A stretch of DNA of 64,000 nucleotides from Octopus vulgaris (Eukaryota), in contig OX597834.1 of NCBI GenBank assembly GCA_951406725.2, positions 40,114,001 through 40,178,000 on the forward strand. Direction: 5' to 3'. The notes beneath the pieces were generated by a model. It was not told where the DNA came from, ran no database searches, and saw only the letters and a program-made list of their open reading frames with translations. Within the stretch, counting starts at the first letter, position 1; each line of letters begins with the position of its first letter. A program made the translations under genes and the position numbers. Below, piece after piece: positions 1-64,000 of this stretch.

Positions 1-51
1 GAGAACTTCATAGACGCTGACCTATACATACCAAAATATATAGATACACAT

Positions 52-104
<53 letters not shown>

Positions 105-768
105 AAACTGACACACATGCACCCACATGTATTTATACACACATCTTGCATACACATAAGCATATACGTGTATAGAAATGTTAACATTTCCGTCAAAAGG
201 CATTTATTAAAATACTTTCACGCTCGTTATCACACGAATAAACTGATATTAAATCAATATTAGCAAGTCAATAAACCAATATTTAATCAATATACTGTGT
301 CAATATCAGAAGTCGAGGCGGAACACATCAACAAAATAATGTAATTGAAAATCTATGTTACTTTGCAGAATTGACATGAAAATTCCTGGTCAATTTGACG
401 GGAAACAATGGCAAAGTGAAACTAACCAGAATGGCGTGTAGCAATTATAAATATATATAAAAAAGAAAAAAAAATGGTTTTATTAGGAAACTTATTAAAA
501 ACGGAATCAGGCCAAATCTTATGTAATGAAATTAGCCGGTTCCCAACCTGTTGTACATTCTTAAAATCAAACAGGCGTATCATATAATATTACATATATA
601 TATATAGGGTGCAAGCATGGCTGTGTGGTAGGGAGCTTGCTTGCCAAAACACATGGCTCTCAGTCTGGGTTCATTCCCGCTGTGTGGTCCCTTTAGTATA
701 CTTCTGGTATAGCGCCAAGCTGACCAAAGCCTTGTGAGATGATGTAGTGGACAGAAAGTGAAAGAAGC

Positions 769-833
<65 letters not shown>

Positions 834-1020
834 ATCTAAATATACAACCAAAAGATTGCTTTAAAATACATGGCGTATTTTATAGTTACGCCTGTTCAAA
901 TATCATAAAAGTGTGAAACTATTGGTAGCTCTTTCGGTTGTGTATTTAATTTGATATTTATCTCTCATTAAATGAAGAGCTTTTTTTTTTGTTGATTCTA
1001 ACTCCATTGAATCTTTAAAC

Positions 1021-1072
<52 letters not shown>

Positions 1073-1078
1073 CCAGAT

Positions 1079-1600
1079 AGGGAAGCTGAAATCTCAAAGA
1101 GAATAAGGAAAGGATGGAATGCCTTTAACTCAATAAAGGATGCTCTTGAAATGAAGTTGGATAATACCATAGATGCCAAAACTCTTCAACGGCACCATAC
1201 TTCTTGTATTCTTATATTCAAGTGAGATGTGGGCAACAAGGAAGAGGAGAAAACATCAATCCACTGAAACACATGGAAAGACTGGTGTGAGGAATATCAT
1301 GATGAGAGCATGTTTGAGATGAGATAATTGAAGAACGGAATGGAGTGAATGATGTGATCTGAGAATACTGAAAATACAAGTTCCATTGAGTTGAACATGT
1401 CACAAGATTCACAGACAACAGGTGGACCCATGCAGTTGCCAAGAGGTATCAAAGTGATCGGAAAAGGCCCCTTGGAAAGCCTCTACGCTGATGGGAAAAT
1501 GATTTTTAATTAAGTAATTTGCGTTCAAGATGAGAAAGAATAATACAATCAAGACGGAACTGGAAATGCACTGTGGCCAGCGGGATGTAACAGCATCTGA
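1079..1600 (+). mobile_element. RTE-clade LINE relic (3' part of ORF, decayed)
   Basis: Translates with frameshifts and stops to REAEISKRIRKGWNAFNSIKDAL...LFNGTILLVFLYSSEMWATR...EHVTRFTDNRWTHAVAKRYQSDRKRPLGKPLR*W, matching the post-RT pattern of RTE LINEs (EI.RRI..GW.AF / LY..E.W / GHV.R..D.RWT / KR..GRP..RW). Confidence 0.85.
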
Positions 1601-1630
1601 GGGTCTGGTCAATACTATGAGATATAAAAG

Positions 1631-1966
1631 GTAAAGACCCCTTTCAGTCACGAAGGATTGCACATAGGAAGTTCCCCTTTGAGGCACAAGTCTGGGCAAA
1701 GTTGTTTATGGAAGACCAGCAGTCGCCCATGCATATCCAGCTTCCCATCTTCATGCCATCAGCATTATCCAAGGCAAAGGCGAAGGGGCCGATACAGCTT
1801 GGCACCTGTGACATTGCAATTCATTTCTACAGCTGAGTGAACTGGAACAACATGAAATAAAGTGCCTTGCTCAAGAACACGCATACACAGCCTAGTCCAG
1901 GAATCGAACTCACCACCTCATAATTGTGAGCCTGACACTCCAACCACCAAGCCATGCACCTTCACA
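1631..1966 (-). mobile_element. tRNA-headed SINE, family C
   Basis: Minus strand starts GTGAAGGTGCATGGCTTGGTGGTTGGAGTG...GAGTTCGATTCC (A/B-box-like), followed by a TTCTTGAGCAAGGCACTTTATTTCA core. Homologous copies at about 8220-8450(+), 18760-18990(-), 33838-33980(+), 33984-34125(+), 47118-47442(-) and 63580-63905(-). Confidence 0.8.
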
Positions 1967-2182
1967 GAAGTTGCCCACAGGGGGTTACAAATATTCGGAC
2001 ACAGTACCTCACAAATTCCAAGTAGGGCTCTGTACCATTAAGCTAAGCAGTTTCAACCCTGAAAGGATGAAAGGCAAAGAAAACCTCAGTGGAATTTGAA
2101 CTCAGAATATGAAGACAGACGAATTACTAGCTAGCATTTTACCCAGCATGCTAATGATTCTGCCAGCTCACCACCTTATTAA

Positions 2183-2184
2183 TG

Positions 2185-2248
<64 letters not shown>

Positions 2249-2320
2249 TAATAATAATGATAATAATAATGACAATAATAATAATAGCATCAAAAATAAT
2301 ATATGTTGATAATAATAATA
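2183..2320. repeat. (AAT)n microsatellite
   Basis: Direct reading. Similar (TTA)n tracts at 2950-3160, 3625-3680, 53515-53640 and 56990-57058. Confidence 0.95.
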
Positions 2321-2431
2321 AAGTTCTTTAATCACCAGAGTTTGGTTTTTACTTGCAAAAAATATTTTTTCTATAAATATTATTATCATTATCATAATAA
2401 TCATTATCATTACTATTAATATTATCATCAC

Positions 2432-2464
<33 letters not shown>

Positions 2465-3121
2465 GATTCCCATTATTAATGAAACGATATTATAACGATG
2501 GTAATATTTTAAGGGATCAGTTTGTTGAAAAGATAAAAACTAATTATTTTCCCATAAATCTTGTTTCCGACAGCAGTTTGTCGCATTAAACCCAAATCCT
2601 CTACAATTTCTCCATAAAACATCCACCATTATCCATACAATTATCATCATCATCATCATCGTCATCGTAATTATTACCATTATTGTAATTATTATCATTA
2701 ATACCATCATCATCACTCTCAGAGGATGAGGAGAGGGCACATGCCCTAGTGGTCAGGGCAACCATGGTTTTGTGAGGCTTCAGTGAGCTGCCCTTAGAAG
2801 TCTCCCTCTTTTGGAGAATTATTCATTATTGAAATTTCTATTTGCTGTTGCTCTTTTCACACACTCCTCTATGCAAGTAACCCCACCTGTCTCACCCTCA
2901 ACCAATTCCAATGGTTGCTGAAAACCTTTAGGATTTAATAATGAAAGCATTATGATTATTATTATTACTTTTATTATTATTATTATTACTTTTATTATTA
3001 TTATAATTATTATTATTATTATTATTATTATTACTTTTATTATTATTATTACTTTTATTATTATTACTATTATTATTATTATTATTATTATTATTGCTTT
3101 TATTATTATTATTATTATTAC

Positions 3122-3160
<39 letters not shown>

Positions 3161-3164
3161 AGTG

Positions 3165-3624
3165 GTGTGCTAACAGAACTGTTAGCATGCTAGATGAAAT
3201 ACTTAACAGTATTTTATCAGTCGCTACGTTATGAGTTCAAATTGTGCCTAGGCCGACTTTGCCTTTTATCCTTTCAGGGCAGATCAAATAAGTACCAGTT
3301 ACATACTGGGGTTGATGTAATCGACTTAATCCCATCCCCCAAATTTGAGACCTTGTGCTTCCAGTAGAAACCATTATTATTATTATTATTATTATTATCA
3401 TTATTATTATGTCGGTGAGCTGGCAGAATTGTTAGCATGCTGGACAAAATGCTTAGCAGTATTTTGTCATCCATCGCTACATTCTGAGTTCAAATTCCGC
3501 CAAGCTTGACTTTGCCTTTCATTCTTTCGGGGTTGATAAATTAAGTACCAGTTATGCACTGGTGTTGATGTAATCGACTAGTTCTCTCCCCTAAATTTCA
3601 GGCCTTGTGCCTCTAGTAGAAAGG

Positions 3625-3625
<1 letters not shown>
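3165..3625 (+). mobile_element. Two adjacent family B SINE copies separated by (TTA)n
   Basis: Both carry GAGTTCAAATT..GCC..G..GACTTTGCCTTT.AT.CTTTC.GGG..GAT.AA.TAAGTACCAGTT and a CCTTGTGC..C.AGTAGAAA tail. Confidence 0.8.
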
Positions 3626-3659
<34 letters not shown>

Positions 3660-3679
3660 CATTATTATTATTATCATTA

Positions 3680-4250
3680 TCGAGTGAGAGAGCAGTGCAT
3701 GCCATCAAAGTGACACTGGGGTAAAATATACGAAGCCCAGTATACCCATCATAGCTACCCATCTGATAAGGACACACCAGGCATATGCATACATCACAAC
3801 CATATGTGTGTGACATGGTGATTTCAAATCAAGAGAAACAGCACCTGAGCACCTGACCTTGCAGGTGGGGCCAAGTAAGAATTTTCTTCAGGTTGAGTGG
3901 CCCATCTCACTCAAACACTCCCTGAAAAAGTTTAAGGATGATGAATAAAACACCCATGTTTCCAGACGTGAATTATTTAAACCCCAAAGAATTCCTCTCA
4001 ACACATGGTAGCCTTGATGCTCCCGCACTACGTCTGCTCATGATCAGAGATGCACATATTGTCAGCCACCAAGGGACATGCTCAACTGGCTACGGTCAAA
4101 CAAAAGATAAACAAATCTGTGGTAATGAGTAGAATATTTGCTGTAGCCCATCTTTTATACCAAGACAAAACAATGTACATGATAACACTTCCAATCAGTT
4201 CAGATCAGAAGTCATGAGAACCATTACCTGGTACTGCATCAGGGCATTTA
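3680..4250. mobile_element. Unclassified ~570-bp interspersed repeat (family F) inserted in (TTA)n
   Basis: Starts GAGTGAGAGAGCAGTGCATGCCATCAAAGTGACACTGGGGTAAAATAT. Near-identical full copy at 52835-53378 and truncated copy at 12945-13155; all three are flanked by TTA/TCA microsatellite. Confidence 0.85.
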
Positions 4251-4752
4251 TCATCATCATCATCATCATTATCTTCATCATCATTGTTATTATTATTATT
4301 ATTAGTAGTAGTAGTAGTATATGAGTTTAGTAAGCAGTATGTGTTTCTCTTTAATGTACTCAGTGTTTGAAATGTAGAAAAAGTTTCACAATCCTGGAAA
4401 ACGGGGTTTGGAGATTAAGTTAATGTGTTTGGTTTATTTGATCAGAAAGGGACAGATTTAAACCGAAACTCTATTCCTTTATTCCTAGATTAATGGTACA
4501 TAATATATACAATGAATGGAATACACAGAGGGGAAGACTTGAAATCTAACAATACAAAAGCAGTTAATATAGTCCGTCCTTGGTTACGTATGTCTCTTTA
4601 ATTAATAATACAAATAGCTTGAGGGAGAAACATGAAAATAGGGACATTTTATAAACATTATTATTGAATGCATAATTGAAATGGGAGCAAGACAATATAC
4701 AGCAGTAAAGCATGATTTTATCTCTTATATTTGTATGTAATGAATATGTACA

Positions 4753-4754
<2 letters not shown>

Positions 4755-4788
<34 letters not shown>

Positions 4789-4914
4789 GTAAATGCAATA
4801 TGTGATAATTATATATATATATAGACACATACATATATGCTTGTGTGTGTATGTACATATATATATATGTATATGTGAATGCACACAAACATATATATAT
4901 ATATACATACACAC

Positions 4915-4955
<41 letters not shown>

Positions 4956-5164
4956 TACATATATATATACACCATATATATATATATATATATATACACA
5001 CAAACATAAATATATATATAGACACATATATATACATACACACAAACATATATACTCACACATACACACATAGACACAAATATATATACATATGATGTGT
5101 CAACATATCTATATATATATACATATATATACACACACATACAAACACACACACTCACACACAT

Positions 5165-5214
<50 letters not shown>

Positions 5215-5260
5215 ACACACATACACACACACACAAACATTATATGTATATACACATGAT
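4755..5260. repeat. Compound (TA)n/(CA)n microsatellite field
   Basis: Direct reading. Comparable fields at 10780-11350, 16430-16985, 21480-21835, 25795-26240, 31880-32640, 36345-36700, 38395-38725, 39145-39635 and 50450-51165. Confidence 0.95.
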
Positions 5261-5517
5261 GTATCAACATGTCTCCTGTTTATAGGCTCAATAAAATTTT
5301 CTAAACAGAATCAATCAGGATATTTGATCAAAGGTATTTGAGAGTGGTTAATAGTCTCTTTCTTCTAAACATTCCATAAATTATCAAAAAGGAGAAGAAA
5401 AGAAAAAACAAGAGAGAGAGAGAGAGAGAGAACATACTGAAACTTTATAACAAAAGTGCAATAAAAGAGCTACTTTTATTATTTTATTGCCAGTAATATT
5501 ACATTTAAGATACATAC

Positions 5518-5571
<54 letters not shown>

Positions 5572-5782
5572 TTTTATTAATATTAAGTAAAAGCATAAAC
5601 CTCACAGTCCTTGAGTCACTCTGTTTTGCTTCAGCTAAATATTAAATATATATATATATATATGTATTTAATATATATATGTATTAATAAATAATATATA
5701 TATACACACATATATACGTATTTATTTATTAATACATATATATTTATTTATTAATAAATAATATACATTAATAAATATGTAC

Positions 5783-5830
<48 letters not shown>

Positions 5831-5854
5831 GTATATATATATATATATATATAC

Positions 5855-5908
<54 letters not shown>

Positions 5909-5909
5909 A

Positions 5910-6096
5910 TAGGTATAAGCATGGTTGTGTGGTAAGAACTTTGCTTTCTGACCACATGGGTCTGGGTTCAGTCCCACTGCGTGGCACCTTGGGCAAGTGT
6001 CTTCTACTATAGTCTCAGGTGCCTTGTGAGTCGATTTGGTAGATGGAAACTGAAGAAAAACCTGTTGTGTGTGTGAGTGTATGTGTGTGTGTATGC

Positions 6097-6129
<33 letters not shown>

Positions 6130-6375
6130 TGTGTGTGTGTGTGTGCACGTGCATCTTTGCGTCTGTGTTATCACCCCACCACCACTTGACAACCAGTGTT
6201 GGTGTGTTTATGTCCCTGTAACTTAGTGGTTCGGCAAAAGAGACCAATATATATATATGTGCCCAGTCTTAAAAAAAGAAGTACTGAGGTAGATTTATTC
6301 AACCAAAACATTCTTCAAGGCGGTGCCCCAGCATGGCCGCAGTCTAATGTCTGAAACAAGTAACAGATAAAAGAT
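5910..6375 (+). mobile_element. tRNA-headed SINE, family A (full length, internal microsatellite)
   Basis: Head TGG.TGTGTGGTAAG...GGGTTCAGTCCC (A/B boxes), body ...GATTTGGTAGATGGAAACTGAA, internal (GT)n, then GTAACTTAG.GGTTCGGCAAAAGAGACC...GGCGGTGC.CCAGCATGGCCGCAGTC..ATG.CTGAAACAAG. A second copy follows at once (6400-6755); a head-only copy lies at 607-775. Confidence 0.85.
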
Positions 6376-7021
6376 ACAGATAGATAGGATGTAGGTGATG
6401 TAGGTGCAGGCATGGCTGTGTGGTACGAAGTTTGCTTCCCAACCACATGGCTCCAGGTTCAGTCCCACTGTGTGCCACCTTGGGTAAGCCTTGTGAGTGG
6501 ATTTGGTAGATGAAAACTGAAAGAAGCCCATCATGTGTGCGTGTGTGCGTGTATGTATGTGCGCGTCCTATCACTGCTTGTCGACTGGTTTTGGTGTGTT
6601 TGTGTCTCCATAACTTAGCAGTTTGGCAAAAGTGACCAATAGAATAAGTATCAAGCTTTGAGAAATATTAAGTCCTGGGATCACTCCGTTTGACTGATGG
6701 CAGTGCCCCAGCATGGCCACAGTCTAATGACTGAAACAACTAAAAGAATAGAAGAGAAAAAACTTGGTTACATGGCTGCGTGGTTAAGAAGTTTACCTCC
6801 CAACCTCGTAGTTTGGGGTTCAATTCCATTACAAGGCACTTTGAGTATTTTCTTCTATAGAACCCACACTGATCAAAGGGACTTGAGTGCAGCAAAATCC
6901 AAGAGGGAAAAGTAGGGATCCAACTGGAGGGAAGATGAAATTAGGGTTAGCCTAGAGCTGAGAACAGCAGAGAGAAGTTGTCAATGGTCTTTGCGCCAAA
7001 ATTTCAGGCCTTGTGTTTATA

Positions 7022-7336
7022 GTCACTGTGACCACCGTGACCGACCAGGCTATCAGATGTTGCTACACATCGCTGGTCACAATGCGCTTTGCATTGTTTT
7101 AGCATTCAAATGATGCCACCCCACTGGCTAAGCGAGCAGGCCAACAGAAGAAAGAGTGAGAGAAAGTTGTGGCGAAAGAGTACAGCAGGGATCGCCACCA
7201 TCCCCTGCCGGAGCCTCGTGGAGCTTTAGACGTGTTTTCGCTCAATAAACACTCACAGCGCCCGGTCTGGGAATCGAAACCGCAATTCTAAAACCGCGAG
7301 TCCGCTGCCCTAACCACTGGGCCATTGCGCCTCCAC
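7022..7336 (-). mobile_element. tRNA-headed SINE, family D
   Basis: Minus strand GTGGAGGCGCAATGGCCCAGTGGTTAGGGCAGCGGACTCGCGG...GGTTTCGATTCCC. Relatives at 8451-8580(+) and 9990-10257(-). Confidence 0.8.
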
Positions 7337-7940
7337 GTGTTTATAGTAGAAAGGGTTATTATGTAACGCACAAAGTCTCCCTTGTCTGTGTTTGTCTTGC
7401 TACAAAATAAGTTGTTTGCCTGACATTTGGTGCCATGGTGGAGCTACAGTTAATTCCTTATATATAATTTAGCGAAATTCCTATGAAACCGACAGCAAAC
7501 TGGAATATTCTCTGTGGATTAATGTCGATTTATGGAACAACAATAGGAATGGAATAAAATTCTATAGGATGATCAGGAATTTATCTAAGAGATGCGAAAC
7601 TATTTGTGTTCAGTGATTTGGAAGAGCAGATTCTTACAGACATTTCCAAACATCCTGGTGATTCCAACTCATTTATAAATGAATGGCAAGTGAGTGTTTA
7701 CACATGCACAAAGAGATAAACACACACACACACACACACACACACATATCTATACATAAAAGAGGGCATTAAAATGATACAAAGACACACACACACACAG
7801 AGATATATGCAAACACACACACACAGATACATACATATACACAAATTTCCATGGATTCACACTGGTGTAAACTGCAATGACATTATAGATGTACTCAATA
7901 CTGGCTGAGAGCATGGAATAATGTTTCCACCAGGAATTTC

Positions 7941-7976
7941 TCATTCTTCATTCTCAGACCTGAGAATGAAGAATGA
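7941..7976. repeat. Perfect 17-bp inverted repeat with 2-nt spacer
   Basis: TCATTCTTCATTCTCAG-AC-CTGAGAATGAAGAATGA. Confidence 0.95.
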
Positions 7977-8699
7977 CATAATCTGAATAGAGATTCACAC
8001 AACTTTAGATCTAATTAAATGCTCAGATATATATCAGAGCATCAACGTCCATTTGTCCATGCTGGCATGGGTCAGCCAGTTCAACTAGAGCTTGCAAGGT
8101 GGGGAGCTGCACCAGAAGCCAGTCTGATTTGGCATGGTTTCTACAGCTCGATGCCCTTCCCAATGTCAACCACTTTACAGATTGTGTTGGGTGCTTTTAC
8201 ATAGCACCACATGAGTACTGTAGAGGCACGTGGCTTAGTGGTTAGGGTGTCAGCATCATGATCATAAGATTGTGGTTTCGATTCCTGGACTGGGCGACGT
8301 GTTGTGTTCTTGAGCAAAACACTTCATTTCACTTTGCTCCAGTCCACTCAGCTAGCAAAAATGAGTAACATTGTGATGGACTGGCATCCAATCCAGCTGG
8401 GGAACCAGGCCCATGAGCCTGGCTAGGCTTTAAAAAGGGTGCATTTATTTGTGAAGGCGCAATGGCCAAGTGGTTAGGGCAGTGGACTCACGGTCGGAGG
8501 ATTGCAGTTTCGATTCCCAGACCAGGCGATGTGTGTGTTTATTGAGTGAAAACACCTAAGCTCCACGAAGCTCCAGCAGGCTTCTTAACCACACACACAC
8601 TGTACAGAATACATGAATTGAGTTCTCACTTTATTTTTGCTATCAAGGTCCCCAGCTAATTGTTTGGAACAGTGAAGCTCCTAACTCCATCATAAACAT

Positions 8700-9140
8700 T
8701 TATTGAGATTCACAGTCTCATCTTCAGGAAGAAATGATGTTGGAGTATGTTACTATCTCTTTATACATCATCTGTGAAATGTTTGTTTCTGGTGGTGGCA
8801 AGTGTATATCAACTGTATGTCTATTTTGGTATTGTGCAATGAATCATTCATCAATCATTAATCACGTTTTTGTAGAGAATTCAGTAGAGTATATATGTGT
8901 TGTCCACTAAAATGTTTCCTATCTAGTTGAATTTTGAGTTGTGTAATATACTGTGTTGCAATTGGTACTTGTTTTAAGTAAATGATCAGCTTGTAGGGAG
9001 ATAGTCATTCATGTATGGCCAATATAACAGTCTGAGTTGTGAAGTTTACAACTTTTATATTTACAGTTTAATTTTCAAATTTAAAATCACATTGGTCATT
9101 AGTAGTTTGTCCTCAGGTTTTCAAGTTTATAGCTTATCAT
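8700..9140 (-). mobile_element. Penelope-like element relic: decayed GIY-YIG endonuclease plus 3' hammerhead-like motif
   Basis: Minus-strand peptide fragments EDKLLMTNVI...CKLHNSDCYIGHT*M...ILVDNTYILY fit the Penelope GIY-YIG layout (NV.Y...C....YIG.T). Downstream lies CTGAAGA-TGAGA-CTGTGAA-TCTCA (8727-8704), a hammerhead core plus stem II whose GAAA has decayed. Confidence 0.6.
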
Positions 9141-9240
9141 ATCTTAGCACAGCCCCTAACCTCGCTCCTGCTCCTAAGGATCATCAGTGAACCTTGGTTT
9201 AGTTCTAATGATCCAAAAGAAATGACCATTAAATTGTTGC

Positions 9241-9545
9241 TTAATCCTCAAGCATTCAGATTAGCTATCAAATATGATGATTATTTAATCAAATATGGTT
9301 GGAATTAATCATGCATTATCTCATAGCTTTGAGATTTTGATGTGATTTTCTTTTTAGAATGGCTTTGTAAGACAGGTGTGAGAAGCCAGATCTGGTCAAT
9401 TTGATCATAAAACAGGCAGAATATTTTAGCCTGATCTGGTTCACAAGTCCTTACTTAAATCGTCCAACCCATGCCAGCATGGAAAGCAGACGTTAAATGA
9501 TGATGATAATTATGATATGGCTGGTTAAAATGCTAAAGGATTATA
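9241..9545. mobile_element. piggyBac-type MITE (decayed), with a small nested fragment
   Basis: Ends TTAATCCTCAAGCATT ... AATGCTAAAGGATTA; same family as 40761-41027. Confidence 0.55.
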
Positions 9546-9775
9546 GAGTCATTTCAAATGTTTGGTCTCCACTGTATCCTGGTAACTCATTACATGTTGT
9601 TATAGACTGGATTTGGTCCACAGCTTTTCATTCAGCATTTCTCAAAACAAAAGCCTTGCTTCCAAAGGCTCTGCGATCCATCACCAATAAGACATTGGTT
9701 AGCTGAACCCACATTAGATGGCAGCACAAGATATCGATTGGTCAAGCCAAGCCTACAGTGAAAGACATACCAAGT

Positions 9776-9901
9776 ACCAGACAGTGAGGTTGAACATGGA
9801 ACCACATGGCTACAAATTAAACATCTAAACCACGCAGCACCAGACAGTGAGGTTGAACATGGAACCACATGGCTACAAATTAAACATCTAAACCACGCAG
9901 C
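9776..9901. repeat. Exact 63-bp tandem duplication within a decayed family A SINE head (minus strand)
   Basis: ACCAGACAGTGAGGTTGAACATGGAACCACATGGCTACAAATTAAACATCTAAACCACGCAGC occurs twice, starting at 9776 and 9839. Confidence 0.95.
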
Positions 9902-11043
9902 CATGCTTGCATACCTATATAGTGGACTCTCCCATCACAAAAAGAAAACCGGATGAGCAATCCATAGCAATTTATTGCTGAACAATCTGCACAGGTTTCC
10001 CGGTTTCTGTGGCGTGTTGGTTCCCCACCTGGATGCGACGCCAGTCCGTCGCAGGTGAGCTGCAAGATGCAGGAGGAAAGAGTGAGAGAAACCTGTGACA
10101 AAAGAGTCAGCAGAAGTTTGCCATTGCCTTCTGCCGGAACCACGTGGAGCTTAGGTGTTTCGCTCATAAACACACACACCGCTCAGTCTGAGATTCGAAC
10201 CCGCGATCCCTCGACCATGAGTCCGCTGCTCTAACCACTAGGCCATGTGCCTCCACATCAAATGTTTGTGCTGCACATTAACCTCGCTCCTTCCATCGAA
10301 TCAACATTTCCTCCATGGGTGCACAGTGTGCCACATGTCAGATGTTGAAGTGACCACAAAGTAACGTGAAATGAAGTAAACAGATAAAAGATAAAAGCAA
10401 TGATGGTGGTGGTGGTGATGGTGATGATGATGATGATATATAAGACAGTTGATGACGACAACAATTAGAAGACTATAATTAAAAAAGAAAAAAAACTGCT
10501 CAATAGCACAGTGCACTATGTGGCCCAGGGATTGAAACCACAATCTTACAATTGTGAGTGCAACACACTAATCACTGGACCATGTGTGTACGTGTACACA
10601 TACACACATATATATATATACACACACATACACTTTCAGATGTACATGTATGTATGCACATGTATGCAAGTTGTTAGCAACTTAATATGATGTAAACACA
10701 CACATATATACACACACACACACATAAGTACGTATCTATGTTGTATTGTATACATGTGTTACCAACAGACTGCAGTTAATGCAATTTCATATGTACATGT
10801 GTGTGTGTGTGCGCGTGTGTGTGTGCACATGCTAGCAATTTTACACACATATACGCATGCATACACACAGGAGGGCGGGAGAGAAAGTGTCTATGTATGC
10901 CATATGTGTGTGTGTATATGTATGTATATATATATATATATGTATGCTACCAATTTTACACACCTAATAAAATGTATTTCATATTATACACACATACACA
11001 CATATGAAAGAGAGAAAGTGTGTCTATATGCATACAAATATAT

Positions 11044-11076
<33 letters not shown>

Positions 11077-11137
11077 TATATACACACACACACATACATA
11101 ATTATATGTTACAAATTTAACACACCTAATATGCATT

Positions 11138-11168
<31 letters not shown>

Positions 11169-11315
11169 CACGTAACAAATGTAACATACCTAATAAGATG
11201 TATTTCATACACACATACACACGTCTATATATTATATTTATATATATATATATCTGTGAATATATATATATATATATACATACACACACACACACACAGA
11301 GTATTTGTATATAAC

Positions 11316-11353
<38 letters not shown>

Positions 11354-11960
11354 CAATTTAACATAGCTAATAAGATGTATTTTTATCATGGAATCCATGA
11401 AGTAACAGAAATTCTGCAGAATATTATTACACCACCATAGTAGAGGATGGAACCGTTCCAAGTTCTAAGCAATGGAAGAGTCCAATTATAGTAACACTAA
11501 AATACAGAAGTATCAATAAAGCCATTTTATTGATCTTTTCGCACAAAGCTCATTTTTTTTTACTTTCGCTATCTTTTTGTTAATTTTTTTTTTTGGGTTG
11601 TTTTTTTTGTGTGTGTATGTTTTTCTCTCTATGCATGTCGCATAAAATAATGAAAACAGAAGTAGCAGACCAAATAACGTTGGTAGCAAACAGACCGTGG
11701 AAGCAGCTAAGATGTAGGGTACCTATTTACAGCCAGGTGGACAGAGCTAGAGAAAGTTTTGTTTATGAGATCTTGTGTCTGTGACTGCCTTAGTATTACA
11801 ACGGTTCAAGTTGTCGAAACAGGGCTGCGTGGTTAAGAAGCTTGCTTTGTAACCATGTAGTCTAGTAGTTTTGAGTTCAATTCCAGTGTGTGGTACCTTG
11901 GGCAAGTGTCTTCTATTATAACCCCAGGCCAACCAAAGACTTGAAGGAATTTGGTAAACA

Positions 11961-12378
11961 AGGCGAGCTGGCAGAAACGTTAGCACGCCGGGCGAAATGC
12001 TTAGCGGTGTTTCGTCTGTTGCTACGTTCTGAGTTCAAATTCCGCCAAGGTCGACTTTGCCTTTCATCCTTTCGGGGTCGATAAATTAAGTACCAGTTAC
12101 GCACTGGTGTCGATGTAATCAACTTAATTTGTTTGTCTGTCCTTGTTTGTCCCCTCTGTGTTTAGCCCCTTGTGGGTAGTAAAGAAATAAGTATTTCATC
12201 GGCCGCTACGTTCTGAGTTCAAATTCCGCCGAGGTCAACTTTGCCTTTCATCCTTTCGGGGTTGATTAAATAGGTACCAGTTACGCACTGGAGTTGATAT
12301 AATCGACTTAATCCCTTTGTCTGTCCTTGTTTGTCCTCTCTGTGTTTAGCCCCTTGTGGCTAGTAAAGAAATAGGTAT
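11961..12378 (+). mobile_element. tRNA-headed SINE, family B (Nin/Deu-like central domain), with tandemly duplicated 3' module
   Basis: GGCGAGCTGGCAGAAACGTTAGC...GAGTTCAAATTCCGCC.AGGTCGACTTTGCCTTTCATCCTTTCGGGGTCGATAAATTAAGTACCAG resembles the Nin/Deu SINE domain. The module from TATTTC..GCTACGTTCTGAG to AAAGAAATAG is present twice. Nested inside a family A SINE. Confidence 0.85.
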
Positions 12379-12421
12379 TTGGTAAACAGAGACTGTGTGG
12401 AAGCCACACACACATACATAT

Positions 12422-12514
<93 letters not shown>

Positions 12515-12739
12515 TAGACCGATAGACAGATAGACCGATAGATGAGTGTGTGTGTGTTTTAGTCCAAAATGGAGATGAACACCTATTTCTCTGTGATCAG
12601 GTTGAAAAATTGTTAAGATATTTTAACATGAAACCAATGGTAGCCTTAATACACAAATAAATAATCTTTATCCACAAATGCCATGTTGAGCACCCTTTCT
12701 CAATGTTTAACATTACACGTATAAGTGTATGCTGGACTG

Positions 12740-12915
12740 AACTCTACACATTTTTTCATTCTCTCTCTGTTTATCTCCACTGTCTATTTCCTGTTGAAGA
12801 GCACAGGCTCAAAACATAAAACACTTATTCATCTTTCCCAAGCATCAAACTAATATATTTTCATATTGTTCATACACCTGTCTTCATCTTTCGTTTTTCT
12901 ATAAATTTCATCTAT
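12740..12915 (+). mobile_element. Short Penelope-like terminal-repeat-type element with degenerate minimal hammerhead motif
   Basis: Homologous to 60361-60540(-); CTGTTGA-A-GAGC-ACAG-GCTC-AAAAC at 12791-12815. Confidence 0.55.
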
Positions 12916-14334
12916 ATAGTATCATTATTATTATTATTATTATTGAGTGAGAGAGCAGTTCATGCCATCAAAGTGACACTGGGGTAAAATATAGGAAGCC
13001 CAGTATACCCATCATGACTACCCGTCTGATAAGGGTACACCAGGCACATGCATCACAACCATATGTGCGCGACATGGTGATCTCATATCAAGATAAACAG
13101 CACATGACCTTGCAGGTGGGGCCAAGTTAGAATTTTCTTCAGGTTGAGTAGCCCATTATTACTATTATTATTATTATTACTATTATTATTAGTTTCTCAA
13201 CTCCAGTATTTTCTTTTTAATCTTTGTACTTTATCGGTCTCTTTTGCCAAACTGTTAAGTTATGTAAACACATAAACACCTGTTGTCAAGCAGTGGTGGG
13301 GGACAAACACAAAAACACACACACATAAATATACCAGGCACGTGCCATCAGTAATAACTCAGGTCAGGTAGTTGGTGACCTTTATGTAGTAAAACACAAA
13401 AAGTAAGTGAAACACAAGCACGCGACTGAGTTGAAGGCAGATTTACTTCTGCCTTTATAGCACATAAAGAAAACGGTGTTGTAGGAGTGTACGCAGCATG
13501 TGTACTACAGCAGTCCTATGTGTAGCTTAAATACTGAGATTGAAAAGTAGGAGAAAATTATGCCTACCATGAGTGGCTGTGTGGTAAGTAGCTTGCTTAC
13601 AAACCACATGGCTCTGGGTTCAGGCCATTTTAGTGTCTATGGCGGAAACCATTTCAGCAAATCAATTAACTTTTTCTGCTGAGAAAATCATGGATTATAC
13701 TTGCATTCCTGCCAGATCTATTCCAATGGCACCTTGGGCAAGTATCTTCTACTATAGCCTTGGGCCAACCAAAGCGTTGTGAGTGGATTTCGCAGATGGA
13801 AACCTGTAACTTAGCAGTTTGGCAAAAGAAACTGACAGGATAAGTACTAGGCTTACAAAGAATAAGCCCTGGGGTCGATTTCTTTGACTAAAGGTGGTGC
13901 TCCAGCATGGCTGCAGTCAAATGACGGAAACAAATAAAAGAATAAAAGAATCTGCAAAAAAATAAATTATTTTGCATTTTATGCAGAGTAATTAGAGAAA
14001 CCACCATAGATTTATTGAATTAGGTCCATATTTTGCCATAAAAGGAAAATGTTGCTATCGATCTATTTTATTCAGGGTAGACATTACCTACCTTGCCTAC
14101 CCAGGTGGCACGTCCCAGGTATATACACACACATATATATATATACATATATACATACTGAATCCAGAACCATGTGATTGGGAAGCAAACATCTGCACCT
14201 GTGTGTGTGTATATATGTGTGTGTGTGTATATATGTGTGTGTGTGTATATATGTGTGTGTGTGTATATATGTGTGTGTGTGTATATATGTGTGTGTGTGT
14301 ACGTGATTTTGTCTCCTTCACGACACATAGCAGC

Positions 14335-14665
14335 AGTGATGACAATGAGACAATGATTGATGATGACAATGGTGGTGGTGATGATGATTATGATGATGAC
14401 AGCAGTAATTGTGATGATGATAATGGTAGTGATGATGATGATGACAATGGTGGTGACGATGATGGTGGAGGTGACGATGGTGATGGTGGTGATGATGATG
14501 ATGATTATGATGATGGTGGTGGTGATAGCAGTAATGGTGATGATGATAATGATAATGATGATGATGATGATAACAATGGTAGTGATGATGATGAGGATGA
14601 TGACAATGGTGATGATGTCGACAGTGGTGATGGTGATGACGGCAGCGGTAGTGATGACAATAATG
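14335..14665. repeat. Degenerate (GAT/GGT)n trinucleotide tract
   Basis: Direct reading. Similar tracts at 57590-57940 and 58030-58220; (AGT)n at 26372-26580. Confidence 0.9.
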
Positions 14666-14747
14666 CTGGCTTTAGGCCATGCATTTCACGTGGCATCTTG
14701 GAGAGTACAAATGGTATAAAAATAGACCAGCAGAGAAAGGGAGAGAA

Positions 14748-14784
<37 letters not shown>

Positions 14785-15732
14785 GGTGGGGGAGAGAGAG
14801 AGTAAAAGTTGTAGAGTGTGATGTGCTGGAAACTTTCTTGAATTACTATTGGACCATTAACATTATTATTATTATTATTGCTGTTGTCATCATCATCATC
14901 ATCATCATTGTTGTTGCTGTTGTTGTTGCTGTTGTTGATGGTGTGAAACGTTTGAAGTATTGATCCAACTGTGTCATGTTAATGTTAAACAGAAGCACTA
15001 TTGACATTTTGTTAAATTCATTTGTTTCAACTTTCTCGCAACACATTACCCAACACTCTGCTCTGCTCTCTCTCTCTCTCTCTCGCTCTTCTCATCTCTT
15101 CTCTGGTGGTATTTTGGTGGCTGACTCCAAGAACAACAACAACAACAACAATAATAAAAATAATAATCACGTACATCTTCTCACCAACCTCAAAAAGTGT
15201 AGAAGTTTTTATGCTTAATTTTTGGGAGGTTTTTTTTGTTTGTTTTCGGGAGGTTTTTTTTTTCTTTTTATGTTCAGAAATGGTGAATTTACCATCTTCG
15301 TTTTCCAATGTCAATGTTAGTATAATTAACGCAACACATTTCAGATGATGTTAGATATTTTTTTTTTTCCTAATTTTGGTTCCTTGTTTGATTTTTTTTT
15401 TGATTTTTATTATCTTTTTAAACTTTTGAGAAACGATGAGAAAAAGAAAAGGAAACAAAAACAAAAAACACACAAAAAAAAAATAAGAAGAAGGAAATCA
15501 ATTTTTCCTTTCATGTATGGCCGACAGGGTATGTGCTCAACCTTGACTTTTGCAGCATTACATGGATGACTGATTAATTCACCCAGCCTTGCTACATAGA
15601 AGGGTGAGCGGTGGGGCTGAGGGGTATGGAATTAAACATTTAACCCCTTTAAAGACAAAGCATATAAATGCTTCTCAAAGAAACGAAGGAAACATAACCA
15701 GTTTCAAAAGACGGAAAACAGAATATAGTTAT

Positions 15733-15995
15733 TCATCATCATCATCGTTTAGCATCCGTTTTCCATGCTGGCATGGGTTGGACGGTTTGACCGGGGATCT
15801 GGGAAGCCAGAAGGCTGCACCAGACTCCAGTCTTATCTGGCAATGTTTCTACAGCTGGATGCCCTTCCTAACGCCAACCACTCCGAGAGTGTAGTGGGTG
15901 CTTTTTATGTGCCACTGGCACAGCGGCCATGGGAGGCTGGTAACGGCCACGATCGGTTGGTGGTTTTTATGTGCCACCGGCACAGGGGCCAGAGG
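15733..15995 (-). mobile_element. Family E short retroposon ending in a (GAT)n tail
   Basis: Core GAGTGGTTGGCGTTAGGAAGGGCATCCAGCTGTAGAAAC...AACCCATGCCAGCATGGAAAACGGA.G.TAAACGATGATGATG. Other copies at 8040-8210, 19740-20130, 20313-20700, 37580-38390, 43092-43630(+), 54878-55015(+) and about 58930-59050(+). Confidence 0.8.
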
Positions 15996-16938
15996 TGGTT
16001 CTCACATTCACACACTCATTGCAGCAGTCCTTCAGTTTTTCTAAACCCTGTAAAAGAACTTGATAGGTTCAGCCTTCAGTCAGGCCTTTCGTGACACCCT
16101 TAAAGCCAGGAACTTTCCAGCAATCCCTCGTACACATGTATACAACAAACACAACCACAGATCCGTAAATGCAATTATTAAATCCCATCAATACACTAAT
16201 TGATGAAATATTTCAACAACACACTCACACACACACACACACACACACACAAAAGAAGAGGCTTAAAGACAGAGCGACATCATAAGCTGAGAGCTTAAGA
16301 GAAGATTTCACAGAATGGTACCAATATTTCTGCGTTCTAAGCACAGGAATATAAACACAGTGGTTCCCTATTTCACAGAGTTACAGACACAGGAATATTC
16401 AATGGCTTTGAAAGATGCCATGAAAGTGTAAAATACACACAGACACACACCTACATAAATATACATATATACACACATATACATGCATATATATATATAC
16501 ATACACATATATTCATACACATACATATATATGCATATACATACACATACATATACATATATATGCATATACATACATATATATATATGCATATACATAC
16601 ATATACATATATACATATGTATACATACACATGTATATGCATACACAAACATATATATACATACACATATTCATATATATACATATACATATGCATACAT
16701 ATACATACATATACATATATATGCATATACATACATATACATACATATATATGCATATACATACATATACATATACAGACATATATATGCATATACATAC
16801 ATATATATTTACATACACATATATATATATATGTGTAAATACACATATATAAGCAAGTATACAAACATATAGATACATATATACACATACATACGTACAT
16901 GTATACATACATTTGTAATGTATACACACATACATACC

Positions 16939-16989
<51 letters not shown>

Positions 16990-17924
16990 TTCTTCGTGTA
17001 AACTTATTTATACATTAAAAGTAGACTCTATAGAAACATCTTTTTTTAATTTTTAATCAAAGAACACATTATAATGCAAATGTTGTATACAGTCTTCAAC
17101 CTCGTTAATGAGTCTGCAGATGAATTCACTTTGTAATGTAACGAAGCAATCAGGCACACACATCTATATAAAAGCATAGAAAGTCAGCCGAGATGACAGA
17201 AACGATAAAGGCCAAAGTTGTTGCCATCAAACACTGGCTTTCCAACAGAATATTTGCTGAATGTCAAATTTACATGATAAAACTCTTTAAAATATAATGT
17301 AAGAGAAAAACGAAAGAGAGACAGACAGACAGAGGAAACAAAAATATATGAATAAGTCTATGCAGCAGAGAAAATTTGACTGAAATTAAAACATTTCTTA
17401 TAGAGTAACTAGTTTCATTCATTTTCCATGTTTAAATATTGCAATTTTAAATGTTATTCTAGTATTTGATTTGGATATTGTGGAGACATCTTTTGTAAGA
17501 GAACACAAACCTGGTCGATTGAAACTATCATATAATGGTCTACTTCTATTTATATTATTAATAGTTTGATCAATGAAAATATGAAGGGAAAGGCATGTCT
17601 ATGCAGCTGTGAACTTTATTTTGCAGCCGCATGGTTTCAGCTTTGGTCTCACTGCATAGTACTTTGGGTCAGTCTCTTCTACAATAACCCTGGAACGACT
17701 AAAGCTTTGTGAGTGAATTTGGCTGATGGAAACTGTATATACACGAGTGCGTTTGTGTGTGCCTTTGGGTTTGTCCCCGCCACTACTTGATAAGCAATGT
17801 TGGTTTGTTTACATCCCTGCAACTTGGCAGATCAGGAAAAGAGGTTAAGAGGACAAATACCAGCAGGCTAAATATAAAAAAAAAATGGCTGGGGTTGATT
17901 TGGTTGACTAAAATTCTCCAAATA

Positions 17925-18350
17925 TAGGCGTAGGAGTGGCTGTGTGGTAAGTAGCTTGCTTGCCAACCACATGGTTCTGGGTTCAGTCCCACTGCGTGGC
18001 ACCTTGGACAAGTGTCTTCTACTATAGCCTCAGGCCGATCAAAGCCTTGTAAGTGGATTTGGTAGACGGAAACTGAAAGAAGCCCGTTGTATATATGTAT
18101 ATATATATATATACATATATATGTGTGTGTGTATATGTTATTGTGTCTGTGTTTCTCCCTCCAACATTGCTTGACAACCGATGCTGGTGTGTTTACGTCC
18201 TCGTAACTTAGCAGTCCTGCAAAAGAGACCGATAGATTAAGTACTAGGCCTACAAAAAATAAGTCCTGGGGTCGATTTGTTTGACGAAAAGACGGTGCTC
18301 CAGCATGGCCACAGTCAAATGACTGGAACAAGTAAAAGAGTAAAAGAGTA
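17925..18350 (+). mobile_element. SINE family A, full length
   Basis: GGCGTAGGAGTGGCTGTGTGGTAAGTAGCTTGC ... ACAAGTAAAAGAGTAAAAGAGT tail. Other near-full copies at 21952-22348(+), 13570-13950(+, interrupted) and 45298-45665(+, 5'-truncated). Confidence 0.9.
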
Positions 18351-19036
18351 AGGTGGTGCTCCAGTATGGCCATAGTAGACTGAAACAGGCTCAAAGGAAA
18401 GAGTAAAGACAAAACAGGAAAACCACCAAAGTTTCTAAGTGATGCATAAAGCAAGAATGGTAACAACATGGGGGGGGGGAGTTGTTTAAAATAGATTCAA
18501 CAAGGAGAATAGGGCAACCTTCAAATAGGACAACCTTCAAATAAGCATAACTATGTGGTTAAGAAGCTCAGGCTTTCAACCATGTGGCTTTTAGTTCAAT
18601 CCCACGGCACAACACCTTGGCCGACTAAGTGTTTTCTACTACAGACCCAGACTGACCAATGTTTTGTGAGCAAATTTGGTAGGTGGAAACTGTGTAGAAG
18701 CCCACCATATCATGAGTCCAACACCCTAACCACAAAGCCATGCACCTCCACAAAGTAAAGTTCCTTCCCGGGACATATGCCCAGTTTCCATGGCATATAA
18801 ATTCCTCACCTGGACAGGACACCGGTCCGTCGCAGGATTACTCCATTTTGCCAGATAAATGGAATGGAGCAATGTGAAATGGAGTGTTTTGCTCAAGAAC
18901 ACAATGCGTCAGCTGGTCCAGGGATCGAAACCACAAGCTTACGATCATGAGTCCAATACCCTGACCACTAAGTCACATGTGCCCCCACATGAGCTGACAC
19001 AGGATTGAGATGTGTGGTTATGTATTGTATTTATAA

Positions 19037-19270
19037 GGCAGCGAGCTGGCAGAATCGTTAGCACGTCGGGCGAAATGCTTAGCGGTATTTCGGCTGCCGT
19101 TACGTTGTGAGTTCAAATTCCACCGAGGTCGACTTTGCCTTTCATCCTTTCGGGGTCGATAAATTAAGTACCAGTTAAGCACTGGGGTCGATATAATCGA
19201 CTTAATACCTATGTCTGTCCATGTTTGTCCCCTCTATGTTTAGCCCCTTGTGGGTAATAATGAAATAGGT
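19037..19270 (+). mobile_element. SINE family B, monomer
   Basis: Same sequence as the 11961 element. Other copies at 27424-27600(-), 29452-29680(-), 34251-34482(+), 52430-52605(+), 54625-54860(-) and 2055-2175(-). Confidence 0.9.
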
Positions 19271-20845
19271 TATGTATTGTATGAACCACTGTAACCTCAA
19301 CTCTGTCACTTCAAGACTTATCTTCTTCCGAGCCCCTACGTAGTCGTCTTACAAGGTGTATGGAGGGTAATATATGCGGATGTACTGAAAATGGACACCA
19401 GTTAAGCTTATACAAATAAGTTGGGTTCTGGTGCAAGTTGGACCAGGATGTGTGGAGGCGTCTTATCTGGAGAGTCTGAGTCACCACATTGGCCTTGACT
19501 TGAATAAACTTCAATGAGAATGTATTGGGTTACAATCAGTGTCAGCAGCAGGAATTATTAAAGGATGTTGGTGATAATGGCAGTGCCCCAGCATGGCCAC
19601 AGGCCTTTGCTGAAACTGGTAATAGGATAATGATGTGGAAGATATGCGGTTACTGTTGTTTGTTTATCCCTAGGTCAGCTCTCATTGGTCAACAGATCTA
19701 TCGTCAAAGACATTCCAGCTATGACTACCTCTGTTCATTATCATCATCATTTAACATTCTCTTTCCATGCTAGCATGGGTGGGACAAGCTTGACAAGAGC
19801 TGGAAAGGCCAGGGACCATGCCAAGTCCTATGGTCTGTTTTGGCATGGTGTCAACAGCTGGATGCCCTTCCTAATGCCAACCACTTTATAGAGTATACTA
19901 GGGTTTTTTTTTTATGTGACACCATCAGCAGAGCTTTAAATGTGATGCCACCATCATTGCTTTTTACATGGCACCATCACCAGTGATCTTAAAGTGGCAC
20001 CATCACCATTACTTTTTACAATGGTATTGGCACCAATGCTTTTATATGGTACCATCACCAGTGTTTTTTATGACACTATTATCAGTGCACTTTACGTGGC
20101 ACCATCACCAGCGCTCTTTACACGCCACCAATCTAACCCTAGTGCTAACTCTAAACCTAACTCTAAATCCTAACCTAGATCAGATAATTGCAGAGGGTAG
20201 CCTACTAATCCTATGGTAGACTTCACACTGAAACAGCATCAATAAATGCCATTCTGGTGTAAGACTCAGACCATAATTAAGTTTATAAGCAGGTCTCCAG
20301 CAACCAGCCAACTCATCATCATCATCATCATTTAACATCCATTTTCCATGCTAGCATGGGTTGAACGGTTCGACAGTTCGACCGGGGTCTGGGAAGCCAG
20401 AAGGCTGCTCCAGGCTCCAGTCTGATCTGGTAGTGTTTCTACAGCTGGATGCCCTTCCTAACACCAACCACTCCGTGAGTGTAGTGGGTGCTTATTACAT
20501 ACCACCAGCACAGGGATCACAACTACAATTTCCATTGATTTTTGATGTTGATGTACTTGACTCAATAGGTCTCCTCAAGCACAGGGTCGAAACGGTGTTT
20601 CTTTACTTGCTACCTGCACAGGAGTCAGTCCAGTGGCACTGGCAATGGCCGGGTGCCAGTCATAGGATTGGTTCAGTTTCAATTCCAATTTCATCTGGGA
20701 GAAACTGACACTGGGTCTCTTTCTGAAACAATGATCAAGATTCTGAAGGGATAAGTAGTAGGCTTACAAAGAATAAGTCCTGGGGTCGATTTGCTCGACT
20801 AAAGGCGGTGCTCCAGCATGGCCACAGTCAAATGACTGAAACAAG

Positions 20846-20897
<52 letters not shown>

Positions 20898-21479
20898 AAG
20901 AGAGAGACCTACAGACAGACAGAGGTAGGGCTCCACTATTTCTCTTCCTGCAACATTCTAACAACTTGTGTGTGTATACTAAAATATTTTTACCACTGAT
21001 TTCAGTCATAGGACAATGGCCATGCTGGAGCAGTAGTGACTTTTTGTCAGTTACATCAATGTCAGTATCTACTTAGCCTGGGACTCAATCATTCACTTAA
21101 TGAAAGGTCGAGTTCACCTACATGTTGAGTTATATCCCCTGTTCCCTTTCACAGATGTAAATAACACTAGGTATTTATAGCAGGATACAACAACACACAG
21201 ACACACATATTCATTATCGCTCTGACCACTTTCACATTGAGACTTTTCATGATATATCTCAAATGAATATGTACATTTGTGCGTGTATATTTGGATGTAG
21301 TTGTGTACATATATGTGTGTAGGTGTACATAAATGTATGCATGTGTGAAGTATTCCAGTGGGTGACCAGTTCAAAGAAAGCCAGTCTCGACGCTTAGAAT
21401 AAAGAACTCAAAGATAGCTCTGAGAGCGAATAAACATTTAGTCAGAAAAACATTTGACTGTTTATATATATACAAATAC

Positions 21480-21544
<65 letters not shown>

Positions 21545-21779
21545 CATATATATATAGTTGAAATTTATAGATATATATATATACATACATACTTTATAAA
21601 CATTTATAATATACATGTGTGTGTGTATACATACATATTATATATATATATATATATATATATACATACACACTTTATAAATATTTATAATGTACATGTG
21701 TGTGTGTGTATATACATATATATATATGTACATACACATGCACACTTTATAAATATTTATAATGTACATGTGTGTGTGT

Positions 21780-21840
<61 letters not shown>

Positions 21841-22365
21841 AGCCTAGTACTTATTCTATTGGTCACTCTTGCCCAACTGCAAGTAGTGATGGGTGACAAA
21901 CACAAACAGATACACACACACACACACACATATATATACATATATGTATCTACAGGCACAGGTGTGACTGCGTGGTAAGAAGCTTGCTTCCCAGCCACAT
22001 GGTTTGGGGTTCAGTCCCACTGCATGGCACCTTGGGCTATATAGCCTCAGGCTGACCAAAGCCTTGTGAGAGGATTCGGTAGATGGAAACTGAAAGAAAC
22101 CCATATACATATGTATGTATGTATATATATATATGTGTGTGTGTGTGTATATATATGTGTGTGTGTGCACATCCTATCGCTGCTTGTCAACTGGTGTTGG
22201 TGTGTTTGCAACCCCATAACTTAGCAGTTTGGCAAAAGAGATTGATAGAATAAGTAGCATGCTAAAAAAATAAGCACTGGGGTTGATTCATTCGACTAAA
22301 AATTGAAGGTAATGCCCCAGCATGGGCCACAGTCTAATGACTGAAACATATATGTACATGTATGC

Positions 22366-22408
<43 letters not shown>

Positions 22409-23053
22409 ATCATGTTTTGAGTTTTATTTTTCTTATTTGCATCACCAGATGTGTGTGTGTATGTGTATATATATATGCCAATGTTAATAAATATTGCGTG
22501 TATACATATATAAATACAGGTGTGCATGTGTGTATGTATATATATATATATTTGTATACATATAACACATACATGCAAGGCAGACTTCTGCAATTTCCGT
22601 CTTCCAAATTTCATTCAAAAGTCATTATATATAAATAGATTAGCTACAGTGTCTGTGTGTGTGCATGTGTGTGTGTGTATTTTTATACTGTAATATATAT
22701 ATATATCTATGAACACTTACAGGGAAGTGTGTATGTATGTGTGTAACTATGTGAGCAAGTCATGTATGTATGTGTAATGAAATGTATAGTGTAGCATGAA
22801 AGAGATAAACAGAAAGATGTGTGTGAACACCTACAGACAGGTGTGTGAATGTGTGTGTGTGTGTTTATGTGTGTGTGTAATGGAAAATATTCACAATACT
22901 AAAAATAAACAAAATAAGTGTGTATGTGTGTGTGTGTGTGTATATACTGAATACATGCATAGGAGTACCTACAGACAGGTGTGTGTATGTGTGTGCATAT
23001 GTAATGAAATATGTTTCAAAGATTAATAATGAATGAGAGAGAGAGAGAGAGAG

Positions 23054-23096
<43 letters not shown>

Positions 23097-23636
23097 AATG
23101 AAAAAGGTTCACAATACTAAAGATAAACAAAATAAAAGTGTATATGTGTGAGTATATACTGAAATATATGTGCATGAACACCTACAGACAGGTGTGTATG
23201 CACGTGTGTGTATATGTAACAAAATGTTTCAAATATCAATAATGATAAGATTATGTGTGTGCATGCATGTGCGTGAATGTGCGTATATGCAAGTGTGTAT
23301 ATGCATGTACATGTGTGTGTATATGCCTGTGTGTGTGCATACGCTTACTGAAATAAATGTACATACATTAATAAGAAATAAACAGAAATGTGTGCATGTG
23401 TTTATACTTAAATATATATGTGTATATATATGTATAAACATCAACCAGTAAGAGTGTGTGTGTGCGTGTGTGCACATGTGTACTTGTGTATGTGTGTCAG
23501 ATAATATCCAAAAGTGAAACAACAACCACAAAATAATTAGAAAATGGATCCGCAGTTGGCATCAACAATGGCTATATCAGTTATTTGATCAGCAGAACCG
23601 GTTGAATATCCCACAGACATTCATACTGCCACACCG

Positions 23637-23674
<38 letters not shown>

Positions 23675-24619
23675 CCCAGAACTACTACCTACTCCCTGAA
23701 ACTCATAGTAAAAATCTAATTAGTAATTAGCTGAAGGACACGTGTGCCGTTACTGAACTAGAAATAGACACTCTCCAAAGAACAACTTGCTCATTAAATT
23801 ACATTCTAAGTAGTGGTCGAGTACTCCACAGACTCGTCTACCTTTAACATATTCTTTGAGGAAAAAAATCAGCATGACATAGGGTTTGGCATGGCTGGAC
23901 ACTCAACATTTATGTGACTGATATAATTTGTTCTCCATTTGACAGGTTCTCACATGCAGCTACTGTCTACTCTGAGGGTCTGTATAAAATTTTTTGGGGT
24001 CAACAGATACAATAGTAAATTGGGGCTCTACAGTAATTTTTCAAGGGCCTTGAAAAAATTGAGAGTGAAGTTTACGTACAATGAATCAGTTATACATCTA
24101 CAATAAACAGAATATTTTGACCATTTTTATACAAGTTCTAATAATATTTAGTCATAAAAATACAATAGGATTTTTTAAGCATCGAATATTTATAGGGTAC
24201 ACCCATTAAGATAGGAATCAAAGGGGTCGACAGGTAAAAAATGGTTTGAGAACCCCTGGTCTACCCATATTTTATTTCATGTGTTTCTGTTGACCCTGAA
24301 GCTATGGTGATAGAAAAACACATTCAAGGTGTCACATAATGAAATTGAACTTGGGTCCTTCATGCCTGAAAACGAAACTTCTAAACCATTTTCAATGCAA
24401 ACCTCTTAGCTAATGGTTTTTAACCTTTTTAATATCTGGGTCAGATCCAAAACCTGTGTTTTTTTTTTTAGGGGCCTGCACCAGAAAAAGTAAAACAGAA
24501 GTCAATTAGAGAAAAATTTATATTTATGTAGAGTGAAAACCATCAGGGACTGCCAGAAGGATGTCTAAGGGCCACATGCATCCCTGGGAGCCACGATTGA
24601 GGACTACTGCTCTAGACTG

Positions 24620-25170
24620 TAGCTCTACCAGTTAGAAATAACAGCTAAATCTTCCTCATAGTAAACCCTCTAGGAAGTACTTCTACCAATTAGAAAACAC
24701 ATCCAAAACCTCATGTGATGAAATTGAACGTGTACCCCTCGTGCTTACAAAGAAAATTTCTAAACTATTTACAATCCAAGCCTCTGGGTCAGGGATTCCC
24801 AGCCTGGGGTCTTCAAACACAATACTGAATATCCCTGAACTAAATTCAAACTTTTATATATATACACACACACACACGAGGATATGCATATTAAAAGGGG
24901 TCAGTGGGAAAACTAATTTAAAAAAGGGGCGGGAACCACTACTCTAGATAGTATGCCTTTACCAGCTAGAAATAACAGCCAAATCTCCCTCACATCAGGC
25001 CTTCTAAGTAGTAACCCTACCAGTTAGAAATAACAGCCAAATGCTCCTCACATTAGGCCTTCTAAGTAGTAGCTCTACCAGTTAGAAATAACAGCCAAAT
25101 GCCCCTCACATCAGACCCTCTAGGTAGTAACTCTACCAGTTAGAAATAACAGCCAAATCTCCCTCATATA
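24620..25170. repeat. ~59-bp minisatellite (4 copies at 24957-25170, 2 more at 24620-24712)
   Basis: Unit approximately CTCTACCAGTTAGAAATAACAGCCAAATCTCCCTCACATCAGRCCYTCTARGTAGTAR; a lone dispersed copy of the core lies at about 56228-56257. Confidence 0.9.
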
Positions 25171-25355
25171 AGACCATTGTACCTTCGGCAAAAAACAATA
25201 CAGTAGAGTTATATACTACTAATAAACAAACAAAAAAAAGACAAAAAATAAATGAGATGGGCATGGCTAGAATAACCCCAAGCAGGCAGAGGTGACCGAG
25301 GGCTAAATGAGAACAGTATTATCAACAACAACAGCATGAACAAGACAACACTCAC

Positions 25356-25375
25356 CGAGAGAGTACTTTTTCCAC
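25356..25375 (-). CDS. Candidate 20-nt microexon
   Basis: Minus strand ...tttctacactttcattgacaatgttctccag|GTGGAAAAAGTACTCTCTCG|gtgagt. Good acceptor and donor; open as (L)WKKYSL or (G)GKSTLS. Splice-motif evidence only. Confidence 0.35.
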
Positions 25376-26147
25376 CTGGAGAACATTGTCAATGAAAGTG
25401 TAGAAACACAACCGTTATAGTACACTATGTGTGGTTGGATGTGTGTGTGTGTGTGTGGCTGGATGTGTGTATGTATGTGTATACATATATGTATGTGTGT
25501 GTGTGTGAGTGTGTAGATGGATGTGTGCGGGATTATATATGGTATATATGTCCGTCGGTGTGTGAGTATATTTGTTGGGTGTTTGTGTGTATGTTTACAT
25601 AAATGTATGTGTGTGTGTGTGGATTGATTTAAGGATTTACGTGTATGTGTGTGCGTGTGTGTGTGTGTGTGTGTATGTGTACAGGTGGTGTGTGTGTGTG
25701 TGTAGACAGAGGTGTTATAATCCACAGGTGTAAAGTTAGGTTCCTGTCGAGATGAATTAAAAGTTGGCAATGAAGAACAACACCGATAGAAATAGCGTGT
25801 GTATGTGTGTGTATGTGTGTGTGTATGTGTGTGTATGTATGTATGTGTGTGTGCACACGTGTGTATCTATATGTGTGTATATCTGTGCATGTGTGTATAT
25901 ATATATGTTTGTGTGTGCATATCTATATGTGTGTGTATATCAATGTGTGTCTGGGTGATTATTATTCAATATGTGTATATGTAAGAATGAATATACATAC
26001 ATACATATATATTTATTTAAGTCCATATGTGTGTGTGCATACATATGTGTGTGCATGTGTGTGTGTGTATCAATATATATTCATGTAGGGAAGTATAAAT
26101 ATCTTTATATTAGTGTATGTGTGGGCATATATATATATATGTGTATG

Positions 26148-26178
<31 letters not shown>

Positions 26179-26395
26179 TTATATATGTATGTCTGTGTAT
26201 ATATATATATATATATATTTATACACACACACATGCACGTGTGTGAGTGTATATAAGGGTATGTCTATACGAATATGTATGTTTATCCCCCACCCACCCC
26301 AGAATCATTTCACAGGGGCAACATGAAGTGAGGTGCCGAATGCATCATGTGCTTATTACACGAGTGTTGCTTTAGTAGTAATAGTGGTGGCGATG

Positions 26396-26444
<49 letters not shown>

Positions 26445-26524
26445 CAATAGTAGTGGTGGTGGTGGTGGTAGCTTTAGTGTGTTAATGAAGATGCGGATTG
26501 GTGGTTGTGGTGGTGGTGGTAGTA

Positions 26525-26581
<57 letters not shown>

Positions 26582-26872
26582 ATTGGAGTGGCAGCAGCAG
26601 CAGTGTCAGCAGCAGCAGTGTCAGCAGCAACAGGAGGAATATATTTATTTCGCAGGATGTCCGATTATATTCTCTACTGCTGAAACTACAGGATGGCTGG
26701 CTGGCTGGCTGGCTGCTGATGTTGTGGTGGTGGTCGTGGTGGGAGCAAGGAGGGTGCCATTGAAAGATTCCTCCTCAATAAGGTGGAAGAAACCAGATGA
26801 AAATCAATGTGTGTGTGAGTGCGTGCATGTATTATTCCAACAAGTGTGTATACACACACACACACACATGTG

Positions 26873-26902
<30 letters not shown>

Positions 26903-26903
<1 letters not shown>

Positions 26904-27108
26904 TACTCTTTTAACTCTTTTACTTGTTTCAGTCATTTGACTGCGGCCATGCTGGAGCACCACCTTTAGTCGAGCAAATCGACCCCGGGACTTATTCTTT
27001 GTAAGCCCAGTACTTATTCTATTGGTCTCTTTTGCCGAACCGCTAAGTGACGGGGAACATAAACACACCAGGATCGGTTGTCAAGCAATGCTAGGGGGAC
27101 AAACACAA

Positions 27109-27181
<73 letters not shown>

Positions 27182-27346
27182 TACGACAGGCTTCTTTCAG
27201 TTTCCGTCTACCAAATCCACTCACAAGGCATTGGTCGGCCCGGGGCTATAGCAGAAGACACTTGCCCAAGATGCCATGCAGTGGGACTGAACCCGGAACC
27301 ATGTGGCTGGTTAGCAAGCTACTTACCACACAGCCACTCCTGCGCC
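26903..27346 (-). mobile_element. SINE family A, full length
   Basis: Reverse complement of the 17925-18350 copy, with internal (TA)n/(CA)n. Confidence 0.9.
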
Positions 27347-28104
27347 TATTATATATATATATATATATATATTCACTCTCATAGATTTATATTCAGATTT
27401 TACTAAGCCTATATATATATATTTCTTTACAACCCAAAAGGGGCTAAACACAGAGGGCACAAACAAGGAGAGACAAAGGGATTAAGTCGATTACATTGAC
27501 CCCAGCACGTAACTAGTACTTAATTTATCGACCCCAAAAGGATGAAAGGCAAAGTCGACCTTGGCAGAATTTGAACTCGGAACATAACGACGGACGACTA
27601 AGCCTATATATATACACACAAAGAGATATATATATATATACACACTCAAAGATATATACACATAGTAGCATGGAGAGCTGTGTGGTGGAGAAGACCATTT
27701 TACCATTCTGATATCATGCAGCTTCAGGTTCAATCCCACAGCACAGCACCATGGACAAGCTTTGTGAATGAAATTGTGTTTATGTATATAGATGAATGGG
27801 AGTGAGGGAGGGATGAAGGGAGAGAAAGAGGGAGGGATCAGAGAGACAGACAGATAGACATTCTTTTGTTTCAGTCACTTGACTGCGGCCATGCTGGAGC
27901 ACCGCCTTTAAGCATTTTAGTCAAACAAATCAACCCCACGACTTACATTCTTTCTTTCTTTTTTTTTTTTTTTTTTGTAAGCCTAGTACTTATTCTATCA
28001 GTCTCTTTTGCTAAAATGCTCAGTTACAGGGACATAAATATACCAACACCGGCTGTCAAGTGGTAATTGTGGGGAACAAACACAGACACTCACACACACA
28101 TATA

Positions 28105-29020
28105 TATAAAGTCAAGAAAGTTCTTGCAGTTTTTAACCTTTAAATTCAGATGCACATATCTCGGCTCGAACAAAATTTTATTAATCAAAATAAACACCAT
28201 CAGAATCAACACACTTTTGCCAACACGAAACCAGTTTATTTATGCCAGTAGCATAAAAATCCTGCATTCTGGTGGTGATGAAGTCGTTGAAGGCGTTTTT
28301 GCCATCGTCTTGGTTTTTCAAGCATTTCTCATGCAGGAAGTTGTCGAGATACTTGAAAAAGTGGTAGTCGGGAGGAAAAAGGTCTGGTGAGTATGGTGGA
28401 TGAGGCAGAGTTTCGTAGCCCAATTTGTTCAACTTCTACAGGGTCAGTTGTGCAACATGCAGCCGAGCATTGTGAAAAAGAATTGGTCCTTTTCTATTGA
28501 CCAATGCTGGCTGTTGTTGTCAGAGTTTCTTATGCATTTCATCCATTTGCTGAGAGTATTTCTCTGCCGTAATGGTTTCACCTGGATCCAAAAAGCTGTG
28601 ATGGATGAGACCGGCCGCAGACCACCAAACAGTCACCATGACCTTCTTTTGGTGCAACTTTGGCTTTGGGAAGTGCCATGGAGCTTCATTGGCATCCAAC
28701 CACTGAGCTGATCGTTGACGGTTGCCGTAAAGAATTCACTTTTCATTGCAAGTCACAATCTGCTCAAGAAATGGGTCATTCTTGTTGCATAAAAGAAGGG
28801 AAGACAACGCTTCAAAATGGCATTTTTCTTTGGTTGGCGTTCAATTCGTGTGGCACCCATTTCTCAAGTATTTTTATTTTTCCAATCTCTTTCAAGTGGT
28901 TGGAAATTGTCGTATACGTTACGTCTAATTCAGAAGCAAGCTCTCGAACAGTTGCGAGTTGATTGGCTTCCACTAAGGTTCTTAGTTGATCATTGTCAAC
29001 ATCCGATGGCTGACCACCCT
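28105..29020 (-). mobile_element. mariner transposon, Hsmar1-like (cecropia-type), 5'-truncated transposase pseudogene
   Basis: Minus strand QPSDVDNDQLRTLVEAN...KWVPHELN...FLEQIVTCNEK*ILYGN...QWLDANEAPWHFPKPKLHQKKVMVTVWWSAAGLIHHSFLDPGETITAEKY...NRKGPILFH-NARLH...LPHPPYSPDLFPPDYHFFKYLDNFL...WQKCVDSDGVYFD* (stop at 28181). WVPHEL and YSPDL motifs present; at least 3 stops and 1 frameshift; decayed TIR-like AAAGTTCTTGCAGTTTT at about 28117. Confidence 0.97.
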
Positions 29021-29943
29021 CTAGTATTTGTCCTTTTCTCTCCTAGCAGATAATGATGAGGATGATGATGAAGATGATACTGTTTGTATCAGTCATTAGT
29101 CATGGTTAAAATTAACTCTTTCCTTGCACTGCTCGACTGATTATGCAAATGATTAAGCCATGACCAACTCCACTAGGTATTTCTTCCACTTCTTAGCAAC
29201 ACTCCCTGAAGGCCCAGATGCCTTCCCAACCTTCATGTCTTTCATTGCACTATTCACTATACTGCTGTCAACATTCAATAGCTGGTCCCTCTTTTGAGTC
29301 TACTTGGAACCGCCCCTCTCTCTCCCTCTCTCTCATGCATTCTCTTCATTTAACAACCCCTTCTCTGAGCAATTCCATACCATTTTCCCCATTTTTCCTT
29401 TTGACAGTAGCGAAAGCATGCCGTACCACTATCATTCCATGCTCATTCCTTATTTCTTTACTGCCCACAAGGGGCTAAACACAGAGGGGACAAACAAGGA
29501 CAGACGAATGGATTAAGTCGATTATATTGACCCCAGTACGTAACTGGTACTTATTTAATCGACCCCGAAAGGATGAAAGGCAAAGTCAACCTCGACGGAA
29601 TTTGAACTCAGAACGTAGCGTCAGATGAAAAACCGCAAAGCATTTCGCCCGGCGTTCTAACGTTTCTGCCAGCTCGCCATCTTCCATGTACATTCCTGCT
29701 TAATGATGTTTCAATTCTCTCAGTCGTACACCACCTTGCAACACACACACACACACACACACAAAGAGAGAGAGAAAAAGACAGAGTCTGAAGAAGCAAA
29801 ATACCAACTGTTTCCTTGGTTTGTTGTGTGTTGTGTCTATGTTTACAGTGCTTAACCTTGCTGTAACACGATAAGGTTAAACTTTGCTGATGCTCTTGGT
29901 GTTACAATTGCTCCTTTATACATACAAACATTACATACATACA

Positions 29944-30025
<82 letters not shown>

Positions 30026-30026
<1 letters not shown>

Positions 30027-31009
30027 TGGGAGTGGCTGTGTGGTAAGTAGCTTGCTAACCAACCACATGGTTCCGGGTTCAGTCCCACTGCGTGGCATCT
30101 TGGGCAAGTGTCTTCTGTTATAGCCCCAGGCCAACCAATGCCTTGTGAGTGGTTTTGGTAGACGGAAACTGAAAGAAGCCTGTCATATATATGTATATAT
30201 ATGTGTGTGTGTGTGTGTATGTGTTTGTGTCTGTGTATATATACACACACACACACAGTGCATATATATATGATATATATATAAATTTAATTTTTATATA
30301 TATATATTATTTATATATATAAATTTATATAAGGATAACTCTTTTACTCTTTTACTTGCTTCAGTTATTTGACTGTGGCCATGCTGGAGCACCACCTTTA
30401 GTCGAGCAAATCGACCCCAGGACTTATTCTTTGTAAGCCTAGTACTTATTCTATCAGTCTCTTTTGCCGAACCACTAAGTTATGGGGACGTAAACACACC
30501 AGCTTCAGTTGTCAAGTGATATTGGGAAGACGAACACAGACACAAACATATACACACACACATACATACATATATATATATACATATATACAACGGGCTT
30601 CTTTCAGTTTCCGTCTACCAAATCCTTTCACAAGGCTTTGATCAATCTGAGGCTATGGTAGAAGATACTTGCCCAAGGTGCCACGCAGTGAGACTGAAAC
30701 CGGAACCAATCACCCCCTTTTGGCTACCCCATTGTCACCTCAGCTTTTTTCAACACCCTCCAGGGGAGGCAGTACCACCCACTTTGAGAACCCCAGCTTT
30801 ACAGTATATCATCTGGCTCAAACCCTACCTGCCTGAAGATCCTACTCCAACGTTGATCCCAAGTTTAGTCATGGTAACCAAAGTTCCCTTAGTCTGCTTA
30901 ATGATGGAATAGAAGGCAAGGACCCTCCCAGATCATATAGAGTGGGCTGGAGAAGACACCCATGCACAGGATTTTCCCAGGGGCAGACCACTGCTAGCCT
31001 AAACTCGGC

Positions 31010-31074
<65 letters not shown>

Positions 31075-31592
31075 GTGGTGCATATAATGGATACAACAAG
31101 TCCCTTTAAGATATATATGCACACAAGAATCATTAACAAGAGGCAAAGCAAAAGATGGCAGTTGTTATTAAAACTACATAGGTGCAGGAGTGGCTGTGTG
31201 GTAAGGAGCTTGCTTACCAACCACATAGTTCCGGGTTCAGTCCCACTGCGTGGCATCTTGGGCAAGTGTCTTTTACTATAGCCTTGGGCCGACCAAAGCC
31301 TTGTGAGTGGATTTGGTAAACGGAAACTGAAAGAAGCCCGTCGTATATATGTATATATATATATATGTATGTGTGTTTGTTTGTGTGTCTGTGTTTGTCC
31401 CCCTAGCATTGCTTGACAACCGATGCTGGTGTGTTTATGTCCCCGTAACTGAGCGGTTCGGCAAAAGAGACCGATAGAATATGTACTGGGCTTAAAAAGA
31501 ATAAGTCCCGGGGTCGAGTTGCTCGATTAAAGGCAGTGCACCAGCATGGCCACAGTCAAAATGACTGAAACAAGTAAAAAGAGAGAAAGAGA
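30026..31592. mobile_element. Cluster of three family A SINEs in alternating orientation
   Basis: Copies at 30026-30240(+), 30338-30708(-) and 31179-31592(+). Confidence 0.9.
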
Positions 31593-31878
31593 GGACATTC
31601 ACCATTCTCCATTTCTTCATTCTTTGCAGAGTTAAATGGTAAAGAAAAACATGGAATTGTCACAATATCACTGAAATATTTCAGAGCAATAAACAGTTCC
31701 CATTATATATATATATATCCATGTATGTATGTATAGAGATGTGTGCATGTGTTTATATATATATATATATATGAAATGGTGTATATTATGTTATATATAT
31801 TTGTGTATATAATGTTATACAGCAGTAACTGGTTTAGAGTGAATTTCCGTTTTGACATCACATCATCTCCGTCTTTTC

Positions 31879-31928
<50 letters not shown>

Positions 31929-32214
31929 CGTGTGTGTGTGTGTGCATGTGAGTCAGTGTTTATGTGTACGTCTGTGTGTGTGTGCCGGTGTGTGTACATG
32001 TGTCAGTGTGTGTGTGTGTGTGTGTGTATGTGAATGAATGCATATGTGGTATAAGCATATGTGTGTGTGTGTGTGTGTGTGAATGTATGTATAAGTGCAT
32101 ATATCAGTATATATTTGCACCAGAGTGTATGTAAGTGCACATGGCCGTATGTGTATATGCATGAGTGTGCATGTATCCCAATATGTGTATATGTGTGTCT
32201 GTGTAGCTACATAC

Positions 32215-32250
<36 letters not shown>

Positions 32251-33049
32251 ATATATATATATACATATATATATATATACATAAATATATATATATACAT
32301 ATATATACATAAATATATATATATACATATATATACATATATACATATATATACATAAATATATATATATATATATATATACACATACCTAAATATATAT
32401 ATACCTAAATATATATATATACCTAAATATATATATATTTATATATATATATATACCTAAATATATATATATACCTAAATATATATAAATATACCTAATA
32501 ATATATATATAGACATAAATATATATATATACCTAAATATATATATAGACATAAATATATATATAGACATAAATATATATATAGACATAAATATATATAT
32601 AGACATAAATATATATATAGACATAAATATATATATATATCATAAGCAAAGAGCGACGTTTTACATATTATATTGTGAAGGTTTAATAGAGAACAGAATC
32701 CCCATCCCTGCGCCTTCACCACCACCACCACAACTATTTCTGTCGTCCGTCCCCGCCAAGAACACATTATCTATCCCTCTATTACTTTCATTCGTGTTTG
32801 TTGATTGTTTGGTTGTTTGTGTGGTGATTTTTTTTTGTCTGTGTTTTGTTAATTTGTTTTGTTTTGTTATTTTTTTACTATTTTTTTTTTGTTTCTTCGA
32901 CAGAGAATGGAAAAGAAAAGCTGGGTGTTTCTTTACGTGAAGCAACAGTGAGATGGGATGTGTGTGGGGGAGGGGGGAGAGGGGGGAATAGAACCGATTG
33001 GGAAGAGAAAATGGAAACTGCTTTCTTCAGAATGGTAAATGCAAAGATT

Positions 33050-33485
33050 CTTGAGACAGAGAGAGAGAGAAAGAGTGAGAAGCAGTTATCTAAGGGAGAG
33101 TTATTAAAGGAGAGCTAAAAATTAGAAAGAGAGAAGGTGAGATGGGAGAGAGAAAGGAGAGATGGAGGACAAAGAGAGAGAGAGAAAGGCAGGAGAGAGA
33201 GACAAGAAGGAGAGAGAGAAAGGAGGGAAAGAATGAGAAAGGACAAAGAGAGAGGACAGAAAAAGTGGACAGAGAAAGAAAGGACAGAAAGAGAAGAGAG
33301 AGAGAGAGAGAGAGAATTAAAAACAGAGAGAGAGAGAGAATAAAGAACAGAGAGAGAGAGAGGATGGAGAGGAATAAAGGGAAGAGAAGAGAAAGGAAGA
33401 GGAGTGAACAGGGGAGAAGGACAGAAGGACAAAGGGGAGAGAGGGGGAAAGAAGGGGAGAGAGAAAGGAGAGAGAGAGAGAGAGA
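33050..33485. repeat. Purine-rich (GA) low-complexity tract
   Basis: Nearly all A/G on the + strand. A similar tract lies at 61190-61490. Confidence 0.9.
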
Positions 33486-35367
33486 TGAAGTAGTAAACCT
33501 ATGTCTAATAAAAGGAATCGCATATGCCAAGAGAATTGGTCAGCTTCAGTAAAAGATATTCGTGTGACTACGTAGTGACATTGTTTGTTTTGGACAGTTT
33601 AATGTCTTGTATAAAAGACGGTGATTTATGTCAGGCATGGCAACAGTCTTGTGTGGTTGTGTTTCCTGCTTTCTTCTTCGGAATGGAATCTTATGAAAAG
33701 GAATATGGAAGATCACCTTGAGTATTCCATTCTCTGCAATGCAAGATGATAAGACTATATCTAGGAAGAGACTTCTAGAACTACAAGTCTGAAGAAAAAT
33801 GTGGGCTGCAGAAGAGAGAAAAAAGGATTTGAGAAGATGCAGAGGTACTGTGTAAGGTGTTGGACTCATGATCGTAAGATTGCGGTTTCAATCCCTGGAC
33901 CAGGCAATGCATTGTATTCTTAAGCAAAACACTTCACTTCATATAGTTCCAGTTCATTTAGTTGTAGAAATGAGTACAACTAGTGGAGGCATGTTGCTTA
34001 GTCGTTAGGGTGTTGGATTCACAACTGTAAAATTGTGGTTTCAATCCCTGGACAGAGCAATCCGTTGTGTTCTTGTGCAAAACACTTCATTTCATGTTGC
34101 TCCAGTCCACTCAGCTGTAGAAATAAGTTAAGCCTGGAAAGGGATCGGCTTTGCCAGGCTTTCTTACCATAGATATGCTGCATGGTTGCAGCACTCCAAT
34201 GCCCCACCCCCACACCCAAGGGGTTAAGGGACTTGTTAATTGTCAACAAAAGGCGGCGAGCTGGCAGAAACGTTAGCACACTGGGTGAAATGTTTTGCGG
34301 TATTTCGTCTGTCTTTATGTTCAGAGTTCAAACACTGCCGAGGTCGACTTATCCTTTCAGGATTGATTAAATAAGTACCAGTTATGCACTGGGGGAGGGG
34401 GTCGATGTAATTGACTTAAACCCTTTATTTGTCCTTGTTTGTCCCCTCTGTGTTTAGCCCCCTGTGGGCAATAAAGAAATATATTGTCAACATAAGGTAC
34501 CACGCGGTGGGAGTGAACCAAAAACCTGGTGATTGCAAAAGCAAACGTCTTAACCATCAGTTGTATATTCCAACCAATAGCTGGATTTATTCCTTATACT
34601 CAAATCCTATTTAAATGTTTATGCCATCAATCTGAAACTTTTCAACCCACACAGCCAGCCACACACAGAGAAAGAAACACAGAATGAAACAGCACTCTTT
34701 GAAATGGTTGTTCTTCCATTTCACTAACTGGATCAGTTACACACAGATAATGAAGTGGAACCCCTCTTTCCATTCCACTTAATATAAAAAAAAAAAAAGG
34801 ACGAGGATGATCCCATTCAAATTCACAAGCTGTCTTCTTCGGTCCTTACATTCGAATGTTTATGAAATTAGACTTCAAACACTTTACACCTGCTAGGCAG
34901 AAGTCAATTAAGGTATCACAGCTCTTATTTGACGGAGCATGATTCCATGACTTCACTTAAGCAGTCCATTAGTTTCAATAAAACTTCTCCTTGATGTGTC
35001 GAATATTTGGTTTTATTAAAACCATGAATAACTGATGCTGCCGAAACAGTAACGAGCCCCGATGTTTAACTTCAAACCTGTACGGTGTCAATTCAATTAT
35101 GCACCTTTAACATATCATTCCTACCCACCCCAACTATTTACCTGCCCACCCACCTACCCCAGGTTAACCCGACTATGTGTCATTTTGAATGATTCATCCT
35201 TATTTATTCCGTAACATTTCAGCTCCCTCAATTCCACCATGTAATTGTATTATTTTATTTTATTTTATTTTATTTCTTCCCTTGCTAAATCACAATTACC
35301 TCCCTTCTAAGTAATCTCCTCTTCCCCTCCCCGCCCCTTCCAATTTCCTCCTCACCTCAGATTTAAA

Positions 35368-35777
35368 TTAACCCTTTTGATACCAACTTGCCTGAGATCC
35401 CATCCCTGCTTCTATGAAAAAACATTTTTGTTTTAAAGAAATCTAAATTAAAAACTTCCATCAAAATTTGAACTTATGGTTCCAAATAATAGCATAATAA
35501 TCGTTTTAAATTTTGGCTTAAGGCCAGTAGAATTTTAGGGTAGGGAATAAATTGATTACATCAACCCCAGTACTCAACTGGTACAATTTTATAAACCCCA
35601 AAAGGATGAAAGGTAAAGTTGACATTGGTGGTATTTGAACTCAAAACAAAGCTGTGCCAACAGTCCTTCTGGCTTTATAACAATGATGTTATTCTATTAA
35701 ATTCTTCATTCTTTTACAAATCAACTGAAACAAAGGCCCTTTATTCCAACAAAAAAGTGGGGGAGCAAAAGGGTTAA
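35368..35777. mobile_element. piggyBac-type MITE with TTAA target duplications and a nested SINE B fragment
   Basis: TTAA-CCCTTTTG (35368-35379) ... CAAAAGGG-TTAA (35766-35777); SINE B fragment at about 35505-35680(-). A related right end lies at about 56720-56981. Confidence 0.75.
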
Positions 35778-36840
35778 ATTGTAATTTTTCTTACATTTTT
35801 ATAATTACCATTATTATTTGTTTTAGTCACTGCATAGAAGAATTTTGGTAGAACACATCAACCCCAGGACTTATTTTCTTATTAAGCCTAGTAAGACCAA
35901 CACTGGTTGCTAAGCAGTAGCAGGGGACAAGCACAGGCAGAAGGATGCACACAGATGCAGACACACACATGACAGGCTTCATTCAGTTTCCATCTACAAA
36001 ATCCATTCACAAGGCTTTGGTCACCCAGATGCTGTATAGAAGAAGACCTTTGTGCAAAGAGCCACACAGCAGGACTGAACCTAGAATCATGTGATTGGGA
36101 AGCAATTACTATCCTTACTGATTGTAACCCAGCGGCTGCATATTCTAAACACTATTGTACCCTTGACATAACTTCTCAAGTAGGATCAGCGTCAGAGTGA
36201 CTAAGGGGTTGGCCCTTGAATAAGGACTACACCTCAGCTTGTTCTGGTGGTGGACTTTCTGAAATTCTGTCTGCTGGGGTTGAACATGAGATCTCGAGAT
36301 TGCACAGTGAACTTTTAAATATGCAGTCATACCTGAATCCATTCACACATACACACACATGTAAATACACACACATACATACATACACATATATGCATGT
36401 GCATATGTATATATACATACATACATGCATATGCTTGCACCCATATCTAAATACACACATACATATTTATACCTACACAAACATACACATATATAGATAC
36501 ACATACGCATATATATATATATATGTGCATGCATGCATATGCATGTGTGTGAGTGTGTATGCATATACACACACACATACATGCATAAATGTAGACACAC
36601 GTATACATATGTGCATGCATACACACACACACACACACACACATATACATGCATGCACACACACACACATATATTATAGACACATACACATACATGCAAA
36701 CAAGATAAAATGATAAAGGAAACCTGTAAAAAAAAATAATAAAACTACTGTAAAATATAACAAAACAAATAAGAAGTTTCATGAACAATTTTGAGTTATT
36801 TATCTTGTGAGTTCAAATCTATCGATTAGCATAACGTTTA

Positions 36841-37170
<330 letters not shown>

Positions 37171-37309
37171 ATGATGATGACGAAATAACAAAAATAATAT
37201 TCAAATGTCTAACATCGAATTTAAACGAATATTTTCTTCAACAGATATAAATTTTTTCCACTAGGATACATTTGTATTTATCTAAAGTAAATATATAACT
37301 TAAACACTA

Positions 37310-37346
37310 TGTATATACACACACATACACCTCCATACATAATATC

Positions 37347-37377
<31 letters not shown>

Positions 37378-37430
37378 TATATAGACACAAATATATATAT
37401 ACACACACATACACCTCCATACATAATATC

Positions 37431-37461
<31 letters not shown>

Positions 37462-37575
37462 TATATAGACACAAATATATATATACACACACATACACCT
37501 CCATACATAACAGCATATATATATATACACACACACACACACATACAAACACACATATAGACATAAATATATATA
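37310..37575. repeat. 84-bp higher-order repeat (3 copies) built from TA/CA microsatellite
   Basis: Marker CCTCCATACATAA at 37330, 37414 and 37498. Confidence 0.9.
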
Positions 37576-37756
37576 TCCACATCATCATCATCATCATCAT
37601 CATCATTTAGCGTCCGTTTTCCATGCTAGCATGGGTTGGACGGTTCAACTGGGGTCTGGGGAGCCCGAAGGCTGCACCAGGCCAGTCAGATCTGGCAGTG
37701 TTTCTACAGCTGGATGCCCTTCCTAACGCCAACCACTCCGAGAGTGTAGTGGGTGA

Positions 37757-38010
37757 TTTTATGTGCCACCGACACAGGTGCCAGACGAGGCTGGCGAACG
37801 GCCACGCTCGGATGGTGTTTTTATGTGCCACCGACACAGGTGCCAGACGAGGCTGGCAGACGGCCACGCTCGGATGGTGTTTTTATGTGCCACCGACACA
37901 GGTGCCAGACGAGGCTGGCAGACGGCCACGCTCGGATGGTGTTTTTATGTGCCACCGACACAGGTGCCAGATGAGGCTGGCGGACGGCCACGATCGGATG
38001 GTGTTTGTTA
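37757..38010. repeat. 62-bp GC-rich tandem array (4 near-identical copies plus degenerate ones) inside a family E element
   Basis: ATGTGCCACCGACACAGGTGCCAGA at 37761, 37823, 37885 and 37947; further variants at about 38075 and 38247. Confidence 0.95.
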
Positions 38011-38577
38011 CGTCCCCAAAGCACGGAGGCCAGTCTATGCGGTACTGGCTACGGCCACGTTCGGATGATTTTCTTGTGTGCCACCGGCACTGGTACCACA
38101 AAGATACAAATTCCATTTATGTTCATCTATTTTGATTTGATTTGATTTGATTTTCACTTGCCTCAACAGGTCTTCACAAGTGTCACAAGAAGGAAGGTAT
38201 GCACAGGTGGACTGTCTACGTCGCCGGGTCTTCGGATGGTGTCTTTATGTGCCACCGACACAGGTGCCAGATGTGGCTGGCGAACGGCCACGATCGGATG
38301 GTTTTCTTGTGTGCCACCGGTACTGGAACCACAAAGATACAAATTCCATTGATGTTCATCTATTTTGATTTGGTTTGATTTTGATTTTGATTTTTTATAT
38401 ATATATATATATATACACACATACATATATATAGACACAAATATATATATATATTCACATTGATACATGCATATAAACATACACACGCATTCATAAACAT
38501 AATTATATATTTACATATATGTATAACATATATATATATAAAACACGTATGTGTATGTATGTATATATGTATGTATG

Positions 38578-38621
<44 letters not shown>

Positions 38622-39049
38622 TATACATACATATATATACACACATACATATACCAGCATGGTAAATAGACTTTAAATTATATATATATATATATATATA
38701 TACACGCACACACACACAAACACACAATCACAACATGAAGCAGATTCTAAGAAAATCTATGTCGAGAAGAATCTAAAAATATTCTTCAATGAAGCAAATG
38801 GAAAAGAGTTTAAAGTAGCGTCTTTTTTTTAATGTCGTCTGCCATTCTGATGGGGTTGATAATAATTCTGAGCAGTTTGGTTGTTTTGTCTTATTTTTTG
38901 ACGGGTTTGACGGGTGGTGGATTAAATGGACATGAACGACTTGTTTTTTATTTATAACTTTTCTGCTTCTTCCTATAATTACCCATCACCTCTTCACAAA
39001 TCAATGAGTTTATAGCATTTACAGCAAATATTATTATTCCTGTTATATG

Positions 39050-39083
<34 letters not shown>

Positions 39084-39142
39084 TGGTAAAAACGGTAAGA
39101 TAACAAAAGAAAGAAAGAGACCTCAATATTATGTAAATAGAG

Positions 39143-39196
<54 letters not shown>

Positions 39197-39411
39197 TTAC
39201 ACACACATACATACATAGTATAGACTTATATGGTATATATATATATGTAAATAGATACACACACACGCTATATGTATACATATGTATACACAGTATATAT
39301 GTACATACATACATAAACAGTATATGTATACATATGTATACACAGTATATTATACATACATACACACACAGTATTTGTATACATTTATATACACGGTATA
39401 CAATATACATA

Positions 39412-39450
<39 letters not shown>

Positions 39451-39549
39451 ATTGTATACTGTGTATATAAATGTATACAAATACTGTGTGTATGTATGTA
39501 TGTATAATATACTGTGTATGTATGTACATATATACTGTGTATACATATA

Positions 39550-39587
<38 letters not shown>

Positions 39588-40024
39588 TACTGTATATACA
39601 TGTGTATTATGTATATTTTATATATATATATATATGGCAAAACCTTTTGACCTCATCATAAAATTTTTCTGCATACGTGACTAAAAACTTTATGTAGATT
39701 TTACAGCATCAGTTTTTTAACATAACATACATACATATATATATATATATACACGCACTATACAGTACAGTACTGAAGTAGTTTTTATTTCACTATTAAA
39801 TAACATGCTTTTCATAACGTCATTTATCAAAGTCGATGCCCATGTCCATTGTGAATGATGTAGGAACCTGTTTATCCCCATGATGACTATGGTTAATTTT
39901 ATTGCAGACACCTATGATAAAATGCTTACTCAACCTACCTGCGATACCGTAGTAGATATTATGTTGCTGTATTATGCTTCAGAAAATCTCTTGTAATATA
40001 ATTCCATTCAGGAATGATTTAACA

Positions 40025-40758
40025 TAGTGGTTCCCAAATCTTTCCAGGGTGCCACACCCTTGGTGCCCTGGCAACATTCCTAGCTCTACACCCTTCCTAC
40101 TCACCACCACAAACACAGACCGTTTTCTGCAGCAAATTAAAAAAAAACAATATTTCACAAATAAAACTTAACCTAACTAACTTGTTATTTTGTTGTTTTT
40201 CACATCCATTAACCCCCTTTTGGTCATCCCACTATCTATTTCTTTACTACCTGCATGGGGCTAAACACAGAGAGGACAAACAAGGACAGACAAACGGATT
40301 AAGTCGATTACATCGACCCCAGTGCGCAACTGGTACTTAATTTATCGACCCCGAAAGGATGAAAGGCAAAGTCGACCTCAGCGGAATTTTAACTCAGAAC
40401 GTAATGGCCAACAAAATACCTATTTCTTTACTACCCACAAGGGGCTAAACACAGAGAGGACAAACAAGGACAGACAAACAGATTAAGTCAATTACATCAA
40501 CCCCAGTGCGTAACAGGTACTTAATTTATCGACCCCGAAAGGATGAAAGGCAAAGGCGACCTCGGTGGAATTTGAACTCAGAACGTAACAGCAGACAAAA
40601 TACAGCTACGCATTTCGCCCGGCGTGCTAACATTTCTGCCACCACGCTGCCTTTTGGTCATCCCATTATCACACCACTCTTCTTCAATGCCCACCGTTTT
40701 CATGGACCTTTGCACCACCACCACCAGGGGGCAGTACTGTCTACTTTGGGAAGCACTG
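40025..40758. mobile_element. hAT (Charlie-like) MITE with a nested dimeric SINE B
   Basis: Ends TAGTGGTTCCCAAA / TTTGGGAAGCACTG; flanks ATTTAACA / GTTTAACC (6/8 match, possible TSD). SINE B dimer at 40237-40649(-) is flanked by the 21-bp duplication CCTTTTGGTCATCCCA(C/T)TATC. Confidence 0.7.
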
Positions 40759-40760
40759 GT

Positions 40761-41027
40761 TTAACCCTTCAGCATTCAGATTACTCTATTATATGTCATG
40801 CATCTTTATTCATCCTCTTTTAAACTGATCGTTCACTATCTTGTATAAAGTGTCTTATATAAACAATCTTATACAAACATCCACTATCTTATATAAACAC
40901 TCAGTCTGATTATGTACAAAACGACATTGTAAGGTAAGGTAGCAGAAGCCAAACCTGGGCAGTTTGAACACAAAATGGTTCAAATATTCTAAACCAGATA
41001 TGGCTGGTTTAAGTGCTAAAGACTTAA
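40761..41027. mobile_element. piggyBac-type MITE
   Basis: TTAA-CCCTTCAGCATT ... AGTGCTAAAGAC-TTAA; a second left end starts at 41034 and is cut off. Confidence 0.6.
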
Positions 41028-41102
41028 AGAATATTAACCCTTTAACGTTTAGATTACTCTATCAAATTGTGAAGTATATTTGCCACTTATAAGTGGCAAA
41101 TA

Positions 41103-41297
41103 TATGAAAATCCCTATGAAAATCCCTATTTCTTACAATTTTTTGACTGCTGTGTCACCATTTTTCAGTGTATTTCAACCAGAAAAATGTTCACTTAAAG
41201 AGAATAACAAGCTACAGCATGCAAAATTTTTACTTTTCAAAAATTCCAATTTTAAAGGGTCGAAACAAACCTGAGCAAGACCGGGAGATACTGCTAG
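41103..41297 (+). mobile_element. Non-autonomous Helitron, 5'-truncated copy
   Basis: Aligns with the 3' half of 46059-46443 and ends in hairpin-GATACTG-CTAG|T. Confidence 0.8.
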
Positions 41298-41301
41298 TAT
41301 G

Positions 41302-41338
<37 letters not shown>

Positions 41339-42403
41339 ATAAAGTAATGCTTATCATCACTTAAACATGGCTGAATATCTTATCTTTAAATAAACTACAA
41401 GAATGACAGATCTCATGAGCAGAGACATACATTTATTATATCCTGTGATAACTGACTGAGAGCAATTTTGGGATAATTGAACTAAATACTTTTGGATGAT
41501 TTGAAACTGAACATGGACCATTTCAGTTTGAAATTGTGAAATTTTACTTGTTAAAAACACTTATGTTCTTGCTAACAGTTGTAGGACAAAAATTTATTTT
41601 CAGAACTACCCTAAATATTCACACACAAGCACATAAGGAGCAGGGGAAAAAAGGTGGCATAAATAGAACTTGGATAAAATATGGTGTGGTTTTGAAGTTG
41701 GAAAATTTTGAACTGTTGCTCAGAATTTCAACTAATTCTTTTCAGCTTCAAAATATGTGTATGTGTGTGTGTGGGTGTGTGTATAAGAATGTGTGTGTGT
41801 GTGTGTGTGTGTGTGAGTGAACTGCAATGAGACAAAAAAAAATGATGATGATGCTGTTACATAATTTTGACAAGAATGGTTGAAGGCAAACTATTTCATT
41901 GATTAAATAAGAAATTAATTAGTTAATTACTGTATAGATTTACCTAAATTCATACACAGAAGCCAATGTATAGCAATGAAATGATTCCTCAAGCTATTTG
42001 TAATGATCGTCTCCTATGCAATACTAAAGAATACTACTTATTAATTAGCTATGCATAGGTCACTTTTACTAAATTAAAAGCAATTAATGAAGTCTACACT
42101 ATCAAGAAAATTTATCAATTCCAATTTTAATATATTTTTATCAAAATATGCTTTTCTACTTTCTTGTATTATTAAAGATTTCAATTACATGCTTCAATCA
42201 GAAATTTTTATTCTCTTTCTCTCTTTTACTTGTTTCAGTCATTTGACTGCAGCCATGCTGGAGCACCGCCTTTTAGTCGAGCAAATCGACCCCGGGACTT
42301 ATTCTTTGTAAGCCCAGTACTTATTCTATCGGTCTCTTTTGCCGAACCGCTAAGTGTTTTAAAACTTAATGTTTGTATCCATTTTCTTCTACTGATTCCC
42401 TGC

Positions 42404-42446
<43 letters not shown>

Positions 42447-43511
42447 CATCTTTTCTTTGCTTACAGCCTTTATTTCTATTTGCCTTTATTTTTTTTTTTC
42501 ATCTTTGTAACTTTTTCTCTATCATTTTTATCCTCATCTTATTTTCTTTCAAGGTCTTTGACACTTCAGACTTTGTCCCTCCTTTTTCTCACAACATTCA
42601 TTTGTCACCCTTCCCCTGTTATTTCATTTCATAATTTTCGTCTTTCCCCAGCACACTGTTACTCTCATTCTCTTTCCTTGCAGCACACACACACACACAC
42701 ACACACTTTCTCTCTCTCTCTCTTGCATGCTTTCCACAAAAACAAAAAAAATTGATTACATAGTTTTTCTTTGAGATACTTCAGGAATATTTGAGAAAAC
42801 GTTTACTCTTATATACAAGGGCAGGCATGGCAGTGTGGCAAAGAAGTTTGCTTCCCAACCTCATGGTCCCGGGTTCAATCTCACAGAGTGGAACCTTGGG
42901 CAAGAGTCTTCTAATATAGCCTCAGGCCAACTAAAGCCTTGTGAATGAATTTGCTTAACAACCAGTATAGGTGTATTTATGTCCCTGTAACTTAGCTGTT
43001 TGGTTGCTGGCAGAAACTCCACCCTCCAGGTGTTTCTGTCAGGCTTGCCTGTATGAAACTGCTGTGGAGTACATAACTGCGAATATATATCGAAATCAAA
43101 ATCAAAGTGAAATTCGATGACAAGCATGAGCACCATACGAGCGTGATTGTTGACAGAGCGGCTAACCAGCTTCGGTGCCAGTGGCACATAAAAGGCACCA
43201 TTCGAGTGTGATCGTTACCAGCGTTGCCTTACTGGCACTTGTGCCCCATGCTAGTAGCACCATCCAAGTGCAATCGTTGCCAGAGTGGCTAACTGCCTTC
43301 CGTACCGGTGGCATGTAAGAAGCACCATTTGAGCAGGATCATTACCAGCATTGCCTTACTGGCACCTGTGCCATTGGCATGTGTTAAAAGATTCACATGA
43401 GGTCGTTGCCAGTACCGCCTGACTGGCCCCCGTGCCAGTGGTACGTAAAAGCACCCACTACACTCTCGGAGTGGTTGGCATTAGGAAGGGCATCCAGCTG
43501 TAGAAACTCTG

Positions 43512-43629
43512 CCAGATCAAGACTGGAGCCTGTTGCAGCCATCTGGTTCGCCAGCCCTTTCCATGGGTTGGGCGGTTTGACTGAGTGCTGGCGAACCAGA
43601 TGGCTGCACCAGGCTCCAATCTTGATCTG

Positions 43630-43630
<1 letters not shown>
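43512..43630. repeat. 44-bp inverted repeat (2 mismatches, 31-nt loop) at the end of a family E element
   Basis: Arms 43512-43555 and 43587-43630; abuts (TA)n. Confidence 0.95.
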
Positions 43631-43686
<56 letters not shown>

Positions 43687-44237
43687 TATATATAGGAGTA
43701 AAGGTAAGGACAAGTAAGTTAGGTGAGTCAGTACACAAAAGTCAATATACAAACATGGCATACCCTACAAACATACCCTAGCAGAAACAACAGCTGGAGG
43801 GTGGAGTTTGTCAGCAATAAAATTACGCAAGAACATTATCTTCGATTTTGAGTTTGATTGCTATTATAATCCATGATGAAAGTGCCGACCAATTGATTAG
43901 TGAATCTCCTTGGATTTACACTTTGTATGGAATGCCCTGTAGATTTCACCTCTATGGATTCATATCCTCTTCACTTGACATTTTCTTAACCAAATATTCA
44001 TACATGAAATGCTGACTGAGGAATTTGCCTAGATTCCTTGAATCTCTACATTCTATCACTCTCGCTTGTTCACTCATCCACCCATTCACTCATTCATATA
44101 TATATCATCATCATTTAACATTGGCCTTTAACGATGATGATTATAAATAATACATACAAATATATATATATATATATGAATGAATGAACAAGAGTGATAG
44201 ATAGTAGAGATTGAAGAAATCTCTATATATATATCTA

Positions 44238-44305
<68 letters not shown>

Positions 44306-44462
44306 GGCATTATTAACAAGAATGGAGAATTATACATCTTTAAAACTAATTTATTACAGAATTATTGACATTAAATTGATATTTGATTTCAGTCCAACAC
44401 GTGTTTCTGCTACATAAGTGTCCTAATGCCCTTTGATTCAGCATTTCCATATTCATTTACAT

Positions 44463-44511
<49 letters not shown>

Positions 44512-45394
44512 GTATATATATACTCACACACACACACACACCTGTATATATGTATATATATCTATGTGTGTGTGTGTATACTTTAAGTTCGTTCACAGGA
44601 AATGCTTTGAATATGTAAAAATCCACTCATAAGGCATTGGTTGGCCTGAGGCTATAGTATAATGGTTTTGCTATGGAATCGTGAAACTATTTTTTGTTTT
44701 CTGAAGAAGCAATGTTTTAGACTTACAACACTTTTGCATAATAGCAACAACATATATATGGCCGTGTGGTAAGAAACCTGCTTCCCAACTACCCGGTTCT
44801 GTGTTCAATCCCACAGTACAGCACCTTGGGCAAACCAAAGCCTTATGAGTGGATTTGGGAGACGGAAACTGAAAGAAGACCATCATATATATTATATATA
44901 TCAAGATTAATCAGCCGAAATTGCGAAGATGATCCAGTTCTTGACTGATGATTGAAGGCTTCGAATGTCCTGTCCGTGATTTTTTGTGTCGTCTTCTAAA
45001 TGTTTCACGTTCTTGTCCCAGTTTGTATATTTTTTTACTTTTACATATATATATATATATGTATGTGTATATATGTATATATGTATATATATATACATAT
45101 ATATATATATAAGTTCAGTAAAATTTAGATTCAGTTGAATATGGTACTTAAGTTAAAGGCACCAGAAATTAGTATGGTATTATCCATATAATTCAAAATG
45201 GGGTAATATTTGCATTGTTCAATTAAATGGAGTCACATGAAACGATCGTACTGCATTACCTTTGGATATCCTTGTTGCTTATTTTGATTATATATATATA
45301 GCCCCGGGCTGACCAAAGCCTTGTGAGTGGATTTGGTAGATGGAAACTGAAAGAAGCACATCGTATATATGTATGTATATATATACATGTGTGC

Positions 45395-45469
<75 letters not shown>

Positions 45470-46058
45470 TGTGTCTGTGTTTGTCGCCCCAACATCGCTT
45501 GACAACCGATACTGGTGTGTTTACATCCCCGTAACTTAGCAGTTTGGCAAAAGAGACCGATAGAATAAGTCCTCGGCTTACAAAGAATAAGTCCCGGGGT
45601 CGATTTGCTCAACTAAAGGCGGTGCTCCAGCATGGCCGCAGTCAAATGACTGAAACAAGTAAAAGTGTGAACGAGTGGAACGAAGACAATGACGATGGCT
45701 GTCTTACCCTCACGTACAAAAGCTTGTTGTTGCTACTGTTGTTGATGTCATCTACTGGCATATAATTTAGGTCCATCAAGTAGTTTGTTTACTAACTACT
45801 TCTAAATGTCGATACTTTCTCCACTCGTCCTCTCTCCCCCTCCATCCCTTCCATTGTCCTCTCCGGAATATTAATATTTCACACACACACACACACACAA
45901 CAAAAAGACTGATTATTCTGTAGCAAATGAAATTATGATATTGAAATGTCACCCACTTGGTTCTTGCAGAAATGTTTACTAGTGAGGTGAAAGTAATTTT
46001 CACAACACGGTTTCCACATAAACAAGATGGCCCAGTCATAGCCAGAGAGCCCTTATAA

Positions 46059-46443
46059 TCTCTCTCTATATAAAGCTGAAGTTGTCTGTGTATGGCAGGT
46101 TTGGTAGCCTTCAACTAACACTATCTCCTCCGAGACCCTGCGGTGCAAGTTGACCAAAATTGAGAGTATGATAGAAGAAGGATTGCTCTTCTTTCCGTAG
46201 AAGAAAAAATTCAAATCGAACCATGTTAACACCAAAAATTATTTGGATCAAAAAGGTGCTTTTTTTTCTATGAAAATCCCGATTTTTTACGATTTTTTAA
46301 CCGCTGTATCGCCATTTTTTTGGTGTATTTCAACCAGAAAAATGTTCACTTAAAGAGCTACATAATGCAACATTTTTACTTTTCAAAAATTCCAATTTTA
46401 AAGGGTCGAAACAAACCCAGGCAACGCCGGGCGATACTGCTAG
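46059..46443 (+). mobile_element. Non-autonomous Helitron, full length (~385 bp)
   Basis: Inserted at A|TC...CTAG|T with no TSD; 5' TCTCTCTCTATATAAAGC; subterminal GC hairpin CCCAGGC-AAC-GCCGGG about 8 nt before CTAG. These are canonical Helitron termini. Confidence 0.88.
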
Positions 46444-46851
46444 TCATAAATACAATCAATCAGGATTGAACTGAATGACAAAGGAGGACACATTAGATAA
46501 TGTATTCCAAGGTATACCATCCACTTTTCTATGCTTGCATTGTTTTCCTTCTTTGGCTTCCTCTCTAAACACTGAACCATCAAGGTTAACTCAGGCATCA
46601 CATGCATGCATGTATAAATGTAATATACCCATGTATGTGTGTAGATAAGTAAAAGACCCCTTTCAGTCATGAAAGACCCTTTTCAGTCATTTTTACCCAA
46701 ATGCTGACTTTTTGTTTCTTTTATAAAGACATATATAAATATTTATAATACTTAAACATATCAAAGGGAAATGGAAAATTAAGTATAATTTTCACCTCCA
46801 GTGGCCTAAATTGTAAAAATTTTAGTCCCAAAAGACTATGAATTAGTCATA

Positions 46852-47091
46852 ATATATAGTGTACATTCAAACACATAAGGAATCCATTCATGGAATTCAA
46901 CATGCTAGAAAGAACAGCTAGGTTCTATAACCACAAAAATTAGGGATAAATTTCAACAGGAACAAAATGAAAAATAAAAACATTTTACCATCAAGTTTCC
47001 TAATATTTGTGGTTATAGAACTTAGCTGTTCTTTCTAGCGTGTTGAATTCCACGAGTGGATTCCTTATGTGTTTGAATGTCCACTATATAT
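46852..47091. repeat. 93-bp inverted repeat (6 mismatches, 54-nt loop)
   Basis: Arms 46852-46944 and 46999-47091 compared base by base. Confidence 0.95.
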
Positions 47092-47694
47092 CATAAATAT
47101 TTATAAATATATAAAGAGTAAAAACCTCCTTCGGTCATGAATGACCATGGGATTGCACCTAGAAAGTTCCCTTTTGAGGCACAAGTCCAGGCAAGGTTGT
47201 TTTATGGAAGATCAGCAGTCCCCCATGCATACCAGATTCCCCTCTCCAAGGGAAAGGGAAAGGGGCCGATACAGCTTGGTACCAGTGATGTCGCAATACA
47301 TTTCTACAGCTGAGGGAACTGGAGCAACGGGAAATAAAGTGTCTTGCTCAAGAACACAACATACAGCCTGGTCTGGGATTCGAACTCACTACCTCGAGAT
47401 TGTGAACATGACGCTCTAACCACCGATCCATGCACCTTCACTGGAGATAAGCACATGTATGTATAAATACAGTTTGCTATATTTCTGAAGATGAAGGCAT
47501 ATACATAGAACGTCTGCACCAGACTGAGGTATTGCCAACAGTCTATTCCTACACACAGGTAAATGATATATCGTCAGGAATAAACACACCTGAGCAGCTG
47601 AGGAAACAGTTTGCAACTGAGATTCCAGGAAAATAAATGGAAATATTCGCTGAATGAGAAAGATTAGTTTAAAAGATGTTGAGGATGTTTCAGC

Positions 47695-48000
47695 CACATG
47701 TGATACATGTGTAGAAGGATAAGGAGAGGGAGAGAGAGAGAAGCTACACATGTCTAATACATATATAAAGGGAATATGAGAGAGTGACTATCACATGTAG
47801 TATGTGTTTAAAAGGAGTATAAGAGGGTAAGTGCCACATGTAATACATATTTAGAGAGAGTATAAAAGAGTAAATACCACACGTCTACTACATGTTTAAA
47901 AGGAATATAAGATAGGGTAAGTACCACATGCGTGATACATGTTTGGAGGGAGTATGAGGGAGAGTAACTATCACATCTACTACATGTGTGGATGGAGTAG
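47695..48000. repeat. Old degenerate ~44-bp tandem repeat (~6-7 units)
   Basis: Recurring CCACATGT.ATACATGTTT..A.GGAGTAT.AGAGGGTAA.TA. Confidence 0.75.
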
Positions 48001-48112
48001 AAAACTCCACTCCATAGGTCAGACTTTAGTCTGACCTATGCAAGCATGGGAAAGTGAACATTAAACAATGGTGATATGGGACGACCTAGATGAGATGATA
48101 TGTATAAATATA

Positions 48113-48143
<31 letters not shown>

Positions 48144-48460
48144 TTCTTTTATTTTTGCCTAAGGTGCCATGTAGTGGGACTGAACTAGGAACCATGTGGT
48201 TGGTAAGCAAGCTACACCTATATATATATATGTGTGTGTGTGTGTATGTATGTTGGCCAGCTTGCACAGCCAGCTGGGTGCCGTCATTTGAAGGCTAAAA
48301 CAATGCGAAGTGCATCGTCACCAGCGGTGTAGCAACATCAATTAAATAATGAACTGAATTTATATATATTGATAGATATGGTAAGACAACAAAAGAATGA
48401 AAGAGACCTCGATATTATGTAAAATAGAGGAATTTATCTGTAAATGTAATATGTGATAAT

Positions 48461-48548
48461 TTTTCGATAGCCATGATAAAACTCTGAGTTTCGGATGTCG
48501 GGGCAGAAACCCACTCCGGCATCTCTTCCATTATCCGGCCATCGAAAA
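48461..48548 (-). ncRNA. Type I hammerhead ribozyme-like fold (degenerate core) in a short Penelope-like element (~48370-48575)
   Basis: Minus strand TTTTCGATGGCCG-GATAA [TGGAAGA] GATGCCGG-a-GTGG-gttt-CTGC-c-CCGACATC-c [GAAA] CT-cag-AG [TT] TTATC-a-TGGCTATCGAAAA. Stems I, II and III all pair; the core differs from CUGANGA at two positions. Confidence 0.65.
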
Positions 48549-48651
48549 GCCATTCAATGATTCCATCTGACTCATGCAAGCACAGAAAAGAGGACATTAC
48601 AAAGAACAGGATGATGATGATGACGACGAAAAAGATGGTGTTTACTTGTGC

Positions 48652-48718
<67 letters not shown>

Positions 48719-49734
48719 GGAGAGAAGTGTAGAGAGGATTAACTAGAAAGATAAAGGAATCAGCTTTAAGATATTTGATAAATACTTGCTTTGATATATT
48801 GATATATTTTAGAGTAAGAAACCCGTCAATTGTTTGCTGACCTCTCAACCAAGTAACGGTGGATGGTGTGTGATATCTATGCTGTCCCCTGCCCTGACCC
48901 CTCTCCTTTCTCTCCTTTCTCTTCTTTCTCCAATACATTAGCAACACAACAGAAGGAAAATTAGCAACCACCAAGAATTAAAGCTAATTTGCAGATTCAA
49001 TAAAGCAAAGGAAGCACAGTGCTTATTATATCGAGCCGGATGGACCAGCTCGATATATAGATGGATTGGGGGAATGGGTAGGTTGATAAACGGATAGGGA
49101 GATGGATGGATGGGTGGAGGGAGGGAGGCAGAGAGTGAGTTTATAAAGATTGTCAAGATAAATAATTGAGTAAACATCATCATTTTAGCATCCCTCTTTT
49201 CATGGTAGCCTGGTTCGGGACACATGGTGTGATGCGCTGGGTAAGAAGTGATATATCAACAGATAGCTGTGTGTGTGTGTGTGTATGAATCTAAAATGTC
49301 ATATACTTTATACATGTGAGTGTATGAATCTCATATATACATATATACATATGTAATCAATATTTAATACATTTATATATACATACACATATATATCATC
49401 AAGTAACATCTATCAGCCATGCTGGAATTGCATATGCGTGTATGTGTGTGTATTTAAAATTGGAGTATTAAATCATTACCAATGTCTCTGGTAGGAATGT
49501 TTAACAGACATGGGGTGTGTACATGTGTGTGTGTGTGTGTAATATATACATACATACATACATACATACATACATACATACATACATACACACATTGCAT
49601 TGATGGGTAAATATTCTTTATTTGTGGGTTACCAAGGCAACTAACAGTTTCATGTGAGATCTTCACTTGAACAATTGTGTAGACTACTTGATATGAAACC
49701 ATTGGTTGCTTTGTTAACCCACAGAGCATATATA

Positions 49735-49832
49735 CAAGATGTGCTAAAAAGTTCTTGGCTTTGAGTAAAAGAAAATGCAAGAAGATCAGTTAATTATGAT
49801 TTTATTCAACATATTCCCCTCTCAGGTCACAC
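49735..49832. mobile_element. mariner-derived MITE end
   Basis: TIR-like TACAAGATGTGCTAAAAAGTTCTTGGCTT; the minus strand ends RGEYVE* like a mariner transposase C-terminus. Same family as 51475-51986. Confidence 0.7.
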
Positions 49833-50476
49833 AATTATTATATATATATAATTTCAATATGGAGCAAATAATTCACAAAAAAAAAATAATTCATGAAAAA
49901 ATAATTTGCACAGATACCACTGACTTATATTATTTAGTGTAACAATTTAAAAATGGTAATAACAGAATCAATAATATAGATGATTGCAGGCCCCAAAAAA
50001 AGCATTAAATAGCTGGCAATTTAAATAAGAGTTTTGACTGTTATTTCCAGCAGGTAGACATACTTAATATGTCCTTTAATTAATTTTATATATATATAGG
50101 ACAGGTGTAGCAGTATTTTACACTTGCTTATACAACACAAATGTACTGAATGGCAGTGTGTAGAGTAACATGTTATGTATGTATAACTTAACTGCTATAC
50201 CCTTTTCCTATATGGGAATGAGGTGTATAGCGGTGGAGCATACAGTACTTATTATGTATGTATAATGCAGCCTGTCAAGACTATTTTATGCTATACAAAG
50301 TTTTGAACAATACAAGAGATGTTTAAGAATTGTTGCAGAAACAATCAAATTTACCAATTTTTTTTTTTACTGAAAGCTTCAATTAAATCAGAATTCTCTT
50401 ATAGAACAATGGCATCGATAAATCTTATAATTATATACACGCATGCACATTGTGTATATATGTGTGTGTGTATATT

Positions 50477-50532
<56 letters not shown>

Positions 50533-50984
50533 TACACACACACAGACATATACACACATGTATAATAGGACACATACAAATAATATGCAAATACCCGTAT
50601 TTAGTGACATCTATACAAGCACATACATGCATACACACACACTACATATACATCTATACATTATATATACACACATACACACACATTACGTATACATCTA
50701 TACATTATATACATGGACATACACACACATTACATATACATCTATACATTATATATACACACATACACATCTATACATTATATATATATACACACATTCA
50801 CATACATACACATCTATACATATATATATACACACACACACACACATACACATCTATACATATATATATATATACACACACACACATACACATCTATACA
50901 TATATATATATATACACACACACATACATACACATCTATACATATATACATATATATATACACACACACACACACATACACATC

Positions 50985-51026
<42 letters not shown>

Positions 51027-51474
51027 TACACATCTATACATATATATATACACACACACATACATACCCATCTATACATATATATATATATACACACACA
51101 CATACATACACATCTATACATTATATATATATATACACCCTCCACACACACACACACGTATAATACAAACACATAATAATAATACTATAGAGATACACAC
51201 ATTCAATTGTATCTATATATACATGCACTCACACGGGTATACACTGAATTCTAAATATTTAATTGGTAGCAAATAGAATGAATTGCTCGTAAAGAGTCCA
51301 TTTATCATTATTTGTATTTTTTAATTGTTTTAGATGTACTTTATGACATACACAGACATTAACATACAAAAATACAACTATATATTAATAAAACACACAC
51401 ACATACACACACCAAATTAAGACACCTACAAACATACACATGTGTGTGTGTAGAGAGAGAGAGAGAAAGAGAGA

Positions 51475-51986
51475 GAGAGGGGTGTGCTGAAAAGTTCCTA
51501 GTTTTAAGAGTATAGTGAAAGGCCTGATTGGAGGTGCAACCTTCTTTTACAGGGCTTAGAACAAATGAAGGACCGCACCAATAAATGTAGGAATCTGAGA
51601 AGGGGTGTCTTGCAAACAACTTGCACATGCAAGTGCTACCAGTCAAAAGCTCCGTATACCGGAAGCCGGCAAGTGTATGGGGTCATCAGGAGAGAATGCG
51701 CGCCGTTTCGGGGCCTACCTCTCGACGGCATCAATGCGCACCGGCCGCCACCTCACTGATATGAGGCCCCGCTTGCTAGATCAGCTGGTTAAGAAGTTAA
51801 ACTCAATATCCTTCTAGCCATCGCTCATTGTCTCTTTTTAACCAAATCCAGTGGCTAGCCTTCTCCACTGTAGATTGGATATCAGTCATGGTGGTATTGA
51901 CTTTACGATGAGTTAGGCCTAGCAATAACTGTTCTTCCTGTATTTTCTTTTACCCAAAGCAAAGAATTTTTCAGCATCCTCTCATA
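51475..51986 (+). mobile_element. mariner-derived internally deleted element interrupted by a ~310-bp foreign insert (~51607-51915)
   Basis: TIRs GAGAGGGGTGTGCTGAAAAGTTCCTAG / AAAGAATTTTTCAGCATCCTCTCATA; residual C-terminal peptide LQGLEQMKDRTNKCRNLRRG. Confidence 0.75.
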
Positions 51987-52603
51987 TACGAGCCAGTGTA
52001 AGAGCTTCCACCTTGGTATTAGTCTTGCTTGAAATAACAGTCAATCCGCCCTCAAATCATAACCTATCATCATAAAAGGAGTGAGAGAGAGAAAGAGAGA
52101 GACATACTAGAGGATGAAGTCCTAGAAATGTAATGGAATAATGATGGGAAGGTCATGGCTGGTATGACTCTACACACTCTCTTCCAGGGCCGAAACATTG
52201 CTGATTGGTAGAGTTATGTCAAACAACTATGGTCACATGTAAGATGGGTCCAGCTATCAACTGAGTCCATTGTAAAGATTACCAAAACAGTCAGGGCTGG
52301 ATAAAGACCCCTACAGACCCTAAGCGCTTAAAAGATTTTGGTGCCCCCATAGATATGTAATTCAAAATACAAACAAAGATAAACCATAAAATAAATTTCT
52401 ATTTTTCCTCCTCTTATTATTATTATTAGTTTTAGCAAACTAGACAAAATGCTTAGCGGTATTTCACTCATTGCTACGTTCCGAGTTCAAATTCCACCAA
52501 GGCTGACTTTGCCTTCCATTCTTTTGAGGTCGATAAATTAAGTACCAGTGAAATACTGGGGTCAATGTAATCAAATTTCAGGCATTATGCCTTTAGCAAA
52601 AAG

Positions 52604-52644
<41 letters not shown>

Positions 52645-52834
52645 GGATGACTACATCTACATCATCCCTCCCACCCTCCTTTTTTCCCCCTTTTCTTAAC
52701 CTTTGAATATTATTCTTTTACTCTTTTACTAGTTTCAGTCATTTGACTGTGGCCATGCTGGAGCACTGCCTTTAGTCAAACAAATCGACCCCAGAACTTA
52801 TTATTATTATTTTTATTATTATCATTATTATTAT

Positions 52835-53378
52835 TGAGCGAGAGAGCAGTGCTTGCCATCAAAGTGACACTGGGGTAAAATATACGAAGCCCAATGTACC
52901 CATCATGACTACCCGTCTGATAAGGGTACACCAGGCACATGCATCACAACCATATGTGTGCGACATGGTGATCTCATATCAAGATAAACTGCACATGACC
53001 TTGCAGGTAGGGCCCAGTTAGAATTTTCTTCTGGTCGAGTAACCCATCCTGCTTAAAGGTCCTTGAATAAGGGTTGTTTAAGGATGTTGAACAAAACACC
53101 CATGTTTCCAGAGGTGAATTATTCAAACCCCAAAGAATCCCTCTCAACACATGGCTATGATGCTCCCCCACTACTTCTGCTCGTGATCAGAGATGCACAT
53201 CTCGTCAGCCACAAAGGGTCATGCTCAACTGGTTAAGGTCAAGCAACTGACTAACAAATCTGTGGTATTGAGCAGAAAACTTGCTGTAGTAACAAGACAA
53301 AACAATGTAATGATAACACTTCCAATCAGTTAAGATAAGAAGCTACGAGTCACTGCCTAGTATTGCATCAGGGCCTTT
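52835..53378. mobile_element. Family F interspersed repeat, full copy
   Basis: Colinear with 3680-4250; flanked by (TTA)n. Confidence 0.85.
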
Positions 53379-53535
53379 ATTATTATTATTATTATTATTA
53401 TCATTCTTATTCTATGTTTGACTTTTGCTTTATGTCTGTACAAGTTGGCTCCAAGTCTCACCCAGAGACCTCAAGAGACAACAGGTTGGAAGTTCACGTT
53501 GTTGTTATGCCTAGTTATTATCATTATTATTATTA

Positions 53536-53575
<40 letters not shown>

Positions 53576-55055
53576 CATTATTATTATTATTATCATCATC
53601 ATTACTATTATTATTATCATTATTATTATTATTATTTGTTGTTGTTGTTGTTATTATTATTGCTGTTGTTTTAAACTTTAAAACCTTTCACCCAATGTGT
53701 CTGTCTAAAGACTGGATATAAAGATAAATGCTTTTCACAAAATCTGGCAAAAATATAAAAATACAAGAAAAAAAGAAAAAGCTAAAAAGACCTTCTGTCC
53801 ACCACCACCACCACCACCCCTGCCCCCACACTTCACTTCCTTCCCTTCTATCCTCCTATCTTTCGTCCTACAAAACACATCCATTAGGCTTCTTTCTTTC
53901 TTTCTGAAAACAAACAAACAAACACACACAAAAGGAAAAAAAAAAACCTATCGTTTGTTTTGTAGTAATAATTAAGAAATTAGTTATTTATTGATTGGAA
54001 TAAGTTATGTTAACTAATTAGCAACAAATTATTTACTTGGGGCAGAGTGATGGTGGTGGGAGTGGAAGAAGAGAGGAGGAGGAGGAGGAGTAGAAAGGAG
54101 GGAGGGGTGACAGAAATCAGCATAAAGCATGCATGAGTGGTTTCAACCACACTTGAGTACTTTGTATATATAATTAAATCACTTCACATAACTTACAGGG
54201 TGTATATGTGTGTATGCGCATATATGTGTGTCTGTGTATACACACACAGACACACAGAAAGTTAAATGGGATAGTTATGCGCATAAATCAAGACAAAAGT
54301 CTGTTTTGTTTTGCAAAAGAAAAAAAACAAGAGTTCTTTTGAAAAACTCTTGTGTCTAATCAAGCGTGAAGTCGACAATTACCAGACAAAACAAAAGAAT
54401 AAAAACAAATTATCTTAACAAAGTGTGAATGCAATCATGCATGCCTAAACATATATGGGTTTCAAATTTTGGCACAAGGCCAGTAATTTCAGGGGCGGAG
54501 GGTAAGTTAATTATATCAATGCTACCAGCACTTGTCTGGTACTTTAGTTTATCGCTGCCCACCTCACCTGCCCCCACAAACAGATAAAAGGCAAAGTCGA
54601 CCTGGGTAGGATTTGAACTCCACTCTTATTTCTTTATTGCCCACAAGGGGCTAAACATAGAGGGGACAAACAATGACAGATAAAGGGATTAAGTCAATTA
54701 CATCGACCCCAGTGTGTAACTGGTACTTTATTTATCGATCCCGAAAGGATGAAAGGCAGAGATGACCTCGGCAGAATTTGAACTCAGAACATAACGGCAG
54801 ACGAAATACCACTAAGCATTTCGCCCACCTTTGCTAACATCTCTGCCAGCTTGTCGCCTTTTTGAACTCCACTCTGCTGAGTGGTTGGTGTTAGGAAGGG
54901 CATCCAGCTGTAAAAATCATGCTAAGAGGGTCACAGAAGTCTGGTGCAGGCTTCGGCTTGTGAAACCATCCCAACCATGCTAGCATGGGAAGAGGATGTT
55001 AAACGATGATGATGGGTGTAAAGAGATAGAAGAGATTCGCTAATTACTTTACAGG

Positions 55056-55270
55056 GTATACGGACAATTTGTCGACAGACAGTTGGCTGACAGACAACTT
55101 ACAGACAGGACAATTGGTCATATGGTGAAATCCTGTTGCCCGATGTAGGGTGTTCCAGCAGCCACCCTCTTGATCCAAGACAGCACAATCTTCTCCAGGC
55201 ACTTGATGTAGGCCTCTGTGTTGAGTCTGAGGCCATGTAAGAATTGTCTGTTGGCAAATTATCTGCACAC
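55056..55270 (-). mobile_element. Short TIR element enclosing a Tc1/mariner-superfamily transposase fragment
   Basis: 26-bp TIRs at 55056-55081 and 55245-55270 (20/26 match, all differences transitions). Interior 55128-55238(-) reads HGLRLNTEAYIKCLEKIVLSWIKRVAAGTPYIGQQD, the segment preceding the second catalytic Asp (QQD). Confidence 0.7.
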
Positions 55271-56543
55271 GCTTTAAAGAGTGTGCTGGGTTATTTTTAT
55301 TGAGGCGCCAGTATTAGTGAGGGTGAGGATGCCTGGTGACCCGCTTGACAGAAGGGGTCCCCACTGCCCTAAAGCATTTCCATGTATTTAAGGTAACAGA
55401 TCAAGTGGAATAGAAAGTGAATGGAGATGGTGCTAGGGTGAGAATGATAAGGGAAATAGATTGGGACAACAGCACGGAAAGAGAACTGGGAGGGACAGTG
55501 ATGGCAAAGAGTGATGAGTGAGAGATTAAAGACAAAGTATAATGAGAAAAACTGTATCAATAGAGGGTAATGGAAGAGAAACAATAATGGCAGCTGCAAA
55601 TTTGCAGGTGAGAGAGAGAGAGAAAGAGAACAAGAGATAAAAATGAGAGGGAGAGAGAGAGAGAGAGAGAGAATGTGTAATGACATAGTAGAATGTGAAA
55701 GACAGTAAGAGCAGAGAGACAATAATGACAACATATTTCCAGGTAAGAGAGAGAGAGGGAGAGAGAGAGAGAGATAGATAGTTGTAAAAAGTGTAATGGA
55801 GATTAGTAATGAGTGCCCCAGGGATGGGGGAGGAGACAAGATTGGTGACTAGCAGTATGGAGGGGCAAGGAGGAGCACATCACAAATGACAGCAGTGGTG
55901 GTGGTCGTGGTGGTGGTGGTTATGTTAGCAGAGAAGAAAATCTTGAAGAGCATCAATAAAAATCTTCCATCTGTGAGAAAATGGATGTCACATCTCAAAG
56001 ACAGGGAATTCTATTGATTAAATATCAACGAGACATTCTCAACCATTTTCACTTTTCTGTGAGATTTGATGCTTTTTTCTATGAACCAGAGATTACTTTC
56101 CATAGAAAATAAAATTAACTTCTTCCATATTAAAAGAACCATACTTAATTGTCATCTACAGATTAACAATCATCTTAGACTGCCAAACACTTCTCAGAAT
56201 GGTTTGACCAACATCACAGTCAGTCGACCAGCTAGAAATAGCAGCCAAATCTCTCATGAATAATACCATTGTCATCATTTATTTTTGTCCACTTTTCCCC
56301 TGCTTTCATAGATCAGACAGAATTTATTGTGGCAGATTTTCCTGTGGCCAGATGCCCTTCTGGTCACCAACCCTCACCTGTTTCTGAGGAAGGTAATTCC
56401 CACCCCCCATAATCAGGTATGTTTACATGAAAAATTAGAAATAAAGGACACCCCACCCCAACTTGTATGGTGGAGACACATTTACAATTATGTGATATCA
56501 AGCTTACACACACCTCTCCATACCTACATACATATATATATAT

Positions 56544-56718
56544 ATATACTGTTGTGTCTGGGGAGAGTCATTTTCTTTTTGTGCCTTACCACTAAAATTT
56601 CCACTTTTTTCTTATTTTTATTTTCCTAAACTTTTCGTTGCATCTTGCAACCTTTTCAATAGTCTTGACTCTATAAGGCACAAAAAGAAAATGACTCTCC
56701 CCATACACAACAGAATAT
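56544..56718. repeat. 45-bp inverted repeat (2 mismatches) with an 85-nt loop holding a hammerhead-like motif
   Basis: Arms 56544-56588 and 56674-56718. Loop on the minus strand: CTA-TTGAAAA-G-GTTGCA-aga-TGCAAC-GAAA-ag-TT-TAG. Confidence 0.85.
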
Positions 56719-57480
56719 GCTTCAACACACAAACTCATATAAAGAATCTTGCAAACCAAATCATTACCGTATTCATTTTGAGATGTTCTGTGATTCTTTT
56801 AGTTAATTTTAAATATAACAAAGAATTTAGTAAAATAACTAAGTTATCATTTAGCTAGTGTTAGGAACATAAATTGTGACTAAGGTTTGGTGGGAGATTT
56901 TAATTCAGAACTTTTGAAAACAAGACATTTCTACTACAGAACCAAAGGCAGTTTCAGCCGGGTTAGCACCAAAAAGGTTAATAAAAAAAATAATAATAAT
57001 AACAATAATAATAGTAATAATAATAATAATAATAATAATGATAATAATAATAATAATAGACGTGATCCATCCAACATTTTGCACAGATTATAGGATTCAT
57101 GATTTGCAGGGATAATTGGTTGCTATTTCTATCAGGCTGGTCAACCACATGATGGCACCACACTCATAATTGATTGGTCTTTGTTCTTGGAACAAACGAA
57201 GCATGAAATATATTAACAATTTCAAAAACTACTCCTTACTTTTTTAACTCTGGGCCTCACCCCTCATCATTCATCACTCACCATTCACCACTCACCATTC
57301 TACCAAAATCATCACCATTCCTCCTCCATCTTTGAAAAAAATTAGTCGAATGTTTTGAAGAGAGATAAAGAAGGTTGGCCAAATTCCAGAAGATTTAAAC
57401 TATTTATTATTTTTATTTAAATAATTTAACATTAACGATATCTGGTTTCATTGCTGCAACAGACCGAAGCGATTCCTTAC

Positions 57481-57571
57481 AATTGGTTCATGCAACACTG
57501 CACAAGAACGGCAGCGAAAGAATGGCAATAAATGGCTATTATGGAAATGTAAAATTCTTGTTTACATGATT
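57481..57571 (-). CDS. Weak candidate 91-nt exon (hydrophobic, Cys-rich segment)
   Basis: ...cgtcccactgtcctattcag|AATCATGT...AACCAATT|gtaagg. Phase 1 to 2; continues the frame of the 61515-61659 exon as (E)SCKQEFYISIIAIYCHSFAAVLVQCCMNQ(L). No homology recognised. Confidence 0.3.
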
Positions 57572-58153
57572 CTGAATAGGACAGTGGGACGATGATGATG
57601 AGGGTGATGATGATGATGGTGGTGAGGATCATGGTAATGATGATGGTGGTGGTGGTGGTTATGATGATGGTGGTGGTGGTAGTAGTGGTGGTGGTGATGA
57701 TGATGATGATGGTGGTGGTGATGGTGGTGATGATGATGGTGGTGGTTATGATGATGCAATGCGATGATGATGATGATGATGATGGTAGTGATGGCAATGG
57801 TAGTGGCATACTATGATGGCGGTGGTAGGGGTCGGGGCCATTGTGGTGGTGGTGGTGGTGGTGGTGCTGATACTGATGGTGTTTACAGTGATGATGGTTA
57901 GAAATGATGATGGTGGGATTGATGATGATGATGATGATTGCATCAGTTACATACAATAACAAAAAAAAAACAAATTGGAAATCAATAATCGATGAGGAAG
58001 GTTTCAACTTTACCGATAACCATCCTAGTAATGGTGGTGATGATGATGATAGAAGTGGTGATGATGATGATGATAACAACCATGATGACAAAGATGATTA
58101 TGGTGATGTGGGAATGACGATGAGGATGATGGTGACTGTCAATGACGATGGCA

Positions 58154-58185
<32 letters not shown>

Positions 58186-58244
58186 GGTGGTAGTGATGAC
58201 AATAACGATGATGATGACAGTGTATATATGTCTACATGTGTGTG

Positions 58245-58279
<35 letters not shown>

Positions 58280-58644
58280 CTTTGTGTCTGTTTGTCCCCT
58301 ACCACCATCTGTTGATGTGTTTACGTCCCCGTAACTGAGCAGTTCAGCAAAAGCGACTGATAGAATAAGTACCAGGCTTTAACAGAAAAAAATATACTAC
58401 TGGGATCAATTCATTCAAATAAAAATTCAAAGCATTGCTCCAGCATGGCCGTGATACTAGTAACTGGTAAAAGACAAATTACAGATGCAGGCATGGCTGA
58501 ATGGTAAGAAGTTTGCTCTAACGTCCACGTGGTTTTAGGTTCAGTCCCACCGTGTGGTACCTTGAGCAAGTATCTTCTATTATAGCCCCAGGCCTTGTAA
58601 GTGGATCTGGTAGATAAAGCCTGAAAGAAGCCAGTTGCGTGTGT

Positions 58645-58733
<89 letters not shown>

Positions 58734-59619
58734 TGTGTGTGTTTGTTTGTGTGTGTGTGTGTTTGTGTATGTGTGCAGAAATATGAGTGTGTTGCTGTTT
58801 CTTTGTTTTTACATCACATGGTGGTTGTAAACAAGAGTCACCATCATACAAGCAGTGTCGTTTGTTTCCAGTCTGCTGGAAAAACATGTCTGGCCACGGG
58901 GAGATGTCACCTTGTTTCAAAGCAGATGAGGGTTGGCAACAGGGAGAGCATCCAGCCGTAGGAAAATCTGCCTTGATAGACTCCATCCGACCCATGCAAG
59001 CAGAGAAAAGTGAACATTAAGACAATGATGATGATGATTATGATGATGAATAACAGATTCAATACCAAGAAATGTTCCATGCCAATGATGGACAACTGAA
59101 CTGGACCATTGACCACAAATATATTCGGTTCAGAACTTACTAGTGTCATTATATCATATTCTAACTCTGAGTAACTTTCCTGGTTTTATTTTTCCTTACA
59201 TAAACAGTACCACTCACCACCACTACCACCACAACCACCATCATCATCATCATCATCATCAACCCCACACTTCACGGTTCAATGATTAGCAGTAACAAAA
59301 GCAGCCAACTGTAAAAACAATTGCTGCAACATATTAACAATGGAAGAAATATCTTAATTATGCAAGCAGAGAAAACTCCTTTATCTTGCTTTAAATTTCA
59401 AGCAGGCCGCATATATACATTCACACACACATATTCACACACATAAATATGTGTGTGTTTGTGAGATGCCAGGTGCAATAACCGTATATAAGTAGAAAGA
59501 TGAATGATAATAAGCGTAAGGAAACTATTTGTATTAAAAGCTGCGTATACAATCACATGATGTAAATAAGTCTTATCTTTACAGCTGTTTCGAATAATCA
59601 ATGACTACTTGGTATAATA

Positions 59620-60060
59620 CTGAGGTACAATACTGAGGCAATATAGTAGCTATACACGCAGACAAACCAAAGTATCAACTAGCACAATTTTTGATAGCTC
59701 TGTGCGGTTCATAAGTACATTATCGTAATTGAACAGACAGTCCCACGGGAAGAGGGGTGTAATGAGGCCCATGAATGGAAGCTTGCCAAATGGGAGAGCC
59801 TTCTGCAGGATTGCAAGGAGAAGGGATGGCAGGTATGGTTTTTCCCTGTCGAGGTTGGCTGTAAGGGATTCCCTGCTCAGTCGGCATTGAGGATGCTTAC
59901 AGCCATTCGAACGAGAAGTAGGGAGCAAAGGGTGGCTGTGTACAGGATGGGAGAGACAGCTGAAAGATCCTTTCATTGGCTTTGGAGCAAGAGAGAGGAA
60001 TTAAGCAGGAAGCCAGGAGGAGATGAAGAGCAGTGACATGACCACCTCTGCTGAACCATC
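59620..60060 (+). mobile_element. Hero-like (R2 group) non-LTR retrotransposon relic: restriction-like endonuclease C-terminus
   Basis: Open frame of about 105 codons to TGA at 60034-60036: YIIVIEQTVPREEGCNEAHEWKLAKWESLLQDCKEKGWQVWFFPVEVGCKGFPAQSALRMLTAI...MGETAERSFHWLWSKREE, matching the RLE pattern IELTVPWE..../K..KY..L...C...GW.....PVEVGCRGF/AE..S.WLW. Absent from the ORF track. Confidence 0.88.
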
Positions 60061-60360
60061 AATGGAAGAATGTTACAGTTCAGGGTCTAATAACATCAGT
60101 TCCTCCTGGCCAAGGCTCCATTCACTTTGGTGAATGGAAAAAGTACCTCCTTAAGGCTTTTCTGTTTATCATCATCATCATCATCATCCAGTATTTTAAA
60201 TCTGGGTCAATTTAATATTTGATTTGTTATGAGATTTTTAGAATAATAATTATAAGATATTTAATTAATTTCTATGTAGTTATTATAGATAATATCTTTT
60301 CACAATTGATGGAATAACTAGATAGCGGTTTGTCTCTAAATTATATATATATATATATAT

Positions 60361-60537
60361 AGGGAGAGTTTATGAAAAAAAACAAAAGACGAAGACAGGT
60401 GGTGTAGAAAACAAACAGATGTATTAGTATAACGCACAGGAATAGAAAAGTCTTTTACATTTCGAGTCTACACTCTTCTACAGAAAGGGACACAGAAAAA
60501 AACAAGGAGAGAAACCAGGGGAGAAAAAATCTGTGTA

Positions 60538-60540
<3 letters not shown>
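60361..60540 (-). mobile_element. 180-bp element inserted in (TA)n, carrying a minimal hammerhead-like motif
   Basis: (TA)n on both sides. Minus strand CTTT-CTGTAGA-A-GAGT-gtag-ACTC-GAAA-tg-TA-AAAG (about 60487-60452). Second copy at 12740-12915. Confidence 0.7.
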
Positions 60541-60578
<38 letters not shown>

Positions 60579-61514
60579 TACACACACGACAGGCTTCTTT
60601 CAGTTTCCGTCTACCAAGTCCACTCACAAGTTTGGCTGGCCCAAAGCTATAGTAGAAGACACTTGTCCAAGGTACCACGCAGTGGGACTGAACCTGGAAT
60701 CATGTGGTTGGTAAGCAAGCTTATCCTACATTCATGAAGGAATCAACAACCTCAATTGAATTAATGAAGGTGTTGTTGTGTTGATGCCTTAATAGAGAAG
60801 TGAGGAGCTAAGCAATGATGTTCATGTTTTTACAGAGATGTGAATAGATGTGTTGTGATGTTCATTCCTTTCCCCACATATTGATAAGTGCTTTACAGCC
60901 ACAACTGAAAAATCAAAACTGCATCACAAACCCAGGACTTCTATTTACCAAACTCTCAGCCTAGTGAGAGAATCAGGAATTAGTTTATCAAATGTTGAAG
61001 GAATGGAGAAGAAGAATATTTCAATGGTTTAGAAATTAAAAGTGGAACAGTTCTAAGTTAAGACTCGTATCTTTTTTGGAAGTTTTTTTGACTTTGTTGT
61101 TGAGGAATTCTTGAGTGCCAAACCTATATCTCATATCTTTGGCATTGGAACAATTCTGTTGGTTTGGTTTAAACAAAGTGACAACACAAACAAGAAAGAA
61201 AGTGAAAGAGAGACACAAACGATCAAAGAATATGAGAGAGGGGGAGGGGGAGGAAGAAAGAGGAGAATAGAAGAAAAGAAAGAAGAGAGATAAAGAGAGT
61301 GATAGGGAGAGACAAGAAAGAGAGTAAAGAGAGAAAGAACCAAAGGATGGAGAGAAAGAAAGAAAGAGAAAGAAAGCATGAAAGAAAAAGAAAAGAGAAA
61401 AAGAAATAAAGAGAGAAAGGAAGACAGTGAGGGAGAAAGAGAGACACAAAAGGGAAAAATAGAGAGAGAGAGAGAGAGAGAGAGAAAAGCAAGATGGCTT
61501 ATTGTGTCTCTTAC

Positions 61515-61659
61515 CTTGTGTACATCTTCTATGGTTTTGTTGTATTGTGTTCTCTTTTATACTCTCCAAAGTATCGTAACCCCAGAATTTCTCAAACTCA
61601 TCCCTTCCTCCGTCAACACGGATCCTCGGAAGGTCTTTGTAGCCAATGTCTTTGGCTTG
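61515..61659 (-). CDS. Internal coding exon (145 nt, phase 0 to 1) of an unidentified gene
   Basis: Acceptor gtttcctttctgtttttgcag| and donor CAAG|gtaaga are both near consensus. Only one frame is open: QAKDIGYKDLPRIRVDGGRDEFEKFWGYDTLESIKENTIQQNHRRCTQ. Unique, higher-complexity sequence between low-complexity flanks. Confidence 0.8.
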
Positions 61660-61797
61660 CTGCAAAAACAGAAAGGAAACAATGTCAGGAGTTAGAAAAC
61701 CAAATTGTACACATGGGTGTGTGTGTGGGTGTGTGTGTGTGTGTGGCTGCATCCATTTCTACAATAAATATTTTACCATCAGCTTCAATGCCCTCGG

Positions 61798-62170
61798 TGA
61801 GTAAACAAACACTTGTGTACTCAATGAGTACAGACCTTATAGCATTTGTAGTAAACAATTATGTACTCGCTTGGAGAGTACGGACCTTATAGTATTTTTA
61901 GTAAACAATTCTGTACTCGCTTGGAGAGTACAGACCGTATAGTATTTTTAGTAAACAATTCTGTACTCGCTTGGAGAGTACAGACCTTATAGTATTTTTA
62001 GTAAACAATTCTGTACTCGCTTGGAGAGTACGGACCGTATAGCATTTTTAGTAAACAATTCTGTACTCGCTTGGAGAGTACAGACCTTATAGCATTTTTA
62101 GTAACAATTCTTTTCTCATTTGAAGAGTACAGACCTTATAGCATTTTTGGTAAACAATTTTGTACTCACT
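61798..62170. repeat. 50-bp minisatellite (~7 copies), units carrying a hairpin
   Basis: GTAAACAA at 61801, 61851, 61901, 61951, 62001 and 62051, then variants; the central units contain TGTACTC-GCTTGGA-GAGTAC(A/G). Confidence 0.95.
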
Positions 62171-62702
62171 TGACATAATAGACATAATTATGCCACAAGT
62201 CATAGTTCATCCGAAACAGCTGTCAAGATCAGACTATTACATCATTCCTTTTATCAGTTTGTATTCCATGTAAATACACTAGCCTACTTTGTTTATCTGC
62301 TTTCTTCATTTCTGTACACACACACACACACACAGACACACACACATTTATACATAGGCAAGAGATTTCTATTACAGCCTTGAGCTAGCCACTGCTTTGT
62401 GAATAGAATTAATAGACAGAAACTGTATGAAGGCCACTGTGTGTGTGTGTGTGTGTGTGTGTGTGAAGAGGCAGGACATAGACAGAAAAAACAAAGATGA
62501 TGATGACGATGATTATGATGACAGCAGCAACAATCATGATGAAAAAGATTATGATGATGGCTATGATGATTTTATATACCCTGAGCCGAACAGTGGGTAT
62601 ATAATACAGACAGACATACAGATATACAGTGAAATGCATAGAAATATATTTTCAAAGTGAGTACGTCTACACCCAATGTCACCCACCCTCGGGGGTACTC
62701 AC

Positions 62703-62741
62703 CCCTGAGTATAATGCTTCAATAGTTTTCTTCATCTCCAC
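62703..62741 (-). CDS. Candidate 39-nt exon (phase 0 to 0) or coding end of a first exon
   Basis: caacag|GTG GAG ATG AAG AAA ACT ATT GAA GCA TTA TAC TCA GGG|gtgagta = VEMKKTIEALYSG. The other two frames are closed and the phase matches the next exon. The acceptor is weak and an in-frame TAA lies just upstream, so the ATG could be a start codon. Confidence 0.5.
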
Positions 62742-62890
62742 CTGTTGTTAGCTTCGATGACAACAAAGGCTTCATTGATGTGAGTTATGAAAGCAAACAT
62801 TCATACTTGTCAGACCCAGCATACTTCACTCATCTTCCCCGGGTACCACACAACCGTTATCTCTCTTCCACCTCCACTCGGTGACCGAAT

Positions 62891-62925
<35 letters not shown>

Positions 62926-63099
62926 GGCTTCATTGATGTAAGATATAAGTGAAATGTTAAAGCATGTGTATGAATGTGATTAGCACAGTTCTACACAGTC
63001 GGGCATTTGTTGTAGTTGAATAATGACTTTGTTGTTGTTGCTGTTGCTGTTGTTGTTGTATGGGCTTTTTTCTTGGTGAGATGAGGGTGGAAGGAAAAG

Positions 63100-63134
<35 letters not shown>

Positions 63135-63153
63135 TACATTCACATTTAGCTCT

Positions 63154-63210
<57 letters not shown>

Positions 63211-63350
63211 CCAAGAGTAGTCATGTGGTAAGAAGCTTGCTTCCCAACCACATGGTTCCAGGTTCAGCTCCACCGCATGGAAACTTGGGCAAGTGTCATC
63301 TACTGTGGCCTAGGGCCAACCAAAGCCTTGTGAGTGGATTTGATAGACAG

Positions 63351-63400
63351 AAACTGAAAGAAGTCTGTTGTATATATATACAACAGACTTCTTTCAGTTT
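63351..63400. repeat. Perfect 50-bp palindrome at the break point of a family A SINE (63215-63370)
   Basis: AAACTGAAAGAAGTCTGTTG-TATATATATA-CAACAGACTTCTTTCAGTTT. Confidence 0.97.
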
Positions 63401-63439
63401 ATATATATATATATATATAAATATATATAAAAGAGTAAA

Positions 63440-63530
<91 letters not shown>

Positions 63531-64000
63531 AAAGCAGCAGAAATACAACAAAAGCTGTTACTCAGAGTTTCACGTTTCCGTTCGGTCATGAATAACCATG
63601 GGATTTGACCTAGAAAGTTCCCTTCCTAGGCACAAGTCCAGGCAAGGTTGTTTATGGAAGTCACCCATGCATACCAGCCTCTTCTTTCCACATCACCGAT
63701 GTTATCCAAGGGAAAGGCAAAAATGGCCGATACACCTTGGCACCAGGGACATCGCAACTCGTTTCTACTTCTGAGAGAACTAGAGCAGCGTGAAATAAAG
63801 TGTCTTGCTCAAGAACACAACATGCAACCTGGTATGGGAATTGAACTCACTACCTCATGATTGGGAGCCTGACCCTCTAACCACTGAGCCATGCACCTTC
63901 ACACATTTTAAGTGAGGAACACATATTTTAGCCTTTGGCACACTACATTTTCTCTAGAACTGTTTTCCCTGGCACTGCTCTGTTACTTCATCCTCATCAT

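Follow-up and report, generated by a model that had tools for sequence, protein, structure and literature searches.

A probable hammerhead relic from the end of a Hydra-clade Penelope-like element in Octopus vulgaris

A short segment on the minus strand of a 64,000-nucleotide stretch of the Octopus vulgaris genome (the window) is, with a probability of about 0.9, the 5′-truncated end of an autonomous Penelope-like element (PLE) of the Hydra clade. The helices that it forms on paper are those of the terminal hammerhead of this element, a ribozyme that is predicted to cut as a dimer and is likely dead in the window copy. The family to which the copy belongs supports the original prediction that the hammerhead is of type I, derives from a Penelope-like element and has a palindromic stem III.

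The hammerhead fold of the window copy

Three helices had been proposed on the minus strand at 48461–48548, and all are present there. Stem I consists of 5 bp (48535–48531 with 48479–48475), a one-base bulge at 48474 and then 13 bp; stem II has 11 pairs within 48523–48493; stem III is a near-palindrome at 48489–48481, and the GUU site ends at 48480. These coordinates locate the ribozyme correctly, but the element itself extends on to 48367. The features are as follows.

48367–48548, minus strand: probable 5′-truncated 182-bp 3′ end (pseudo-LTR, hammerhead plus tail) of a Hydra-clade PLE, of a subfamily between A1 and A2
48536–48548, minus strand: outer extension of stem I, 5′ strand; 5′ truncation point at ∼48548
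48531–48535, minus strand: 5′ strand of the inner 5 bp of stem I, paired in 100% of cells and showing one A-U/G-U/G-C series
48524–48530, minus strand: core strand C3–A9; UGGAAGA here versus CUGAAGA in the family, C3 (48530) and U4 (48529) being changed
48493–48523, minus strand: stem II, long and interrupted, 31 nt between the core strands, with closing pair G10.1–C11.1
48489–48492, minus strand: core strand GAAA (G12–A15.1), from sequence and family alignment
48481–48489, minus strand: palindrome of stem III, centred on 1 nt and predicted to pair only between two molecules or two tandem copies
Between 48480 and 48479, minus strand: predicted cleavage site 3′ of GUU, from hammerhead numbering
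48461–48479, minus strand: stem I 3′ strand, with the inner 5 nt, the bulged A at 48474 and the outer extension
48367–48434, minus strand: optional tail, bounded by the two 3′ ends that the family favours (∼+45 and ∼+112 relative to the cut); the window copy has the long end
48360–48366, no strand: short (TA)n run at the insertion site, from sequence
39069–39157, minus strand: tail-only fragment of young subfamily B between (TA)n runs, 94.6% identical over 93 bp to a B unit
4778–4812, minus strand: 35 bp of sequence from 3′ of the cut site, embedded in a (TA)n tract and without ribozyme core

A 101-nt segment of the window folds with z = −3.53, and none of 200 shuffles is equally stable; the minus strand reaches −34.3 kcal/mol, as against −29.2 kcal/mol for the plus strand. 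In the minimum-energy fold of the monomer, stem III is not formed and stem II is shifted. The 13-bp outer part of stem I exceeds the family norm, partly by way of private changes. An Rfam scan of 48300–48640 gave no hammerhead match at E ≤ 10, and in a scan of the whole window there was no hammerhead among the best 150 of 295 matches, which were microsatellite-driven or low-scoring.

An intact core is absent from the window copy, which carries UGGAAGA at 48530–48524. The suspicion that this copy is probably dead is supported by its relatives: the 29 nearest that were fetched comprise 23 with CUGAAGA, 6 with a single change and none with UGGAAGA, and the window copy is the only one of 154 with a G at core position 4. 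A second supposed lesion, an ‘extra C’ before GAAA, is no lesion at all: each of the two columns that precede GAAA holds a nucleotide in 89 of 89 aligned copies, and the additional nucleotide is therefore a family trait. In the window it appears as one unpaired C beside the G10.1–C11.1 closing pair of stem II (48494 or 48493).

The pairing probability of stem III in the monomer is at most 0.17 in all seven copies that were folded, and the self-duplex of the 9-nt palindrome is computed at −7.4 to −9.7 kcal/mol. As modelled, a stem III that is weak in the monomer and stable in the duplex fits the dimer model of PLE hammerheads, for which dimer cleavage, slow in vitro, is described in the parts of PMC4209133 available.

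The window element is 90% identical over 182 bp to the pseudo-LTR (pLTR) upstream of the open reading frame (ORF) in locus L073, and the same unit also lies downstream of the ORF in loci L062 and L066. The expected association with (TA)n holds for the family at large, 185 of 226 copies having a microsatellite next to their 3′ end. Related fragments had been pointed out at ∼39085–39146 and 4785–4810; both are real, but they hold only sequence 3′ of the cut site and no ribozyme core.

Other repeats are also present in the window. The end of one, finishing in (GAT)n, is seen at 48559–48626 and 58979–59049 and abuts the 5′ truncation point of the element. Two copies of another dispersed repeat, 83% identical over 82 bp, lie on opposite strands at 48260–48339 and 7056–7137. 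A SINE-like unit of 184 bp forms two head-to-tail dimers, at 12021–12380 and 40236–40603, the units of each dimer being ∼90% alike.

A large family with a conserved core

The genome measures 2.8 Gb. A query with 48360–48600 returned 2,808 first-look candidates, of which 40 were scored; among these, the copies other than the window's own are 90–93% identical over a stretch that ends near 48360. Exact matches of a 23-nt pattern over the 3′ core put the family at no fewer than 8,010 copies (control, 0). Sorting of 225 distinct copies assigned 48 to subfamily Z, 27 to A0b, 33 to A1, 34 to A2, 22 to A3 and 60 to B, with 1 unplaced. As anticipated, the relatives carry the core that the window copy has lost, CUGANGA/GAAA/GUU. 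The full type I hammerhead core (CUGANGA, GAAA, A15.1–U16.1 and H17) is found in 142 of 164 non-B copies, a share that is inflated because many copies were selected by core-containing patterns. Depending on the subfamily, position N7 is U, C or A, and U, G or A stands at the centre of stem III, while the flanking bases are fixed. Copies of subfamily Z (L222, L106:1554–1653 and others) combine CUGAUGA with an inner stem I of 6 bp and a stem II whose base is an unbroken run of 8 bp, and theirs is probably the best-folding ribozyme of the family.

The stems were also expected to covary, and across the six subfamilies stems I and II do show compensatory changes. The covariation set holds 45 rows (42 distinct): the window copy and 44 others, selected mostly for lying nearest the majority of their subfamily. 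Helix positions are paired in 95.5% of cells, against 33–60% in slid controls, and two-sided changes number 31 cells, compared with 9.3 in shuffles, none of 500 shuffles reaching 31. There are five covarying pairs, a number matched by 37 of 500 shuffles. The clear pair in stem I is A-U 11 times, G-U 3 times and G-C 28 times; that in stem II is C-G 14, U-G 12 and U-A 16 times. Stem III has no two-sided change in this set. Judged from the alignment, the covariation comes down to two clear events, both passed on within one lineage, and the rows are the authors' choice. A midpoint-rooted tree of 43 copies over 88 columns, with mostly weak support, arranges A1, A2, A3 and B as a ladder with A0b and Z on the opposite side, and the window copy falls between A1 and A2.

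The parent element and its clade

Two loci were found to carry a fragment resembling reverse transcriptase (RT) beside the ribozyme unit; following this fragment gave 570 candidates, of which 40 were scored. In the older A form the ribozyme unit lies ∼930 bp upstream of the RT-like fragment and again ∼2,150–2,320 bp downstream, in the same orientation. RT and nuclease sequence is fragmented at all 15 A-type ORF loci fetched. An intact ORF was found in the sister subfamily B, which is ∼80% identical to A in DNA and occurs as head-to-tail 2.58-kb units, each with a ribozyme; two of those in L175 have an unbroken ORF of 708 aa. The parent, encoding RT and a GIY-YIG nuclease, is an autonomous element.

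One B array, L175–L176 (G000:C1:57207500–57224500), consists of near-identical 2.58-kb units, contains both unbroken 708-aa ORFs and has ribozymes on both strands, at least four on one and two on the opposite one. It is a recently mobile Hydra-clade element. A 288-aa frame just downstream of another Hydra copy (L066:5027–5890) resembles an AP-endonuclease of a LINE.

The 708-aa protein has RWK at residue 37, DKT at 114 and YKDD at 346. The nuclease follows residue 557, with CxCx5C at 557, CxxC at 660 and CxH at 691; there is no Cys between 571 and 650 and no CCHH. A C-terminal GIY-YIG domain, RWK, DKT instead of DKG, a CxCx5C linker, CxxC and CxH flanking the conserved E and N, and the lack of CCHH are the Hydra-clade marks given in the accessible text of PMC8557442. 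Membership of this clade is assigned here by such diagnostic motifs. The B unit measures 2.58 kb versus ∼3.1 kb for the older A form, Hydra elements being defined as short (<3 kb). A Pfam search with the 708-aa ORF returned no RT match, and its GIY-YIG match stayed below threshold (E 0.014), so the RT call relies on motifs and on likeness to published Hydra proteins; Pfam searches with partial ORFs and a PDB sequence search returned nothing useful. PLE traits are likewise found: pseudo-LTRs from tandem or partial-tandem insertion, inverted 5′-truncated copies and an optional tail.

The Naiad clade was weighed because insertion is into (TA)n and the core spacer is long. With an N-terminal nuclease, a CxC domain and DKA taken as its marks, it is ruled out by the C-terminal nuclease and the DKT.

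Of 7997 candidates scored against the ORF at L175:1631–3754 (minus strand), at least 1,005 are unnamed homologues with E ≤ 1e-20, and the best 120 are 41–52% identical, mostly on 2–3-kb contigs. The Hydra clade thus appears far larger than the 27 families tabulated in the accessible part of PMC8557442. No paper on the present family was found in the openly accessible literature.

Ends of copies and a proposed life cycle

The ends of 226 copies (100 A, 71 Z/A0b and 55 B), identified through motifs 3′ of the cut site, were surveyed; they were drawn from the first places listed, 30 of each group as loci and the rest fetched. Four copies start within 2 nt of the predicted cut site, 1 starts further 3′ and 221 read through. 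A pile-up of 5′ ends at the site was thus not found among these copies and, with only 4 of 226 starting so close to it, the genome bears no footprint of cleavage. The 5′ ends are instead frequent in a 33-nt zone from −55 to −87 (93 of 226), where 67 of the 93 join an inverted copy of the element; in this count both arms of one insertion may be included. The window copy is a non-inverted truncation with a long tail and has its 5′ end within this common zone. Contigs from three sequencing runs cover the B ribozyme and its flanks and those from a fourth hold more diverged relatives, all of them contigs that carry no RNA-end or strand information.

Taken together, 5′ ends and inversion joints form a second cluster (19 of 219 at risk) where the stem III palindrome lies, −6 to −15 relative to the cut site, which suggests template switching at this palindrome.

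The 3′ ends fall into two classes, about 40–45 and 107–112 nt downstream of the cut site; in subfamily B, 28 of 55 lie at +31 to +40 and 26 of 55 at +107. Two classes of 3′ ends together with read-through match the picture drawn in the available portion of Frangieh et al. 2024 (PMC11167929). The tail region (+25 to +110 of the L175 unit) differs between old and young subfamilies at 5 of 84 sites, the ribozyme at 16 of 86, and the tail may hold a protein-binding or priming signal.

A life cycle can be proposed from these ends. A read-through transcript of the head-to-tail units that are observed would carry two or more ribozymes, and base-pairing between the palindromic stem III halves of two of them might then permit slow cleavage after GUU, at a point ∼210 nt ahead of the start codon. 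The GIY-YIG nuclease would cut one strand of (TA)n DNA, and reverse transcription would begin at either of two internal sites, ∼40–45 or 107–112 nt past the cut site, priming being modelled on Frangieh et al. 2024. Since 221 of 226 copies read through the cut site, RT would mostly do the same and its usual template would be uncut or re-joined RNA. The observed ends show that RT often comes to a stop or inverts a little beyond the 5′ foot of the ribozyme, giving the abundant 100–200-bp copies, among them the window copy, which would have lost C3 and U4 after insertion.

Subfamily B and the need for cleavage

In subfamily B, CUGA is replaced by CCGA: CCGANGA is read in 57 of 60 copies and CUGANGA in none. 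Position 11.1 is U in 53 of 60, giving G10.1–U11.1, and stem II contains two U-U mismatches. The cost of adopting the hammerhead fold is 11.6 kcal/mol for B versus 7.1 for A1–A3. B is also the youngest subfamily, as the arms of its inverted insertions are the least diverged (1.8%, 33 pairs, as against 9.7% for A, 24 pairs, and 6.6% for Z, 9 pairs); arm divergence separates only B from the rest, and age by distance to a subfamily's own majority is too noisy for ordering A and Z. A 16-nt core pattern has 4,316 exact matches in the B form and 3,283 in the CUGAAGA form (controls, 1 and 1), figures that are not copy numbers because youth favours exact matches. By this count of exact core matches B is the most numerous branch, and it is the youngest, ORF-intact and tandem one.

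The U4C change, which is predicted to weaken cutting in B, came first, as intermediates carry it on an otherwise A3-like helix. Along the ladder, decay would have proceeded from U4C to the U-U mismatches of stem II, the C11.1-to-U change and the loss of outer stem I pairs. That the series A1-A2-A3-B records a Penelope element losing its ribozyme while thriving is a tentative proposal, whose chances fall somewhat short of even. In the openly accessible literature, no report of hammerhead decay across PLE subfamilies was found.

In a rival explanation the fold persists in this lineage for its structure, as a signal at which the protein of the element binds, pauses or switches template, and cleavage is no longer needed. 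The read-through of 221 of 226 copies speaks for it, as do the clustering of inversion joints at the stem I foot and the stem III palindrome, the weakened B core with its higher fold cost, and the anole PLE, in which, according to the accessible text of PMC11167929, hammerhead mutants are without effect on insertion in vitro. The CUGA-type lineages, however, show a fixed core beside a variable N7 and a variable stem III centre, as expected under catalytic constraint. U4C, moreover, is a natural variant with lower activity in vitro and reportedly sufficient activity in vivo, as stated in the part of PMC3088659 available. B retains all other core bases, stem III and the inner part of stem I, several of its changes being of the CpG type, and A and B differ at 16 of 86 sites in the ribozyme region, below the 68 of 187 seen at four-fold sites. 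Retention for structure only is accordingly rather unlikely, if still a serious candidate, and a terminal hammerhead that is predicted to cut as a dimer continues to be the preferred reading.

The role of hammerheads in PLEs is said to be unclear in the accessible text of PMC8557442. Were B to have ceased cleaving while A and Z still cleave, this would be evidence from within the genome that Penelope transposition can dispense with hammerhead cleavage or is even held back by it. The octopus genome offers six related subfamilies with natural compensatory pairs, a better-paired stem II in Z, a weakened core in B and intact tandem ORFs, and every intermediate of the decay series exists in it as a natural sequence. 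Because these coexist, the need for a PLE hammerhead can be tested with natural sequences. Similar motifs may escape searches, as the long bulged stem II falls outside a core-spacer descriptor of 7–17 nt, as quoted in the literature available.

Origin of the short copies

The unit had originally been taken for non-autonomous and retrozyme-like; in a rival explanation of this sort, a separate retrozyme of ∼185 nt spreads as its own small or circular RNA by means of Penelope enzymes. Short copies are indeed very common, the end of the window copy lies in the zone that holds 93 of 226 5′ ends, and retrozymes have been proposed, in the sources available, to derive from PLE terminal repeats. Yet 67 of these 93 ends are joints to an inverted copy of the element, and the ends are spread rather than fixed. 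Neither do the copies form tandem arrays of short non-coding units: the 187 cores in loci of at least 3 kb yield seven same-strand neighbour pairs, one at 263 bp, the only one below 1 kb, one at 1.2 kb and five at 2.6–3.4 kb, and the tandem units that exist measure 2.58 kb and are coding. An ORF for RT and GIY-YIG is flanked by the unit on both sides, and the subfamily letters are common to short and ORF-linked copies. An independent retrozyme is therefore very improbable.

A chance hairpin in a repeat, devoid of ribozyme ancestry, would agree with the missing Rfam match and the absence of CUGANGA from the window copy, but its likelihood is negligible, as it is refuted by the family alignment, in which thousands of copies, located as the hammerheads of Hydra elements are, have core, cut-site triplet and three helices intact, and compensatory changes occur.

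Comparison with known systems

As far as sequence allows a judgement, the ribozyme is of a described kind and the element family is distinct from Hydra-1_Obim. With the Hydra-clade PLEs of Craig et al. 2021, as presented in the accessible text of PMC8557442, the element shares the C-terminal GIY-YIG domain, RWK, DKT, CxCx5C, CxxC/CxH and the (TA)n target. Like the present one, the hammerheads in File S2 of that article lie on the sense strand near the 3′ end, have U at the cut site and form a stem III whose palindrome is centred on 1 nt. Hydra-1_Obim (File S1) is the closest relative and has the start of the core and stem II in common with A1–A3; it differs in its protein, 27 of the first 43 residues being identical in a comparison by eye. 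A short motif of the present ribozyme was not found in the text of the PMC8557442 supplement. Stem II, with 31 nt between the cores and two internal loops, is longer than in any Hydra row of the File S2 text available, and the CCGA of the youngest subfamily is seen in none of these rows. Unlike them, the present family also has the unpaired C beside G10.1–C11.1, full pLTRs and tandem arrays.

The metazoan PLE hammerheads described in the available portion of Cervera and de la Pena 2014 (PMC4209133) are likewise of type I, lie in pLTRs and have a long helix II and a small palindromic helix III; most of their copies are lone and truncated, and inverted pairs lie 100–700 bp apart. In those ribozymes the spare nucleotide sits in the A9/G10.1 gap, whereas in the present family it is on the 3′ side of stem II, and the long bulged extension of stem I also sets the latter apart.

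Non-LTR retrozymes, as far as covered by the accessible text of Cervera and de la Pena 2020 (PMC7229834) and Li et al. (bioRxiv 10.64898/2026.07.22.740005), share a short non-coding unit, a type I hammerhead and a relationship to PLEs. They are tandem 150–450-bp units without ORF, whereas the present unit is the end of an ORF-bearing element and has variable 5′ ends.

Poseidon PAc of Anolis, in the part of Frangieh et al. 2024 (PMC11167929) available, shares two internal RT start sites and an optional tail. A further likeness is that its uncleaved RNA is the main template and no RNA ends are reported at the cut site. Poseidon PAc belongs to another clade and has a tail of 30–40 bp, as against ∼67 bp in the present family, and its cut site lies inside the ORF, whereas that of the octopus element lies ∼210 nt upstream of the start codon.
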